Below, piece after piece: positions 1 to 64,000 of a stretch of DNA of 64,000 bases (the stretch's first letter is position 1; each line of letters starts with the position of its first letter). The stretch is from positions 365,126 to 429,125 of the forward strand of contig JAJDCD010000023.1 of NCBI GenBank assembly GCA_029261035.1. The letters are read 5' to 3'. This DNA is from Candidatus Omnitrophota bacterium (GTDB lineage Bacteria > Omnitrophota > Omnitrophia > Omnitrophales > JACROU01). The notes beneath the pieces were generated by a model. That model searched no databases, was not told the DNA's origin, and worked only from the letters and a program-made list of their open reading frames with translations. Both the position numbers and the translations under genes were made by a program.

Positions 1-1
1 T

Positions 2-1318
2 GGGATTTATTCAGCTTCTTATGCGGCGTCGAAATCAGTGCATGTGCTTCGAATTCAGGATGAAATCGTAGGGCCAGTTATTCAAGAATATATATCGGAT
101 GGAATTCGTAAAGCAACCGATGCTAAAGCGGAATGTCTCGTTATCGAGTTAGATACTCCTGGAGGTCTTCTTAAAACAACGAGAACTATTGTTCGAGATA
201 TTATGTCTGCAGCTATTCCTGTCGTGGTTTATGTTTCTCCACAAGGAGCGCGTGCAGGATCTGCAGGTGTTTTTATTACTCTTGCATCTCATATTGCGGC
301 TATGGCCCCCTCGACAAATATTGGCGCGGCACATCCCGTTGTCATGGGAGAGAAAGGGCGCTCAATTAAAAATTGGACAAAAGAAATTGAAAAGCTGGTC
401 AAAGAAAAATCTGAAATGCCCCAAGAAGAAATTCCAAACGATACGATGTCTCAAAAAATACTCAATGATACATTAGCTTGGGTTCGTGCGATTGCAGAAG
501 AAAGAGGTCGGAATGTGGAGTGGGCCGAAAACTCTGTTAGAAAATCTTTTTCTCAAACTGAGAAAGAAGCTTTGAATTTAAATGTCATTGATTTTGTTGC
601 TAAGGACCTTAGGGATTTGTTGCAGAAGATAGATGGGCAAGAAGTTCAGCTTTCCTCAGGGATTAAGAAGCTTGAAACTAAAAATGCACATATTGAAACG
701 CAAGAATTAACTTTAAGACAGAAGATTCTGCTTCTTATATCCAATCCGAATGTTTCGTTTATTTTGATGCTCTTAGGATTTTATGGTCTGCTTTTTGAAT
801 TTACGCATCCTGGATTTGGATTTCCTGGAATAGGAGGTGTGGTTTGTTTGGTGTTAGCTTTTTATTCCTTCCAGACGCTTCCCGTGAATTACGCAGGGGT
901 TGCTCTTATTGTGTTGGGGATTACTTTGTTGATATCTGAAGCATTTGTCTCGGGGTTTGGACTCTTTGCATTGGGAGGAATGGTTAGTTTGCTGATAGGG
1001 TCTTTTCTTTTTATGGATAGCTCTTATCATTTTTATCAAATCTCTCTTTACGTTATTTTACCATTGGTACTAGTAACTGGAGTGATAACGCTTTTACTTG
1101 TTACATTAGCCGTTAAAGCGCAGAGGAGTAAGGTTGAGACTGGTATAGAGGCTATGGTGGGTCTAACAGCTATAGTTGCCTCCGAGATTAAAGGAGAAGG
1201 GTATGTGTATGTTCATGGGGAATTGTGGAAAGCTGTTTCTGAAGAAGGTTTTGCTAAAGGAGACAAAGTAAAGGTGACTCGAGTCGATGGACTTGTGATG
1301 CATGTAGAAAAGTTATAA
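2..1318 (+). CDS. NfeD-family membrane protein (ClpP-like protease domain, TM segments, C-terminal OB-fold); 5' end runs off the window
   Basis: The reading frame is open to position 2. The first annotated codon is GTG at 38. Upstream residues (…SASYAASKS) look like the end of a signal peptide. It has a multi-TM middle and a C-terminal beta-rich domain, and it is immediately followed by an SPFH/stomatin gene, the classic nfeD-stomatin operon. Confidence 0.75.
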   Translation, partial: GIYSASYAASKSVHVLRIQDEIVGPVIQEYISDGIRKATDAKAECLVIELDTPGGLLKTTRTIVRDIMSAAIPVVVYVSPQGARAGSAGVFITLASHIAAMAPSTNIGAAHPVVMGEKGRSIKNWTKEIEKLVKEKSEMPQEEIPNDTMSQKILNDTLAWVRAIAEERGRNVEWAENSVRKSFSQTEKEALNLNVIDFVAKDLRDLLQKIDGQEVQLSSGIKKLETKNAHIETQELTLRQKILLLISNPNVSFILMLLGFYGLLFEFTHPGFGFPGIGGVVCLVLAFYSFQTLPVNYAGVALIVLGITLLISEAFVSGFGLFALGGMVSLLIGSFLFMDSSYHFYQISLYVILPLVLVTGVITLLLVTLAVKAQRSKVETGIEAMVGLTAIVASEIKGEGYVYVHGELWKAVSEEGFAKGDKVKVTRVDGLVMHVEKL

Positions 1319-1360
1319 CCCTAGAGCTCGTTGGGATTTTTAAGAATAACAGGAGGAACT

Positions 1361-2113
1361 ATGACAACATTTAATTTTATATTAATTGGGTTTATTGTTT
1401 TGTATCTTTTTAATGTGATCAAGATTTTGCCGGAGTATGAACGAGGCGTTATTTTCCGATTAGGACGTTTATTAAAAAATCCTAAGGGCCCAGGGATCAC
1501 CTTGGTGTTTGTTCCTTTAGATCGTATTGTTCGAGTGAGCTTGAGATTGGTTGCTTTGGATGTGCCAACCCAAGATATTATTACAAAAGACAATGTGTCT
1601 GTGAAAGTGAATGCCGTTGTGTATTACCGAGTTATTGATCCAAACAAAGCGATTACTTCGGTGGAAGACTATGATTATGCTACATCGCAAATGGCTCAAA
1701 CGACATTGCGAAGTGTTTTGGGTCAAGCAGAACTGGATGATCTTTTATCCAATAGGGAAAAGATTAATGAAGAGCTTCAAGATATTTTAGATCGTCAGAC
1801 GGATCCTTGGGGAGTTAAGATTTCTACGGTGGAAATTAAGCATGTTGATTTACCTCAAGAGATGCAGCGTGCTATGGCAAAACAAGCTGAGGCTGAGAGA
1901 GAAAGAAGAGCAAAGATTATTCATGCGGAAGCAGAGTTTCAGGCTGCTGAAAAAATGGTTGAAGCAGCAAAGTTGATGGAGCCTCATCCGATGGCACTTC
2001 AGATGCGTTATTTGCAAACATTGTCTGAGATAGCAACCGAAAATAATTCAACAACAGTCTTTCCGATTCCTATTGATTTTATGGAAGTATTTGCTGGGAA
2101 AGGCAAAAAATAG
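1361..2113 (+). CDS. SPFH/band-7 (stomatin/prohibitin-like) protein
   Basis: An N-terminal TM helix precedes an SPFH core and an Ala/Glu-rich coiled-coil tail. AGGAGG sits 7 nt before the ATG at 1361. The ORF-track start at 1331 is probably a 5' extension. Confidence 0.85.
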
Positions 2114-2127
2114 TTGCGGGATATTTT

Positions 2128-3408
2128 ATGATTCTTAAATTTCCAGAAGGTTTTTTGTGGGGAACCGCTACGAGTGCACATCAAGTAGAAGGTAATAACA
2201 ATTTAAATAATTGGTGGCATTGGGAAGAAGGTGGCGGGTCCAAGCCAAGAGAAAAATCGTTATCTGCCTGTGATCATTTTAATCGGTTTGATGAAGATTT
2301 TGCTTTGGCGAAGAGTCTGCATCAAAACACACATCGCTTTTCAATAGAGTGGAGCCGTATAGAACCTAAAGAAGGAGAGTTTAGTGATTCTGCTTTGTAT
2401 CATTATCGAAAAGTTTTAGAAGCTCTTCATCGTCAAGGGATGAAGCCGATGGCGACCTTGATTCACTTTACTTTACCCCAGTGGATTGCGCAAAAAGGGG
2501 GGTGGGAAAATCATCAAATTCTTTTTTGGTTTGAGCGCTATGTCCGTAAGTGCGTGCAGAGTTTTGGAGACTTAGTTCCTCTGTGGATTACGATTAATGA
2601 GCCTATGGTTTATTTTTTTCAATCTTATGTTATGGGGGAGTGGCCTCCAGAAAGCACAGAAGGTTTGAAAAAGAAAAAAGTAGTTCAGCATCAAATTGAA
2701 GCACATGGGGTTGCTTATCATGTGATTCATGAAGAAAATGAAAAGCATTCGTATAAAGCACAAGTGGGTTTGGCGGCTTATTATCGAGTTTTTCATCCAT
2801 GGAATGTATCTAGCCCTTTAGATCGATTCGTTGTTAAGTTAAGAGATTGGGTTTTTAACTTACTTTTTTTAAAAGCGATTCATACAGGTTTTATTGATTT
2901 TCCGATCTGCTTTCATACGGAAATCCCCAATTTAAAGGGAGCTTGGGATTTTATTGGATTGAATTATTATACTCGTGAAAAAGTGCAGTTCTCTTTTAAG
3001 CATTCGCATCACTTGTTTTCAAAACATATTGAACCCATTAATGAAAAGATAAATGATTTAGGTTGGGAGGTTTATCCAGAAGGTATCTATGAAGCTTTGA
3101 AGCAGTTAAATCAGTTTCAGAAGCCTATTTATATTACAGAGAATGGGATTTGTACGCAGGCAGACCGAGAAAGACAGCAGTTTATTGTGGATCACTTATC
3201 TCAAGTTCACCGAGCCATTAAGGATGGAGTGGATGTTAAAGGCTATTATCATTGGTCTTTATTAGATAATTTTGAGTGGGCGGAAGGCTATTCTCCTCGC
3301 TTTGGATTGATTCATGTAGATCGTAATAATCAAGAACGCATTCCAAGGGACAGCGCTCGCCTTTATGCAGAAATTGCACTAACAAATAATCTAGAGGTTC
3401 GAGATTAA
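2128..3408 (+). CDS. Glycoside hydrolase family 1 beta-glucosidase/beta-galactosidase
   Basis: It carries an N-terminal FLWGTATSAHQVEG box, a TINEP acid/base motif and an ITENG nucleophile motif. Confidence 0.9.
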   Translation: MILKFPEGFLWGTATSAHQVEGNNNLNNWWHWEEGGGSKPREKSLSACDHFNRFDEDFALAKSLHQNTHRFSIEWSRIEPKEGEFSDSALYHYRKVLEALHRQGMKPMATLIHFTLPQWIAQKGGWENHQILFWFERYVRKCVQSFGDLVPLWITINEPMVYFFQSYVMGEWPPESTEGLKKKKVVQHQIEAHGVAYHVIHEENEKHSYKAQVGLAAYYRVFHPWNVSSPLDRFVVKLRDWVFNLLFLKAIHTGFIDFPICFHTEIPNLKGAWDFIGLNYYTREKVQFSFKHSHHLFSKHIEPINEKINDLGWEVYPEGIYEALKQLNQFQKPIYITENGICTQADRERQQFIVDHLSQVHRAIKDGVDVKGYYHWSLLDNFEWAEGYSPRFGLIHVDRNNQERIPRDSARLYAEIALTNNLEVRD

Positions 3409-3478
3409 TCTCTTGTTATGATATTATGAACAAAAAAGCGGACCCTCCTTATCAATTAATATAGGAATATGAATTCTA

Positions 3479-4747
3479 ATGAAAAAATCACAAAAATTAT
3501 TTCGGGAAGCAAAAAAAATTATTCCAGGAGGTGTCAACTCTCCTGTTCGCGCCTTTGGTTCGGTTGGAGGAACTCCGCGCTTTATTAAGCGTGCGGAGAG
3601 AGCTTATCTTTTTGATGTAGATGGAAAAAAATATATCGACTATGTCTTATCCTGGGGGCCTATGATTTTAGGCCACGCTTCGGGCGAAGTAGTGAAAGCT
3701 ATTATTGATGCTGCAATAAAAGGAACTTCTTACGGAGCGCCCACAGAACAGGAAACGAGATTGGCAGAATTAATTAAAGAGGCATTTCCTTCAATGCAAA
3801 AAATGCGTCTAGTGAATTCCGGAACCGAAGCCACAATGACGGCTATTCGATTAGCGAGGGGAGTTACGCACAGAAAAAAAATTATTAAATTTGATGGGTG
3901 TTACCATGGGCATAGTGACTCCTTATTGGTGAAGCCTGGTTCTGGCGTGGCTACGTTAGGGTTGCCTGGGTCTTCAGGTGTTCCTGAAGAAATTGCTCAA
4001 CTAACCATTAGTCTTCCGTTTAATGATATTTGTGCGTTTGAGCAAATGATGCGCACAGAAGGGAATAACATTGCTTGTGTTCTGGTAGAGCCGGTAGCGG
4101 GAAATATGGGGGTTATTCCTGGAACCTCAGAGTTTCTTTGGGCGCTTCGTAATTGGACAAAAAAATATGGAACTCTTCTTGTTTTTGATGAGGTTATGAC
4201 GGGTTTTCGTGTAGCACATGGAGGAGCTCAACAGCTTTACGGAATTAAACCCGATTTAACTTGTTTAGGAAAAATAGTTGGAGGAGGGCTTCCTTTAGCT
4301 GTTGTAGGAGGAAAAAATGAAGTGATGAATGCCTTAGCTCCGAAAGGTTCCGTTTACCAAGCTGGAACTCTTTCTGGAAACCCTTTGGCTGTGGCTTCGG
4401 GAATCAGTGTTTTGGAAACATTGAAGAATCCTCGTATTTATTCTGACTTAAGAGAAAAATCAGAACGATTGGTGAATCGGATTCGGATGATTGTGGAGAA
4501 AAAGAAAAAAGAAATTCAAGTGCAGTCTGTTGGATCCATGTTTAGCCTTTTCTTTTCTAAAAAACCTGTTGAAAACTTCGATCAAGCAAAGAAATGCAAT
4601 ATCAAAGCTTATAGCCGCTTCTTTCACAAGTTGCTTGAAGGAGGGGTTTATTTCCCTCCGAGCGCTTATGAAGCTTGCTTTATTTCAGAAGCCCATGGGA
4701 AGAAAGAAATCGATAAAACATTGAAGGTCATTGAGAAATCGTTATAA
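3479..4747 (+). CDS. hemL: Glutamate-1-semialdehyde 2,1-aminomutase
   Basis: The sequence matches the class III aminotransferase fold with the GSA-aminomutase N-terminus (GGVNSPVRAF). A lysine lies in the expected PLP region (…GKIVGGGLP). Confidence 0.9.
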   Translation: MKKSQKLFREAKKIIPGGVNSPVRAFGSVGGTPRFIKRAERAYLFDVDGKKYIDYVLSWGPMILGHASGEVVKAIIDAAIKGTSYGAPTEQETRLAELIKEAFPSMQKMRLVNSGTEATMTAIRLARGVTHRKKIIKFDGCYHGHSDSLLVKPGSGVATLGLPGSSGVPEEIAQLTISLPFNDICAFEQMMRTEGNNIACVLVEPVAGNMGVIPGTSEFLWALRNWTKKYGTLLVFDEVMTGFRVAHGGAQQLYGIKPDLTCLGKIVGGGLPLAVVGGKNEVMNALAPKGSVYQAGTLSGNPLAVASGISVLETLKNPRIYSDLREKSERLVNRIRMIVEKKKKEIQVQSVGSMFSLFFSKKPVENFDQAKKCNIKAYSRFFHKLLEGGVYFPPSAYEACFISEAHGKKEIDKTLKVIEKSL

Positions 4748-4783
4748 TTAGCGTAACGGTTACTCAAAAATAAAGAAAGTCGT

Positions 4784-5773
4784 ATGAACACAAAAACACA
4801 AATAACTTTAGATCAAATTTATGCTCCTATTCAAGAATCGATGACTCAGATTGAGTCTACGATTGTTGATATTCTAGCTACGTCCAATGACTTAACACGA
4901 GAAGTGATTCGGTATTTCTTTTCTAACCGAGGCAAACTTTTAAGACCCGCTCTTTGCTTATTAGGTGCGCAATTTGGGAAGTCTGACTTAAAGACTGTTC
5001 TTCGAGTGGCCTCTAGTTTGGAAGTTTTTCATTCCGCAACCTTAATTCATGATGATATTATCGACTCCTCTTTTGTTAGAAGAAATGCCCCAACCATTAA
5101 TGCTAAGTGGACTCCTCAAGTAGCTGTGCTAGTAGGGGACTATCTTTATGACAAATCTTTTTCAGAAATTTTTGGGACACACAAACAAGATCTAATTTCT
5201 TTATTTCTATCAACGGCCACAACGGTTTGTGATGGAGAAATTCTAGAATTACGAGAGAAAGACAATTTTAGTTTAAAAGAAGATCAATATTTAGAAATTA
5301 TTGAAAAGAAGACAGCCTCTTTGCTTTCTACCTGCATTGAATCTGGAGGCATGCTTGCTTCATTGCCGATGGAACAAATTGTAGCGCTTAAGAACTATGG
5401 ACTTTATTTGGGAATGGCATTTCAAATTGTGGATGACTGTTTAGACTTTACCGGAAGCCAGGAAGACTTTGGGAAAACAATTGGATTGGATGCTAGTGAA
5501 GGGGTTTTAACACTTCCTGTCATTCGTCTTTTATCTCTTGTTTCTGAAAATCAAAAAAGTGAAGTTTTTAAAATCTTTAAATCCAACTTAGGTCCTGAAA
5601 AGCTGTCTTATCTACAAAATTTAATCTCAGAATATGGCACCGTAAACTATGCCTTACAAAAAGCCAAAGATTACACCGACCGCGCCCGTTTAGAATTGTC
5701 CACCCTAGCAGAATGTCCCGCTAAAAAAAGCCTACAAACCCTCCTAGACTTCGTAATACAAAGAAGCAGATAA
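4784..5773 (+). CDS. Polyprenyl diphosphate synthase (trans-isoprenyl diphosphate synthase family)
   Basis: It has the two Asp-rich motifs LIHDDIIDSS and IVDDCLDF. Confidence 0.85.
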   Translation: MNTKTQITLDQIYAPIQESMTQIESTIVDILATSNDLTREVIRYFFSNRGKLLRPALCLLGAQFGKSDLKTVLRVASSLEVFHSATLIHDDIIDSSFVRRNAPTINAKWTPQVAVLVGDYLYDKSFSEIFGTHKQDLISLFLSTATTVCDGEILELREKDNFSLKEDQYLEIIEKKTASLLSTCIESGGMLASLPMEQIVALKNYGLYLGMAFQIVDDCLDFTGSQEDFGKTIGLDASEGVLTLPVIRLLSLVSENQKSEVFKIFKSNLGPEKLSYLQNLISEYGTVNYALQKAKDYTDRARLELSTLAECPAKKSLQTLLDFVIQRSR

Positions 5774-5986
5774 ACCCCCATTCTTTTCCCTGTTTTTAAT
5801 AAATCCTAAATCCACTTTTCAAGCCCTAAACGCCTTTATCCCTGTAACTATAAAAGACCCTGTCAATAAACACGAGTTTCGTTATTCAGACCAATAACGA
5901 AACCCCTTATGACTAGTAAACAAGAACCCTCGATGGAGCTTCTTGTTTACAACCCCTAACACCCCTCTGACAAGTGTATAACGTAA

Positions 5987-6098
5987 GAGCCCAGGGAACA
6001 TTCTCCGCCCTGCCTACCGGCAGGCAGGCGCGAAACGTTGAATATGACCCTTCGGGCCAAAGCTGTTGTCTGAGCGCCGGAGAATGTTTCCTGGGCTC
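5987..6098. repeat. GC-rich structured element with 21-bp terminal inverted repeats enclosing a near-perfect 20-bp palindrome
   Basis: The arms are gagcccagggaacattctccg (5987-6007) and cggagaatgtttcctgggctc (6078-6098), with one mismatch between them. An internal palindrome cctgcctaccggcaggcagg lies between the arms. Confidence 0.6.
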
Positions 6099-6172
6099 CA
6101 ACCCACCTAGAAAACCCATAAATACCTAGAAAATCAAGGAATAGGCTAAGGATAGAATTCAAAACTTTAAAT

Positions 6173-6271
6173 GTATGCCAGGTCTAAAGACCCGGCACAC
6201 GCGGTACCTAACTTATGTGTGCCAAATAAAACTATGTGATTTGAATCTAACTCTATTTTTTGAGATCTAAC
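6173..6271 (+). repeat. ~95-bp intergenic repeat, copy A
   Basis: About 85% identical to 32544-32640 and, in reverse orientation, to 52633-52736. It ends in aatctaac-N10-gagatctaac, immediately 5' of a consensus promoter. Confidence 0.7.
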
Positions 6272-6277
6272 GTTGGC

Positions 6278-6306
6278 TTGACATACACCTTGGAAGTTCC
6301 TATAAT
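6278..6306 (+). promoter_or_regulatory. Consensus sigma70-type promoter (TTGACA-17-TATAAT) upstream of the yicC-remA-gmk-rpoZ-coaC-coaB block
   Basis: TTGACA is at 6278-6283, followed by a 17-nt spacer, and TATAAT is at 6301-6306. Confidence 0.6.
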
Positions 6307-6339
6307 CGCCTATTTTTCTATCATCAAGGGGAAGATCCT

Positions 6340-7215
6340 ATGATCTCTAGTATGACCGGTTTTGGAGACGCTCGAGGCGCAAAACAGAGCCGAAAGTATG
6401 TTGTTGAGCTTCGTTCCATAAATTCTCGTTTTTTAGATTTTCAGATTCGATTGCCAAATAAGCTAAATGCTCTGGAGTCCGAGGTAAAGCAATTACTACA
6501 AAAGACTCTGAAGCGTGGAAAAGTAATGGTTTTTATTACGATTGAAAAGGCGTCTAATTTAGATACGATCTATATTGATGAACAAAAAGTAGCATTTTAT
6601 ACCTCCTCATTGAAAAAAATGGCTAAAAAGCTGAAATTATCAGGGGATTTGACGCTAAAGGATGTTTTGAGTTTTCCTGATATTTTTCAATCGAATGAAA
6701 AAGAATTAGATGTAAAGAAAGTATGGACTGAGTTAAAGCCTATTTTAAGCAAGGCTTTGGTTTCTTTATCTCTTTCCCGCTCTAAAGAAGGGAAGATGAT
6801 TTTTGCTGATGTCTTAGGAAGACTTAAACTAATACAAACAAGTCTAAATTTTGTGGAAAAACATGCGGAAGATTTCCCAATACGTTATCGTAAGCGTTTG
6901 GAAAAGCAATTTGAAAAAATTTCTGAAGGCCTTGGTTTAGAACAAGATAGAGTGCTAAAAGAAGTTGCTTTGATGGCAGAACGAGCCGATGTAACGGAAG
7001 AAATTGTAAGGCTAAACAGTCATATTGAATTGTTTCGAAAGACATTAAAACAAGGTAAAGACATTGGTAAGAGACTCGATTTTATTAGTCAAGAAATGAA
7101 TCGAGAAGCGAATACTATTGCTTCGAAGTGTTTAGATGCAGCTATTGCTGAAAAGGTAGTTCAAATTAAATCTGAAATAGAAAAAATTAAAGAACAAATT
7201 CAAAACGTCGAATAA
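6340..7215 (+). CDS. yicC: YicC-family protein (YicC/YloC-like)
   Basis: The characteristic MITSMTGFG N-terminus and conserved C-terminal region are present. The gene also sits in the conserved neighbourhood with gmk and rpoZ. Confidence 0.85.
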   Translation: MISSMTGFGDARGAKQSRKYVVELRSINSRFLDFQIRLPNKLNALESEVKQLLQKTLKRGKVMVFITIEKASNLDTIYIDEQKVAFYTSSLKKMAKKLKLSGDLTLKDVLSFPDIFQSNEKELDVKKVWTELKPILSKALVSLSLSRSKEGKMIFADVLGRLKLIQTSLNFVEKHAEDFPIRYRKRLEKQFEKISEGLGLEQDRVLKEVALMAERADVTEEIVRLNSHIELFRKTLKQGKDIGKRLDFISQEMNREANTIASKCLDAAIAEKVVQIKSEIEKIKEQIQNVE

Positions 7216-7261
7216 TTTAGGCGCTTTGTTTATCTAGCAATCCAATGGAAGGAGATGGTAA

Positions 7262-7513
7262 ATGAAGTTTTTGAATGTTGGTTTTAATAATTCAGTTTCA
7301 CTGGATAGAGTCATTGCCATTGTTGGCTCTGAAGCATCTACATCCAGAAGGCTTAAGGATGAAGCAAAAAAACTTGGTAAATTGATTGATGCGACAAATG
7401 GAAGAAAAACCAGAAGTATGATTGTGATTGATAGTGGGCATGTGGTGTTGTCCAGTGTTGAACCTGAAACCTTGCTAGCACGTCAAGAAGATCTCTTGAC
7501 CCGCAAGCAGTAA
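7262..7513 (+). CDS. DUF370 / RemA-like small protein
   Basis: The protein is 83 aa with a GFNNSVSLDRVIAIV motif. Its position between yicC and gmk mirrors Bacillus ylzA/remA. Confidence 0.75.
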   Translation: MKFLNVGFNNSVSLDRVIAIVGSEASTSRRLKDEAKKLGKLIDATNGRKTRSMIVIDSGHVVLSSVEPETLLARQEDLLTRKQ

Positions 7514-7531
7514 AGAAAGTTTCGAATCGGA

Positions 7532-8134
7532 TTGATGAAAAAAAAGAGTGCAAATGAAAATAAAACAGAAGGCACTTTATTTGTTCTTTCAGCTCCTTCA
7601 GGTGCTGGAAAGACAACTGTTACTCAAAAGATTTTAAAGCAAGATCGCAATTTAGTACGTTCGGTTTCTTGGACAACACGTCTGAGACGAGTGGGAGAGA
7701 AAGATAAGCAAGATTATTTTTTTGTAACACCTAAGCGTTTTTTGGATAAGCGTGAGAAGGATGGTTTTTTAGAATGGGCAAAAGTTTTTAACCAGTATTA
7801 TGGAACGCCTAAATCTTTTGTGAATCAAAAGCTAAAATCTGGCAAAGATGTTGTTTTAGTTATTGATACTCGAGGGGCTAAAAAAGTAAAAAAGCAAACG
7901 AATTGTGTTCTTATCTTTTTAAAAGCGCCTACAATGAAAGTATTAAAAGAGCGCTTATTTAAAAGAAACACGGATTCAAAAAAAGAGATTGAGAAGCGTC
8001 TCAAAGAAGTGAAGTATGAGATGGGGCAAGCTTCTTTCTATGATTACAAAGTAGCGAGTGGCACAATATTACAGACGGTTAAAGAGATAAAACAGATTAT
8101 TCAAAAAGAGCGTTTAAGAAAAAGAAATAAATAA
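7532..8134 (+). CDS. gmk: Guanylate kinase
   Basis: It has the P-loop GPSGAGKTT and a guanylate kinase core. Confidence 0.9.
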   Translation: MMKKKSANENKTEGTLFVLSAPSGAGKTTVTQKILKQDRNLVRSVSWTTRLRRVGEKDKQDYFFVTPKRFLDKREKDGFLEWAKVFNQYYGTPKSFVNQKLKSGKDVVLVIDTRGAKKVKKQTNCVLIFLKAPTMKVLKERLFKRNTDSKKEIEKRLKEVKYEMGQASFYDYKVASGTILQTVKEIKQIIQKERLRKRNK

Positions 8135-8145
8135 AGGAGAAAACA

Positions 8146-8355
8146 ATGGCATATATACCATTAGAAATTTTAATGAGGCAGTCGCCTAGTGTGTACAAAC
8201 TAGCTCTAGCAGCTGCGGAAAGAGCGAATGAAATTAACGAAGGTTCTAAACCTTTGGTTCAATGTACTTCTAAAAAAGTCACAAGCATTGCAATGCAAGA
8301 ATTTGCAGAAGGTCATTTTTCTGTAGAAGTAAAAAAAGAAAAAAAGAAAAAGTAA
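8146..8355 (+). CDS. rpoZ: DNA-directed RNA polymerase subunit omega
   Basis: The protein is 69 aa with the omega-subunit core motif (SVYKLALAAAERANEI). It follows gmk, as expected. Confidence 0.8.
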   Translation: MAYIPLEILMRQSPSVYKLALAAAERANEINEGSKPLVQCTSKKVTSIAMQEFAEGHFSVEVKKEKKKK

Positions 8356-8382
8356 TTTCCCTTGATTTTAAGGAGATAGACT

Positions 8383-8928
8383 GTGGTTCAAGGCAAAAAG
8401 ATTCTTATAGGGGTTACAGGAAGCATTTCTGCTTATCGAGTTTGCGATCTCATTGAGGCGTTGAAAGCGGAGGGTGCTGAAATTCAATGCATCCTGACTC
8501 AAGGGGGAAAGCGTTTTATGACGCCAGACACCCTTCGAGCTTTAACAGGGAAACCTGCTTACTCGGATATGTTTCAAGACCATGCTTTCTCAGGGCCTCT
8601 CCATACGGTTCTAGCCGACGAGGCTGATTTAATTGCCGTAATTCCTTCTAGCTGTGATTTTATTGCTAAGCTTGCTGCTGGTATCTGTGACGATTTACTT
8701 TCGGCGACGATCATTGCTTCTAAAGCGCCTGTTCTAATTGCTCCTGCAATGAACGATAATATGTTTTCTCATCCAATGACTCAAAAAAATATTCAAGCTT
8801 TGGAAGCGATTGGATACCAATTTGTTGCTCCTGAAGAAGGACAACTTGTTTGTGGGCGTTTTAGTATGGGGCATATCGCTTCTCAAGATAAATTAAAATC
8901 ATCTATTGAAACCTTACTCAAAAAATAA
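8383..8928 (+). CDS. coaC: Phosphopantothenoylcysteine decarboxylase (flavoprotein, CoaC half)
   Basis: It has a flavoprotein fold with a GVTGSISAY N-terminus. It starts on GTG, and its stop overlaps the coaB start. Confidence 0.85.
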   Translation: MVQGKKILIGVTGSISAYRVCDLIEALKAEGAEIQCILTQGGKRFMTPDTLRALTGKPAYSDMFQDHAFSGPLHTVLADEADLIAVIPSSCDFIAKLAAGICDDLLSATIIASKAPVLIAPAMNDNMFSHPMTQKNIQALEAIGYQFVAPEEGQLVCGRFSMGHIASQDKLKSSIETLLKK

Positions 8929-9569
8929 TGAACTCAAAAAAAAGAACTCGAATTCTAGTAACAGCAGGGCCCACTAGAGAATGGTTGGATCCTATCCGTT
9001 TTATGAGCAACCCTTCTACGGGGGTTATGGGGTACGAAATTGCACGGCAAGCAAACAAGCTCAAACATAAAGTTACTTTAATTAGTGGGCCTACTTTTTT
9101 AGAGCCTCCTAAAGGTGTTCGTTTTATCGGGATTGAATCTGCAGAGGATCTGAAAAAAATTCTTCAAAAAGAATTTTCAAAACACGACCTTCTTTTTATG
9201 ACAGCAGCTATCGGAGACTATACTCCTATAAAAATATCTAAACAGAAGATAAAACGCGTTTCTTCTTTGAGCATTAAATTAAAACAAACACCGGATATTT
9301 TGGAATCGGTAGCAAAGAAAAAAAAGAAATCACAGACGGTTATTGGTTTTTGTTTGGAAACAGAAAAGCTGTTGGAAAATGCAAAAAAGAAACTGAAGAA
9401 AAAGCACTGCGACTATATCGTTGCTAATTATTTAGGAAAATCGAACCAACCTTTTGGGTCTGGAATGACAGAAGTAGTGTTGCTCGACTCGGATGGAGTA
9501 AAGCAAGAATTTAAACAGACTTCGAAGCCAGTGTTAGCAAAGAAACTAATACAGGAAGTTCTTCGTTAA
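8928..9569 (+). CDS. coaB: Phosphopantothenate--cysteine ligase (CoaB half)
   Basis: An ILVTAGPTRE motif is present. It is a separate ORF overlapping coaC by ATAATG, so coaBC is split here. Confidence 0.85.
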   Translation: MNSKKRTRILVTAGPTREWLDPIRFMSNPSTGVMGYEIARQANKLKHKVTLISGPTFLEPPKGVRFIGIESAEDLKKILQKEFSKHDLLFMTAAIGDYTPIKISKQKIKRVSSLSIKLKQTPDILESVAKKKKKSQTVIGFCLETEKLLENAKKKLKKKHCDYIVANYLGKSNQPFGSGMTEVVLLDSDGVKQEFKQTSKPVLAKKLIQEVLR

Positions 9570-9619
9570 AAACCAGAATAGGTCATTGGTAGTTACCTCG
9601 CAATGACACTAACATCTAA

Positions 9620-10303
9620 TTGAAACCTATGAATCAAAAAGCTCAAGAATATTACAAACAAGGTTTAAACGCTTCTGCTCATGATCGTTGGGAAGAAGCA
9701 ACGCGTCTGCTCAATGAAGCTATTAAGGAAGATAAAACCTTATTAGATGCTTATGAGGTTTTGAGTGTTGTTTATGAAAGGCAAGAACGTTTAGATGAAG
9801 CGATAGATATTACTAAACAATTGATTGCACTGGACTCTGAGCATGTGATGGGCCACGCAAACCTTTCTCGGTTTTATCAACAAAAAGGAATGATTTTTGA
9901 AGCGGAAGAAGAGCAGGCCGAAGCTCAAAGACTTTCGGCAAGCGAAGGGGGTAACCTTTCAGAAGAAGAAGCAAAAAAAGTAAAAGAAATAGAAGGAAAA
10001 ATTGAGCGATATAGACAAGTTATTGAATTAGACCCCAAAGATATTTTGGGTTATTTCACATTAGGCAGCGCACTCCTTGAAGCAAAAAGATTTCGGGAAG
10101 CGGTGCAGATTTTATCTCAAGGCATGATGGTTGATTCCAACCATTCTTCAACCTATGTTGTTTTAGGGATGAGTTACGAGTCCTTAGGCGACACCGTTCG
10201 AGCCAAAACGACCTATCAAATGGGCATTCCTATAGCGAAAAAACAAGGGGATCTTATTCCATTAAAAAAGATGGAAACCCGCCTGAAAAACTTAAGTAAA
10301 TAA
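9620..10303 (+). CDS. TPR-repeat protein
   Basis: It contains several 34-aa helical repeats with W/LG/Y/A/F/A/P-type spacing. Confidence 0.6.
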   Translation: MKPMNQKAQEYYKQGLNASAHDRWEEATRLLNEAIKEDKTLLDAYEVLSVVYERQERLDEAIDITKQLIALDSEHVMGHANLSRFYQQKGMIFEAEEEQAEAQRLSASEGGNLSEEEAKKVKEIEGKIERYRQVIELDPKDILGYFTLGSALLEAKRFREAVQILSQGMMVDSNHSSTYVVLGMSYESLGDTVRAKTTYQMGIPIAKKQGDLIPLKKMETRLKNLSK

Positions 10304-10355
10304 ACTCGCTATTTTGGACGATAATATTATCTACCTATATATAAAGGGGTGTGCT

Positions 10356-10616
10356 ATGCAAACGAAGGCAAATACAATTTTAGTAGCTTTGCTCTTGTGT
10401 GTTTTGTTCTTAATCAATTCTTGTGCTACTTCTGTTGAAAAACAGAACGCAGAAACGATCAAAAACATAGAACAGCCACAGAGAGTTGATGAAGCTTTAG
10501 GAGCTTTGAGAGAAAACCAAGAAGCAGAAGGTTTAGATTCTATTTCGCCACAAAACACTTTTGGTTTACAAGCGCGAGAAGGTTTTAATCAGGATGCATT
10601 GGACGCATTATCTTAA
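10356..10616 (+). CDS. Small lipoprotein (hypothetical)
   Basis: The signal peptide has a lipobox (LINSC). I moved the start to the Met preceding the signal peptide. Confidence 0.5.
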   Translation: MQTKANTILVALLLCVLFLINSCATSVEKQNAETIKNIEQPQRVDEALGALRENQEAEGLDSISPQNTFGLQAREGFNQDALDALS

Positions 10617-10629
10617 TAAAAGGATTTTT

Positions 10630-12042
10630 ATGAAGGTAAAGAATTTTGTATTATTAATCATGACAGTTGTGGTTTGTTTATTCGTTTTATATCCGTCCAG
10701 CTATGCTCAGCAAGATCCGTCTCAAAATACATCTGTTAAAAAAATTATTATTCAAGAGCCTGAAGATATTTATAAATTATCTGTGGATGAAATCACACAG
10801 TCTAAGGCGGGCCAGGCATTTAAAAATGAAAATTATGAGGTAGCTCTAGAAGAGTTTCAGAAATTAAATAAACAAACTCCCAATGATATTACCATTCTTA
10901 GATACCTCGGTTTATCCTATGATCGTCTCGGTCAATATGAAAAAGCGATAGAATCTTATAATAAGGCCTTAATGTTGTTTCCCTATCATGTCCCAACGCA
11001 TTTTTATAAAGGATTAACGTTTTTAAAAATGGGAGAAACAAATAAGGGAATTAATGAGCTGACATATGTTCAAAGTTCAGATCCTGAAGGAATTTATGGT
11101 GTAAAAGTAAAGCCTATTCTTTCTCAAATTTCAGGGAAAGGAGTAGCTCAGGTAGAAAAAAAGCCTTGGAATTTTTATGGTCGTGCTGGATGGATGTATG
11201 ATTCGAACGTGATTGTGGCTTCAGATGATAAAACGTTAAGAGGAGCAAATGCAGACACAAACGCAATGCGCTATGAACTGGATGGTCGTTTTGTTTATCG
11301 TATTTTTGAGAGACAAACAGAACAGGTCAGTGTGGAATATGGAGTTTCTCAGAGTTTGCATGACGACACCTTAAACGAATTTAACTTTCATAGTCAACGT
11401 GCTGCTTTGCAATACTCTAGAATTGACACTTTTTTTGATAAACAGTGGATATCTCGTCTTCGTCACGATTTTAATGCGGGGTTCTTAGATGATAATTTGT
11501 TTTCGATTGCCAATACGACTTCGCTGAATACATCGGTAAGCTTAATGCAACAAACATTGGCTAGTTTTTATATTCGTTATGGGTATACCCAATTTGGTCC
11601 AGACGGATCAATCTCTACACTTTTTTCTCGTGACGGGCATTATGCTGGGACCGGCATGAGTTTAACTTTTTTTAACAAAAAACAAACTCATTGGATTTCA
11701 TTGGGTTATGGCTGGGATGGGGCGGATACTTCAGGAAGTAATTTTGACTATTCTGCACAAAACATAAGTATATTAGTCCATACGCCATTAATTGAGAAAA
11801 CGAGTGTTGATTTTGGGGTGTCTTACCGGCATGCGAATTATCGCAATTTTGATGGAAGTCTTTTTACCGACTCTCGGGATCGTCAAGATGACCTTGTTGT
11901 TTTAAATGCAGTTGTTTCTCGTTCGATTACGGATAATATTGTGATTCGTGCTTTTTACCGTTATTTCAATACAAGAAACACCAATGATATTTTCGAAAAC
12001 CGAAGACATATTTCAGGTCTTGAAGTAAATTTCTCTTTATAA
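10630..12042 (+). CDS. Secreted TPR-containing protein with a C-terminal beta-rich (possibly outer-membrane barrel) domain
   Basis: A signal peptide (…SSYAQ) is followed by N-terminal TPRs. The C-terminal half has alternating hydrophobic residues typical of beta-strands. Confidence 0.5.
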   Translation: MKVKNFVLLIMTVVVCLFVLYPSSYAQQDPSQNTSVKKIIIQEPEDIYKLSVDEITQSKAGQAFKNENYEVALEEFQKLNKQTPNDITILRYLGLSYDRLGQYEKAIESYNKALMLFPYHVPTHFYKGLTFLKMGETNKGINELTYVQSSDPEGIYGVKVKPILSQISGKGVAQVEKKPWNFYGRAGWMYDSNVIVASDDKTLRGANADTNAMRYELDGRFVYRIFERQTEQVSVEYGVSQSLHDDTLNEFNFHSQRAALQYSRIDTFFDKQWISRLRHDFNAGFLDDNLFSIANTTSLNTSVSLMQQTLASFYIRYGYTQFGPDGSISTLFSRDGHYAGTGMSLTFFNKKQTHWISLGYGWDGADTSGSNFDYSAQNISILVHTPLIEKTSVDFGVSYRHANYRNFDGSLFTDSRDRQDDLVVLNAVVSRSITDNIVIRAFYRYFNTRNTNDIFENRRHISGLEVNFSL

Positions 12043-12157
12043 CCTCTTTTTATTAAATCCTATCTCATTTCATAACAATAACTTACATAATTTGCACCTT
12101 TCTCTAGATTCAGTTACTCTTTAATTAGGTATTTAACAACTTAAAGAGGAATGAGTC

Positions 12158-13378
12158 GTGAAAAAATTTCAGAAAATAACCAAACGTTATTTCATTCTTA
12201 TTCTTTTACCGCTTTTTTTAATTTTCCCTATATCCGTATCCTTTGCTGGGAATTTGAGTAATGCTGAAGTAACCCATAACGATATTGATGACTCTATTGA
12301 TGAGATAAGTGTTACGGGTGTTAGTGGAACTAATTTGGATATTGGAACAACTTCAGGGTTGGGTATAGCAACTATTGATATAGATGATTCAGTTGGAACA
12401 ACCACAATCACGGAAGATATTGCTAATATAGAAACAATAACTATTGATGGTTCAGAGGGTGTGGATATAATTGATATGGGGGATGCCTCAGTTGAGCTCA
12501 TTGAGTTTGTTGGTACGGATACAATCACAGGAGCTATTACGAATACAGAGGTTATAAATATAGTAGGAACCGAAAATGCTGATGTAACAACTGTAGATGG
12601 AAGTCTTTCTAACATTGGGAATATTACAATAGAAGGGAACATAACGGTTATTGCTGGTTCTAATATCCCGGATAAGGAGTACTCTGTTAATGTTGGTGAT
12701 ACGACCACAATCACAGGAGAGATTACTAATGTAGGAACTATTGATATAGATGATTCAACGTATGGGGGAGCAGCAAGTGAGATGATTACTTTTATAGAGC
12801 TTGGAGGTAAACTCAGTTTGAATTTGAAATATGCTTATGCAAGCACCCCTTATACGATTCAAGTTCAAGTTAACGGAAATTCTGAGGGAATAGACAATGC
12901 TATAGCAGGTGATTTGAATGAACCGGATTTTGGGCAGTTATTTTTGGCAGGGCTTTTAAATTTAGGCAGAGGAAAAGAAATAGTAGATGGCAAAACTGAT
13001 TTAACAAATTTCTTTACTGCGGGAATTACCCGAATTGATACTGTGACAAATACAGGGGCAGGTGATGTTGTCTTGTCCGGAGGAAATGTTGTTCAAGATT
13101 CAGGCAATCTGTGTGCCGTTACCTTTCAATTTGGTTCATCCTCTGTTTCAGGGGGTGGAACAGGAACGAGTGTCAGTGGAAGTGTTGGTTTTACTACTAA
13201 TGGTGGAGGTTTGAGTTCTACAGGGTTTTCTAATAACTTTGCTACGAATGCAGAGGCTATTAATAGCAATACTATTATTAATGGAGGAGGAGGTTCTGCA
13301 TTAGCTGAATTAGGAAATGATGCTACGTATAACGTAGATTACAACTGCCCTTCAGGAAGTGCGGAAAGTTTTTCTTAA
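12158..13378 (+). CDS. Secreted low-complexity Thr/Ile/Asp/Gly-rich repeat protein (beta-helix/adhesin-like), function unknown
   Basis: It starts on GTG with AAAGAGGA upstream and has a signal peptide. Degenerate ~20-aa repeats of the form ITGxITNxxxIDIDDS recur along its length. Confidence 0.6.
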   Translation: MKKFQKITKRYFILILLPLFLIFPISVSFAGNLSNAEVTHNDIDDSIDEISVTGVSGTNLDIGTTSGLGIATIDIDDSVGTTTITEDIANIETITIDGSEGVDIIDMGDASVELIEFVGTDTITGAITNTEVINIVGTENADVTTVDGSLSNIGNITIEGNITVIAGSNIPDKEYSVNVGDTTTITGEITNVGTIDIDDSTYGGAASEMITFIELGGKLSLNLKYAYASTPYTIQVQVNGNSEGIDNAIAGDLNEPDFGQLFLAGLLNLGRGKEIVDGKTDLTNFFTAGITRIDTVTNTGAGDVVLSGGNVVQDSGNLCAVTFQFGSSSVSGGGTGTSVSGSVGFTTNGGGLSSTGFSNNFATNAEAINSNTIINGGGGSALAELGNDATYNVDYNCPSGSAESFS

Positions 13379-13397
13379 TATTTGCGTGAGATTTGAG

Positions 13398-13486
13398 TGG
13401 TGCCGGGGACCGGACTTGAACCGGTACGAGATATTAATCTCTTGAGATTTTAAGTCTCATGCGTCTGCCAATTTCGCCACCCCGGC
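13398..13486 (-). tRNA. tRNA-Leu (anticodon UAA)
   Basis: The cloverleaf folds by hand. It has a 7-bp acceptor stem (GCCGGGG/CCCCGGC), an anticodon loop CUUAAAA, a long variable arm and a T-arm CCGG-TTCAAGT-CCGG. CCA is encoded. Confidence 0.85.
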
Positions 13487-13617
13487 AATGAGGTGACTAA
13501 CAAATTTTGATATCTAATCCCTAATTCTAAATTCTTCTCTAGCTATATGCGTCTGCTAGTTTGACAAATTGATGTTCGCCAGTCGTGCACTTCGCTGTGA
13601 ACCGTTTTTTGTGTTCA

Positions 13618-13665
13618 CGCTTAGCATAGTGCGTGGCCAATTTCGCCACCCCGGCGAGTGAAGTG
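13618..13665 (-). pseudogene. Truncated copy of the tRNA-Leu 5' end plus upstream flank (about 45 bp duplicated)
   Basis: gtgcgtggccaatttcgccaccccggcgagtgaagtgac closely matches gcgtctgccaatttcgccaccccggcaatgaggtgac at 13458-13497. No anticodon stem or T-arm follows. A short hairpin (gtgaac…gttcac) follows the truncation point instead. Confidence 0.6.
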
Positions 13666-13721
13666 ACAAATTATATATCAAATTGCCACTAGTTTTAAGT
13701 TATTTCCTGATAATCTTTTTT

Positions 13722-13796
13722 TGGAGGCACCGATCGGAATCGAACCGATGTATAGGAGTTTTGCAGACTCCTGCCTTACCACTTGGCTACGGTGCC
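13722..13796 (-). tRNA. tRNA-Cys (anticodon GCA)
   Basis: The cloverleaf folds by hand. The acceptor is GGCACCG/CGGUGCC, the anticodon loop is CUGCAAA and the T-arm is ATCGG-TTCGATT-CCGAT. CCA is encoded. Confidence 0.85.
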
Positions 13797-13857
13797 CTAA
13801 ATTACGTATCAATCGATTTAGAGCCCCATATTGTATCCATATACTCAGAAAAAGCAA

Positions 13858-13903
13858 GTGACTGTCATCAGGCCGCACTCCGCGGACCATGGTGACTGTC
13901 ACC
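13858..13903. repeat. Hairpin element capped by GTGACTGTCA(C/T) dyads (copy 1)
   Basis: The sequence is gtgactgtcat-caggccgcactccgcggaccatg-gtgactgtcac. A related unit, gtgacagtcac, lies at 13979-13989. The architecture is the same as 24603-24648. Confidence 0.65.
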
Positions 13904-14067
13904 AAGTCTACTTTCTAATTCAACCAACAAAATTAGGAACAAAAGTAACCATCACCAAAACCATCTTATGGTAAGTAAGTGACAGTCACCCATATCAGGA
14001 AAAACACCTATCCAACACTGTTGAAACAGTTTAAAATAGAATTACATTTGTTGTATCTTGTGATTTT

Positions 14068-14097
14068 GAATAGTTTTAAAGAAAGAGACGTCTAATT
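14068..14097 (+). promoter_or_regulatory. Putative ECF-type promoter (TGAATA-N16-CGTC) upstream of the ECF sigma gene
   Basis: tgaatagttttaaagaaagagaCGTCta lies about 15 nt upstream of the RBS and ATG. It resembles a sigW/ECF -35 GAAAC-like element paired with a -10 CGTA-like element. The match is weak. Confidence 0.3.
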
Positions 14098-14111
14098 AAA
14101 GGAAGTAACAC

Positions 14112-14705
14112 ATGAGTCCGATTGAGAAGCAAGATTTAAACTTGCTTCAAAAAGCTAAAACTGGGAATCAAGGCGCGTTTCGTGAATTGTATGATAAGTA
14201 TTCCGGAAGAATTTTTGCTGTTTGCTATGGCAAAATAGGAAACCGAGAAGATGCTTATGATTTAGTTCAAGAAACATTTATTAAAGCCTTTCGATCATTG
14301 GACGGGTATAGAGGTGATGCACAGTTTTATAGTTGGGTTTATCGAATTGCAATGAATTGTTGTATGGATTTTTTAAGAAAGAAGCAGCGCCGGGGTAAGC
14401 GGGAGACTTTATCAGAGGATGTGGATCAGTCCGATGAAAATAAGCGTAAGGGAACGACTTTGGTTTCTTTAGATAATCCGATGATGAATGTGGATGCGGC
14501 AGAGTTAGGAGAGCGAATTTTGGAGGCCATTCACGGATTGACCCAAGAGCATAAGGAAATGATTTTACTTAGAGAAGTTGAAGGAATGAGTTATGAAGAA
14601 ATAGCGGAGCTTTTGGGTATCCAAAAAGGAACCGTGATGAGCCGTCTTTTTTATGCTAGGAAATTGTTGCAAGAAAAATTAAAAGAATGGGGTTTGAAGC
14701 CATAA
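14112..14705 (+). CDS. ECF-family RNA polymerase sigma factor (sigma-70 regions 2 and 4)
   Basis: Region 2 reads DLVQETFIKAFR and region 4 is a helix-turn-helix (MSYEEIAELLGIQKGTVMSRL). Confidence 0.85.
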   Translation: MSPIEKQDLNLLQKAKTGNQGAFRELYDKYSGRIFAVCYGKIGNREDAYDLVQETFIKAFRSLDGYRGDAQFYSWVYRIAMNCCMDFLRKKQRRGKRETLSEDVDQSDENKRKGTTLVSLDNPMMNVDAAELGERILEAIHGLTQEHKEMILLREVEGMSYEEIAELLGIQKGTVMSRLFYARKLLQEKLKEWGLKP

Positions 14706-15187
14706 TGCATATTTCGTTTGATGAATTAAATCAATATGTAGATCAAGAATTAGAAGCTTCTAGAGCTAAAGAAGTAGAGTTGCATCTGAAGTCTTGTGAA
14801 GAGTGCAACGATCAAAAGCAAGGTTTGATGCGTTTAGTGCTTGAGGTTAAAGGGCTTAAGGAGCATTTGTATGATTCAGCTTCTTTTGAACGGGTTTGGG
14901 GTGAGGTCAAAAAAGAATTGACGAAAAAACAAGCTAAACCGGAAACAGAGCCTGTTGCTTGGATGGACTGGATTCGATCTTTTTTATTAAAGCCTGCAAT
15001 GAGTGCCGCCTTTGTTGTGCTATTAGTTTTTGCGGCGGTATTTTTTTCTGAGCAGAGGTCTCTTGCGAGCAACGAAGCAGTGATCAATTCCGTTTCTTCA
15101 GAGAAAGATATGGTGATGATTTTCAAAACAGAAGAATTTAAAGTTACAGTGATTTGGTTGTTAGATCAATCGGATCCTAGTGAATGA
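14705..15187 (+). CDS. Anti-sigma factor with an N-terminal zinc-finger (HxxxCxxC) and a single TM segment
   Basis: Its start overlaps the sigma-gene stop (TAATG). It carries an HLKSCEEC motif, a central TM helix and a C-terminal periplasmic domain. Confidence 0.65.
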   Translation: MHISFDELNQYVDQELEASRAKEVELHLKSCEECNDQKQGLMRLVLEVKGLKEHLYDSASFERVWGEVKKELTKKQAKPETEPVAWMDWIRSFLLKPAMSAAFVVLLVFAAVFFSEQRSLASNEAVINSVSSEKDMVMIFKTEEFKVTVIWLLDQSDPSE

Positions 15188-15216
15188 AATAGAAGAAAAT
15201 AAAAGGGAGATATTTA

Positions 15217-15681
15217 ATGAAAAAAATCAGGAACGCTCAATTCCATATTGCTTTTCTAATGGTGCTGACATTGTCTTTATTACCGGTATCTGCTTTGGCT
15301 GAAACTTCTGAAGCCCAAGTGTCGGTAACAGTGGTATTGGCTAGCCCAAATGGAGGAACGGTGGATCCGGAATTGAATTCGATGATTGAGGACTTGCAAA
15401 AGCTGTTTACGCAATATTCTTATAAGAAGTTAGATCAGTTTGATTTATCACTTCAATTAGAAGAAGAGAAAACAGTGCAAATCCAAAACGGGTCGAGTTT
15501 AAAAGTAGAATACTTAGGTATAGAGAAAGATAAAATTAATCTCCATTTGATGATTAAAGAGGGTGGGAAAGAGTTGATTAATACGAATTTCTCTATAGCC
15601 AAGGGTGGAACCATTATTATCGGTGGGCCTAGTCATAAGGACGGTAAGCTTGTTCTTGCGATTCAAGCCTCCATTAACTAA
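15217..15681 (+). CDS. Secreted hypothetical protein
   Basis: A signal peptide ending …SALAETSEA is present. I recognise no family. Confidence 0.5.
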   Translation: MKKIRNAQFHIAFLMVLTLSLLPVSALAETSEAQVSVTVVLASPNGGTVDPELNSMIEDLQKLFTQYSYKKLDQFDLSLQLEEEKTVQIQNGSSLKVEYLGIEKDKINLHLMIKEGGKELINTNFSIAKGGTIIIGGPSHKDGKLVLAIQASIN

Positions 15682-15866
15682 CAAATAGACAAAAATAGCT
15701 GTTTTAAGCCATTTATCTAAGTAAGGGTGAATAATCACTATGAGAGCTCGTCTTAACTCAATAAATGGCTATATAGGTAAAAAAGGCTTGTCAAAGGAAA
15801 ATTTACCGATAGAATAGCACAGATTTTCTATTGATGAGTTTTTCGTCCCTGAAAGGAGAAATACAA

Positions 15867-16499
15867 ATGTTAAGAAATTTATTTAGTTTAATGCTTGTTG
15901 TAGCTATGGGGTTTGCTTTTCCTGTATCTGCTTCGGCTCAATTGTCTTTTTTAGACTCTGAAGTTATTCCAGGTGAAGGTGGTCAAGAATTGATTCTTGC
16001 TGATTTTGACACTGGAGATAAACCAAACAATATTGGTGGAGACTTTGGTACTTGGGATAAAGATCCTAACGATGAAACTCAAAATGTAAATTTTGATTTC
16101 CAAGATGATGATGCTATGGGAAATCCAGGCGGTTATTCTATTCGTTTAGATTACGATGTGGACTCTCCTAATCCAGCTTATAATGGTTTCTGGATGAAGT
16201 TAGAAGCAAGTGATGCAACTCCTTATAACACCATCAACCTTTATATTAAAGGGGATAGTGAAAAAGGTTTTACAAAAAGAATGAAGTTAGAATTGAAGGA
16301 TCAAACTAATAAGCCATCAGCATATATCATTAGTGGAATTACTAATGAATGGCAACGATTCTCAATTCCATTCGAGAAGTTTCGTCGTATTACAGACTGG
16401 ACTGCAATGAATGAATTTGTTATCGTTTTTGACGATATCAATTCAAATCCAAGAACGGGAACTATTTTTATCGATAATATTTCTCTTTCTGCAGAATAG
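15867..16499 (+). CDS. Secreted protein with a galactose-binding-like / carbohydrate-binding-module-like beta-sandwich domain (hypothetical)
   Basis: A signal peptide (…VSASAQ) is present. An aromatic- and Asp-rich pattern such as GFWMKLE…EWQRFSIPFEKF is typical of CBM/CIA30-like folds. I moved the start to the Met preceding the signal peptide. Confidence 0.45.
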   Translation: MLRNLFSLMLVVAMGFAFPVSASAQLSFLDSEVIPGEGGQELILADFDTGDKPNNIGGDFGTWDKDPNDETQNVNFDFQDDDAMGNPGGYSIRLDYDVDSPNPAYNGFWMKLEASDATPYNTINLYIKGDSEKGFTKRMKLELKDQTNKPSAYIISGITNEWQRFSIPFEKFRRITDWTAMNEFVIVFDDINSNPRTGTIFIDNISLSAE

Positions 16500-16513
16500 T
16501 TTTATTTTTTAGC

Positions 16514-16565
16514 AAAAGGCCTCTAGCTTCTAATCTGTTTAGGACTAGAGGCCTTTTTGTTTTTA
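16514..16565 (+). terminator. Rho-independent terminator
   Basis: The stem aaaaggcctctag…ctagaggcctttt is 10+ bp and is followed by TTTTTGTTTTT. Confidence 0.7.
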
Positions 16566-16598
16566 ATTAAAAGGGAACAAATCATCAAGGGGGCGGAA

Positions 16599-16991
16599 AT
16601 GGTTATACGGATAAAATCCATTTCATTTTTAATTGTGATGCTCGCATTTGTGTGCTTGCCATCTCAAGCAATCGCTGGAATTCCAGTTTCAGAAACAGAC
16701 TCTGAAATTCCTTATGAATACCTTGGAACAATTGAAGTTGATGTTGAACCGCATTTGTTCGTTAATAAAGTTGTACGTGTTGTGTCTTTTGGACAGTTGG
16801 ATAAGTCCAAGGTTGCTGTAATTCAAAAGCAATTGAAAAAGAAATTAGCGAAAAGCGCTAAAACTTATAGTCCTGATGCTGTTATCAAAGTAGAGTACTC
16901 TCCAACCTTAGAGGATCCTCGTTTCATAACCTCAGAAAAGGTTTTTGCAAAAGGAGATATGGTTAAGTACAAACAGACCTATCAGTACTAG
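16599..16991 (+). CDS. Secreted hypothetical protein
   Basis: A signal peptide (…PSQAIAG) is present. I recognise no family. Confidence 0.45.
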   Translation: MVIRIKSISFLIVMLAFVCLPSQAIAGIPVSETDSEIPYEYLGTIEVDVEPHLFVNKVVRVVSFGQLDKSKVAVIQKQLKKKLAKSAKTYSPDAVIKVEYSPTLEDPRFITSEKVFAKGDMVKYKQTYQY

Positions 16992-17012
16992 CATCTGTGT
17001 TGCAGAAAATGA

Positions 17013-18206
17013 GTGAGTAAAGTGAGAAATGGTGTGAACGATTCACGTATTATTTATTTAGACAATAACGCAACCACTCAACTTTCCCCTGAAGTTGTTG
17101 AGGTAATGCTTCCGTTTTATAACGAATTTTACGGAAACCCCTCCAGCCTTCATTCTTTTGGCGGATCTCTTAAAAGTGAATTAAATAAGACAAGAGAAAG
17201 TATTGCAGATCTTTTAGGCGCTCGATTGGACCTTGAGGTTTACTTCACTAGTGGTGCTACTGAGAGTAATAACGCCGCTGTCCGAGGTGCGTTACTAGCC
17301 CAACCTGACAAGAAACACATTGTTATTTCCAAAGTAGAACATGAGAGCTTGTTTCAATTAGCGAATCAGTTAGAAAAAGAAGGTGTCGAAGTTAGTCGCA
17401 TTTCAGTCGATCATTCAGGACAGTTAAATTTAGAAGAACTTAAAGATTCTATCCGTCCTGATACTGCGATTGTTTCTATTATGTATGCAAATAATGAAAC
17501 GGGAGTTATTTTTCCAATAGAAAAAATCGCAAATATTGTGAAGGAAAAAGGAGTTCTATTTCATACAGATGCTGTTCAGGCCATGGGGAAACTTTCTATC
17601 GATTTAAAAAATATTCCTATTGATTTACTTTCGGCTTCAAGCCATAAAATTCATGGGCCTAAGGGAGTGGGCATTCTTTATATCCGAAGAGGAACTCGGG
17701 TTCAGCCTTTGATTCTGGGGGGTGAACAAGAGAGGGGTCGCCGAGGTGGAACGGAAAATGTTCCTGCCATTGTGGGGCTTAAAAAAGCAGCAGAATTGGC
17801 CAAAACCTATCTTAGAGAAGGCATGAGTTACATTCAAGAGTTGAGAGACCACTTGGAACAGGGGATTAATTCTCAGATTCCTATGGCGCAAATTAATGGG
17901 CGGGGCACGGAGAGACTTCCGAATACGACAAATATTAGTTTTGAAGGAATAGAAGGTGAAGCGGCACTTCTTGTGTTGAGTGAATTAGGAGTATGTGTAT
18001 CCAGTGGTTCAGCATGTGCTTCAGGAAAATTTGAACCTTCACACGTTTTACGTGCGATGGGGATTCCTGATCATATGGGCCATGGATCTATTCGTTTTAG
18101 TTTAGGTAGGTATAACTTGCCAGAAGAAGTCGACTTTGTGATTCGCGAACTTCCTAGTATCGTACAACGCCTCAGACAGATGACGCCTTCCTCTAGTAAG
18201 GCATAA
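17013..18206 (+). CDS. Cysteine desulfurase (NifS/IscS-like, PLP-dependent class V aminotransferase)
   Basis: It has the PLP-lysine motif SSHKIHGPKGVG and a SGSAC active-site cysteine region. Confidence 0.85.
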   Translation: MSKVRNGVNDSRIIYLDNNATTQLSPEVVEVMLPFYNEFYGNPSSLHSFGGSLKSELNKTRESIADLLGARLDLEVYFTSGATESNNAAVRGALLAQPDKKHIVISKVEHESLFQLANQLEKEGVEVSRISVDHSGQLNLEELKDSIRPDTAIVSIMYANNETGVIFPIEKIANIVKEKGVLFHTDAVQAMGKLSIDLKNIPIDLLSASSHKIHGPKGVGILYIRRGTRVQPLILGGEQERGRRGGTENVPAIVGLKKAAELAKTYLREGMSYIQELRDHLEQGINSQIPMAQINGRGTERLPNTTNISFEGIEGEAALLVLSELGVCVSSGSACASGKFEPSHVLRAMGIPDHMGHGSIRFSLGRYNLPEEVDFVIRELPSIVQRLRQMTPSSSKA

Positions 18207-18260
18207 AAAAAGGTTTCAGGCCCTTTTTTTATGTTTCTATCTGTTATCAGCAGGCAGGCG

Positions 18261-19307
18261 TTACACTTCTTGTTTATCTAACTTTTTTTCTAGCTCTTCA
18301 ACGCGTTTAGCTAAATCTCGAACAACTTTGAGGGTTTCTGCAGAACGTAATTGTGCTCCGAATTGTTTTTTCATGTCCGCCATAGGTCGAGCGGGTGAGC
18401 CGAGGAGAATGCTTCCGTCAGGAACTTTTTTTCCAGTAGGAAGCCCTGCTTGTGCGCCTACAATAACTTGGTTTCCAACTTCGCAATGATCTCCAAAACC
18501 AACTTGCCCTGCAAGAGTGGAGTATTGACCCACAGAACAACTTCCAGAAATTCCGACTTGAGCACAAACAACGGTATGACTTCCTAATTCACAATTGTGA
18601 GCTATTTGAACTAGATTATCAATTTTTACTCCAGCGTGAATAACGGTAGATCCTGCTGTTGCGCGATCGATAGTAGAATTAGCGCCAATTTCAACATGAT
18701 CTTCAATGATGACGTTGCCTACTTGAGGCACTTTAAATTGTCTTTGCCCATCAAATACGTAACCAAATCCATCAGCGCCTACAACAACTCCAGAGTGGAG
18801 GATGACATTGCTGCCAATCTGACAGTCTTGATAGACCGTTACTCGAGGATGGATAATGGTGTTGGAGCCAACGGTTACATTCTTATCGATGATGCTTCCA
18901 GAGCGAATGACAGAACCATCCCCAACCTTTGCATTTTCACGTACAACGCTGAAAGGTTCTAAGGTAACATTGCTACCTATAGTTGCGGAAGGGTGAACAA
19001 AAGCATTTTCAGAAATCGTTTGATCAAATTCTCGTGCTGGATGAAAAGCCCAAAGTAAATGAGCCCAAGCTAGCTTAGGGTTGGCGACTTGGATTAGAGG
19101 TTTTTCAAATTCGGTAATGGATTCGGGAACCAATACGGCTGCAATGTCGGTTCCTTGGAGTTTTGCTAAATTTTTCTCATCATTTGCAAATGTGATTGCT
19201 CCTGATTGTGGGATTTCAATCGTGGTGACGCTTGAAATAGCTGTTTGGTCATCTCCAATGAGTTTTCCGCTAATAAGATTTGTTAATTCTGATAGTGTTT
19301 TTGCCAT
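18261..19307 (-). CDS. lpxD: UDP-3-O-acylglucosamine N-acyltransferase
   Basis: The LpxD-type N-terminus (MAKTLSELTNLISGKLIGDD) is followed by a long left-handed beta-helix hexapeptide repeat region. Confidence 0.85.
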   Translation of the reverse strand: MAKTLSELTNLISGKLIGDDQTAISSVTTIEIPQSGAITFANDEKNLAKLQGTDIAAVLVPESITEFEKPLIQVANPKLAWAHLLWAFHPAREFDQTISENAFVHPSATIGSNVTLEPFSVVRENAKVGDGSVIRSGSIIDKNVTVGSNTIIHPRVTVYQDCQIGSNVILHSGVVVGADGFGYVFDGQRQFKVPQVGNVIIEDHVEIGANSTIDRATAGSTVIHAGVKIDNLVQIAHNCELGSHTVVCAQVGISGSCSVGQYSTLAGQVGFGDHCEVGNQVIVGAQAGLPTGKKVPDGSILLGSPARPMADMKKQFGAQLRSAETLKVVRDLAKRVEELEKKLDKQEV

Positions 19308-19569
19308 AAATGTGTCCTCCCCGCTTAAGCGTAAGCAAGTAGTATAAACAGAAAATAGGATAAATCAATATTTATGTCGGAGCCTCAAAAACCCTTATTT
19401 TAAAAGGGTTTTTAAGGTGTTTTGAGGATTTTGAGAGACCCGTCTTAAAATAAGCTTTCCCGTCTCTATAAAAAATGGCTATCATATTGCTTTTTTGTTC
19501 ATAAATAAGGCATAAGATTATATAGGCTCAAACAGTTTTATTAACTAGCACTATACAGGGACAAGAGTT

Positions 19570-20943
19570 ATGGGTGGTATAAAAAAGAACATACAAGTTC
19601 ATCCAAGTCAGTTCATGGTTTATTGCTTTTTAGTGGTAATTGCATTGGGAACTTACTTGCTGATGCTTCCTTGGGCTACTGTTGAAGGGCATATTAGTTT
19701 TGTAGATGCTCTCTTTACGGCTACCTCAGCTGTTTGTGTGACAGGCTTGGTTGTTGTGGATACTGGATTGACGTTTACGACTTGGGGGCATACTTTGTTG
19801 ATGGTCCTGATCGAAATCGGCGGTTTAGGGATTATGACTTTTTCCACGTTTTTTATGCTCAGTTTAGGAAAGAAAATAGGTTTTAAAGAAAGAAGTTTTC
19901 TTAAAGAAAATGTAGGCTACCTTTCGGATTCCAACATTCTAAATTTACTACTGGTTATGATTGCTACGGTGTTGGTTATTCAGGTGATAGGAGCAGGAGC
20001 CCTTTGGCTGCGGTTTAATTCGATGATGCCTTTAAATGAGTCTATTTTTTATGCTTGTTTTTATTCCGTATCTTCTTTTTGTACGGCCGGTTTTACTTTG
20101 TTTTCAGATAGCTTGCTTCAATTTGAGAAAGATGTGTTAGTTAACATAAGTGTGATGAGCTTAATTCTTATCGGAGGGTTTGGATTTTTTATTATTGAAG
20201 ACTGCTTGCGTAAGACTAAAGCTTTTATTCGTAGACAAAAAGTACCGCCCTTTTCTTTCCAGTCCAGAGTGATTGTGATAACAACTCTTTGGTCCGTAAT
20301 TATTGGGACAACGCTTTTTTATCTTTTAGAAAAAAACAATACCCTTCTAGGTTATTCATTTATTGAGGGTTTACAGACGTCTTTTTTTCAGATTATTAGT
20401 GTTAGAAATGCAGGGCTGAGTACCATTGATTGGTCTCAAGTAACTAATGGAACAGGCTTAATCAGCATCATTTTGATGTTTGTGGGGGGAGCTCCCGGTT
20501 CCTGTGTGGGTGGTATTAAGGTGACCACCTTCTTTGTTTTAATCTTTTTGATTGTATCTCGGATGCAAGGCAAAACATCGGTTTCTGTTTTTAAGCGAAC
20601 GATTTCTCAAGAGACAGTAACGAAGAGTATTTCGATTTTTGCAGCATCCTTTTTGTTTGTTCTTGTTATGTCTGTTGTTCTCGAAATCACAGAAGTTCGT
20701 GGAGATGCTGTTGAGGTGGCACGAGCAAAGTTTATCCCTATTTTTTTCGAAGTGGTCTCAGCGTTTGGAACTGTTGGAATGAGTTTGGGAATTACATCAT
20801 CCCTTTCTTTTTTAGGGAAATGGGTTATTATAATAACCATGTTTGTGGGGCGTATTGGCCCTCTTGCTTTAGCTTTTTTGGTTATTCCTGAAGAAAAAAA
20901 GCAAGTTTATACCTATCCAGACGAAACCATATTGACTGGGTAA
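19570..20943 (+). CDS. trkH: Trk/Ktr-family K+ transporter membrane subunit
   Basis: It is a multi-TM protein with repeated GxG selectivity-filter-like motifs (TGLVVVD, GGFGFF, GGAPGSCVGGIKV). Confidence 0.85.
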   Translation: MGGIKKNIQVHPSQFMVYCFLVVIALGTYLLMLPWATVEGHISFVDALFTATSAVCVTGLVVVDTGLTFTTWGHTLLMVLIEIGGLGIMTFSTFFMLSLGKKIGFKERSFLKENVGYLSDSNILNLLLVMIATVLVIQVIGAGALWLRFNSMMPLNESIFYACFYSVSSFCTAGFTLFSDSLLQFEKDVLVNISVMSLILIGGFGFFIIEDCLRKTKAFIRRQKVPPFSFQSRVIVITTLWSVIIGTTLFYLLEKNNTLLGYSFIEGLQTSFFQIISVRNAGLSTIDWSQVTNGTGLISIILMFVGGAPGSCVGGIKVTTFFVLIFLIVSRMQGKTSVSVFKRTISQETVTKSISIFAASFLFVLVMSVVLEITEVRGDAVEVARAKFIPIFFEVVSAFGTVGMSLGITSSLSFLGKWVIIITMFVGRIGPLALAFLVIPEEKKQVYTYPDETILTG

Positions 20944-20975
20944 TTATTAGCAGATAGCGCATAAAGGAGTAAGGA

Positions 20976-21626
20976 ATGAAGCAGATTGTCGTGATTGGCC
21001 TTGGGAATTTCGGAGCAACATTAGCCGAGTCTTTGGCTCAAAAAAAGTGTGAAGTTTTGGCTATTGATCGTAATAAGGAAAGTGTGGATGCGATCAAAGA
21101 CAAAGTTACAAATGCTGTTATTGGAGATGCTACAGACAAAAAACTGTTGAAAGAAGTAGGTGTGAAAGATGCCGATATCGTTGTTGTCAGTTTTGGGGAT
21201 CACATTGATGCTAGTCTTATTGTTACTTTGTATTTGAAAGAAATGGGTGTTCATCGAATTATAACGAAAGCGGTTAGTGATGAACATGCTAAGATTCTTT
21301 CTTTAATTGGAGCTCATGAAGTTATTTTCCCCGTTAGAGATGAAGCCATTCGTTTGGCCAGTAGTCTTTTTTCTGGAGATATTCTGGATATGATCAAACT
21401 ATCAGATGAGTTTAGTATTTTAGAAGTTGCAGCACCGGATCGCTTTGCTAATAAGACGTTAAAAGATTTGAAGTTGAGAAGTAAAATTGGTGTAGAGGTT
21501 TTGGCAATAAAAAAACCTCTGGAAGGAACTTTAAAAATGTTGCCAGGCGCAGATACTAAGATTGCAGCAGATGACGTTCTCATCGTGATTGGTGAAAACC
21601 GGCGCTTGGAAGATTTGGAATTATAG
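20976..21626 (+). CDS. trkA: Trk/Ktr-family K+ transporter NAD-binding subunit (TrkA/KtrA)
   Basis: An N-terminal Rossmann GLGNFG motif is followed by a C-terminal TrkA_C domain. Confidence 0.85.
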
Positions 21627-21635
21627 TGTTAATGG

Positions 21636-21660
21636 GGGACTGTCCCTTCGGGACTGTCCC
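21636..21660. repeat. Double dyad GGGACTGTCCC-ttc-GGGACTGTCCC
   Basis: It lies 10 nt after the trkA stop. The same unit, doubled and followed by a T-run, occurs at 52496-52529. Confidence 0.6.
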
Positions 21661-21690
21661 AGAGTAAGCTTTAATTTTAAGGAGTATTTT

Positions 21691-22482
21691 ATGATTAACG
21701 GAAAAAAAGTCGTTGTGGTAATGCCTGCATATAATGCAAGCAAGACCTTAGAGAAAACATATGATGATATGCCAAAAGATTTGGTGGACGAAGTTATTTT
21801 GGTAGATGACGCCTCAAGTGATGAGACAGCAAAAAAGGCAAAGGAATTAGGAATTAAAACCATTGTTCATTCTAAGAATAAGGGTTATGGCGGCAATCAA
21901 AAAACTTGTTATCGAGAAGCTTTAAAGGCAAAGGCAGATGTGGTTGTTATGCTTCATCCTGATTACCAGTACGAGCCTAAACTAGTTTCTGCAATGGCCT
22001 CGATGATTGCTTCTGGGATTTATGATGCTGTGCTTGCTTCCCGTATTTTATGTGGCGGAACTTTAAAAGGGGGGATGCCTCTGTATAAGTACGTAGCGAA
22101 TCGTTTTCTAACATTGGCTCAGAATTTATTAATAGGACAGAAAATGTCTGAATATCACACAGGATACAGAGCTTTTTCCAAAGAGGTTTTAGAAACGCTG
22201 CCTTTAGAAAAAAATTCAGACGACTTTGTTTTTGATAATGAATTTTTGACGCAGGTAGTTTATTTCGGATTTAATATGGGAGAAATCTCATGTCCGACAA
22301 AATATTTTACGGAAGCTTCTTCTATTAATTTTGGACGATCGGTTAAATATGGATTAGGGGTCCTTTGGGTGAGCTTGCAATTTCGCTTACACAAGTGGGG
22401 CTTGGCTAAATTTTCTATATTTGATAATGATCGCGGAACCCTAGATACAAACCACTCTCCAGACCATGCTCAATCGCTTTGA
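21691..22482 (+). CDS. Family 2 glycosyltransferase
   Basis: It has the N-terminal motif [13 protein letters not shown] and a DDASSDET (DxD) motif. The ORF-track start at 21589 is an upstream extension overlapping trkA. Confidence 0.75.
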
Positions 22483-23239
22483 TGATTTTTTTAAAGACCC
22501 AACGTATTTGGACCTGAAGAACCATCTCTTCAATTATCAGGAACGAGTCCGCAGCATCCAAGAAGTTGCAGGAGAATGCTCCGGGATTCGCCTTGAAATA
22601 GGAAGTGGCATTTCTCCGGTCACGACCGCTTCGATTTATACCGACCTTTCCCATCATGCGATGAAATTTTTTAAGGAAATTGCTGCAGAAGGGTTAACTC
22701 CAGAAAATATTCACGCTAACGGTGAAACGAAGTTTGCTGTTACCGATGCACGTTACTTGTCTTTTCAAAATAACTCCATTGATCAAGTGGTGTTATCTGA
22801 GGTTTTGGAACATATCCAGCAAGATGACCAAGTATTGGCAGAAATTTTTTCCGCATTGAAACCTGGAGGGTCTTTGATATTAACGGTGCCAACTCAACCT
22901 AAGTATTACGCTTATGATGACGAGTTTGTTTATCATGAACGTCGTTATGATATTAGAGAACTGACGCATCAAGTAGAAAGAGTCGGTTTTAAGATTGTGA
23001 AGAAAAAGAAAATTGGTGGCCCGTTAGAAAAACTAGGAACATGGTTAACGGTAAAATTATTTGTTGGGGTATTTGATAAGAAGCAAGATTCTAATCAGCC
23101 GCCTTCATCGGAACGATTTAAAAAATTTCTACCATTTTACAAAGCCATTAATCGATTTTTGTCGTCGTTAATTCGATTTGATGCTTGGCTGATGCCAGAA
23201 TGCTTTACAAGCATTATTCTTTTGGAGTGTAAGAAATAA
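22466..23239 (+). CDS. Class I SAM-dependent methyltransferase
   Basis: Motif I is LEIGSGISP, and an acidic post-I motif and a Rossmann-like core follow. Confidence 0.65.
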
Positions 23240-23734
23240 ATGATACTTAAGAAACATGGACTTCTTTTAATTTCTGCAGTAACGATTATAGCGAGCGTCT
23301 TTTTTCTTGCCAACATGGCGACAGGTTCGCTGAATACGTTGAAGCAAACAAAGACGTTTTATTCTGAACAATTCAAAGAAGAAGTTCGTGATGTTATTGA
23401 AAATTCTTATTCCTTTGATGTGCCATATCAGATCGACTCAGGATTGAATGTTCAATGGAGCACGATTGTTTACGCTTTTGTTTATGTGAATGTGATTTTT
23501 GAACGTCAATTCAGTTTTGATGCAGAGCAAGCAAATCTGATAGATATGGAAATTACGAACTATCTTGATACCCGATATGACGTTCAACCTAAAAACGTCA
23601 ATGTTACTTTTACCTACCAAAACAAAACGAAGTATTCCAATGGAGCGGAAGTGGTGACACAAGAATTTCTGCTTACAAGCCAAGAAGCAACCAAGCGGGC
23701 CTTTAAAAAGAATTTTACAGGCAGCACTCTTTAA
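23240..23734 (+). CDS. Hypothetical membrane-anchored or secreted protein
   Basis: It has an N-terminal hydrophobic segment and no recognisable family. Confidence 0.4.
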   Translation: MILKKHGLLLISAVTIIASVFFLANMATGSLNTLKQTKTFYSEQFKEEVRDVIENSYSFDVPYQIDSGLNVQWSTIVYAFVYVNVIFERQFSFDAEQANLIDMEITNYLDTRYDVQPKNVNVTFTYQNKTKYSNGAEVVTQEFLLTSQEATKRAFKKNFTGSTL

Positions 23735-23737
23735 ATT

Positions 23738-24556
23738 ATGAAAATAAGAACAAAAAATTTTAATTTAGAGGCAACCCTTGACTCTGCACAAGTTTTTGGA
23801 TTTGTTAAAAACGAAGAGGGCTTACCTAAATATACGGGGATCCTAAAGGGTGTTAACTTAACTCTTTGGCAAGAAGGGCCTGTTTTAAATGTTTCCACGG
23901 AAGAGAAAAGTATAAAAAAGCACATCGAGACTTATTTTGATTTAAAAAGAGATTTATCACAGGAATACGCTGTCTTAGAACGAGAAGAGAAATTGCGAGA
24001 GTCTTTCGAAAAGTTTAAAGGCCTTCGAATTATTCGGCAAGACTCTTGGGAGGCCATTGCCTGTTTTATTATTTCTGCGAATAACAATTTTAAACGCATA
24101 CAAAATATTTGGCATCAGCTATCAGAAAATTTGAGTCGGAAAAATAGTTGCTTTCCTAGCTTTGATGAGGTTGCAGCAAGCAGTGAAAAGGAACTTCGAG
24201 ATCTGGGTTTGGGTTACCGTGCACCTTATTTATTTAAAACAGCACAAGGGGTAAAAGAAAATCCAGAGTGTTTGAATCAAATTCGAAAATCGGATTACGA
24301 AGAAGCGAAACGTTTACTTGTTCAGTTTCCAGGGATTGGGCCCAAGGTCGCGGATTGTGTTTTGCTTTATGGGTTTCAAAAGTATGAGGCTTTTCCTGTG
24401 GATGTTTGGATTCTTCGGATTATGAGGAAGCTTTATTTTGGGAATCGGAAGGTGAGTGAGAAGAGGGTGTTGGAATATGCTCAGAAGAGGTGGGGAAGTT
24501 GTGCTGGGTATGTTCAGCAGTATGTGTTTCATGGGGGGAGGATGGGGGTTTTGTGA
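23738..24556 (+). CDS. HhH-GPD superfamily DNA glycosylase (8-oxoguanine DNA glycosylase/AP-lyase-like)
   Basis: A helix-hairpin-helix Gly/Pro-rich loop (FPGIGPKVADCVLLYG) is followed by a catalytic Asp (…FPVDVW). Confidence 0.7.
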   Translation: MKIRTKNFNLEATLDSAQVFGFVKNEEGLPKYTGILKGVNLTLWQEGPVLNVSTEEKSIKKHIETYFDLKRDLSQEYAVLEREEKLRESFEKFKGLRIIRQDSWEAIACFIISANNNFKRIQNIWHQLSENLSRKNSCFPSFDEVAASSEKELRDLGLGYRAPYLFKTAQGVKENPECLNQIRKSDYEEAKRLLVQFPGIGPKVADCVLLYGFQKYEAFPVDVWILRIMRKLYFGNRKVSEKRVLEYAQKRWGSCAGYVQQYVFHGGRMGVL

Positions 24557-24602
24557 GATGTTGAAGAAAATATAATTGCTCCGGCGCTCAGACAGCACAA
24601 AA

Positions 24603-24648
24603 GTGACTGTCACCAGGCTGCGTTTACGCAGACCTTGGTGACTGTCAC
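24603..24648. repeat. Hairpin element capped by GTGACTGTCAC dyads (copy 2)
   Basis: The sequence is gtgactgtcac-caggctgcgtttacgcagaccttg-gtgactgtcac. The inner stem (ctgcg/cgcag) differs from copy 1 (ccgc/gcgg) but stays paired. Confidence 0.65.
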
Positions 24649-25198
24649 TTTTCACATCTTAAGCATGTTGCTTTAGGGAGAGTGTCTTAATGAGTGCAGT
24701 CTGTCCTTGGTCTGGGAGACACGCACTTTAGACACAGTTGCTGCGCAACAGTATCAAAAGTCCATGTCCCCGGCTTCCTACTTCGATTTCAAGTTTTAGG
24801 GGAAAGGTAAGATGTGTTGGAGGGAAGGATCTGAGGTCTTGCTTGTCCTTAGCAGAGGTTATTGGACATATTTTTTTTTACTTCAGATCCTTCCTCATAT
24901 TTTTTGATTAAAATGTAGAAGGAAGAGCTTCAAAGAATGCAGAGTTAAGGAAGGGACGGAAACCTTTTTCAACATAGCTATTGCTTCGTTGAAAATACTA
25001 TCTGCTGTTTCTTCAAAACTCTTCCTATATTAAAATTCTGACAGATGCTATATCTGTTTTCAAGGTTCTAATTTGAGCAAGAAAACCACCCATTTTTTTA
25101 TGTGTTTATTAAGTTTCTTAAAGCCAGTATACTAAAGAAGAAAGAGCTAAGAGTATATTCGAGGTATAAATAATTTTATAAGTGTAAAGGATTGAAAC

Positions 25199-25750
25199 AT
25201 GAAGTTTACGCCAACAAAACTCCCTGGAGTTATTTTGATAGAGCCAGACGTCTTTGGGGATGATCGTGGGTTTTTTCTGGAGAGTTATCAAAAAGATAAG
25301 TATGTGGATGGAGGCGTTCCTCTAGAGTTTGTTCAGCACAATCATTCGAACTCTAAAAAAGGTGTTTTGAGGGGTTTGCATTCTCAGTTGAAAAACCCTC
25401 AAGGTAAGTTGATGCGCGCTATGAGGGGAGAGATTTTTGATGTTGCTGTAGATATTCGAAAGGGATCCCCTACTTATGGTGAGTGGGTGAGTGTGGTTCT
25501 TTCGGGAGATAATTTTAAACAATTGTATGTCCCTCCAAATTATGCCCATGGTTTTTGTGTTTTGAGCGAAGAAGCAGATATTGAATATAAGTGTACTGAT
25601 TTTTATGATCCAGAAAGTGAAATTAGCCTGCAGTGGAATGACCCATTCTTGAATATTGATTGGCCGATAGATAATCCGGTACTTTCACCAAGGGATCAGA
25701 AGGCATTGTCTTTTAAAGAATTAGAAAAAAAATTCCCTTCCTTTGTTTGA
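25199..25750 (+). CDS. rfbC: dTDP-4-dehydrorhamnose 3,5-epimerase
   Basis: It has the RmlC cupin signature (GVILIEPDVFGDDRGFF…YVPPNYAHGF). Confidence 0.85.
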   Translation: MKFTPTKLPGVILIEPDVFGDDRGFFLESYQKDKYVDGGVPLEFVQHNHSNSKKGVLRGLHSQLKNPQGKLMRAMRGEIFDVAVDIRKGSPTYGEWVSVVLSGDNFKQLYVPPNYAHGFCVLSEEADIEYKCTDFYDPESEISLQWNDPFLNIDWPIDNPVLSPRDQKALSFKELEKKFPSFV

Positions 25751-25830
25751 ATTCCCACTTTCCCACTTGACCATAATGGGAAAATCTGCTAGTCTTAAAT
25801 AGGACCCATCGAATAGGGAGGAGTATTGTT

Positions 25831-26124
25831 ATGATTTTAAAGAAAGAAATGGATGTTAGTGGGCATTATGAAGAAATCAGCACAAAGACCGTTGATGAGA
25901 AGAGCCGTGTGACTATTGGAAATTTAGTTCATGAAAGCCAAAGGGTTAAAATTTATAAGAATAAAAAGGACGGAACTATTTTATTGGTGCCTTTAATAGA
26001 GATTCCTGAGAATGAAGCCTGGCTTTATAAAAATAAAAAAGCGATAACAATGCTTCAAAAGGGCATTGAAGAAGCGGCTCAAGGCAAAACTTCTAAGTTA
26101 GATGTAGATTCTCTGGGAGAATAA
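25831..26124 (+). CDS. Putative type II antitoxin (AbrB/MazE-like swapped-hairpin N-terminus)
   Basis: The protein is 97 aa with a DEKSRVTIG motif. It sits immediately upstream of, and 1 nt away from, a RelE/ParE-like ORF. Confidence 0.5.
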   Translation: MILKKEMDVSGHYEEISTKTVDEKSRVTIGNLVHESQRVKIYKNKKDGTILLVPLIEIPENEAWLYKNKKAITMLQKGIEEAAQGKTSKLDVDSLGE

Positions 26125-26125
26125 A

Positions 26126-26422
26126 TTGAAGTTTGAGATTGTCATAACAGACTCTGCATTGAAACAACTCAAAATACTCGGCAAGAATAAAACTTACAAA
26201 AAAAGATATAAGGCTGTATGCAAAACCCTTAAAGTTTTATCAGAAAACCCAAAGCATCCAGGGCTGAATACGCATCAGTATATAACTACTCAAGGACCAA
26301 AGGGAGAGAAGGTTTTTGAGGCTTACGCTGAGAATAAGACCTCAGCAGCTTATAGAGTATTCTGGTATTATGGTCCTCTTAAGAAACAAATAACAATTAT
26401 TGCTATAACCCCTCATCCTTAA
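26126..26422 (+). CDS. RelE/ParE-family toxin
   Basis: The protein is 98 aa with a basic N-terminus and C-terminal YRVFWYY…ITIIAITPH, the RelE/ParE hallmark (YRiiY…i.ii.i.HR). Confidence 0.6.
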   Translation: MKFEIVITDSALKQLKILGKNKTYKKRYKAVCKTLKVLSENPKHPGLNTHQYITTQGPKGEKVFEAYAENKTSAAYRVFWYYGPLKKQITIIAITPHP

Positions 26423-26451
26423 GGGATGTTTTCAGGTATGAAAGAGGTTGG

Positions 26452-26763
26452 TTGATGTCCGACTTTGTTTTTATTGCTAAGGTGGAGGATATCCCTGAAG
26501 GTCAGGGGAAGTCGATAGAAGTTGGAGATAAAGGGATAGCTGTTTTTAATGTAGAGGGAAAGTTTTACGCTTTAGAAAATGCCTGCCCTCATCAGGGAGG
26601 CCCTCTAGGGGAAGGTATGTTAGATGGTAAAGAAGTGATTTGTCCTTGGCATGCATGGGGTTTTGATGTCACTAACGGGCAATGCCGTACTGTTGAAGGG
26701 TTGGAGCAATCTTCTTATGAATTAAGAGTTGAGAACGATCAGATACTGATTAAATTAGTTTAA
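26452..26763 (+). CDS. Rieske [2Fe-2S] domain protein (NirD-like small subunit)
   Basis: It has the two Rieske boxes CPHQGGPL and CPWHAWGF. Confidence 0.8.
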   Translation: MMSDFVFIAKVEDIPEGQGKSIEVGDKGIAVFNVEGKFYALENACPHQGGPLGEGMLDGKEVICPWHAWGFDVTNGQCRTVEGLEQSSYELRVENDQILIKLV

Positions 26764-26786
26764 TTGAAAGTGAGAGGGTATAAAGA

Positions 26787-29441
26787 ATGAATAGTTTTAA
26801 TACGCAGAAACAAATCAGGGTTGGAAGTAAAAGTTATACTATTTTTAGTCTGTCAGAATTAGCCGGTGCGAATAATGTTGTCCGTAGAATGCCTTTTTCT
26901 TTAAAGGTGTTATTAGAAAATTTGCTTCGAAATGAAGATGGCAAGTTTGTTAAAAAAGAAGACATTGAAGGTTTTCTGAAATGGAAGCCAAAAGAAAAAA
27001 GTTCTCAGGAGATTTCTTACCGCCCTGCGCGCGTGCTCCTTCAAGATTTTACTGGGGTTCCTTGTGTTGTAGATTTAGCAGCAATGCGTGATGCTATTCA
27101 AAAAATGGGCGGGGATCCTAAAAAGATTAATCCTCTTCAAAGTGTGGACTTGGTGATCGATCACTCTGTGCAGATTGATTCTTTTGGAACGAGTACTTCT
27201 TTTCAAGAAAACGCAGATAAAGAATTCGATAGAAATAAAGAAAGGTATGCTTTTTTAAAATGGGGACAGAAAGCGCTTAGTAATTTTCGAGTCGTTCCAC
27301 CTGATACAGGAATTGTACATCAAGTAAATTTAGAATATTTAGCTCCTGTTGTTTTTCAGAAAGAACAAGATGGACAGACGCTGGCTTACCCCGATACGCT
27401 TGTGGGCACAGACTCTCATACGACGATGATTAATGGCCTCGGTGTTTTAGGTTGGGGGGTTGGAGGGATTGAAGCAGAAGCGGCGATGTTGGGCCAACCT
27501 GTTTCGATGCTGATTCCAGAAGTGGTTGGATTTAAATTGGTAGGAGAATTGAAAGAAGGCGCGACCGCCACAGACCTTGTGTTAACTATTGTGCAAATGC
27601 TCAGAAAAAGAGGGGTGGTTGATAAGTTTGTTGAGTTCTATGGTCCTGGGCTTTCTAAATTACCTTTAACGGATAGAGCTACTATTGCCAATATGGCACC
27701 AGAGTATGGTGCGACGATGGGCTTTTTCCCCGTGGATGATGAGACGCTCGTTTATCTTAAACTATCCGGTCGCAGTGAGGAGCAGATCGCTTTAGTTGAA
27801 GCTTTTTGTAAGGAGCAAGGTTTGTTTCGGGAAGATGGAAAAGAGGATCCCGAATTTTCGGATACACTTGAGCTAGATCTTACCTCCGTAGAGCCTTCTT
27901 TGGCTGGGCCTAAACGTCCTCAAGATCGTATTGCTCTAAAAGATTCTAAAAAAGCGTTTCAAGAGTTGCTTCATTCTTTACCCGCTGGAGATGCTGAAAA
28001 ATCTGTTGCTGTTTCAAATCACAGTGGAAATTATGATTTAAAACAAGGATCAGTTGTCATTGCATCGATTACGAGTTGTACGAACACTTCAAATCCTTCA
28101 GTGATGATTGCTGCGGGACTTGTGGCTAAAAAAGCAATTGAAAAAGGGTTAGAAGTGAAGCCGTGGGTCAAAACGAGCTTGGCGCCAGGTTCTAAAGTAG
28201 TTATTGAGTACTTAAAAGAGACGGGCTTACTTCCTTATTTAGAACAGCTTAAATTTAACTTGGTGGGGTTTGGTTGTGCTACGTGTATTGGAAATTCAGG
28301 GCCTCTTCCGGAACCTGTTGCTAACGGAATTAAAGATGGAGAGTTATTGGCTGTGAGTGTTCTTTCGGGAAATCGAAATTTTGAAGGCCGCATTCATCCA
28401 TTGGTCAAAGCAAACTATTTAGCATCTCCTCCTTTAGTGGTGGCGTATGCTTTGGCAGGGACTGCTAACTTTGATATGACTCAGGATGTGATTGGTAAGG
28501 ATAAAGAAGGAAACCCAGTGTACCTTAAAGATATTTGGCCAAGTACAGCTGAAGTGACAGAAGCATTAAAGCAAGTGAGTTCTGAAATGTTTACTTCTCA
28601 GTATGCCAATGTATTTGAAGGGGATGATAAATGGAGATCATTTAAAGTAGATGAAACGGATTGTTATGAGTGGGAAGCAAACTCTACTTATATTAAAAAT
28701 CCTCCTTTCTTCGAAAACATGTCTTCAGAACCTTCTGGATTGGAGGATGTTGAAGAGGCTCATGTTCTTGCTTTGTTGGGAGATTCTGTTACTACAGATC
28801 ATATATCACCAGCAGGTGCTATTCCTCCATCTGGGCCCGCAGGAAAATATTTAATTGCTCAAGGTGTAGATTCTAAAGACTTTAATTCTTTTGGAGCAAG
28901 AAGAGGAAATCATGAAGTAATGATGCGGGGAACATTTGCTAATATTCGTTTGCGTAATTTGTTGGCCCCTGGGACAGAAGGGGGTGTTACACGACATCTT
29001 CCTGATGGAGAAGGGATGTCCATTTATGATGCGGCCATGAAATACAAAGCAGAAAATAAACCTCTGATCGTAATTGCAGGTGCAGAGTATGGAACGGGTT
29101 CTTCTCGTGATTGGGCTGCGAAAGGAACACGGCTGTTGGGTGTTAAAGCAGTAATTGCTCAAAGTTATGAACGCATTCATCGAAGCAACTTAATTGGGAT
29201 GGGTGTTTTGCCTCTTCAGTTTAAAGAAGGAGAATCCGCAAGCAGTCTCGGATTAACAGGGGAAGAAAAGTTTACGATTACAGGGATTAAAGAAAATTTA
29301 ACTCCAGGAAAGACTTTGACGGTTCAGGCAGGCGATAAATCTTTTGAAGCTATTTGTCGGATTAATACACCTGAAGAACTAAATTATTATCGTCATGGCG
29401 GCATTTTGCAATATGTGCTTAGACAGTTAATGAATAAATAG
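26787..29441 (+). CDS. acnA: Aconitate hydratase (AcnA-type)
   Basis: The 884-aa protein has the cluster-ligand cysteines ([17 protein letters not shown]) and an SR aconitase signature (…[10 protein letters not shown]). Confidence 0.9.
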
Positions 29442-29458
29442 CGAAAAGGAAAAACTCT

Positions 29459-29488
29459 CCCTCTCCCTCATAGGGAGAGGGTTTGAAA
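29459..29488 (+). terminator. Rho-independent terminator after acnA
   Basis: The hairpin ccctctccc-tcata-gggagaggg is followed by TTTG. Confidence 0.6.
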
Positions 29489-29601
29489 TCAAGACCATAG
29501 ATTCTATCTGCTAAACGCTCTACGCTGTGTGCTAGTTTATTGAATCTTTTTAGGGCGTTTTCGTCGTAATAGGTAGGATGAGTTATTTATAGGAGGTTGT
29601 T

Positions 29602-30390
29602 ATGAAACATTTGAGTTTATTATTCGTATTCCTTTTTTCAGCATTTATTTTTACAAGCAATGCGCATGCTGAAAATTTTGATACGAATTATTCTGGGTAC
29701 GCACAGGTTTTAAATAATTATTTAAAGGAAGGCTTCGTTAATTACAAAGCGTTAAAAAAATCCTCACAAGACTTAGAAGAATTTTTGGACAGCGTCAAAT
29801 TTTTGGAGCGCTCAGAATTTGATTCTTGGGATGATGAGAGCAAAATAGCATTTTGGCTTAACGTTTATAACGCATCTGCGATGCAAATTGTATTAATGAA
29901 TTATCCCATTAAGGGTGGCGGGGGTTTTAAAGCTTCTTTTTATCCTAAAAGCAGTATTCAACGTATTAAGAATGTTTGGAATAAAGATTTTATACAAGTC
30001 TTTGGAAGTAAAATGAGTTTGAATGATATTGAAAATGAAACGCTTAGAAAGAATTTTAAAGAACCTCGTATTCACTTTGCTTTAGTTTGCGCTTCGATTG
30101 GATGTCCGGTGTTAAAGGATGAGCCTTATATCGGAAAAAAACTAGAAGCACAATTAACAAGTCAGACACAGGGGTTTCTAGCGGACTCATCAAAGAATGA
30201 ATACAAATCTTCTGAGAGCACCTTTTATCTTTCTCCTATTTTTAAATGGTTTGGGGAAGACTTCGACTCTGCTGGGGGCCCAGTTCTTTTTGCTAAAAAA
30301 TATGTCAGCCCTGAAATCGCAGCAAACTTATCAAAGGATACCCGCATTCGCTTTTTGGATTATGACTGGTCCTTAAATGAGAAGAAATAG
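29602..30390 (+). CDS. Secreted DUF547-family protein
   Basis: A signal peptide is present, along with the IHFALVCASIGCP and IFKWFGEDF motifs typical of DUF547. Confidence 0.6.
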   Translation: MKHLSLLFVFLFSAFIFTSNAHAENFDTNYSGYAQVLNNYLKEGFVNYKALKKSSQDLEEFLDSVKFLERSEFDSWDDESKIAFWLNVYNASAMQIVLMNYPIKGGGGFKASFYPKSSIQRIKNVWNKDFIQVFGSKMSLNDIENETLRKNFKEPRIHFALVCASIGCPVLKDEPYIGKKLEAQLTSQTQGFLADSSKNEYKSSESTFYLSPIFKWFGEDFDSAGGPVLFAKKYVSPEIAANLSKDTRIRFLDYDWSLNEKK

Positions 30391-30405
30391 TTTTTGTAAC
30401 CGTAT

Positions 30406-31815
30406 ATGAAGATAAAGAGCAATTGGGTTCTTTTTGTTGCGGCATTCGTTTTATTTTTCTCCACGCTAGCCATTTCTCTATTAAGTCATAGTTTTATTTT
30501 AGGCGAAGGATACATAGATAGACCCATCCTTCGCTTTCTTTTTTTAGAAGCAGTGAGCTTTGTAGTATTTTTTATGGCTGTTGAATGGGTTCGTAAACAT
30601 GCTTCCAACTCTAGAAAGCTTGTGTGCTTTATTTTTCTTGTTGGAGTACTTCTTCGTTTTCTTTTTATTCCTTCTAATATGCTTCAAGAAGTTGACGCCT
30701 TTCGATACCTTTGGGATGGTCAAAGTGTGATTCAGCTATCGAATCCTTTTGCGCTTTCTCCAACAGAAGCGTTTGAAAATAAAGCGATTCCGGTGGAGAC
30801 TCTTTCCATGGATGCGGAAAGGGTATACAAGAGAATTAATTTCCCGGAAATTAGAACGATTTACCCCCCCTTAGCACAGTGTTTATTTGGATTGTCCCAA
30901 TGGATTTCACCTTGGCAGTTGGATGGGTGGCGGTGGATGATCTTCATGACAGAGATTTTAATTTTTATTCTACTTCTCTTAATCCTTCGCAAAGCACAAA
31001 TTAAATTTGAGTGGCTTTTGCTTTATGCGTGGTGCCCTTTAATTTTAAAAGAGTTCTCTAATAGTTTGCATTTGGATGTATTTTTGGTTTTGAGTTTTTG
31101 TTTATTGATCTATGCGTGTATGCAAAAATGGATTGTTCGTTCTTTTGTTTTTCTAGCACTAGGTGTGTTGGTTAAATTTACTCCTGTTATTTTTCTTCCT
31201 CTGATTTTTATTTGGGGGTGGAAAAAAGATCCCAAAAAAACATTGATAGGTTTTTTGAGTTTTTCCTCCGTCATCTTTTTGTTTTATTTCCCCTTTATAT
31301 TTGTAGGAGACGCTTTGTTCGAAGGGCTTAAGGCTTTTTCAACGTACTGGAGTGTTAATCAGAGTATCTTTTCTGTTGTCCACTTTCTTATGGATCAACT
31401 GCCTTGGAGTGAAGAGGTTGCTGCTAGGGCTAGTCGTATTTGCGTCGCTGGATTGTTAGGGGCTGCGGGAGGCGTTTTGTGTGTTCGGTTATTAAAAGCA
31501 AAAAAGAATGAAACTAAACATCTAATTTATTCTTTATTTATTCTCTTAACAACATTGTTTTTTATTGCACCAACAGGAAACCCTTGGTATTTTACTTGGG
31601 TTTTCCCGTTTTTAATTTTTATTCCTATGCGGTCTTTGGTTTTGTTCTCGGGACTTGTTTTTTTGTATTACTTAGATTTTTATTTTATGTATCGAGATCA
31701 AGATTCTATGTTTCGTTGGGTTCGTTTGGTTGAGTACAGTATTTTTTATTCTTGTTTTGTTTTAGAGTGTTATCTCTATCGAAACAAGAAAGAACAGTTG
31801 TTAAATTTAGGATAA
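30406..31815 (+). CDS. Polytopic integral membrane protein (DUF2029/GT87-like putative glycosyl- or mannosyltransferase)
   Basis: It has about 12 predicted TM helices and a conserved loop (NFPEIRTIYPPL). It sits in the rSAM-associated transferase cluster. Confidence 0.45.
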   Translation: MKIKSNWVLFVAAFVLFFSTLAISLLSHSFILGEGYIDRPILRFLFLEAVSFVVFFMAVEWVRKHASNSRKLVCFIFLVGVLLRFLFIPSNMLQEVDAFRYLWDGQSVIQLSNPFALSPTEAFENKAIPVETLSMDAERVYKRINFPEIRTIYPPLAQCLFGLSQWISPWQLDGWRWMIFMTEILIFILLLLILRKAQIKFEWLLLYAWCPLILKEFSNSLHLDVFLVLSFCLLIYACMQKWIVRSFVFLALGVLVKFTPVIFLPLIFIWGWKKDPKKTLIGFLSFSSVIFLFYFPFIFVGDALFEGLKAFSTYWSVNQSIFSVVHFLMDQLPWSEEVAARASRICVAGLLGAAGGVLCVRLLKAKKNETKHLIYSLFILLTTLFFIAPTGNPWYFTWVFPFLIFIPMRSLVLFSGLVFLYYLDFYFMYRDQDSMFRWVRLVEYSIFYSCFVLECYLYRNKKEQLLNLG

Positions 31816-31819
31816 GGAT

Positions 31820-32443
31820 ATGCCCAAAAGAGAACTTATTTATTTTGTAAAACACCCTACTCCCGGCAAAGTTAAAACACGTTTAGCAAAATCGATTGGG
31901 GAAGAAAAGGCCACAGAAATTTATAACCGATTGGCTAAACATCTTATGAAAAAAATTCTAGAAGGAGTTCCCTCAGAGACGCAAGTTACTATTTGTTTTG
32001 ATCCTCCTGAAAAAGAAGCTGAAATTCGTCAATGGCTTTCAGGCCCTTTCCAGTATCGTGTTCAAAAAGGAGATGGATTGGGAGATCGGTTAGAACATGC
32101 TTTTATTGAGAGCTTTCAAAAAGGATCAGAACATGTGGTTGTCATGGGGAGTGATATTTTAGGATTCAGACCCGAATTGATGCAAAAGGCATTCCTAAGC
32201 TTAGAACAGACGGATGTCGTTATAGGCCCCTCAGAAGATGGCGGCTATTATCTTATAGGGCTTTCAATAGACGAAACGGCTCTATTTAGAGAGATTCCAT
32301 GGAGTACGGATAATGTGCTTCGAGCAACACAGTCTGTGATACAGAAAAAGGGCTTGAGGAGCCTTTTAATCGATTCTTTAGAGGATCTAGATGAAATAGA
32401 GTCTTTAGAGAGAAATAGGGATGAAATTGAATCTATTTTATGA
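31820..32443 (+). CDS. DUF2064-family nucleotidyl/glycosyl-transferase-like protein ('rSAM/selenodomain-associated transferase 1' type)
   Basis: The N-terminus reads LIYFVKHPTPGKVKTRLAKSIG, and a GSDI motif is present. It is adjacent to the ArsM/ArsS-like genes. Confidence 0.65.
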   Translation: MPKRELIYFVKHPTPGKVKTRLAKSIGEEKATEIYNRLAKHLMKKILEGVPSETQVTICFDPPEKEAEIRQWLSGPFQYRVQKGDGLGDRLEHAFIESFQKGSEHVVVMGSDILGFRPELMQKAFLSLEQTDVVIGPSEDGGYYLIGLSIDETALFREIPWSTDNVLRATQSVIQKKGLRSLLIDSLEDLDEIESLERNRDEIESIL

Positions 32444-32543
32444 TTTTGGACGTAAATAGTGGTAATATGTACCGCTCTAAAAAGGGTATAGGCTGTTTCT
32501 GCATTAGATTAATAAGGTAAGAATGGCAAATATAACTTTTTTT

Positions 32544-32640
32544 GTATGCCAGGTCTAAAGACTCGGCACACTAGGTACCTGACTTAGGGGTGCCAAGTAA
32601 GAGTATGTGATTTGAATCAAACTACAATTATATGAGATGT
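32544..32640 (+). repeat. ~95-bp intergenic repeat, copy B
   Basis: About 85% identical to 6173-6271. It ends about 35 nt before the ArsM-like start codon. Confidence 0.7.
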
Positions 32641-32675
32641 TATTATTTTGTCCTAGGCTGGGAAAGGAAACAGAA

Positions 32676-33893
32676 ATGAAAACCGCAAATCGAAAAAACG
32701 GAAAACTAACTAAAAAAACCCTCTCAAACGGAAAAAAAACTACTTCTAATAGCTTGTCTGAGCTCGAAACGAGCGTAAAGGACCGTTATGCAAAAGGAGC
32801 TATTAAGAGAGAAGAGGCGCTTTGCTGCCCGGTGAGTTATGATCCTAAGTACTTAAAGGTTATTCCAAAAGAAATTATTGATAAAGACTATGGTTGCGGG
32901 GATCCTTCTCAGTATGTGAATGAAGGGGAAGTTGTTTTAGATTTAGGTTCTGGTGGGGGGAAAATCTGTTATATCGCTTCTCAAAAAGTAGGGCCGAAGG
33001 GGAAAGTGATTGGTGTGGATTTTAACCCAACAATGCTTCGTTTAGCTCGAAAACATCAAAAGGAAATGGCAAAAAGAATTGGTTGGGCTAACGTGGAATT
33101 TAAGCGAGGAAGAATTCAAGATCTTCAAACAGATTTTGACTTAGTAGATAAAAAAGTTTCTAATAAAAAAGTTAAGAATGCGGATGACTTTTTGAAGCTT
33201 CAAGGAAAAATTGATCAGCTTAAAAAAGAAACGCCATTAATTCCAGATAACTCTGTTGATGTGATTGTTTCTAATTGCGTTCTTAACCTTGTCGGAAACG
33301 ATGAAAGAAAACAATTATTTAAAGAAATGTTTCGTGTGTTGAAAAAAGGTGGACGTGTTGCAATATCTGATATTGTGTCTGATGAATTTGTTCCGCAAGA
33401 GCTTCAGGATGATGATTATTTGTGGAGTGGATGTATTTCAGGAGCATTTCAAGAAAAGGCATTCGTTGAAGCTTTTGAAGAGGTTGGTTTTTACGGAATA
33501 GAAATTGAAAAAAGAGATGAGAAACCTTGGCAAACAGTAAAAGGAATTGAGTTTCGTTCCGTGACGCTTATTGCTTACAAAGGTAAAGAAGGCCCTTGTT
33601 TAGAAAGAAATCAAGCTGTTATATACAAGGGGCCATGGAAACAAGTTCTAGATGATGATGGGCATATCTTAAGAAGAGGTGCTTTTACTGCTGTTTGTGA
33701 TAAAACATTTAACATTTATTCTCGCGCACCTTACAACAAAGATATTATTCCTGTTCCTCCAATTAAAAACATTTCCTTGTCTAAAGCAACAGAATTTGAT
33801 TGTCAACGTTCTGTTGAACGTCATCCCAAAGAGACAAAGGGGCAGGCTTATGACGCCACCATTGAAGCGTGCTCTACAGAAAGCTGTTGCTAG
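32676..33893 (+). CDS. ArsM-like SAM-dependent methyltransferase (arsenite methyltransferase family / 'rSAM-selenodomain-associated methyltransferase')
   Basis: The N-terminal cysteine pair (EALCCP) is present. So are the family boxes YDPKYLKVIPKEIIDKDYGCGDP and VLDLGSGGG, plus further cysteines at SNCVLNL and SGCISGA. AGGAAA lies before the ATG at 32676. Confidence 0.75.
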   Translation: MKTANRKNGKLTKKTLSNGKKTTSNSLSELETSVKDRYAKGAIKREEALCCPVSYDPKYLKVIPKEIIDKDYGCGDPSQYVNEGEVVLDLGSGGGKICYIASQKVGPKGKVIGVDFNPTMLRLARKHQKEMAKRIGWANVEFKRGRIQDLQTDFDLVDKKVSNKKVKNADDFLKLQGKIDQLKKETPLIPDNSVDVIVSNCVLNLVGNDERKQLFKEMFRVLKKGGRVAISDIVSDEFVPQELQDDDYLWSGCISGAFQEKAFVEAFEEVGFYGIEIEKRDEKPWQTVKGIEFRSVTLIAYKGKEGPCLERNQAVIYKGPWKQVLDDDGHILRRGAFTAVCDKTFNIYSRAPYNKDIIPVPPIKNISLSKATEFDCQRSVERHPKETKGQAYDATIEACSTESCC

Positions 33894-33941
33894 TTCGCTT
33901 TTAGCTAATGGCTGATAGCTATAAAAAGTAGGAGGCTCCTT

Positions 33942-34904
33942 TTGAATCGTTTTGAGACCGTTATAAAAGAAAATAATCTCGCCATTGAGAAGCGTGTAGA
34001 TACTCTTCAAGTTAACATTGGAAAACTTTGCAATCTTGCCTGCACGCATTGTCATGTGGAATCCAGTCCGTTAAAAGTAGAAGAAAATATGAATCGAGAA
34101 ACTGCAGAAGCGGTTGTTCGATTTATGGATCAAGTAGAAATTAAGACACTTGATCTTACGGGAGGGGCTCCGGAACTCAATCCTCATTTTAGATATGTTG
34201 TTACCGAAGCGTGTAAACGTAATATTCAGGTTATGGACCGGTGTAATTTAACGGTTCTGTATGAACCAGGCCAAGAAGATACGGCGCAATTTTTAGCAGA
34301 TAATAAAGTGGAAATTGTTGCTTCTTTACCGTGTTATCTTCAGGAGAATGTAGATAAACAAAGAGGAAAAGGGACTTTTGATAAATCCCTGGAAGCGTTA
34401 CAGCTGCTTAATAAATTGGGTTATGGTAAAGAAGAAACCGGATTGAAACTTAATTTGGTTTATAACCCAGTAGGACCTCATTTGCCACCAACTCAAGAAA
34501 GTTTAATCGGAGAATATAAGGCGCGTCTCTTAGAAGATTACGGCATTGTTTTTAACGACTTGTTTACAATAACTAATATGCCTATCAAGCGATATGAGAA
34601 ATACCTCAAAGCTTTTGATCAGTATGAGGAATATGTAGAGTTGTTGATCAATAGTTTTAATCCAAAAACAGTTTCAAGTTTAATGTGTATTAATACTTTA
34701 AGTGTGAGTTGGGATGGAAAGTTGTATGATTGTGATTTTAACCAAGCTTTGAATATGCGAGTAAATGGTCGTGACAATGGATCCAAACCTACTATATTTG
34801 ATGTGACTACAGATGAGTTAAAGCGCCATGAAGTTTTGACAGCAGATCATTGTTTTGCTTGTACCGCCGGTTCGGGTTCTTCCTGTACAGGATCTCTTGT
34901 TTAA
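33942..34904 (+). CDS. Radical SAM protein with C-terminal Cys-rich domain (ArsS-like, arsenosugar-biosynthesis-type rSAM)
   Basis: The CNLACTHCH box (CxxxCxxC) is near the N-terminus. The C-terminal Cys-rich tail reads CFACTAGSGSSCTGS. It starts on TTG with AGGAGG upstream. Confidence 0.75.
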   Translation: MNRFETVIKENNLAIEKRVDTLQVNIGKLCNLACTHCHVESSPLKVEENMNRETAEAVVRFMDQVEIKTLDLTGGAPELNPHFRYVVTEACKRNIQVMDRCNLTVLYEPGQEDTAQFLADNKVEIVASLPCYLQENVDKQRGKGTFDKSLEALQLLNKLGYGKEETGLKLNLVYNPVGPHLPPTQESLIGEYKARLLEDYGIVFNDLFTITNMPIKRYEKYLKAFDQYEEYVELLINSFNPKTVSSLMCINTLSVSWDGKLYDCDFNQALNMRVNGRDNGSKPTIFDVTTDELKRHEVLTADHCFACTAGSGSSCTGSLV

Positions 34905-34945
34905 CCTCATAAAGTTAGAAAGTTGAATTTCATTTCTTTTTAATT

Positions 34946-35614
34946 ATGAAAATCTCCGTAATTATCCCAGTCTATAATGAAGCAAAATGCATTGAGGGAA
35001 CCTTAGAAAACCTTGTGTCTAATCATAACTTTTTTGAAGTTATTGTTGTTGATGCTGGAAGCGAAGATCAAACAGAATCTATTGCATCTCGTTTTGCTAA
35101 AGTGATTCAATCAAAAAAAGGAAGAGCAGAGCAAATGAACCGAGGCGCCGAACTGGCTTTGGGAGACGTGCTTCTTTTTTTACATGCAGACACTTTTTTG
35201 CCTCCTAATGCATTTGATTTAATCAAAAATACATTAGAAACAACCTCCTATGAGGCGGGGCGATTTTATATGCAGTTTGATGACCGTCGTTGGTCTCTAC
35301 GTTTTTTTTCTACCTATACGCGTTTGAGATGCTTCTCCTATGGAGATCAGGCCCTATTTATACGTAAGAAATTATTTAATCGAATGAAAGGCTTTAGCAC
35401 TCAGGTTCCTTTTGAGGATGTGGATTTTTTTAGCCGCCTTTCAAAGGGAAAGAAGTTTGCTGTTATTAAAGAGCCGGTTATTACTTCTGCAAGAAGATTT
35501 GTGTCTCAAGGGACTTGGACTCAAAAGTGGATTAATCTTCTGCTCATTTGTTTTTACTACTTTGGATTTGATATTACAGGGTTGAAACGGAAGTTATACC
35601 CTGATCTTAGGTGA
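34946..35614 (+). CDS. Family 2 glycosyltransferase ('rSAM/selenodomain-associated transferase 2' type)
   Basis: It has the N-terminal motif ISVIIPVYNEAKCIE and a DAGSEDQT (DxD) motif. Confidence 0.7.
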   Translation: MKISVIIPVYNEAKCIEGTLENLVSNHNFFEVIVVDAGSEDQTESIASRFAKVIQSKKGRAEQMNRGAELALGDVLLFLHADTFLPPNAFDLIKNTLETTSYEAGRFYMQFDDRRWSLRFFSTYTRLRCFSYGDQALFIRKKLFNRMKGFSTQVPFEDVDFFSRLSKGKKFAVIKEPVITSARRFVSQGTWTQKWINLLLICFYYFGFDITGLKRKLYPDLR

Positions 35615-35682
35615 CAGAAGTCGGAGGTTAGTAAAAAGAAGAAGCTGCCACCTCGCAATGACGGTTTATAATTAAAAGGAGT

Positions 35683-36465
35683 TTGATTTTGAAATTGATT
35701 GTTGTTCTTTCATCGCTATCTTTTCTATTTTTATTAGAGCATTATTGGCCTCTTTTTAAAGGAAGAAAACATCATTTCAAACACGCCTTTCCAAATTTGT
35801 TGATAGCGGTAACGAATGGAATTGTAATAGCGGTATTTTTTTCTGGATTAACTATAGCTGTGATTGAATGGGCAAAGGTTCATGAATTTGGTTTATTGCG
35901 TTTAGTTTCGTTGCCGACATGGATGAATTTTGTATTGGCATTTGTCCTCTTTGATCTTTGGATGTATTTGTGGCATGTGCTGTTACATAAAGGCCCTTTG
36001 TGGCGATTGCATCGCATGCATCATAGTGATACGGAAATGGACACGACAACAGCTCTGCGGTTTCACCCCATTGAAATTGTGATTTCAACAACGGCACGGT
36101 TAGCTGTATTACCTTTATTAGGTTTAGATTTAATTCATTTAGTTGTCTACGAAATGTGTCTTCAACCCGTCATTTTTTTTCACCATAGCAACTGGTCTCT
36201 TCCAGAGAAAATAGACTCCATTTTAAGGTTGTTCATTGTGACTCCGAATATGCACCGAGTACATCATTCTCAGATTCTTAAGGAAACTAATTCGAACTAT
36301 TCGAGCATTCTCTCTATTTGGGATCGGGTTTTTGGCTCATTTATCCATCGGAAAGATGTGCTTGCTATTGATTATGGAATAGGCTATTTTGAAGGAGCAA
36401 AATGGCAGAAATTCTGGGGAATGTTAAAAATACCTTTTGTGTTATCTTTAAAGAGGAGGCAGTAA
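35683..36465 (+). CDS. Fatty acid hydroxylase / sterol desaturase superfamily membrane enzyme
   Basis: It has the histidine boxes HVLLHK, HRMHHSD and HRVHHSQ in a multi-TM protein. It starts on TTG. Confidence 0.7.
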   Translation: MILKLIVVLSSLSFLFLLEHYWPLFKGRKHHFKHAFPNLLIAVTNGIVIAVFFSGLTIAVIEWAKVHEFGLLRLVSLPTWMNFVLAFVLFDLWMYLWHVLLHKGPLWRLHRMHHSDTEMDTTTALRFHPIEIVISTTARLAVLPLLGLDLIHLVVYEMCLQPVIFFHHSNWSLPEKIDSILRLFIVTPNMHRVHHSQILKETNSNYSSILSIWDRVFGSFIHRKDVLAIDYGIGYFEGAKWQKFWGMLKIPFVLSLKRRQ

Positions 36466-37442
36466 TGAGATATGGTTTGATTAGTATCATTATCATAGGA
36501 GGTTTCGTTTTTACTCTTAGTTTATTAAATAAGAATGTAGAAGCTCAACCTTTTTCTGCTGAGAGACAGTTTAGCGTTCAGTATTCGGCCACAATGAAGG
36601 CATTTCCTCAGACGGCGCAGTCCATCAAAGTTTGGGTTCCTCTAGCGAGCAGTCGAGATGGTCAAGAAATCATCAGCCGTAAGATTACAGTTCCTGTTCC
36701 TTATGAAATTAAAAAAGACTCTAAACTCAATAATGAAATTTTGTATTTTGAAGTTCCGGTAGATCAACTAGATTTAATCACAGTTGTTATTGACTATGAG
36801 GCTAAACTGAATCAAGAGTCGTATCGAAATTCTAGTTTAACAGAAGATTTAACCCCATTTCTGGATCCATCTAAGCTTATGGTTGTTAATTCTGAAGTTA
36901 AACAACGGGCTCAAGAAGCAACGCAAGGAAAAGGTGCTGTTCAGCAAAAAGCCAAAGGTATATTTGATTACGTGATTAATCATATGAGTTACGACAAAAG
37001 TGTTCCTGGTTATGGAAAAGGAGACACGATACGTGCTTGTGATATTGCTAAAGGGAATTGCACCGATTTCCATTCTTTATTTATATCGATGTCTTTAGCT
37101 GAGAACATCCCCGCTCGTTTTAAAATAGGGCTTCCAATTCCAGAAAGTATGGATGAAGGCAAAATAAAAGGTTACCACTGTTGGGCAGAGTATTATCACC
37201 CTGAAGAGGGTTGGCAGCAAGTAGATGCTTCTGAAGCAAAGAAGAACCCAGAAAGAAAAGAGACTTATTTTGGTGGGATAGATACGGGTAAGTTTTTAAT
37301 CAGTGTTGGGAGAGATGTGGAGCTTTCTCCTCCAAATGCTGGAGACCCTGTGAATATTTTCTTTTATCCTTACGTCGAAGTAGATGGAGAGCCTTTTAAC
37401 GAGATTAGCACAGAGTTCTATTTTAAAAACAAAACGGCTTAA
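36465..37442 (+). CDS. Secreted transglutaminase-like cysteine protease domain protein
   Basis: A signal peptide is present. The catalytic Cys region is GNCTDFHSLF, the His region is GYHCWAEYY and a downstream Asp follows. Its start overlaps the upstream stop (TAATG). Confidence 0.65.
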   Translation: MRYGLISIIIIGGFVFTLSLLNKNVEAQPFSAERQFSVQYSATMKAFPQTAQSIKVWVPLASSRDGQEIISRKITVPVPYEIKKDSKLNNEILYFEVPVDQLDLITVVIDYEAKLNQESYRNSSLTEDLTPFLDPSKLMVVNSEVKQRAQEATQGKGAVQQKAKGIFDYVINHMSYDKSVPGYGKGDTIRACDIAKGNCTDFHSLFISMSLAENIPARFKIGLPIPESMDEGKIKGYHCWAEYYHPEEGWQQVDASEAKKNPERKETYFGGIDTGKFLISVGRDVELSPPNAGDPVNIFFYPYVEVDGEPFNEISTEFYFKNKTA

Positions 37443-37480
37443 ATTAATAAATTTTTAAGCTATTCAAACAGGAGAAAGAT

Positions 37481-37714
37481 ATGAAAAACTTACTTAAAAG
37501 CTTTTTGTTGGTAATGCTTGTATTTGTTTTCTTTGCAGCGCCTCATTCAGTTGTTCAAGCCGGTGAACATGGTGGAACAGCGGTGATTGAAGACGTCGTG
37601 GAGGAAATGGATGAAGTGATAGAAGACGGCATGGAGGAAATGGATGAAGTAGTTGAAGAAGGTGAAGAAGTTGTGAAAGAACATGGTGGTTCTCATCATG
37701 ACGGTTCTCACTAG
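37481..37714 (+). CDS. Small secreted acidic protein with His-rich termini (putative periplasmic metal-binding peptide)
   Basis: A signal peptide is present. The mature protein begins GEHGG and ends EHGGSHHDGSH, with (V/M)(E/D)E repeats between. Confidence 0.5.
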   Translation: MKNLLKSFLLVMLVFVFFAAPHSVVQAGEHGGTAVIEDVVEEMDEVIEDGMEEMDEVVEEGEEVVKEHGGSHHDGSH

Positions 37715-37725
37715 ATTCTAAGTTG

Positions 37726-37770
37726 GAATATGCGCAAGATGGCTTGTTTTTTTCTTGCGCATATTCTTTT
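37726..37770 (+). terminator. Strong rho-independent terminator
   Basis: A 13-bp perfect stem (gaatatgcgcaag / cttgcgcatattc) with a T-rich loop is followed by TTTT. Confidence 0.75.
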
Positions 37771-37809
37771 GCAACAAGTCCTATTTAAAACTAAATAAAG
37801 AGGTGTTTT

Positions 37810-38214
37810 ATGTTCGTTCGAAAAATTACTTTTATGGTAGCATTGTTAATTTTTAGTTTAAGTTTTGGTGCTTTGTGGGCTCAGCCTTCTGCTGAAGGAT
37901 TGAGACAAACAATTCGGGACTATATCGCTGATGAAGAGGCATTTATGGGAGCTTTTTCTGTTGTCGATCCTAGAACAGGCAATGAAAGAACCTTAGAGCT
38001 TATTCGTGTCCACGAGCGTGTTGGGAAAACAGGGGATTACTATTACTCTTGTACGGATATGAAAGATGTTAATAGCGGAGATGAGTTGGATTTAGATTTT
38101 GATATTGAAGAAAAAAACGGAAAATTAAGTGTGGTTGAAGTGCGTATTCATAAAGATAATGGAAGTCCTCGTTACACTTATGATGCAAATGACAACTTAG
38201 TTCCTTTGAGCTAA
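37810..38214 (+). CDS. Secreted hypothetical protein
   Basis: It has a signal peptide and no recognisable family. Confidence 0.45.
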
Positions 38215-38228
38215 CTTACCTTATATAT

Positions 38229-40421
38229 ATGACAAAATATTCTTTTATACATTTAACAATTGTATTTGCTTTGTTGTTTTGTCATATACAACCTTTGGGT
38301 GCTGATATGCAATCGAATAAATATACCAATCGACTGAGCCAAGAGAAAAGCCCGTACTTGCTTCAACATGCACACAATCCTGTGGATTGGTATGCTTGGA
38401 ATGAGGAAGCTTTTGAAAAGGCACGGAAAGAAGATAAGCCTATTTTTCTTTCTGTGGGGTATTCAACCTGCCATTGGTGTCATGTTATGGAAAAAGAGTC
38501 TTTTGAAAATGAAGCGATTGCTCAGATTTTGAATGATCATTTTGTTTCCATTAAAGTCGACAGAGAAGAGCGTCCAGACGTAGACCAAGTTTATATGCAG
38601 GCTGTCATGGCGATGTCGGGTTCGGGTGGTTGGCCGATGAGTGTTTTTTTAACTCCAGATTTAAAACCCTTTTATGGAGGAACTTATTTTCCACCTGAGG
38701 ATAAATGGGGGAAGCCTGGGTTTGCGACTGTGCTTCGTTCGATTTCGGATAAATGGAAAGAGGACCGAGGCGTATTGCTCAAATCGAGTGAAGAGATTTC
38801 CGAATTTTTAAAAGCACAAACTCAAAATAAGACAGAAGAAAGCAAAGAGCTTACGGAAGATGTGTTGAAAAAAGCATTTCATCAGTATGAGTCTCAATAC
38901 GATGCGGAGCTGGGTGGTTTTGGCCCCGCACCTAAATTCCCTCGAACTCCTATTGTTTCTTTTCTTCTTCGCTATTGGAAAAGGGAAGGGGACGTGAAGG
39001 CAATCGAAATGTCTGAAAGAACTCTCCAGATGATGGCGTTGGGAGGGATGTATGACCATCTTGGAGGCGGGTTTCATCGCTATTCAACCGATAAAAAATG
39101 GCATATTCCTCATTTTGAAAAAATGCTTTACGATCAAGCTTTGATATCAAAAACTTATTTAGAAGCCTACCAAGCAACTCAGAATTCTTTTTATGCCGAT
39201 GTCGTGGGAGACATTTTTAATTATGTGCTCAGGGAGATGACAAGCTCCGAAGGGGGTTTCTATTCTGCAGAGGATGCGGACAGCGCTGCTGACGAAGATA
39301 AGCCAGAGGATAAAACGGAAGGTGCTTTTTATGTTTGGGAAGAATCGGAAATTAAAAAAGCTTTAGGCAAAAAAAATGCAGAGATTTTTAATTTTGCTTT
39401 TGGGGTTTTGCCTGGAGGAAATGCAGAAGTAGATCCTCATGGAGATTTTAAAGATAAGAATACTTTATATGTAGCGAATTTAGTTGAAGGTGTAGCGAAA
39501 AAATTTGATCGGACAGAACCAGAAATTCTAGAAATTTTAAAAAGTGGCAGAAAAAAATTATTTGAGCAACGCAGAGAAAGGTTGCGGCCTTATTTAGATG
39601 ATAAAGTGCTTACAGATTGGAATGGTTTAATGATTTCCAGTTTGGCTTTTGGTTCAAGAGTGTTGGGAGATGATAATTACAAGCAAGCAGCAATGAAAGC
39701 CGCTGATTTTATTTTGGATAAATTAGTAACCCCTGAAGGTCGGTTGCTTCATCGTTATCGCGATGGAGAATCAGGGATAACGGGTTTTATAGAGGATTAT
39801 GCTTTTTTCATTTATGGTCTTTTGGATCTTTATGAAGCGACTTTCGAAGTTCGTTATTTAAAAGAAGCAATTCGGCTTGCTCAAGAAATGAAGCGCCTGT
39901 TTTGGGATAAAGAAAAAGGCGGCTTCTTTTTTACAGCTAGCGATGCAGAGCAGCTTATTTCTCCTATGAAAGAAATTTATGATGGAGCTATTCCTTCAGG
40001 AAACTCTATGGCTACATTAGTTCTTTTAAGACTGAATCGAATGACCATGGAATCTGATTGGAATGAAGATGCTTTAAAAACGTTAAGTGCTTTTTCTTCA
40101 GAAATAGAGCGGATGCCTTCAGGGTACCCCCAGATGTTGATTGCCTTAGATTTTTCTTTAGGACCCAATAGAGAAGTTGTTTTGGCAGCGGAGAGCGCTA
40201 AGGATGTTCAACCTATGGTTGATGAGTTGTTTGGATCATTTCTACCCAATAAAGTTGTTTTATTCCATTCAGACAAAGAATCTAAGATAGAAGAAGTGGT
40301 TCCTTTTATTGAAGGGTACCTCCCTATGGGAGGAAAACCTACGGCTTATGTGTGTCAAAACTTTGCCTGCCAATTACCTACGACAGAATTAACATCCTTT
40401 AAACAGCTCCTGAAAAAATAG
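38229..40421 (+). CDS. Thioredoxin-domain protein of the DUF255/YyaL family (N-terminal thioredoxin fold plus (alpha/alpha)6 barrel)
   Basis: A signal peptide is present. The hallmark [10 protein letters not shown] motif is followed by a long helical repeat region. Confidence 0.75.
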
Positions 40422-40589
40422 ATATTTAAGTTGTTTAAATTAAATAACTTATAGTGATTTAAGTTTCTCACCACACCCCTCTTATTTGCAAATAACTCCT
40501 TTGTAGGTTAAATTTAATGGACTTTTCATCTCGTCCAGATATAAGCCAAAGGTGAAGTCGTTATTTCATGAAAGGAAGCTAAACCCAAA

Positions 40590-42083
40590 TTGATGAAGTT
40601 AGATTACTTATTTCCTCTTAAATCTTTCTATTCTTTTTTATGTCTTTTGCTGATTATTAGCTTTGTCTGTCCTTCTGCGCAGGCATCCATTCCTTCGTCT
40701 TTAGCAACAGTACAAGAAGAATATATTTCTAATTTTTCTCATAATAAAAAAGAAGTTATTATTATCCAAGATTTGCATACATCCACTCAGGTTCAGGAAA
40801 ATATTTCTGATGTGATTCGATACTATGTGAACGAGCAGAATGTCCAAGCAGTTGCTTATGAAGGAAATGAGGGAATCGTTGAAGTAGAAAAATTATTTTG
40901 GTTTTCTGATATACAACTTAAAAAAGAAGTGGCAGGGAGCCTTTTAAAAAAGCTTCGTCTCTCAGGCCCTGAATATGCGCGAGTGGTTAACAAGAAACCT
41001 TTTGAATTGCTGGGAATAGAAAATCATCAACTTTATCAAAAAAATATACAACAATTTAGAAAAGCACTCTACTTAAGGCAGGATGCAAAGAATAGAATTC
41101 TTTCTTTAAGAAAACAACTGTTACGCTCTTTGGCAGAGGTAGCTACTCCAGATGGAAAAAAGCTTCATAGGATGATGGAAAATTTTCATAATCAAAGGCT
41201 GAAGTTGACGGATTACCTATTGTCTTTAATGGGTTGGTTCGAAGGGGGGGATGCTTCTTTGTCCGATTTGCCTCATGTAAAGTTGTTGCTCGATTGGATT
41301 GAAGAGAATCGAGTTATAGATGCGGACCTATTAATCCAGGAATATGAAGAATTGCTCAAGGACCTTAAAATAGATAAGCGAGCGTTTCAATTAGAATCGA
41401 ATGAAGGGATGCAAAGCAAAGCATTTTGGAGCTATTTCGAGGCTCTCCAAAACGAAGTGAAGCAAAATTATCCTTATTTAAATCATTGGGTTTCTTATCA
41501 AATTAAAATTCAGAAAATGAGGTCTTGGGATTTGTTTGAGGAATTAGAGCTTCTAGAAAATAGAGTTACAAAGAAAGTTATGAAGAGGAAAGAGTTAAAG
41601 GTTGTACATGCTTTGAAATACTTGGATCAAATAAAGAGAATTGTTTCTTTGAAAGCAACTCGCGCTGATTGGGATTCTTATCTGAAGAACAAAAATGTAT
41701 TTCAAGAGAGTTACTTCAACAAAATCATTAATAAGGTTTTAGGTAGTAAACAAAAAAGTTCTCATTATGATGTCGCGCTAGAAGACTTGCTGAAGGCGGC
41801 GGCGGAGTTTTATTTAGTAGCACAAGAACGAGATGAAGTGATTACTCATAATTTATTTTCTGTTTTAAAAAGACACAATCGAGTTGTTCTGGTTGTGGGA
41901 GGGTTTCATACCGAAGGCCTTGTGCGTCAATTAAAGAAACAGAAAATTTCTTATTCCGTTCTTTCTCCTCATTATAAGGGACAGGATCTAAAAGCTGAAA
42001 AAAGGTATTTTGATTCTATGATGAATTTAGATTGGGATCATCAGAAAGATACCATTAGTCTTTTCTCTGCGGCATTCAACTAG
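40590..42083 (+). CDS. Secreted Tiki/TraB/GumN/ChaN-superfamily-like protein (paralog 1)
   Basis: A signal peptide is present. The N-terminal motifs VIIIQDLHTS…AYEGNEG compare with ChaN/Tiki GTxH…E(M)F. The C-terminal ERDEVI…VVLVVGGFHTEGLV…ISYSVL compares with the GumN/TraB R(N/D)xxM…VVGAxHLxG motif. It is paralogous to the N-terminal 450 aa of the 48763-52473 protein. Confidence 0.55.
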   Translation: MMKLDYLFPLKSFYSFLCLLLIISFVCPSAQASIPSSLATVQEEYISNFSHNKKEVIIIQDLHTSTQVQENISDVIRYYVNEQNVQAVAYEGNEGIVEVEKLFWFSDIQLKKEVAGSLLKKLRLSGPEYARVVNKKPFELLGIENHQLYQKNIQQFRKALYLRQDAKNRILSLRKQLLRSLAEVATPDGKKLHRMMENFHNQRLKLTDYLLSLMGWFEGGDASLSDLPHVKLLLDWIEENRVIDADLLIQEYEELLKDLKIDKRAFQLESNEGMQSKAFWSYFEALQNEVKQNYPYLNHWVSYQIKIQKMRSWDLFEELELLENRVTKKVMKRKELKVVHALKYLDQIKRIVSLKATRADWDSYLKNKNVFQESYFNKIINKVLGSKQKSSHYDVALEDLLKAAAEFYLVAQERDEVITHNLFSVLKRHNRVVLVVGGFHTEGLVRQLKKQKISYSVLSPHYKGQDLKAEKRYFDSMMNLDWDHQKDTISLFSAAFN

Positions 42084-42103
42084 AAAATCTCCACAACTAA
42101 AAA

Positions 42104-42919
42104 CTATTTTTCTTCAGCCGGTTCAATTTTCTCTTCGTTTTTGTGTGCTCTGTAGTATTTCATAAATTCTGGTAAAATTTGTTTGATGATATTAGAGGGG
42201 ATGGCAAAACTAATGCCTTGCGCTTCTTGGGCAACGATTTGATTGATGCCGATAAGCTTTCCTTCAATATTAACAAGAGCGCCTCCGCTGGAACCGGGAT
42301 TGATTGCCGCATCTGTTTGTATCACATTTTTTAAAATAACTTGCCCTTGAGGTGTGACTAAAGTGCGCTTGTTGGCACTAACGACTCCTGTTGTAATGGT
42401 ACTAGATAACCCATAAGGATTTCCTATTGCTATGACAGGCTCTCCAATGAGGAGCTGATCTGAATTTGCTAATTCAATTAATGTTAGTGGGAAAGGGGGC
42501 TCAATTTTTATAACTGCTAAATCATTAGGACGGTTGACGCCAATAAGCTTAGCAGGAAGTTTTTGTCCATTAAACAAAGTGACAAAAATGGTTGAGGCTG
42601 CTCTATCTACGACATGGGCATTCGTGAGAATCAGCCCTTCTTGATCAATGATAACTCCAGAGCCTAAGCTAGGGATTTTTTGTGCTTGAGCGGGTTGATT
42701 TTGATAGATTTTATCTAAGGCTTGTCCTTGATTTTTCCAGTAAGGATTTTTATTTAGAAGCACAACACGTTCTGTGCTGATGTTAACAACTGCAGGACTT
42801 ACTTTTTTGAAAATTCTAACGGCGGGTGTAACCCGTGCCGGATGGACATTTTGACTGTAGCCTGTAGAATCTATAACAAAAACAAAGAATAAAATAAAAA
42901 TGATTAAGTAGTGCTTCAT
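42104..42919 (-). CDS. Secreted trypsin-like serine protease (S1C/HtrA-like catalytic domain without PDZ)
   Basis: A signal peptide is present. The catalytic triad motifs TNAHVV, D-LAVIK and NPGSSGGAL are all found. Confidence 0.75.
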   Translation of the reverse strand: MKHYLIIFILFFVFVIDSTGYSQNVHPARVTPAVRIFKKVSPAVVNISTERVVLLNKNPYWKNQGQALDKIYQNQPAQAQKIPSLGSGVIIDQEGLILTNAHVVDRAASTIFVTLFNGQKLPAKLIGVNRPNDLAVIKIEPPFPLTLIELANSDQLLIGEPVIAIGNPYGLSSTITTGVVSANKRTLVTPQGQVILKNVIQTDAAINPGSSGGALVNIEGKLIGINQIVAQEAQGISFAIPSNIIKQILPEFMKYYRAHKNEEKIEPAEEK

Positions 42920-43011
42920 AATAAAATCCTTTTTAAGTATTGCTTATTAGACGAATCATCCTTGATTGTTATTCATCGTGTTCGTATGTCATTAATTCTA
43001 ACACATCTAGG

Positions 43012-44205
43012 CTAGCTTTCTTGCCAGGATACAACGTCGGTTTCACTTTTAGAACTATTTCCAGCATCTGCTAAGGCAGCGTCATAGTGAATGTTTGTAT
43101 TATCACTCGTTACTTTGTGGCCAACGACAGCTCCGAAGAAATCTAGGTTACCGTCGGAAGGGGAGCCGTTTAGGCTAATGCCATCTTGAAATTTCCCCGC
43201 CTCGGGAGCGTAGATTACTCCATAGAGAGACCCATCTCCTTGAAGCGTGACTTCATTATCACCTGATATTTTAATAATAAAATTAGCAGGCTTATTGTCA
43301 GGGGTGTTGACTGTATCTGCAACAATGCTGACATCACCTGTTACATAAAGTTCTACTGGCCCGGCGATATTGAGGGTGCTATTGCTTTCAATGGTAACTC
43401 CCGAAAATAAATGGGCACCACCGGCTAAAGGGCGTGTGGTTGAGGTTTCGACTAAAAGCTCACCGCTTGGAAGAAGGTTTTCTGGGATGCTAACAGGATC
43501 GAAAACACGTTGTGAGTTGTTGACTAAAGTGTTCCCTTGAATCGTGGCATTTCCCGAGACAGCAATGACTGAGTTAGGATCTCCTCCTGTACCGACAGTA
43601 ACATCCCCATCAACATTTGCATTGCCTGTAAGAGTGATGCTGTTCTGTGCAATTGTATTGCTGACAATGTGTCCTTCGGAACCGACATTGCCAGACTCTC
43701 CATATGCGCCTAGATCGGAATCGTAACTATCTGTGGTCGTATTTCCTTTTAATGTAATTGCTTTTTCAGCAAAAATGGGTTGGGCATATAATGCTTGTGG
43801 TGTAATTGTGATGTAGGATGTAACGGTTCTTTCTTGATAAGCATAAGATGCTGTTTGATTGTCGGGTGCGTATCCTGTAGAAATAATTTTTCTTACATTA
43901 GGGTTGCCGCCAGGGTCTGGTTGGATCACAGAGACAGAGTAAGAACCGTCTCCTAAGGACAGGGCATTTCCGGTGCCTGCGTAGTTGGCGTCTAAACTGA
44001 GCGCCGCAACAGCAGAGTCGACTCCTGCTTCAGCTAGATTGAAAGCAATGATGCGGTTTTGTTCCATTTCTATCTGCTTACGCTCACTCATGGAACTATT
44101 TAAGAGGGATGTGGAAATAGTAGCCATCACAATAATAAAGATCACAGAGGTAACCATAACAACCCCTTTGTTATTATTGAGATTTCTCAATTTAACTTCC
44201 ATCAT
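43012..44205 (-). CDS. Large pilin-like protein with PilX/TadG-like N-terminal hydrophobic segment and Gly/Asn/Thr-rich beta-repeat body
   Basis: The N-terminus NKG|VVMVTSVIFIIVMATIS resembles a PilX_N-type anchor. Many GNxTVxG repeats follow. I placed the start at the Met after the RBS GGAAAGGAAG. Confidence 0.5.
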   Translation of the reverse strand: MMEVKLRNLNNNKGVVMVTSVIFIIVMATISTSLLNSSMSERKQIEMEQNRIIAFNLAEAGVDSAVAALSLDANYAGTGNALSLGDGSYSVSVIQPDPGGNPNVRKIISTGYAPDNQTASYAYQERTVTSYITITPQALYAQPIFAEKAITLKGNTTTDSYDSDLGAYGESGNVGSEGHIVSNTIAQNSITLTGNANVDGDVTVGTGGDPNSVIAVSGNATIQGNTLVNNSQRVFDPVSIPENLLPSGELLVETSTTRPLAGGAHLFSGVTIESNSTLNIAGPVELYVTGDVSIVADTVNTPDNKPANFIIKISGDNEVTLQGDGSLYGVIYAPEAGKFQDGISLNGSPSDGNLDFFGAVVGHKVTSDNTNIHYDAALADAGNSSKSETDVVSWQES

Positions 44206-44307
44206 TACTTCCTTTCCCACATAAAGATACAACCTTTGCCCTTACTATTAATGATAAGGGGAAAAGAGATATTTTTCCATTAGATTATGTGGAATAGAAA
44301 GGTGGTT

Positions 44308-44883
44308 TTATGAGGTGTTTCTGAGATTGACTTCACCTGTGACAAAAATATTAACCGTTTGTCCTTTGAGCAGCGTGTTTGCCAGCCCCATATTTATGGT
44401 GATTTGAGAAGGGTTTCCAACCTGGTCCAGTTGAAATTGGAGTCGATTAGGATCTCCAGCATTATTATTTACATGGTTCGCTAAAACAATTTGAGAGGCG
44501 CTTCCGACTTGTGTGCGAAGGAGTTGTACATTATTAATGCCTCCGATGGAATAGGTGATTTGAGAAGACCAAGTAATTTCTCCTGTGTTAGAGTCAACCG
44601 TCTGTGGGATTTGAAAAGTGATATTATTTCCCTGGGCATTTACAGTAATTGTACTGGGTTGTGCTTGCCTTAGTTCTTTTAACATGCGATCAATAGATGA
44701 GCGCGCTTCTTGTTGCAGAGATAGTTTTTCACTGCCAATTTCTACTAATGTTTCTCCGGCTAAAAATATGGTCATAAGTAGAAGTCCTAAAATAGCAAAG
44801 ACGCCTAATGTGACCATCATCTCTAAAAGAGTCCAACCTTTTTTATTCCAAAAGATTCGTTTTTTTAGTGCCAGCATATTCAT
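44308..44883 (-). CDS. Prepilin-type N-terminal cleavage/methylation domain protein (minor pilin / pseudopilin)
   Basis: It has the class III signal KKG|WTLLEMMVTLGVFAILG, with Glu at +5. Confidence 0.7.
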   Translation of the reverse strand: MNMLALKKRIFWNKKGWTLLEMMVTLGVFAILGLLLMTIFLAGETLVEIGSEKLSLQQEARSSIDRMLKELRQAQPSTITVNAQGNNITFQIPQTVDSNTGEITWSSQITYSIGGINNVQLLRTQVGSASQIVLANHVNNNAGDPNRLQFQLDQVGNPSQITINMGLANTLLKGQTVNIFVTGEVNLRNTS

Positions 44884-44889
44884 ATCGAA

Positions 44890-45312
44890 TTACCTCTGTG
44901 TCACTAATGTTGTTAGTTGAGTCGTCATTGTTCTGTTATTTCCATTTTTTGTTGTTGAGTTCCAAGTCACAGAAATAGTTAGATTCAGTGGATTTTCTGT
45001 TGTAGACACATAATTAATTGTTACTTGTTCTCCAGGTAAGTTATTGAAACCCGCAATAGCTTGGTTATCCGGAAAAGTATTGATAACGTTTTCAGGAAAA
45101 AGCCCTATGGCACTTTGTTGTCTAACTTGCTCTATGGCTCTATGGGCGTCTTGTAAGGCGACAATTTCTTCGTAGCTCATTTCATTTGTTTGAGATATAT
45201 AGTTAACAGCAGAAATACTTAATGATAGAGCCACAAATAAAACAATGGCTGATATGAAGAACTCTAGCAACGAGAAACCTTTGGAATTTAAGATGTGACT
45301 TTTTTGTTTCAC
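44890..45312 (-). CDS. Prepilin-type pilin-like protein
   Basis: It has the signal KG|FSLLEFFISAIVLFVALSL, with Phe at +1 and Glu at +5. Confidence 0.7.
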   Translation of the reverse strand: MKQKSHILNSKGFSLLEFFISAIVLFVALSLSISAVNYISQTNEMSYEEIVALQDAHRAIEQVRQQSAIGLFPENVINTFPDNQAIAGFNNLPGEQVTINYVSTTENPLNLTISVTWNSTTKNGNNRTMTTQLTTLVTQR

Positions 45313-45494
45313 TCTCTTGCCCTCTTATAGTAATTCTAAATAGGTTGCGCGAGCCCTGTAAAAAAGTTTTAACAAATGACAAAAATTTTTACAACTCACT
45401 ATAAATTCTACACTTAGAGCATTGTATTCGCAAATGGTTCAAGGCATAATTATAGTAGGTGCATGGAGAATAACTGGGAAATGAGGCTGAAAAT

Positions 45495-45911
45495 ATGGAT
45501 ATCAAGCAAGGGGTTCAAGCGACAAAGGAAAAATTTAAAACAACCAAAGGGATCATGTTGGTAGAGCTTTTATTTAGTTTAGGAGTTCTAGTTGTGGTGA
45601 TGTTGGTCGCTTTTTATGTTCTGCTAGCCGCACACCATTTATCCGAAGAATCTAGGCAGCGATTACTTGCGCTTAATACTGCGAATACGGTTTTGGAAAT
45701 TGTGAAAGAAACACCTCTTCAGGGTGTGGGTGGAATCGTTCCGAATAATTTTTTGTCAGCTGATTTACCTAATGGAAATGTAGCTATTGTGACAAATCCA
45801 ATTAATTTAAATGGAGCGCAGATTGCGACGATTACGGTTAATGTAACTTGGGTTGGGCCGAGAGGGCGGGCTTTGAATCTGCAAATATCCACGATGAAGA
45901 GTGTTTTTTGA
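45495..45911 (+). CDS. Prepilin-type pseudopilin-like protein
   Basis: It has the signal TKG|IMLVELLFSLGVLVVVM, with Glu at +5. Confidence 0.65.
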   Translation: MDIKQGVQATKEKFKTTKGIMLVELLFSLGVLVVVMLVAFYVLLAAHHLSEESRQRLLALNTANTVLEIVKETPLQGVGGIVPNNFLSADLPNGNVAIVTNPINLNGAQIATITVNVTWVGPRGRALNLQISTMKSVF

Positions 45912-45921
45912 GGGGAATAAA

Positions 45922-46563
45922 ATGAATTTATTAAAAAAATGGAATAAAAAAGGTTTTACATTAGTAGAGTTATTAATGGTGGCAATTATTTTTCCACTTT
46001 TAATTCTAACAACTTATTCTGTTTTGGAAATGGCAGGGGTTATTTTTAGGAGTGATACGGTTTATTCTCAATTGAATCAGAGTTCGATGCAAGTGCTAAG
46101 ACATGTGACACGAGAAGTGTCTCAAACAAGTCCTTTAGCTTCTCCTAGCCATCTCAACATAACGTTAGACGGGCAAGGGCAATCGGTATTACGATTTCAA
46201 GTTCCTGTTGATTGGGATAATGACGGAGATGCCGTTCAAGGCACTAATAGCAATGTAGTCGAGTGGGGAGCTTACAATCAATCAGGAGATACTCAGAATG
46301 GAGTTTTGGACGGATGGGTTCAATATTCGGTTACGAATGGGCAATTGATTCGAGATGTTTTGACTTCAGGGCTTGTTGTAATTCAAGGAAATTCAAAAGT
46401 GATTTCAGATAATGTTACTTTATTCAGCACGATTCAAAATAATGATCGTATTCAACTTAATTTAACGGTTCAACGATCTGACACTGTAGGTCAAGGAGGA
46501 ACCGCCAGGCCGGTACAGCAAATTTTTAGTCAGGAAGTATTAATGAGAAATTCAGTAAATTAG
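45922..46563 (+). CDS. Prepilin-type pseudopilin-like protein
   Basis: It has the signal KKG|FTLVELLMVAII, with Phe at +1 and Glu at +5. GAGGGG precedes the ATG at 45922. Confidence 0.7.
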   Translation: MNLLKKWNKKGFTLVELLMVAIIFPLLILTTYSVLEMAGVIFRSDTVYSQLNQSSMQVLRHVTREVSQTSPLASPSHLNITLDGQGQSVLRFQVPVDWDNDGDAVQGTNSNVVEWGAYNQSGDTQNGVLDGWVQYSVTNGQLIRDVLTSGLVVIQGNSKVISDNVTLFSTIQNNDRIQLNLTVQRSDTVGQGGTARPVQQIFSQEVLMRNSVN

Positions 46564-46582
46564 TTTTGGTGAGGGGTTGTGA

Positions 46583-48028
46583 GTGATGGATAAAAAGAAG
46601 ATATTTCAAAATGACAATGGCTTTGTTCTGTTAGGAACTTATATGATGATTTTCTTTATATTAACACTCTCAAGTATCGCGTTAGGGAAATCCATATATG
46701 AGGTCCGTCATGTGGAAAGAGAAATGAATCGTTTAAGCAGTCACTTTGCTGCTGAGGCAGCCCTTCAAAGTGCTTTGTCTCAAATTGGGCAAAATGCATA
46801 TACGGGTTTTATTAATACTGCAGCTATTAATGTTGCTAATTTTCAATCTTCTTCAGGGATTGCCGTGGGAAGTTTTACCGCTAATTTAAGTTATCCGAAT
46901 CAAGCAGACTGGGTGGTTGTTACGGCGCAAGGGACAGTGAATGGAGAGACGCGTAATTTAGAAGGCCGTGTTTTTTTAGATTCTAATTTATCTAAATACT
47001 TAGTCTACACAACAGGTAACTTTTCTTCTGGAACAAATGCTCAGTATGGATACCATGATGGAGTCAACCCTGAAGGGGTTTCTTCGAATGAAAACGACAG
47101 AGCCGCGCTCTATTTCAACGGAGACTACAATGCTTCGGGAACGAATGTGCAAATTTATGGGGATGTTCATACACAAGGAAATATTACAGGAACAGGCTCG
47201 TCTCAGATTCATGGCGATGGTTATGCAAGCGATTTTGAATTAGATCAAAATGGGAATGTTGTGGATGACGGTATTAATGGAGCTATTGTAGTTACAGATG
47301 GATTTACAGATGATTCCGATCGCGATAATGATGGCAGTATAACGAGTATGGACGCTCCTGATCATCATGATTTAACAACTCTTGGCGAAGATGATGCACA
47401 CGCTATTGAACTCTTAACAGGGATTGATAACAATTTTTATCAGACCAATAATGACACTCCTTATTTTGCAGGAGTGAGTGCGGAAACACGTTTTGTCGAG
47501 TTTCAGGCGAGTGGTACTTCAACGCAAATTGTGGAATATTCTGCGGACTGGGTTGCTGTAATTAATAATTATACATTACCTGAAAGTGCCATTGTGTATG
47601 TGAACGGAGATGTTCACTTGCGCGGAGAGATTGAAGGTCGTGTGAGTGTTGTTTCTACCGATGACATTTACTTTGATGGCAACTTAACTTATACAGGCAA
47701 TAATTCTTTTGCAGACGCTACACACTCTACCGCTTTTTTGGCGCAAGATAAAATTTACATACGTCCTGTTGATGTTGAGGTTAGTGGCATTTTGTATGCT
47801 CAAAATGAAGATGGGGGCACCGCGTTGAATGGAGATTATGATTTAGCAGGAGTTTATAATCCTGATTCCAAAGCTCGTTTGAGGCTTTTCGGAAATAGAA
47901 TTCTTGAAGGCTCATCTAATACGGGAGTGTATGACGACCGTGTTTATGGATATGATGAAAATTTAAAATATTATAGACCGCCAGGCATTCCTGTTCAGCC
48001 TGAGTTGAGAATGGTGCGAGAAATTTAG
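46583..48028 (+). CDS. Large minor-pilin/PilX-like protein (481 aa)
   Basis: The N-terminus NG|FVLLGTYMMIFFILTLSSIALG is a hydrophobic anchor. A large Gly/Asn/Asp-rich body follows. Confidence 0.5.
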   Translation: MMDKKKIFQNDNGFVLLGTYMMIFFILTLSSIALGKSIYEVRHVEREMNRLSSHFAAEAALQSALSQIGQNAYTGFINTAAINVANFQSSSGIAVGSFTANLSYPNQADWVVVTAQGTVNGETRNLEGRVFLDSNLSKYLVYTTGNFSSGTNAQYGYHDGVNPEGVSSNENDRAALYFNGDYNASGTNVQIYGDVHTQGNITGTGSSQIHGDGYASDFELDQNGNVVDDGINGAIVVTDGFTDDSDRDNDGSITSMDAPDHHDLTTLGEDDAHAIELLTGIDNNFYQTNNDTPYFAGVSAETRFVEFQASGTSTQIVEYSADWVAVINNYTLPESAIVYVNGDVHLRGEIEGRVSVVSTDDIYFDGNLTYTGNNSFADATHSTAFLAQDKIYIRPVDVEVSGILYAQNEDGGTALNGDYDLAGVYNPDSKARLRLFGNRILEGSSNTGVYDDRVYGYDENLKYYRPPGIPVQPELRMVREI

Positions 48029-48039
48029 GGGGGAGTAAA

Positions 48040-48327
48040 ATGAATCGATATTTGTTAGTCATTGTCTTGCTTGTAGGAGTCGCAACTCTTTATTTGTATG
48101 GTCCTATGAAACCTCAACCCAAAGAAGTTGTGCTTAAAAAAACAGTTGTAGTTGAAGAATCTGGCCCCTTGCCAAAATTAGAGCAAAATTATAAATATGT
48201 GAGTCAATCAGAAGAAAAGAAAAAGAAGACTATTTTTGAGAGAGAAGAAGCGTTTGTTTTTAAAGAAGACCCTGACCGTCTGCAACCTATCCCAAAAGAG
48301 TACAAGAATATTCCTGTGGTTGATTAA
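48040..48327 (+). CDS. Small membrane-anchored protein (hypothetical)
   Basis: It has an N-terminal TM helix and a Lys/Glu-rich tail. It is co-directional and tightly spaced within the pilin block. Confidence 0.4.
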   Translation: MNRYLLVIVLLVGVATLYLYGPMKPQPKEVVLKKTVVVEESGPLPKLEQNYKYVSQSEEKKKKTIFEREEAFVFKEDPDRLQPIPKEYKNIPVVD

Positions 48328-48762
48328 GCAAAAAGAAAATGAGTTATGTTATGGTGAGGCAGCTCTTTCGCACCTGTCTTGTCATATGGTATTATTTTAT
48401 TAGAGGTGTTGACCGGATGAAATTACATTTGCCGTGGCATATAAATGGGCTTCAGGTGGTGTTTATGGTTCTTTGGTCCGTGCTTATGATTTACCTTGTT
48501 GTAGCATTATTTGGGCTTATGGTTTATGACTTTACAGTGAGATAATATTTAAGAACCCCCGCCATTTAGCGTTTTACTTTTTCTTTTTGTCTACTCATAG
48601 TGTCTCTCCACAAAAAATTGTGGATAACCTCATATGGTATGTTTTCCCCAAAAAACAAAGTTTTTTTAAAAGATATATAAACTTCATTGTATGAGAGACG
48701 ATAACGAAATCAATATCTCTAGAAGTGTAATTTTCTAGGATGAATTTTGCAAGGAGGCAAAA

Positions 48763-51700
48763 TTGAAGAAGACCCTGGTACTTAGTTTAGTTATTTCTAT
48801 AGGGTTACAAGGCTTTGCTCCTCAAGGAGGAGGGGCAGAACCTATTTCTGTAACACCTTTAAATCAAGATGCGATTCGTGTGCCCGCACACATGGGAAAA
48901 ATATCTAGAACCTTTCTTTTTTCTGAAGAATTTCAGAACTCCAATACAAGTAAATCTGTTTTTGTTTCTACACAAAAGAAAAAACCAATGGTTATTTTAA
49001 TTGCCGATGCGCATGCAAGTATTGGAATTCAAAGTAAAATTGCAGAAGCGATGGAATATTTTTCTAAAGAGTATGGATTGAAGGATGTTTATGTTGAAGG
49101 TGCTGATCAAAAAATCGACCTTGATTTCTATCGGTCTTTTCCGGATAAAGAAGTGCTTAGAAAAGTAGCCCGCATGTGGTTTTATCAAAGAAAACTTTCA
49201 GGCCCAGAATACAAAGCTATTATTTCAGAAAGAGAATTTAACCTGCAAGGAATCGAAGAACTCGCTTTATACGAACAGAACAAAGAAGCAGCTCTTTGGA
49301 CTTTAAAACATAGAAAAGAATTAATTTCAAAAATTAAAAAAATGGCAGAAGACTTGTCCGAACTTCAAGAAAAATATTATTCAAAAAAAATGATTCAGTT
49401 TGAAAAAGAGTTGAAGAGAATAAAAAAAGGATTTTCTCCTAGCGATACGATGATTCAGCAATTTTTGTTTCAATTAAACAAACCTCTGACGGAAGAAAGT
49501 CAGCCGGGAGAAGTGATAAAAAATTGGTTTCGCTTTTTAAGAACATTGAATCCTGGTTTTGTTGAAACGAAGGAAGAAAGTATCTTAAATTACTATTCTG
49601 GATTGCTGGAGCTTTTAAATCAGCTTGTTTCTTTAGAGTTAACCCGCAATAGTTGGCAAGCGCTTGAAGGGGCCTTGCTGCAATTAGATGAAATCGAATT
49701 TCTCTCTAAGGAGTTTACACGAGATGCATCTTCATTGATTGTTTCTATTGAAGATTTTGTGAGACAAATCAGAGAGCCTTTGCGTTTTTATCGTTTAGCA
49801 GAAACTAGAGACGAAATGTTATTCAAAAATTTAAAAGCCTTATTAAAGCCAGGGGAAATGTCTTGGGTTATTGTCGGTGGATTCCATTTAGACGGTATGA
49901 TGCAGCGTATGAAAAAAGATCGAATTCCTTATCTTGTTTTTACCCCTTCCTTGAAGCAGGTTGAAAAGAACTCGGTTAAGTTTTATCGAAATCTTTTAGG
50001 AGAAGAGAATAAGCAAAATATTTTTGCAACTCTTCAATTGTATTCTCGTCTATTGCGTCCGGATACGCGCCTTGAATTTATCAAGCAGTTGATTACTTCA
50101 ACATCAAATCGTTTTCCAGACATTCGATCATGGTTATGGAGAAATGGCTTCTCATCCCTGGGAGAACCTCTAGATCAAGAATTGGCACGTAGATTGTTTC
50201 AAGCAGAAATTGTTGGCCCTGAAGAAACTGAGTTGGTATTTCGAGATGTGAATCAAATGATGTTTGAGGCGGCTAGTTTGGGTAATAATAATGCGGATGA
50301 TTGGATGGGTGATTCGAGAGATGATTATTGGAATGAAATGGAAGTTCCCAAGTGGGAAGCATCCCCAAATCCATTAGATGAGAAGGACTCTGATGTTGTA
50401 GATAGGAGTGAAACTGTATCTTTATCATCATCTTCTTCTAAAATTCAATCTAGAATTAGAGCTTCGAGCCCCATGCTTATTTCTCGAGGGATTCAACAAG
50501 AATTAAATAAGATGCAAGCAGTGGAAGAAAAGAAACTATTCCTGAAGGAATTGGTCCAAGTTTATGCTTCGTTGACAGACTCTCATGAGCGCTACAAATT
50601 AAAAGAAGCATTTTCGATGATTCTTGATGTCGAGTTGCTTCATGATTGGACTTCTCTTTTTGGCATTGATGATATTCAACTTCGATCTGCTGCTATTGTT
50701 CTTTACGATAGCGTTTTATCTAAAAAGAAAACTCGGCTCTCAACAAGAGAGGATTCTTATATTTCTATTTATATTGGATTAAGAGGTTTGGCAGGGGATA
50801 GCAAAGTGGATGAAGGTTTGCTTTCTATTTTAGCGCCTTCTCTTTTAAGTGAGAATGCCTATACCCGAAGTCTGGTATGGGATGTTTTTCGAAACTCTGG
50901 AACTTCTTCAGAAAGAATCGATCTAGTCATTGGAGACTTACAGGCATTTTATAAAAGACCGGCTGAAAAGAAAAAAATCAGTGCGATTCAACAATTTTTG
51001 ATTTTAAAAGGAGAGCAACAAAAAGAACCTCTCAGCCGTAGATTAAAAGCTGTGATTGATTTAGGTGTGTTAATGACACAACAACCCTTATTAAGAGACT
51101 TGCAAACAAGTGCGGATGACTTCTCAAGACAGTTTGTTTTGTGGGAAGCGGCACGCGAACCCAACTTAGATTCAGAACTGATTGGGATTGTCTTCCCGGG
51201 TATTTCGGATCCGGATCCTATGATTCGATATTTAGCGTTAAAAATTTTGATTCGTAATCAAATTTCTTCGGAAGAATTTTTGGAGTATTTAAATCAAGCG
51301 TTGGTAACTTACCAAGAGTATAAACAAATTACGCTCCTTCTCAACCGCCTTAAAAAAGAATTAGAACCTATTTGGGAACGCTTACTACAAGTTTACTCCT
51401 TGGTAGATGCAAATGTGTTTTTATCTCTTGTACAGCAATTTGAAAGTGTTGTAAGAGATGCTTCCGTGATTGAATCAAAGGTTGAAATCAGCGATCTTAA
51501 GGCTCTAAACCAAAAACAAACAGCACTTAGGGCTATTCAGCTTTTAATTAAAAAAGCTTCTGAAGGAACACGTCCTGCACGGTTTGTTTTGCCCGGCGAC
51601 AGTGAGCTGTTAGAATCAGCACAAATCAAACGTATTAAACAAAGTGCTTTGCGTCTTGTAAAAAGTGAAGAAGGCACAGAAGTTTTTTATGCATCTACTA

Positions 51701-52473
51701 TTTATATTTTGTCTGTGGCGGCGAGTTTAGGAGAGTTGCAACCGGATACGATTGTGTTAGAAAATTTTAGAAAAGCACAACAAAGAGTAGCCCCTGTTAT
51801 GCGCGCTTTATCTGCAACTGATCCTGGTTGGAATACGTATATGCGTCATCGAGACAAAATTTTATCTGGAATTCATTCTCGATTTTCTCAAAGGAAGGGA
51901 AATGTGATTTTGTCTTTGGGAGAGATTCCTCAAGATCCCGAAAATCTACTGACCTTATTAAAAGAGATTGAAGGAAACGTTCGCCTTGTTGTTGTTCGAT
52001 CTGAAGGAGAAGAAAGTTTAGTGAAACAATATTCTAAAAAGAATTCATTATCCACACAAAATCACGCCGACTTGTTAAGGCTGTTAGGGGATACGCGTGT
52101 TGTTGTTGAGCAAGAGGGTAGTTTCTCGAATGTAGCTCAAGATTTGTTGGGTACTTATCTTAAAGAAACGGGCATTGCTCTTGTTTCTAGAGATGAATAT
52201 ATTGATCAATCGCTGATTAATTTAGAGAGAGTTGTTTTATACCAAGGAAAAAAATTAACACAATTAGGACTGGATGAATATATGGAGCTCTTAAAGTTGG
52301 TGAGCTATGTTGGTCTTTCCAAAAACGAAACAGAACTTTTAGTTTCGGTTCAAGATTTCGCGCCATTTGGTTTTTTTCAATCAGGTCCTTTAACTATTGT
52401 GGAACTTCAGAACTTCTTAGCCGCACTTGATTTCGATCAAGACCTCGGCCGCATCTTCCAAACCGCTGCGTAG
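48763..52473 (+). CDS. Secreted 1236-aa protein: N-terminal Tiki/TraB/GumN/ChaN-like domain (paralog 2) plus a ~780-aa uncharacterised alpha-helical C-terminal region
   Basis: It starts on TTG with AAGGAGG upstream and has a signal peptide. The N-terminal motifs are VILIADAHAS…YVEGADQ…KLSGPEYKAI and the C-terminal motif is TRDEMLF…WVIVGGFHLDGMM…IPYLVF, all aligned with the 40590-42083 protein. The remaining C-terminal region is Leu-rich and helical. Confidence 0.55.
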   Translation: MKKTLVLSLVISIGLQGFAPQGGGAEPISVTPLNQDAIRVPAHMGKISRTFLFSEEFQNSNTSKSVFVSTQKKKPMVILIADAHASIGIQSKIAEAMEYFSKEYGLKDVYVEGADQKIDLDFYRSFPDKEVLRKVARMWFYQRKLSGPEYKAIISEREFNLQGIEELALYEQNKEAALWTLKHRKELISKIKKMAEDLSELQEKYYSKKMIQFEKELKRIKKGFSPSDTMIQQFLFQLNKPLTEESQPGEVIKNWFRFLRTLNPGFVETKEESILNYYSGLLELLNQLVSLELTRNSWQALEGALLQLDEIEFLSKEFTRDASSLIVSIEDFVRQIREPLRFYRLAETRDEMLFKNLKALLKPGEMSWVIVGGFHLDGMMQRMKKDRIPYLVFTPSLKQVEKNSVKFYRNLLGEENKQNIFATLQLYSRLLRPDTRLEFIKQLITSTSNRFPDIRSWLWRNGFSSLGEPLDQELARRLFQAEIVGPEETELVFRDVNQMMFEAASLGNNNADDWMGDSRDDYWNEMEVPKWEASPNPLDEKDSDVVDRSETVSLSSSSSKIQSRIRASSPMLISRGIQQELNKMQAVEEKKLFLKELVQVYASLTDSHERYKLKEAFSMILDVELLHDWTSLFGIDDIQLRSAAIVLYDSVLSKKKTRLSTREDSYISIYIGLRGLAGDSKVDEGLLSILAPSLLSENAYTRSLVWDVFRNSGTSSERIDLVIGDLQAFYKRPAEKKKISAIQQFLILKGEQQKEPLSRRLKAVIDLGVLMTQQPLLRDLQTSADDFSRQFVLWEAAREPNLDSELIGIVFPGISDPDPMIRYLALKILIRNQISSEEFLEYLNQALVTYQEYKQITLLLNRLKKELEPIWERLLQVYSLVDANVFLSLVQQFESVVRDASVIESKVEISDLKALNQKQTALRAIQLLIKKASEGTRPARFVLPGDSELLESAQIKRIKQSALRLVKSEEGTEVFYASTIYILSVAASLGELQPDTIVLENFRKAQQRVAPVMRALSATDPGWNTYMRHRDKILSGIHSRFSQRKGNVILSLGEIPQDPENLLTLLKEIEGNVRLVVVRSEGEESLVKQYSKKNSLSTQNHADLLRLLGDTRVVVEQEGSFSNVAQDLLGTYLKETGIALVSRDEYIDQSLINLERVVLYQGKKLTQLGLDEYMELLKLVSYVGLSKNETELLVSVQDFAPFGFFQSGPLTIVELQNFLAALDFDQDLGRIFQTAA

Positions 52474-52495
52474 TCTGCATTGAGGGTATTATTAA

Positions 52496-52529
52496 GGGAC
52501 AGTCCCAATTTGGGACAGTCCCTTTTTTT
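52496..52529 (+). terminator. Rho-independent terminator built from a GGGACAGTCCC-aattt-GGGACAGTCCC double dyad plus T7
   Basis: It lies 22 nt after the stop of the 1236-aa gene. The GC-rich hairpin is followed by TTTTTTT. Confidence 0.7.
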
Positions 52530-52538
52530 ATGCGAGAA

Positions 52539-52623
52539 AGGAGAGGAAGGGATTCGAACCCCCGGTCCCGTGAGGGACAACAGTTTTCGAAACTGCCGCC
52601 TTCGACCACTCAGCCACCTCTCC
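52539..52623 (-). tRNA. tRNA-Ser (anticodon CGA)
   Basis: The cloverleaf folds by hand. The acceptor is GGAGAGG/CCUCUCC, the D-arm is Ser-type, the anticodon loop is UUCGAAA, the variable arm is long and the T-arm is GGGGG-TTCGAAT-CCCTT. CCA is not encoded. Confidence 0.75.
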
Positions 52624-52632
52624 ACCCCCAAA

Positions 52633-52736
52633 GTTAGATCTCATATTTTAACGTTAGATTCGTACCTACATAATGTTATTTGGCACTCACAAGTTTAGTA
52701 CCGAGTGTGCCAGGCCCCTCAATGGCCGGCCTGATA
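52633..52736 (-). repeat. ~95-bp intergenic repeat, copy C (reverse orientation)
   Basis: Its reverse complement matches copy A, including the aatctaac-N10-gagatctaac tail. That tail ends 6 nt upstream of the tRNA-Ser 5' end. Confidence 0.6.
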
Positions 52737-52946
52737 CACACATGTAACCATATAAATTCTAACCTATAGCTTGTACGCACATAAAACTATATCACAATGA
52801 ACAAGAATTTTGTGTATCCCCACAAACCAGTGTCCTATAAATAAAATCTTCATTCTTCTGGATATAAAGCCGATAAATAAACGTTGGCTGTCGAAATATA
52901 AAAGGACGTTTATTTTAGATTTAAACCTAGGAAAGGGGTGTTCCTC

Positions 52947-54410
52947 ATGGAAGGAATTATTCAATCATTACAAAAGACATTAGGTGAAACAATTATTCCT
53001 AATGTAGTCGGAGCGCTCGCAATTTTAATTGTGGGTTGGTTGATCGCTGTGGTTATCCGAGCCATTGTAAAAAAGAGTTTAAAGTTCATTGGCTTAAATA
53101 GCAAAATGAATCTTGAAGGCAAAAATAAAATGGACCTGGAGTCTGGAATTGCATCCGGTATGTTTTATATTACGATGTTGGTGGTTTTGCTGGGTGTTCT
53201 AAATGTGCTGAATTTAGAAATTGTTTCAGCTCCAATTCAAGCATTGTTAACGCAGGTCTTTGAATTTGCACCTAGTTTGGTAGCGGGTGTGGTTTTGATT
53301 GTTGTTGCTTGGATTTTTGCAACCGTAGTTAAAACAGTCTTAATCAAAATTCTTGCTGTCAGCGGATTAGATGAAAAATTAAGTTCTGCTGCAGGAATGA
53401 AACCTATGAGTGAAGGGTTAGGACAAGTTTGTTATTGGTTAACGATTCTTTTATTTCTACCGGCTATTTTAGGCGTATTTGAATTGGGTGGTTTGTTAGC
53501 GCCGATTCAATCCATGGTAGATAAGTTGCTTAGTGTGATCCCTAATATTTTTGGTGCTTTGATCATTGGTATCTTGGGTTGGCTCTTAGCTAAGATTTTA
53601 AGAGATATCGTCAGTAACTTACTTGCAGCATTAGCAGCAGATAAGTTGGGCGAGAAAGTCGGCCTGAAAGGCGCTTTGACACTCTCTAAAATTATTGGCC
53701 TCATTGTTTACATCTTTATTTTAATTCCAACGTTGATTGCTTCTTTGGATGCTTTGAGTATTGACGTTATATCCAAACCCGCAACCGATATGTTAAATGC
53801 AGTGATGTCTTCTGTGCCTAACATTATGGCCGGTGTGTTTATTTTATTTATTGCTTACTTCATTGCAAACTTAGTTTCAACTTTAATCACTAAGTTGCTT
53901 GAAGGTGTTGGTTTTGATCATGTACCAGAAAAAATTGGTTTAGGCGGTTTGATTCAGAAAAATTTGAGCCCATCGATTGTTGTGGGAAAACTCATCGTTT
54001 TCTTTACGATGCTGTTTGCAACAGTGGCTGCAGCAAACTTGCTTAACTTTGGTCAAGTCTCAAAACTTGTCAGCACCTTTATCGAATTTGGTGGGCAAGT
54101 TATTTTGGGAACCACCATTATTGCTATTGGTTTATGGTTAGCAAACCTTATTCACGCATCTTTGCTTAGAGCAAGCGATAGCTACTCTCCTTCGATTGCT
54201 GGGATTGTTCGTATTGTAATCTTAGGGCTCGTGTTTGCTATGGGTTTAAGAGCGATGGGTCTTGCGAGTGATATCGTAAACTTGGCTTTTGGTTTAACGC
54301 TAGGTTCTGTGGCTGTAGCGGTTGCTCTTTCTTTTGGATTGGGTGGACGTGAGGCAGCTGGAAAGCAAATGGATTATTGGCTCAGCAAATTAAGACCAAA
54401 AGATAAATAA
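52947..54410 (+). CDS. Integral membrane protein built from repeated 'conserved TM helix' units (MscS-N-terminal-like repeats)
   Basis: It contains about 5 repeats of the form …L..V/I..A/L.ILIVGWL.A…I/L… (e.g. GALAILIVGWLIAVVIRAIV, GVVLIVVAWIFATVVKTVLI, GALIIGILGWLLAKILRDIV). GAAAGGGG precedes the ATG at 52947. Confidence 0.5.
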   Translation: MEGIIQSLQKTLGETIIPNVVGALAILIVGWLIAVVIRAIVKKSLKFIGLNSKMNLEGKNKMDLESGIASGMFYITMLVVLLGVLNVLNLEIVSAPIQALLTQVFEFAPSLVAGVVLIVVAWIFATVVKTVLIKILAVSGLDEKLSSAAGMKPMSEGLGQVCYWLTILLFLPAILGVFELGGLLAPIQSMVDKLLSVIPNIFGALIIGILGWLLAKILRDIVSNLLAALAADKLGEKVGLKGALTLSKIIGLIVYIFILIPTLIASLDALSIDVISKPATDMLNAVMSSVPNIMAGVFILFIAYFIANLVSTLITKLLEGVGFDHVPEKIGLGGLIQKNLSPSIVVGKLIVFFTMLFATVAAANLLNFGQVSKLVSTFIEFGGQVILGTTIIAIGLWLANLIHASLLRASDSYSPSIAGIVRIVILGLVFAMGLRAMGLASDIVNLAFGLTLGSVAVAVALSFGLGGREAAGKQMDYWLSKLRPKDK

Positions 54411-54633
54411 ACTTCTTTTGTCCGTCGGCGAATTTTGTTCGTCGACGGACCTTCCAAAAAGCATTACAATACCCTCTAAATCTGAATCGAAATTGAGGAC
54501 ATGGATTTTTGGAACTGTTGCGAGAGAAGCAACTGTGCCAAAAATGCGTGTCCCCTAAGCAAAAGGCAAGCTGTACCCTTTAAAACGCTTCACCCAAATT
54601 TTATAAACCAGTTTATTACCGCATGGAACACAC

Positions 54634-55233
54634 ATGGAACTATTAGCGACATTAGGTTTTCTTTTAGGAAGTACTTGGGCTGCCGGAGTTAATTTGTATC
54701 TAACAGCAGCATGCTTGGGTTTGGCTCATCGGTTTGGTTGGATTGTATTGCCGGGGGATCTTGAGGTTCTTTCAGACCCATTAATTATCTTACTGGCCGT
54801 ACTTATTTATGCTATTGAGTTTATAGCCGACAAAGTGCCTTACGTAGATTCTGCGTGGGACTCGGTTCATACGTTTGTTCGTCCTGCGGGTGGGGCCATG
54901 TTGGCCTATATGGCTATGCCTGAAGCAGATCCTATTGTAAAAACAGCCTTTGCAATGGTCGGGGGAGCGATTGCTTTAGATTCCCATTTGGTGAAGTCAG
55001 GAACCCGTGTGGCCATTAATGCCTCTCCGGAACCCGTTACCAATATCATGGCGTCCGTCACAGAAGATGTATCCGTGATTGGTGCGATTTGGTTAATTAT
55101 CCAGTACCCAATTATTATTTCAACCTTAGTGATTCTGTTTATTATTTTCTCTATCTGGGTTATCCCAAAACTATTTGGCTTAATTAAAAAAGGCTTCCAG
55201 AAAATTTTTGGGAAAAATAAAGTTGACAGCTAA
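54634..55233 (+). CDS. DUF4126-like integral membrane protein
   Basis: It has 4-5 TM helices. The N-terminus MELLATLGFLLGSTWAAGVNLYLTAA is typical of DUF4126. Confidence 0.45.
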   Translation: MELLATLGFLLGSTWAAGVNLYLTAACLGLAHRFGWIVLPGDLEVLSDPLIILLAVLIYAIEFIADKVPYVDSAWDSVHTFVRPAGGAMLAYMAMPEADPIVKTAFAMVGGAIALDSHLVKSGTRVAINASPEPVTNIMASVTEDVSVIGAIWLIIQYPIIISTLVILFIIFSIWVIPKLFGLIKKGFQKIFGKNKVDS

Positions 55234-55242
55234 TCTGAAAAA

Positions 55243-55506
55243 ATGTCTCGAAAAGACAGGGAAACCAGATGCCCTGTAGAGAAATCAATTGAGTGTTGGT
55301 CTGATGGTTTCTTTCAAGCAATGAAAGAAGTTCAGGTGGATATCCTTCAAGAAAAGATCAAAAAATCTTGGGAACCTAAAATGGACAAAGTGGCAGACGC
55401 TGTTCTTGAATCTATGGGTGTTTATTGGGAAGTCACGCTGAAGCATGCAAAATCTCAATGCGACCTCAGAGAAAAAGTAAAAAATATTTTCTGTGAAGAA
55501 AAATAA
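55243..55506 (+). CDS. Hypothetical 87-aa protein
   Basis: It has an ORF with reasonable codon usage and no recognisable family. Confidence 0.35.
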   Translation: MSRKDRETRCPVEKSIECWSDGFFQAMKEVQVDILQEKIKKSWEPKMDKVADAVLESMGVYWEVTLKHAKSQCDLREKVKNIFCEEK

Positions 55507-55610
55507 GCTTAATAAGGGAGCAGCCCCTACATTGTCATCCCGGGCTTGACCCGGGATCCAGTGTCTTTGTATTATGATTACTGTCACATAACGAAAGATA
55601 AGACACAACT

Positions 55611-55925
55611 ATGAACACATCATCCTTTAAAGATTTTATTTTAGATCAACTCAACTCTCTTTCAGAGCTCCGTTGCCAGCGTATGTTTGGTGGCTATGCT
55701 CTTTATAGCCAGGATTTATTTTTTGCTATTCTTGCTCGAGAAAGACTCTATTTCAAAACAAACTCAGAGACCAAAGCGGATTACGTGGATAAGGGGATGG
55801 CCCCCTTTAAAGCCAGCGCAAAACAGACCTTAAAAAACTACTACGAAGTGCCTGTCGAGGTTATAGAGGACTCCGAGGAACTATGCTCCTGGGCCCAAAA
55901 GGCACTCCTAGTAGCCTCTGAATAA
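55611..55925 (+). CDS. TfoX N-terminal domain protein (Sxy/TfoX-like competence-regulator N-domain only)
   Basis: The LRCQRMFGGYALY motif is characteristic of the TfoX_N domain. The protein is 104 aa. Confidence 0.65.
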   Translation: MNTSSFKDFILDQLNSLSELRCQRMFGGYALYSQDLFFAILARERLYFKTNSETKADYVDKGMAPFKASAKQTLKNYYEVPVEVIEDSEELCSWAQKALLVASE

Positions 55926-56015
55926 CTACCCCCTTCTTAAAGTGCCAGGCCATTCAAGCCTGCAAGCTTGAATGGCCTGGCACTTTAAGACAATTTTGTG
56001 GTGAATGGCCTGGCA
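55926..56015. repeat. Perfect palindrome with 21-bp arms plus an extra tandem copy of one arm
   Basis: The arms are aaagtgccaggccattcaagc / gcttgaatggcctggcacttt around a 7-nt loop. A further copy, gaatggcctggcacttt, lies 20 nt downstream. Confidence 0.7.
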
Positions 56016-56091
56016 CTTTGGGGGAATTCCCTGGTTTTCTCCTGATTCAAACGTGCTATAATGCGTGCCTCAAATTAATAAGGAGAAGCGC

Positions 56092-57804
56092 GTGTCCTAT
56101 CTTGTATTTGCTCGAAAATTTAGACCTCAGATTTTAGGAGACTTGGTGGGTCAAGAACATGTGGCCACCACCCTCAAGAACGCCCTCAAGCAAGGTCGTA
56201 TTGCTCAGAGTTTTCTTTTTAGCGGAACCCGAGGTGTCGGAAAAACTTCTGCAGCTCGTATCCTAGCCAAAATGTTAAATTGCGAAAAAGCAAAACCCGG
56301 TGATGAACCTTGCGGTAAATGTAATAGTTGTGAGGAAATCACAAAAGGGAACAGTTTAGATGTATTAGAAATTGATGGTGCTTCCAATCGAGGTATTGAC
56401 GAGATTCGTAACTTACGGGACAACGTAAAGTTTAAACCGATGGCGGGTGAGTACAAAGTCTATATCATTGACGAGGTTCACATGCTTACAGGAGAAGCCT
56501 TTAATGCGCTTCTTAAAACATTAGAAGAGCCACCAAGCCACGTAAAATTTATTTTTGCAACCACCGAAGCACATAAAGTTCCTCTAACGATTCTTTCTCG
56601 ATGCCAACGATTTCATTTTCGTCGTATCGCCATCACCGAAATCGTAAAGACCTTAGAAAAGATTGGAAAAGAAGAAAAAATTAAGATGGACTCCGAAGCT
56701 CTTTTTCTTGTCGCAAAACAAGCCGAAGGCAGTATGCGGGACGCAGAGAGTTTGCTGGAGCAAATGGTTAGCTTTTGCGGAAAGAGTTTAAAGAAGGAAG
56801 ATGTCGAACAAGTTCTTGGGCTTTCTTCCACAACGGTTCTTTATGCGTTTGTGGAAGCCTTAGCAGAGAAAAACGAAGCAAAGATTTTAGATTTAATCGA
56901 AGAGCTAGTTCTTCATGGTCAAGACTTAGCTAACTTTTCTAGCTTGCTTCTAGAAACATTTCGAGCCTTGTTATTGTCTCAGGTTCTTGAGAAGCCAGAG
57001 AAGAAACTCGAGATGAGCGAAGAAGAATTGGCTTCAGTACAAAAATACAAAACACAATTTTCTAAACAAGACTTATTTATGATTTTGGATGTTATCCAGG
57101 AACTGAACTGGAAAATAAAACGCTCTAACACCCCGCGTATTTTGCTCGAAATTACCTTACTAGAATTAGCAGCAAGAGAATCGATGGAATCTGTCTCAGA
57201 ATTAATTCAAGAAGTGAAAGCGCTTAGAGGGGGCGGAGTTAGTGTTAGTCCAGCAACTCCATCTAGAGCCCAAGCGTCTCCTGTAGTAAAAAAAAACGCT
57301 GAACCCGTAAACAAAGCATCATTTCAAGCACCTAAACCAACTACAACCTCATATCCGGAGACACCTGTCGTGCCACAATCTCAATCTGAACCCGAACCAC
57401 AGCCAATCAAAAAACCAGCAGCAAAGAAAAGTGCTTCCGAAATAGGCTTCGACCAAATCGAATTAGCATGGCAGAGAATTCTAGAAGCAGTAAAGGCGCG
57501 CAAGATGTCTGCAGGCAGTTTCTTGGCAGAAGGGGAGCCGATGGAACTAGAAGGAGACCTTCTTGTTATTGGTTTTCCAACCGAATTCCGTTTTCACAAA
57601 GATGCATTAGACAAGCCGGAAAATAAAAGTTTAGTTGAAGAGATTGTTCAAAGTGCTACCGGAGCCACATTAAGAGTTAAACTTGTAATGACGACCGAAA
57701 ACAAAATACAAAAAGATGTGCACCAAACCAAAGAAGAGGCATCCGGTATTATTTCAGATGCGATGGAAATCTTTGAGGGTCGTATTTTAGAGAAGGATGC
57801 GTAA
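56092..57804 (+). CDS. dnaX: DNA polymerase III subunits gamma/tau
   Basis: The N-terminus ARKFRPQ…GQEHV is followed by a Walker A (GTRGVGKTS), a Zn module (CGKCNSCEE) and an SRC sensor (SRCQRF). I moved the start to the GTG after AAGGAGAAG. Confidence 0.85.
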   Translation: MSYLVFARKFRPQILGDLVGQEHVATTLKNALKQGRIAQSFLFSGTRGVGKTSAARILAKMLNCEKAKPGDEPCGKCNSCEEITKGNSLDVLEIDGASNRGIDEIRNLRDNVKFKPMAGEYKVYIIDEVHMLTGEAFNALLKTLEEPPSHVKFIFATTEAHKVPLTILSRCQRFHFRRIAITEIVKTLEKIGKEEKIKMDSEALFLVAKQAEGSMRDAESLLEQMVSFCGKSLKKEDVEQVLGLSSTTVLYAFVEALAEKNEAKILDLIEELVLHGQDLANFSSLLLETFRALLLSQVLEKPEKKLEMSEEELASVQKYKTQFSKQDLFMILDVIQELNWKIKRSNTPRILLEITLLELAARESMESVSELIQEVKALRGGGVSVSPATPSRAQASPVVKKNAEPVNKASFQAPKPTTTSYPETPVVPQSQSEPEPQPIKKPAAKKSASEIGFDQIELAWQRILEAVKARKMSAGSFLAEGEPMELEGDLLVIGFPTEFRFHKDALDKPENKSLVEEIVQSATGATLRVKLVMTTENKIQKDVHQTKEEASGIISDAMEIFEGRILEKDA

Positions 57805-57812
57805 CTGATTGT

Positions 57813-58418
57813 ATGAAAGCCTATCCACCTTCCATCGCAAATCTAATCCAAGCATTTAGTAAATTTCCAGGCATTGGCCCACGCTCTGCAGAACGCATGG
57901 TGTTCTATCTCCTTAAAAGCGAACCCCAAGAATCTCATCGTATGGCAGATCTTATTGTTCGTGTAAAAGAACACACTTTTTTTTGTTCCCAATGTTTTAA
58001 TCTCAGTGAAGCCAAACTCTGCCACATATGTACAGATGAAAATAGAAACCCCGAGGAACTTTTAGTCGTCGAAGACCCCAAAGACGTCATCGCTTTTGAA
58101 AAGGCAGGCACCTTTCGTGGTTATTACCATGTTCTCTTAGGAAGTCTATCTCCCCAAGAAGGCATTGGCCCAGATGAGATTCGCTTAAAAGAACTTCTCC
58201 AGCGAGTAGACAAGGGCACGATTAAAGAAGTAATCCTCGGAACCAGCGCTCGAAGCGAAGGGGAAGCCACAGTCCTTTACATTTCTGAGCTCATGAAGAA
58301 TCGCCCCGTTACAGTAACTCGCATCGCAAGAGGCGTCTCCGTAGGCCACACCCTCGAGTTTACCGACCAAGCAACGTTAGCCCGAGCCCTCGAAGGAAGA
58401 CACGCCGTAAAGTCCTAA
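57813..58418 (+). CDS. recR: Recombination protein RecR
   Basis: It has the HhH N-terminus (FSKFPGIGPRSAERMVFYLL), a C4 zinc finger (CSQC…CHIC) and Toprim and Walker-like regions. Confidence 0.9.
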   Translation: MKAYPPSIANLIQAFSKFPGIGPRSAERMVFYLLKSEPQESHRMADLIVRVKEHTFFCSQCFNLSEAKLCHICTDENRNPEELLVVEDPKDVIAFEKAGTFRGYYHVLLGSLSPQEGIGPDEIRLKELLQRVDKGTIKEVILGTSARSEGEATVLYISELMKNRPVTVTRIARGVSVGHTLEFTDQATLARALEGRHAVKS

Positions 58419-58576
58419 AAACCCCAAAATTGACTAGCCAAAGTGCCTAAAATCCGTATACTATATCGCTACTGAAACAAGTAAAAGACAGGCTCGAATT
58501 ATTCGGATGTTTTTATCGCCTCCCTGCCAGTTTGTTGGGCAGGGAAATCCAAAAAAATTTAGAATAACACCTTATT

Positions 58577-58800
58577 CCCTGGTGCTTCCGCCACGGCGGA
58601 CAGGCAGCAGGTACGAGCAAGCATCACCGAAGGTGAACAAGTCTTTAGAGTGAAGAAACAATTTATGTAAGCAAATAAAAAAGTTAATCCCTGGTAGCTC
58701 AGTTGGTACCTGCCTGCCGGCAGGCAGGGAGTAAGCTTCGCCCAAGGTGAACAAGCCTTTAGAGTGAAGAAACAATTTAAGTAAGCAAATAAAAAGTTAA
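58577..58800 (+). repeat. Tandem ~113-bp units, each a tRNA-Asn leader plus the first ~25 nt of the tRNA and capped by a GC-rich palindrome
   Basis: 58631-58708 is about 95% identical to 58744-58821, which runs into the intact tRNA. The truncated copy ends in the perfect palindrome cctgcctgccggcaggcagg at 58709-58728. An earlier, more degenerate unit ends …ttccctggtg + ccgccacggcgg at 58577-58600. Confidence 0.7.
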
Positions 58801-58876
58801 TCCCTGGTAGCTCAGTTGGTAGAGCAAGCGACTGTTAATCGCTTTGTCGCAGGTTCGAGTCCTGCCCGGGGAGCCA
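58801..58876 (+). tRNA. tRNA-Asn (anticodon GUU)
   Basis: The cloverleaf folds by hand. The acceptor is UCCCUGG/CCGGGGA, the anticodon loop is CUGUUAA and the T-arm is GCAGG-TTCGAGT-CCTGC. GCCA is encoded at the 3' end. Confidence 0.85.
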
Positions 58877-60520
58877 TTTAGAAGTAAATGCGAACTTTTT
58901 GGAATTTTCGTCGTAACTGACGGGAATTGAAGGAATTGCGTACATTGTCACGACAAACCTAAACCAAGAAGTTCTTAATTTACTAATAAAAGCCTCAGCT
59001 TCGGCTGGGGCTTTTACTTTTTTGTGGTTAACACTTTCAATACGAACTTCTTTGATTAGCAAGTTAATGAGTTGCTTCTTTTCTTCCATCGAAAGCTTGT
59101 GAATATATTCACCAAATCGAGCTAAGGTTTCTTGAACCGTATCACGCTCAAGCTGTTGAGAATTCTGCACATTTAACTCCACGCAAATTTTCTCAAGCTT
59201 CGCTGTAAGCGCATCCTTCATATCAGCCAGCTTACTAACTTCCTCAGACATTCTTTTAGTCGCCTTTGGGCTATCTTTAATAATTTGAATGAACTTCTCA
59301 GTTTCTTTATCGTTTCTTACAAGCTCCTTGCGGATAGAGTCTTCTTTCTTGAGCAACTTCTTCAATTCATCTGAGCACTCTTTGGTGGAAGCTTTGATAA
59401 CCTCATGAATAACTTTAGGTTGCTGACTTAGCTGTTTCAGATACTCAATGATCGTATTTTCTAGCAATCGAGCAGGTAACCTTCTCACGTTGCAAGAAGA
59501 GGCTTTTTTATAATGTCCGACTTCTGTGCAAACATAATAAAGGTAAGGGTTACCGTCTTTGTCCTTTTTCCCACTAGGCGTGGGAGTCATAGAACATCCA
59601 CAGTCTTTGCAAACAAGAAGGCCTTTTAGTAAATGGTGGTGCTTATCAGTCTCAGGGTTAATTTTTATTTTTTTATCAGGAGGTGATTTTTTCATAACGG
59701 CATTGGCTTTCTCATAAAGAGTTTTTGAGATTAATTTTTCATAGCGATGTTTTCCTAATTGTCCATTGTGAATCATATAGCCGTAGTAAAATGGATTTTT
59801 GATCATTCTATGAATACTGTCTTCACGAAACTTTTTTCCACCTATGTTGACTTGCTTGCCATTTTTTCGGGTAACCACTCGGGATTTGGTTAAATGACCT
59901 TCTTCAGCGAGACGCTTTGCAGTTTTAGACAAAGTCATACCGGCGGCAATACTTTCAAACATAAGCTTAATAGCTTTTGCTTCTTTCTTATTAACCGTTA
60001 ATTCCTTTTTCTCAATGTGATAGTCAAATCCATAAGGGATAAATCCACCACCCCATTTTCCACGCTCAAAGTTTGCTTGCATCTTATCGCTCGTTCGTTC
60101 ACTTATAAGTTCGCGTTCATATTCCGCAAAGCTTAGAAGGATGTTTAGCATAAGACGACCGGATGAACTCGAAGTATCAAAACTCTGAGTAGCAGAAGCA
60201 AACTCCACTTTCTTGCTCTCAAGCAATTTGTTGAATTCATAGAACTTAATAAGAGACCGGCTGACACGATCCACTTTATAAGTAATAACTGCGTCAACAT
60301 TACCAAGCTCGACCTCTGCCATAAGCTCTTTGATGCCGGGACGATCCAAGTCCTTACCTGAGAATCCGGGGTCTACAACAGTCTTTACGTGCTCCCAGCC
60401 CTGTTCCTTGCGTATAGCAATGAAATGCTGGCAGGTCTCAATCTGGTTCTCAATAGAGGTGATTTCGCCCTTATTCTGCTCTGCTGTAGAGACACGGGCG
60501 TATATATAGCATCTTTTCAT
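58835..60520 (-). CDS. Large serine recombinase (integrase)
   Basis: It has the N-terminal resolvase catalytic domain (YARVSTAEQ), a recombinase domain, a zinc ribbon (CKDCGC…C) and a C-terminal coiled coil. Its 3' end overlaps the tRNA-Asn on the opposite strand. Confidence 0.85.
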   Translation of the reverse strand: MKRCYIYARVSTAEQNKGEITSIENQIETCQHFIAIRKEQGWEHVKTVVDPGFSGKDLDRPGIKELMAEVELGNVDAVITYKVDRVSRSLIKFYEFNKLLESKKVEFASATQSFDTSSSSGRLMLNILLSFAEYERELISERTSDKMQANFERGKWGGGFIPYGFDYHIEKKELTVNKKEAKAIKLMFESIAAGMTLSKTAKRLAEEGHLTKSRVVTRKNGKQVNIGGKKFREDSIHRMIKNPFYYGYMIHNGQLGKHRYEKLISKTLYEKANAVMKKSPPDKKIKINPETDKHHHLLKGLLVCKDCGCSMTPTPSGKKDKDGNPYLYYVCTEVGHYKKASSCNVRRLPARLLENTIIEYLKQLSQQPKVIHEVIKASTKECSDELKKLLKKEDSIRKELVRNDKETEKFIQIIKDSPKATKRMSEEVSKLADMKDALTAKLEKICVELNVQNSQQLERDTVQETLARFGEYIHKLSMEEKKQLINLLIKEVRIESVNHKKVKAPAEAEAFISKLRTSWFRFVVTMYAIPSIPVSYDENSKKFAFTSKWLPGQDSNLRQSD

Positions 60521-60613
60521 AATTATTCCTTATTTCTGCATTGAAGGTTATTTTAATATACGAACTTAATAAATATAAAAAATCCCCTACTCATTTTTCA
60601 ATAATAGGGGATA

Positions 60614-61117
60614 TTAAATTAACTTTAGTTTAAGCAATCTTATCCACATAGCCTGTTCGCTAATATCATATTTCTTAGCCAAAGACTTGGCGTCCTTCGT
60701 GGATTTGAAGTCGTCTTTAATCGCAAGTGATGGCATTAAGAGCTCACTTGCAAAATGGTTAGCTTCTTGCTCTTGGAAAGCATTTTCACATGTTGTATCA
60801 AACATTCCATCGGCAACCTCTGCCGGGTCAAGTATTGAATCAACATGATGCCCAAGCATATAGTGCCCAATTTCATGAGCTATTGAGAATCGCTGTCTAT
60901 TTGTAGGATGATTCTTGTTCACTCCTACAACAATTAAGTCATTATCTTTCATAAGAACAGCAGATACTTTTTTTTCCGGAAAATCGTACGGTAGGTAATT
61001 AATATTCAGATAATTCAACAATTCTTTAACCGGAACTGGAGGAAAATCAACCTTCGAGTCTTTTAGAAGCTTTTGGGCGATCTTATTTGCAAGTGTATAT
61101 CGTGGTTTTAAAGCCAT
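60614..61117 (-). CDS. ImmA/IrrE-family zinc metallopeptidase
   Basis: It has a HEIGHYMLGHH (HEXXH) motif. The protein is 167 aa and is co-transcribed downstream of the XRE repressor. Confidence 0.75.
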   Translation of the reverse strand: MALKPRYTLANKIAQKLLKDSKVDFPPVPVKELLNYLNINYLPYDFPEKKVSAVLMKDNDLIVVGVNKNHPTNRQRFSIAHEIGHYMLGHHVDSILDPAEVADGMFDTTCENAFQEQEANHFASELLMPSLAIKDDFKSTKDAKSLAKKYDISEQAMWIRLLKLKLI

Positions 61118-61515
61118 TAATTCTTTTTCCCAAATTTCTTTCTTGCGAGTGCAGCGAAGTCGTTAAGAGATTTTTCAACTTCTTTATCATTCTTTTCCGA
61201 GCGCATTTTAAAAGCAAAACTATTTGTACTTGGTGTGGTCTTTGAATTCGGGAAAAACTCGTCGATTGAAGTGTCGAGGATGGCAGCTATTTTGGCAAGT
61301 ACTTCCACCTTAATGCCTCGATCTCCGTTCTCAAGATGGGCAATTGCTTGAGAAGTTTCATAGTGAATAGCTTTAGCCAAGTTTTCCTGAGAAAGCCCTT
61401 TTGCTAACCTAAACTCTTTAATTCTTCTTCCAGCATATTTTCGAATATGGATGTCATCGTTAATATTTTCGAGATTCATAGGAGCAATTTTACCTGTTTT
61501 AGGGGGTAAACTCAA
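61117..61515 (-). CDS. XRE-family helix-turn-helix transcriptional repressor
   Basis: It has the HTH motif GLSQENLAKAIHYETSQAIAHLENG. The protein is 132 aa. Confidence 0.75.
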   Translation of the reverse strand: MSLPPKTGKIAPMNLENINDDIHIRKYAGRRIKEFRLAKGLSQENLAKAIHYETSQAIAHLENGDRGIKVEVLAKIAAILDTSIDEFFPNSKTTPSTNSFAFKMRSEKNDKEVEKSLNDFAALARKKFGKKN

Positions 61516-61546
61516 TTAAAATGGTTCTTGTATCAACATTGATCAA

Positions 61547-61590
61547 AATATGGTTTCTATGCTTGACCAGAAACCATATTTTGGTAAAAT
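61547..61590 (+). promoter_or_regulatory. Rightward promoter TTGACC-16-TAAAAT embedded in a perfect 12-bp inverted repeat (putative operator)
   Basis: aatatggtttct (61547-58) and agaaaccatatt (61569-80) flank TTGACC (61563-68). TAAAAT is at 61585-90. The site lies between the divergent repressor gene and the + strand genes. Confidence 0.55.
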
Positions 61591-61735
61591 AAAGCCGAGA
61601 GTCGAATTAGCTTAATCGCATAACCCGTTTGACTCTCGGCTGCTGTTTAGCGATAGTGGTCATTATAAACAGGCTAAAGATCTCGTCAAGAAGAAGGTTC
61701 TTCTTGATTTCTTGGGTTATCGGAGGAAAAAGAGC

Positions 61736-61876
61736 ATGGCTAATAAAGAAAGAGAAACTAGACTTCAAGGTCGAGATGCTAAGAACGGACAGTTTATTAC
61801 CAGAAAAGAAGCTGAACGTCGTCCAAATACAACGGTAGTTGAGAGAGTTCCTCTACCTGGAAAAGGACGCAAGTAA
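61736..61876 (+). CDS. Small basic protein (46 aa), not in the ORF track
   Basis: GGAGG lies 10 nt upstream of the ATG. It encodes MANKERETRLQGRDAKNGQFITRKEAERRPNTTVVERVPLPGKGRK and is the first gene after the operator/promoter. The overlapping ORF-track call at 61629-61838 lies in another frame and is less convincing. Confidence 0.4.
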   Translation: MANKERETRLQGRDAKNGQFITRKEAERRPNTTVVERVPLPGKGRK

Positions 61877-62085
61877 CTCGTTCTTCCAAAGTCAACCAAA
61901 AGCCCTAATGGTGTAAAGCCATTAGGGCTTTCTCCATTAAAGATTTTACCTCGTCTATATATAAGCTTCACAAAGCCCATACAACGTAACCACGAAGATG
62001 CTCGCTTAGAGCTCCGTGATCTATCCGTCATTTCCTCGCAGGCACCCTCGCTTTTATTCTTCTGAATAACCACAGGAGAATAAAG

Positions 62086-62583
62086 ATGAATCATCAATCC
62101 AATCTTACAAACGAAGAAATCACCATCATTAACCGCGTATCTGGCAAGTTCCTAAAGCGAGTGAAGTGGAATCATCATTGGGAACTAGAGGACATGCGCC
62201 AAGACCTTATTGTCTTTTGGCTTACCAAGAAGCAATCTGGCTGGAAACGACCCACCGAGTGGCAGGGGGCAATGGGCATATGTCTCATTCTCCACCTCAT
62301 TGATCTGCAAAAGAAAGAATGTGCAGATAAACGTCAATCTCTTGGAAGCATGACTTCGCTCAATCAGCTCATAGAAAAGGGATTTGATATTCCTGATGAA
62401 TCGGAGCAATCCGCATCACTTTCTGATTTTTTAAACATGCTGAATTCCAGAGAAAGAAACATCTGCCATTTATTCTTGGGCGGAAAAAATAAATCGCAAG
62501 TAGCCTCATCCATCAAGCGTAGTCGTCCCTATCTCAATCAAAGATTGAAATATGTCAGACACCTCGCGGAGCAATATCTATGA
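62086..62583 (+). CDS. Sigma-70 region-4-like DNA-binding protein (small sigma-factor-like regulator)
   Basis: A C-terminal SRERNICHLFLGGKNKSQVASSIKRSRPYLNQRLKYV resembles the sigma70_r4 HTH. The N-terminal part is not obviously region 2. Confidence 0.45.
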   Translation: MNHQSNLTNEEITIINRVSGKFLKRVKWNHHWELEDMRQDLIVFWLTKKQSGWKRPTEWQGAMGICLILHLIDLQKKECADKRQSLGSMTSLNQLIEKGFDIPDESEQSASLSDFLNMLNSRERNICHLFLGGKNKSQVASSIKRSRPYLNQRLKYVRHLAEQYL

Positions 62584-62642
62584 AACCTCACTTTACATTT
62601 TGTCGATTTTTTTCGGATCAGTAGGTAAAGGAGGAAAACGAA

Positions 62643-62792
62643 ATGCAGGATTTGAGATGCCCTAATTGCAATAAAAAATTAGCAGAAGTGCCGGAGGATT
62701 TTTTTGAGACTGAGGAAGGAAAAGATGCGCTTAGGAATAAAAGAAAAGTTTTCATCAAATGCACTAAATGCAAACGAATTATCGAATTTTAA
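62643..62792 (+). CDS. Com-like zinc-ribbon protein (49 aa; CxxC…CxxC), not in the ORF track
   Basis: It encodes MQDLRCPNCNKKLAEV…IKCTKCKRIIEF, and AGGAGGAAAA lies 8 nt upstream. The pattern is that of phage Mu Com-type translational regulators. Confidence 0.5.
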   Translation: MQDLRCPNCNKKLAEVPEDFFETEEGKDALRNKRKVFIKCTKCKRIIEF

Positions 62793-62953
62793 ATACCCCC
62801 TACACCGCACAAAAGTGTTTGTGGGCTTCACATTCTTAACTGCTTTCCTCCCTTGTGCTTATGAAACGCACATTGCCTGACCTCACTCTCTCTTCGTAGA
62901 TAGATCGAGGTCAGGTAAACGGGAGGAAAGCTAAAGAACACAGGAGGAAAGAA

Positions 62954-63649
62954 ATGAAAATTACTAAAAGGGATATTGAATTAATGGGGTGGGTTTTAGA
63001 ACAGAAAGTAATGACAAGAAAACAAATTAGGCAAATATTTTGGAAGGATATATCAGATAAAAGTATTGAGGATTATCGAAGGTTGAACGAATTGAAGAAA
63101 GAAGGTTATTTAAAAACAAGTAAGAAAGAAATCTATAAGGAAATTCTTTATTTGGTGACCGGAAAGGGGGTTAAGCAGTTACGGGCTTTTTCGAGAAATA
63201 GAGGTTTGTGTGAATTATGTGATGCGGGTTATTCAAACTATAAGCATGACGGCGTGGTTACGGATATTCGGGTAATGTTGCACAAGTGGGGTTATGAAGA
63301 TTGGGTCTCCGAACGGGTTATGGCAAGAAGGAATGATTTAAGACGATTGCCGGACGGCATCATCCATCATCGGGGAAAGTATTTCGCCATTGAATATGAA
63401 GCGACTCAAAAATCAAAATCGCGATATCGGGAAATCTTCTACAACTACGAATTGGATGACAGCATTGACCATGTTGTCTATGTAGTAGATACGCCGGAGT
63501 TGGTGACTAAGATGAGTGAGCTGGCTGCAACATGTGGAAAGATTTTTTTCGTACAACTTGAAGACTTGGAAGAGAATCAGGTGAATGCTTCTCTTTCAAA
63601 TGAGTTCGATCAACTTACCTTGCATGAATTATTAGAGGTGAGAAATTGA
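62954..63649 (+). CDS. Replication-relaxation-family-like protein (winged-helix N-terminus)
   Basis: The N-terminus ITKRDIELMGWVLEQKVMTRKQIRQIFW…YRRLNELKKEGYL matches the Replic_Relax pattern (LT.RD..IL..L…LT..QI…F……RRL..L…G). Confidence 0.45.
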   Translation: MKITKRDIELMGWVLEQKVMTRKQIRQIFWKDISDKSIEDYRRLNELKKEGYLKTSKKEIYKEILYLVTGKGVKQLRAFSRNRGLCELCDAGYSNYKHDGVVTDIRVMLHKWGYEDWVSERVMARRNDLRRLPDGIIHHRGKYFAIEYEATQKSKSRYREIFYNYELDDSIDHVVYVVDTPELVTKMSELAATCGKIFFVQLEDLEENQVNASLSNEFDQLTLHELLEVRN

Positions 63650-64000
63650 ATCTGTTGATTGAGTTTTTCAACGAAGTATTCTTTCAACTGCCTTTGAGTT
63701 TGAGCAAAGTAATTGTGGCTGGGCTCAAATCCAATAAACAGCCCAAGCGGTTTTATTGCATCTGGGGTTTGGTATGTGCAACCGCTTTAATTGCTGGAGC
63801 TGGATTCATTCGCTTAGCCGGAAATCCGCTAACTCAATTCATCGACAAACTCAACCCCTCATGGCTTCTGATAGGTGGTTATGGAACCTATCTTTTGATA
63901 ACTACTCTTATTCTCCTGCCTTTCCAGCACTTGCAAGGAAAAGGCGTAACGAAAGGTAGCTTCCGTAAGATTAAGTACAAGCCTGAGCAAATGCTCAAAG
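63646..64000 (+). CDS. Partial ORF for a small membrane protein, open to the window end
   Basis: The frame is uninterrupted from TTG at 63646 (or GTG at 63715) to the window end. Two hydrophobic helices are present (FYCIWGLVCATALIAGAGFI; SWLLIGGYGTYLLITTLILLPF). Confidence 0.3.
   Translation, partial: MNLLIEFFNEVFFQLPLSLSKVIVAGLKSNKQPKRFYCIWGLVCATALIAGAGFIRLAGNPLTQFIDKLNPSWLLIGGYGTYLLITTLILLPFQHLQGKGVTKGSFRKIKYKPEQMLK

What the first reader, a model, noticed from the sequence alone, without database searches (positions are those of the whole stretch)
58801..64000. ICEBs1-like immunity/integration module with serine recombinase at tRNA-Asn
The gene order is tRNA, then recombinase, ImmA-like HEXXH protease and XRE repressor on the minus strand. 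An operator-embedded promoter and + strand cargo follow. This reproduces the ImmR/ImmA-controlled left end of Firmicute ICEs and some phages. Here the integrase is a 561-aa large serine recombinase whose 3' end overlaps the tRNA. The cargo visible in the window includes a Com-like zinc-ribbon ORF, a sigma region-4-like protein and a replication-relaxation-like protein. The element continues beyond the window, so its right end and att site cannot be seen.
Basis: partly seen in the sequence, partly recalled or inferred. Interest (0 to 1): 0.6.

Follow-up and report, generated by a model that had tools for sequence, protein, structure and literature searches.

The report
Conjugative element inserted in tRNA-Asn
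The window ends in the left arm of a self-transmissible mobile element of an uncultured Omnitrophota bacterium, inserted by a large serine recombinase into the last bases of the tRNA-Asn gene; it is a new example of a well-known kind of element, with a few unusual details at the junction.

Summary
The order is tRNA-Asn (58801-58876), a 561-aa large serine recombinase (LSR) on the minus strand overlapping the tRNA by 42 nt, an ImmA-like HEXXH protease, and an XRE repressor. A promoter embedded in an inverted repeat follows, then plus-strand genes.

The plus-strand genes are a transfer module, not cargo: an ECF-like sigma factor, a zinc ribbon, a conserved inverted-repeat region (candidate oriT), a MobC-type relaxase (PF13814) and a VirD4-type coupling protein that runs off the window. 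A 100%-identical contig completes the coupling protein. Relatives (84-87% coupling protein) continue with VirB2, VirB4, VirB6 and VirB9; a 66% relative adds VirB10. So this is an integrative conjugative element (ICE).

The host is Omnitrophota. A related genome has the same dnaX-recR-tRNA-Asn site empty, and similarity stops exactly at the tRNA 3' end. Junction comparisons place the crossover in CGGGGAGCCA (58867-58876). The last ~10 LSR codons and its stop codon are therefore host tRNA DNA.

A hairpin terminator for the tRNA, conserved with covariation, lies antisense inside the LSR gene. Two decayed tRNA-Asn copies upstream remain unexplained.

It resembles ICEBs1 only in regulatory logic and is not a family member. 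It is a new member of a known kind, of moderate interest.

The parts
58801..58876 (+). tRNA-Asn (GTT), the integration target. It is intact in the integrated state.
   Evidence: ARAGORN and Rfam, 69.2 bits. It is 76/76 identical to the tRNA at the empty site of relative L037.
58867..58876 (.). Interval that must contain the LSR crossover (attL core): CGGGGAGCCA, the 3' acceptor strand plus CCA.
   Evidence: Right bound: similarity to the empty site L037 ends at 58876. Left bound, from relatives: L003 and L004 are identical up to this point and then diverge. The LSR 3' ends of L004, L015 and L019 continue into non-tRNA DNA right after CCCCG. The Legionella locus L011 has a direct repeat starting at GGGGAGCCA.
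58877..58905 (.). Element-side half-site (P' arm), TTTAGAAGTAAATGCGAAC..., which also encodes ...KFAFTSK of the recombinase.
   Evidence: This DNA is almost invariant among loci whose LSR proteins are only 59-67% identical to the window's (window, L003, L004, L012, L014, L019).
58835..60520 (-). Large serine recombinase, 561 aa. The last ~10 codons (QDSNLRQSD) and the stop codon lie in host tRNA DNA. The stop is the reverse complement of tRNA positions 35-37.
   Evidence: Pfam Resolvase, Recombinase and Zn_ribbon_recom; PHROG integrase 7.7e-116. Among its 120 best homologues, 27 have tails reading WLP followed by tRNA-derived residues.
58987..59026 (+). Intrinsic-terminator-like hairpin with a UUCG loop and a T tract, in the tRNA's direction. 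It lies antisense inside the LSR ORF and encodes KAPAEAEAF.
   Evidence: Found by the terminator scan. It is present in 7 loci, with 98.8% of cells paired and 4 pairs changed on both sides; slid controls give 33-63%.
60614..61117 (-). ImmA/IrrE-like M78 metalloprotease, 167 aa, with the motif HEIGH.
   Evidence: Pfam PF06114 5.7e-17; PHROG metallo-protease 1.5e-21.
61117..61515 (-). XRE/Cro-CI-type repressor. It is 132 aa from TTG at 61515, or 120 aa from ATG at 61479. It overlaps the protease start by 1 nt.
   Evidence: HTH_3 6.1e-14; PHROG transcriptional repressor 4e-14. The gene caller used the 120-aa form in L001.
61539..61590 (.). Candidate operator (inverted repeat 61539-61558 / 61569-61588) enclosing the rightward promoter TTGACC-16-TAAAAT (61563-61590).
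   Evidence: These are consensus and repeat matches only; no binding was shown.
61487..61689 (-). Two candidate leftward promoters. TTGAGT-17-TAAAAT (61515-61487) ends 7 nt before ATG 61479, which would give a leaderless mRNA. TTGACG-16-TATAAT (61689-61662) would face the rightward promoter. A 14-bp-stem hairpin (61593-61641) lies between the rightward promoter and the distal (61689-61662) leftward promoter.
   Evidence: Which promoter is used is not known.
61736..61876 (+). Small basic ORF (46 aa, or 54 aa from TTG 61712), followed by a perfect 13-bp hairpin at 61899-61931. It is part of the exchangeable regulatory cassette.
   Evidence: It matches no family. It is absent from L009, L010 and L024; DNA similarity to L009 and L010 starts at 61957.
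62086..62583 (+). Divergent ECF-like sigma-70 family protein (regions 2 and 4), 165 aa, and the first conserved backbone gene.
   Evidence: TIGR02937 E=0.001. Only 12 relatives exist among 1.84 billion representatives. The family profile hits PDB 3mzy (sigma-H) at 1.8e-7 over residues 33-162. Individual members hit Sigma70_r2 at 2.5e-9, Sigma70_ECF and r4_2.
62643..62792 (+). 49-aa CxxC...CxxC zinc-ribbon protein, conserved next to the relaxase gene in all relatives.
   Evidence: Pfam Mut7-C zinc-ribbon part 2.3e-5. PHROG 'translational regulator' 7e-4 gives weak support for 'Com-like'. Homologues are in L009, L010 and L024.
62842..62931 (.). Candidate oriT: nested inverted repeats directly upstream of the relaxase gene. 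Outer stem 62842-62852 / 62921-62931; long hairpin 62876-62893 / 62898-62915.
   Evidence: This non-coding stretch is nearly invariant in the window, L010, L009 and L024, although L024's coupling protein is only 66% identical. The pairs are kept, some through changes on both sides. The function is inferred.
62954..63649 (+). MobC-superfamily relaxase candidate (Replic_Relax), 231 aa.
   Evidence: PF13814 8.3e-8, above its cut-off; NCBIfam MobC-family 2e-14. PF13814 equals CONJscan MobC according to PMC5357655.
63646..64000 (+). Start of the VirD4/TraD-type coupling protein (547 aa), cut by the window end.
   Evidence: The complete protein is in L002, which is 100% identical over 62239-64000. 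NCBIfam TraD 3.4e-34. Precomputed Pfam domains: TraG-D_C, TrwB_AAD_bind and T4SS-DNA_transf.

Best explanation
This is the left ~5.1 kb of an integrative and conjugative element (ICE) in an Omnitrophota chromosome.

**Integration.** A large serine recombinase inserted the element into the 3' end of tRNA-Asn, with the crossover inside CGGGGAGCCA (58867-58876). The element restores the last few bases of the tRNA. It also supplies a new terminator for the tRNA, placed antisense inside the recombinase gene. The recombinase ORF runs across the junction. Its last ~10 residues and its stop codon are therefore host-encoded while the element is integrated, and they must change on excision.

**Regulation (inferred).** The XRE repressor, the ImmA-like protease and the recombinase are read leftward as one group. 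The repressor binds the inverted repeat over the rightward promoter and keeps the transfer genes off. A signal would make the protease cleave the repressor.

**Transfer (inferred).** Derepression expresses an ECF-like sigma factor, a zinc-ribbon protein, a MobC-type relaxase acting on the conserved inverted-repeat oriT just upstream of its gene, and a VirD4-type coupling protein. Beyond the window come a second sigma-like protein and a VirB-type secretion system.

**Shown:** gene content, the empty site, the junction bounds, the hairpin covariation, and synteny with relatives that carry type IV secretion genes.

**Inferred:** repressor cleavage, operator binding, oriT function, the sigma cascade, and present-day mobility.
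For: - Domains of all window genes.
- Extension by the 100%-identical contigs L001 and L002.
- Transfer genes in relatives. L009 and L010 (coupling protein 84-87%) carry TrbC/VirB2, an 824-aa VirB4, TrbL/VirB6 and CagX/VirB9 in the same order. L024 adds TrbI/VirB10 and shows an element of at least 28 kb bounded on one side by a homologous LSR.
- Host assignment: every named RecR relative is Omnitrophota/Omnitrophica.
- Empty site: L037, with an identical tRNA and a break in similarity at 58876.
- Crossover bounds.
- LSR tails.
- Terminator hairpin covariation.
- oriT-like conserved inverted repeats.
- No close LSR relative in viral contigs (34% identity at most).
Against: - The secretion genes of this particular copy are not visible, because the sequence stops 1.76 kb past the window.
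- The right junction (attR) was not seen, and neither was an excised form.
- No recombination directionality factor was identified.
- The crossover's left bound comes from relatives (LSR 56-67% identical to the window's), not from this element's own attP.
- Promoter, operator and terminator calls are pattern matches. The promoter scan as a whole found no more sites than shuffled sequence does (14 against 11.9 expected).
- The two decayed tRNA copies upstream are not explained by this model.
Confidence: 0.85

Rival explanations
1. An integrative mobilizable element, or a decayed ICE remnant. It would keep the recombinase, relaxase and coupling protein but lack a working mating-pore apparatus, so it either depends on another element or no longer moves.
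For: No secretion gene is visible for this copy; the sequence ends at window-equivalent 65761. The trio of serine integrase, MobC relaxase and VirD4 exists without a secretion system in streptococcal class 8 IMEs. The decayed tRNA copies upstream suggest this site has a long history.
Against: Every visible gene is an intact ORF. In L009 and L010 the same backbone, in the same gene order including the 109-aa sigma-like gene that ends L002, is followed directly by VirB2, VirB4, VirB6 and VirB9 genes.
Confidence: 0.1
2. A prophage or phage satellite. ImmA/XRE pairs next to a serine integrase are also common at prophage left ends.
For: PHROGs matches the integrase, the metalloprotease and the repressor. 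The zinc ribbon weakly matches a phage 'translational regulator' family.
Against: The window and its relatives contain no capsid, terminase, portal or tail gene. Instead they contain a relaxase, a coupling protein and VirB-type genes. LSR relatives in 2.9 million viral contigs reach only 34% identity.
Confidence: 0.02
3. A fixed genomic island that only sits next to the tRNA. The recombinase-tRNA overlap would then be a chance read-through with no link to integration.
For: GC content does not differ clearly from the flanking chromosome.
Against: The same overlap, in the same reading frame, recurs in LSRs that are only 28-32% identical, in other hosts (L011 Legionella and L039). It also appears in 27 of the 120 best homologues. 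A relative has the site empty.
Confidence: 0.03

Closest known systems
ICEBs1 of Bacillus subtilis (from my own knowledge of the literature)
   Same: A leftward immR-immA-int group lies next to attL at the 3' end of a tRNA gene. The transfer genes are read rightward from a repressor-controlled promoter. The predicted logic is derepression by protease cleavage of the repressor.
   Different: ICEBs1 uses a tyrosine integrase with Xis, a MOB_T (Rep_trans) relaxase NicK, an FtsK-like coupling protein ConQ and a Firmicute-type (FA) secretion system, and is controlled by RapI-PhrI. Here there is a large serine recombinase, a MobC (PF13814) relaxase, VirD4/TraD and VirB-type genes, two sigma-like proteins and an Omnitrophota host. 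The immR/immA cassette is missing from the closest relatives.
Streptococcal class 8 integrative mobilizable elements (PMC5357655)
   Same: The same trio: serine integrase, MobC/PF13814 relaxase and VirD4 coupling protein.
   Different: Those elements have no mating-pore genes and live in Firmicutes. This lineage carries VirB2, B4, B6, B9 and B10 genes in its relatives and targets a tRNA.
LSR island at tRNA-Asn in Legionella adelaidensis NCTC12735 (NZ_LR134433.1, locus L011)
   Same: The LSR gene ends inside tRNA-Asn in the same reading frame (...WLPGQDLNL*). A direct repeat starts at GGGGAGCCA.
   Different: The LSR is only 28% identical. The island carries a tyrosine recombinase, AbiE and restriction-modification genes and no transfer module. 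It has no upstream pseudo-tRNA copies.
tRNA-targeting tycheposons of Prochlorococcus with LSRs (bioRxiv 10.1101/2020.12.28.424599)
   Same: Some of these integrative elements at tRNA genes use a large serine recombinase. They also show tandem arrays and partial tRNA copies at hot spots.
   Different: They are non-conjugative, and 910 of 937 use tyrosine recombinases. Their partial tRNAs separate adjacent elements or lie scattered through the islands, whereas here the extra copies are 5' copies upstream of the tRNA.
att site inside an ORF: SSV1-type integrases and mycobacteriophage integration-dependent immunity (from my own knowledge)
   Same: Integration changes the C-terminal end of an element-encoded protein, because attP lies within its gene.
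   Different: In those systems the change has a shown effect: the integrase gene is split, or a degradation tag is removed. Here only a ~10-residue tail is swapped, and no functional consequence is shown.

Membership tests
Integrative and conjugative element (ICE) | A site-specific recombinase at one end, next to the junction with the chromosome. | tested here: met
   The LSR at 58835-60520 abuts and overlaps tRNA-Asn. A relative has the site empty.
Integrative and conjugative element (ICE) | A relaxase and a type IV coupling protein. | tested here: met
   PF13814/MobC at 62954-63649. VirD4/TraD starts at 63646 and is complete in the 100%-identical L002.
Integrative and conjugative element (ICE) | VirB4 ATPase and mating-pore genes in the same element. 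| tested here: inconclusive
   They are not visible for this copy. They are present directly downstream in L009, L010 and L024 in the same gene order.
Integrative and conjugative element (ICE) | A second junction (attR) with a repeat of the core, or an excised circular form. | not testable with these tools
ICEBs1 family | Tyrosine integrase Int. | tested here: not met
   The integrase is a serine recombinase.
ICEBs1 family | MOB_T (Rep_trans) relaxase NicK, FtsK-like ConQ and FA-type secretion genes. | tested here: not met
   The element has a MobC/PF13814 relaxase and VirD4/TraD. Relatives have TrbC, TrbL, CagX and TrbI.
ICEBs1 family | An ImmR (XRE) repressor with an ImmA (M78) anti-repressor, co-transcribed with int. 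| tested here: met
   HTH_3 and Peptidase_M78 with HEIGH, a 1-nt gene overlap, and the same order as in ICEBs1. Cleavage of the repressor was not tested.
Large serine recombinase | An N-terminal resolvase catalytic domain, plus a recombinase domain and a zinc ribbon. | tested here: met
   All three Pfam domains score above their cut-offs. The motif YARVSTAEQ is at the N-terminus.
Large serine recombinase | A 2-bp crossover between short attP and attB sites that are otherwise dissimilar. | tested here: inconclusive
   The crossover is bounded to a 10-nt interval. The dinucleotide itself is not resolved.
MobC (MOB_C) relaxase | A match to PF13814 / CONJscan MobC. | tested here: met
   33 bits against a cut-off of 25.3. 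The NCBIfam MobC subfamily match, 2e-14, is below its strict cut-off.
Sigma-70 / ECF sigma factor (165-aa ORF) | Region 2 plus region 4. | tested here: met
   The family profile matches PDB sigma-H at 1.8e-7 over residues 33-162. Family members hit Sigma70_r2, Sigma70_ECF and r4_2. The window protein alone scores only E=0.001.
Temperate phage / prophage | Capsid, portal, terminase or tail genes. | tested here: not met
   None occur in the window, in L002 or in relatives. Viral-contig relatives reach 34% identity at most.

The most novel reading that the evidence does not exclude
The LSR clade found here may be built around its overlap with the tRNA. Because attP lies inside the recombinase ORF, the enzyme carries a host-encoded tail (QDSNLRQSD) when integrated and a different, usually shorter, tail when excised. 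That could make its activity or stability depend on the element's state, as in integration-dependent immunity. The element also brings its own terminator for the tRNA. The piled-up 5' pseudo-tRNA copies, found only next to this clade, might record a so-far undescribed way in which these elements duplicate or replace the target tRNA gene.
Probability: 0.12. Interest if true: 0.65.

Novelty: new member of a known kind. Interest (0 to 1): 0.4.

Why it matters
- It documents a self-transmissible element family in Omnitrophota, an uncultured small-genome phylum. The literature searches found no ICE with a serine recombinase described for it.
- It points to an LSR clade that targets the nearly universal 3' end of tRNA-Asn, with defined candidate attB and P' sequences. 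This could interest people who mine serine integrases as genome-engineering tools.
- It shows that the ImmR/ImmA switch is an exchangeable cassette that also occurs on VirB-type ICEs outside Firmicutes.

None of this changes how ICEs are understood.

Tried and rejected
- **Retrieving the source contig.** An exact look-up of the LSR found no indexed contig. The 630-kb NCBI contig exists but is not retrievable.
- **Plasmid database.** It matched only the tRNA.
- **Viral contigs.** They held only distant LSRs.
- **Metagenome scan.** It returned just 7 loci.
- **Intron in L010.** I tested whether the ~220-nt insert that splits tRNA-Asn in L010 is a known intron or ribozyme. No Rfam family reaches significance. 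It folds well (z = -3.7), but that proves nothing.
- **Crossover in the D-loop.** The duplicated 5' 21 nt first suggested this. I rejected it because the empty-site comparison and three attP-like junctions place the crossover at the acceptor 3' strand.
- **P arm carrying a full tRNA copy.** This would explain the upstream copies, but all three attP-like junctions (L004, L015, L019) have non-tRNA P arms.
- **Upstream units ending in a remnant of the P' arm.** The alignments look suggestive. Shuffle tests give at best p = 0.007 before correction, and nothing for L003, L012 or L014. The result is inconclusive.
- **165-aa protein against the 109-aa sigma-like family.** The hhalign comparison was not significant (E = 0.096). 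The sigma assignment rests instead.
- **Hairpin structure string.** My first string was off by two columns and was corrected.

Full report
**1. Observation check.**
- tRNA-Asn(GTT) lies at 58801-58876 on the + strand (Rfam 69.2 bits).
- On the minus strand, a 561-aa ORF (58835-60520) has Resolvase, Recombinase and Zn_ribbon_recom domains. Its last 42 nt lie inside the tRNA.
- A 167-aa Peptidase_M78 protein with the motif HEIGH follows (60614-61117).
- An XRE HTH protein (61117-61515) overlaps the protease start by one base.
- The intergenic region holds a 20-nt inverted repeat (61539-61558 / 61569-61588). Its 13-nt core occurs perfectly only at these two places in the window. It encloses a TTGACC-16-TAAAAT site.
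- The + strand carries ORFs of 46/54, 165, 49 and 231 aa, and a further ORF starts at 63646 and runs off the window.

**2. What lies to the right.**
- Two public contigs, L001 and L002, are 100% identical to the window over 58968-64000 and 62239-64000.
- L002 adds 1.76 kb. The ORF that starts at 63646 is a 547-aa VirD4/TraD-type coupling protein. A 109-aa protein with sigma-70 region 4 follows.
- In L009 and L010 the coupling protein is 84% and 87% identical. There the same gene order continues with TrbC/VirB2, an 86-aa protein, an 824-aa VirB4, TrbL/VirB6 and CagX/VirB9.
- In a 134-kb genome contig (L022/L024) a homologous recombinase (57%) bounds an element of at least 28 kb. About 16 kb of metal-efflux cargo sits between the recombinase and the same transfer genes, which end with TrbI/VirB10.
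- The element is therefore best read as an ICE. For this copy the mating-pore genes are inferred from synteny.

**3. Host and empty site.**
- All named relatives of the window's RecR are from Omnitrophota/Omnitrophica.
- A 2.17-Mb contig of a relative (L037, RecR 75% identical) has the same DUF4126-dnaX-recR-tRNA-Asn order and a tRNA identical at 76 of 76 positions.
- Similarity to the window stops exactly at the tRNA 3' end (58876). In L037 a native terminator hairpin and an autotransporter gene follow, and there is no recombinase.

**4. Where the crossover is.**
- In coding orientation, the last ~30 nt of the recombinase gene read AAGTTCGTATTTACTTCTAAATGGCTCCCCG. They are almost invariant among loci whose recombinases are only 59-67% identical to the window's.
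- Beyond CCCCG the sequence is tRNA-Asn in the window, L003, L010, L012, L013 and L014. It is unrelated DNA in L004, L015 and L019.
- L003 and L004 are identical up to this point and then diverge.
- In Legionella adelaidensis a 28%-identical recombinase also ends inside tRNA-Asn, in the same frame. A 105-bp direct repeat 12.4 kb away starts exactly at GGGGAGCCA.
- Together with the right bound from L037, the crossover must lie in CGGGGAGCCA (58867-58876).
- Three things follow. The element contributes only the last few tRNA bases. The codons after WLP (QDSNLRQSD) and the stop codon (tRNA positions 35-37) are host DNA. The tail must change on excision.
- Among the 120 best homologues, 27 end in WLP plus tRNA-derived residues. 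Eleven stop within three residues after WLP, and 10 have other tails. About ten more run into tRNAs in another frame.
- L039, in a relative of the host, has a 32%-identical recombinase at the same tRNA, ending QWLPGQDSNLRQA.
- No function of the tail is shown.

**5. A terminator inside the recombinase gene.**
- About 110 nt downstream of the tRNA, on the tRNA's strand, is a 12-13-bp GC-rich hairpin with a UUCG loop and a T tract (58987-59026).
- It is present in seven loci. 98.8% of cells are paired and four pairs changed on both sides. Registers slid by 1-3 columns give 33-63%.
- On the other strand it encodes the conserved KAPAEAGAF motif.
- The likely role is to stop tRNA read-through into the element, because the native terminator seen in L037 is displaced to the far end. 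This role is inferred.

**6. Regulatory cassette.**
- The order XRE, protease, recombinase matches immR-immA-int of ICEBs1 (my own knowledge).
- The inverted repeat covers the -35 and -10 hexamers of the rightward promoter.
- There are two candidate leftward promoters. One ends 7 nt before ATG 61479, which would give a leaderless mRNA. The other, at 61689-61662, would face the rightward promoter. These are pattern matches only.
- DNA similarity to L009 and L010 begins at 61957. So 60583-61956, which holds the protease, the repressor, the control region, the small ORF and its hairpin, is an exchangeable cassette absent from the closest relatives.

**7. Transfer module.**
- The 165-aa protein belongs to a very small family, with 12 relatives among 1.84 billion representatives. 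The family profile matches sigma-H over both domains, and members hit Sigma70_r2, Sigma70_ECF and r4_2.
- The zinc-ribbon gene is conserved next to the relaxase gene in all relatives.
- Between the zinc-ribbon gene and the relaxase gene lies a nearly invariant non-coding stretch with nested inverted repeats (62842-62931). It is a candidate oriT.
- PF13814 corresponds to the MobC relaxase superfamily (PMC5357655).

**8. Unexplained: pseudo-tRNA copies.**
- Upstream of the tRNA are two 113-114-nt tandem units (58575-58687 and 58688-58800). Each starts with a 5' part of tRNA-Asn. An exact 31-nt repeat is at 58678-58708 and 58791-58821. Each unit is interrupted by a GC-rich palindrome.
- Unit 1 sits where the native tRNA sits in L037.
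- Comparable 5' copies occur in every locus of the 56-67% recombinase clade in which the LSR abuts tRNA-Asn (L003, L010, L012, L013, L014).
- They do not occur at the empty site L037, in L039 or in Legionella.
- A crossover at the 3' end does not produce 5' copies. The ideas I tested failed or were inconclusive.

**9. Comparison with known systems.**
- The element works like ICEBs1 only in its repressor/anti-repressor layout. It fails the membership tests for integrase, relaxase, coupling protein and secretion type.
- The trio of serine integrase, MobC relaxase and VirD4 is known from streptococcal class 8 IMEs.
- LSR elements at tRNAs are known from Prochlorococcus.
- Surveys find that tyrosine integrases dominate at tRNA targets.
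- I found no description of an LSR-driven ICE in Omnitrophota.
- Verdict: a new member of a known kind, with junction details worth a note.

Noticed in passing
window 58575-58800: Two tandem 113-114-nt units lie directly upstream of tRNA-Asn. Each begins with a 5' part of the tRNA and is interrupted by a GC-rich palindrome. The exact 31-nt repeat is at 58678-58708 and 58791-58821. Unit 1 occupies the position of the native tRNA in relative L037. Similar 5' pseudo-copies occur next to every recombinase of the 56-67% clade that abuts tRNA-Asn, but not at the empty site. Their origin is unexplained.
   Followed up: yes
window 5987-6098: A 112-nt element in a 560-nt intergenic region, with a 21-bp closing stem. 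Its MFE is -66.6 kcal/mol (z = -7.6). It has no Rfam match and only one copy in the window. It contains the same 20-nt palindrome, CCTGCCT(A/G)CCGGCAGGCAGG, that interrupts pseudo-tRNA unit 2.
   Followed up: partly
L010 1044-1340: Next to the 56%-identical recombinase, the tRNA-Asn is split. Positions 1-21 are followed by ~220 nt of structured sequence and then positions 22-76. The two acceptor strands still match each other. ARAGORN finds no tRNA there, and no Rfam intron or ribozyme matches.
   Followed up: partly
L037 10899-11430: At the empty site of the relative, the tRNA is followed by about 2.25 tandem copies of a 238-nt unit. Each copy starts with the last 21 nt of tRNA-Asn plus the native terminator. 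They may be scars of earlier elements or a plain tandem duplication.
   Followed up: no
L012 7787-8059 (also L013): A 90-aa GIY-YIG nuclease ORF (Pfam 9.6e-14) lies between a 29-nt 5' fragment of tRNA-Asn and the complete tRNA. The ORF reads into the tRNA's 5' part.
   Followed up: partly
L011 20004-32612 (Legionella adelaidensis NZ_LR134433.1): A 12.4-kb island at tRNA-Asn is bounded by a 105-bp direct repeat that starts at GGGGAGCCA. It carries an LSR whose ORF ends in the tRNA in the same frame as here, plus a tyrosine recombinase, AbiE and restriction-modification genes.
   Followed up: partly
L003 1-11689; L019 1-11689: Recombinases of the same clade (59-66% identical) bound islands with no visible transfer genes. 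These islands carry defence genes: a type III restriction-modification system, SIR2 with HerA, and a PD-(D/E)XK nuclease. In L019 the recombinase tail runs into a second island carrying another LSR.
   Followed up: no
L022/L024 (GCA_040960315.1, JBFOMO010000391.1): A related ICE carries about 16 kb of metal-resistance cargo (RND efflux, multicopper oxidase, two CDF transporters). The cargo sits between the recombinase and the transfer module, where the window has the ImmA/XRE cassette. Its recombinase ends in a degenerate T-arm-like sequence, not a detectable tRNA.
   Followed up: partly
window 61593-61641 and 61899-61931: There are two strong hairpins in the control region. A 14-bp stem lies between the rightward promoter and the distal leftward promoter candidate. 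A perfect 13-bp stem follows the small basic ORF. Their roles are unknown.
   Followed up: no
proteins P0171-P0205: More distant members of the recombinase family (35-40% identical) end in peptides typical of a tRNA read in another frame, such as ...GRTRTADPVVNSHLLCQLSYWG. ORFs running into a tRNA therefore seem general in this LSR clade and not limited to tRNA-Asn.
   Followed up: no
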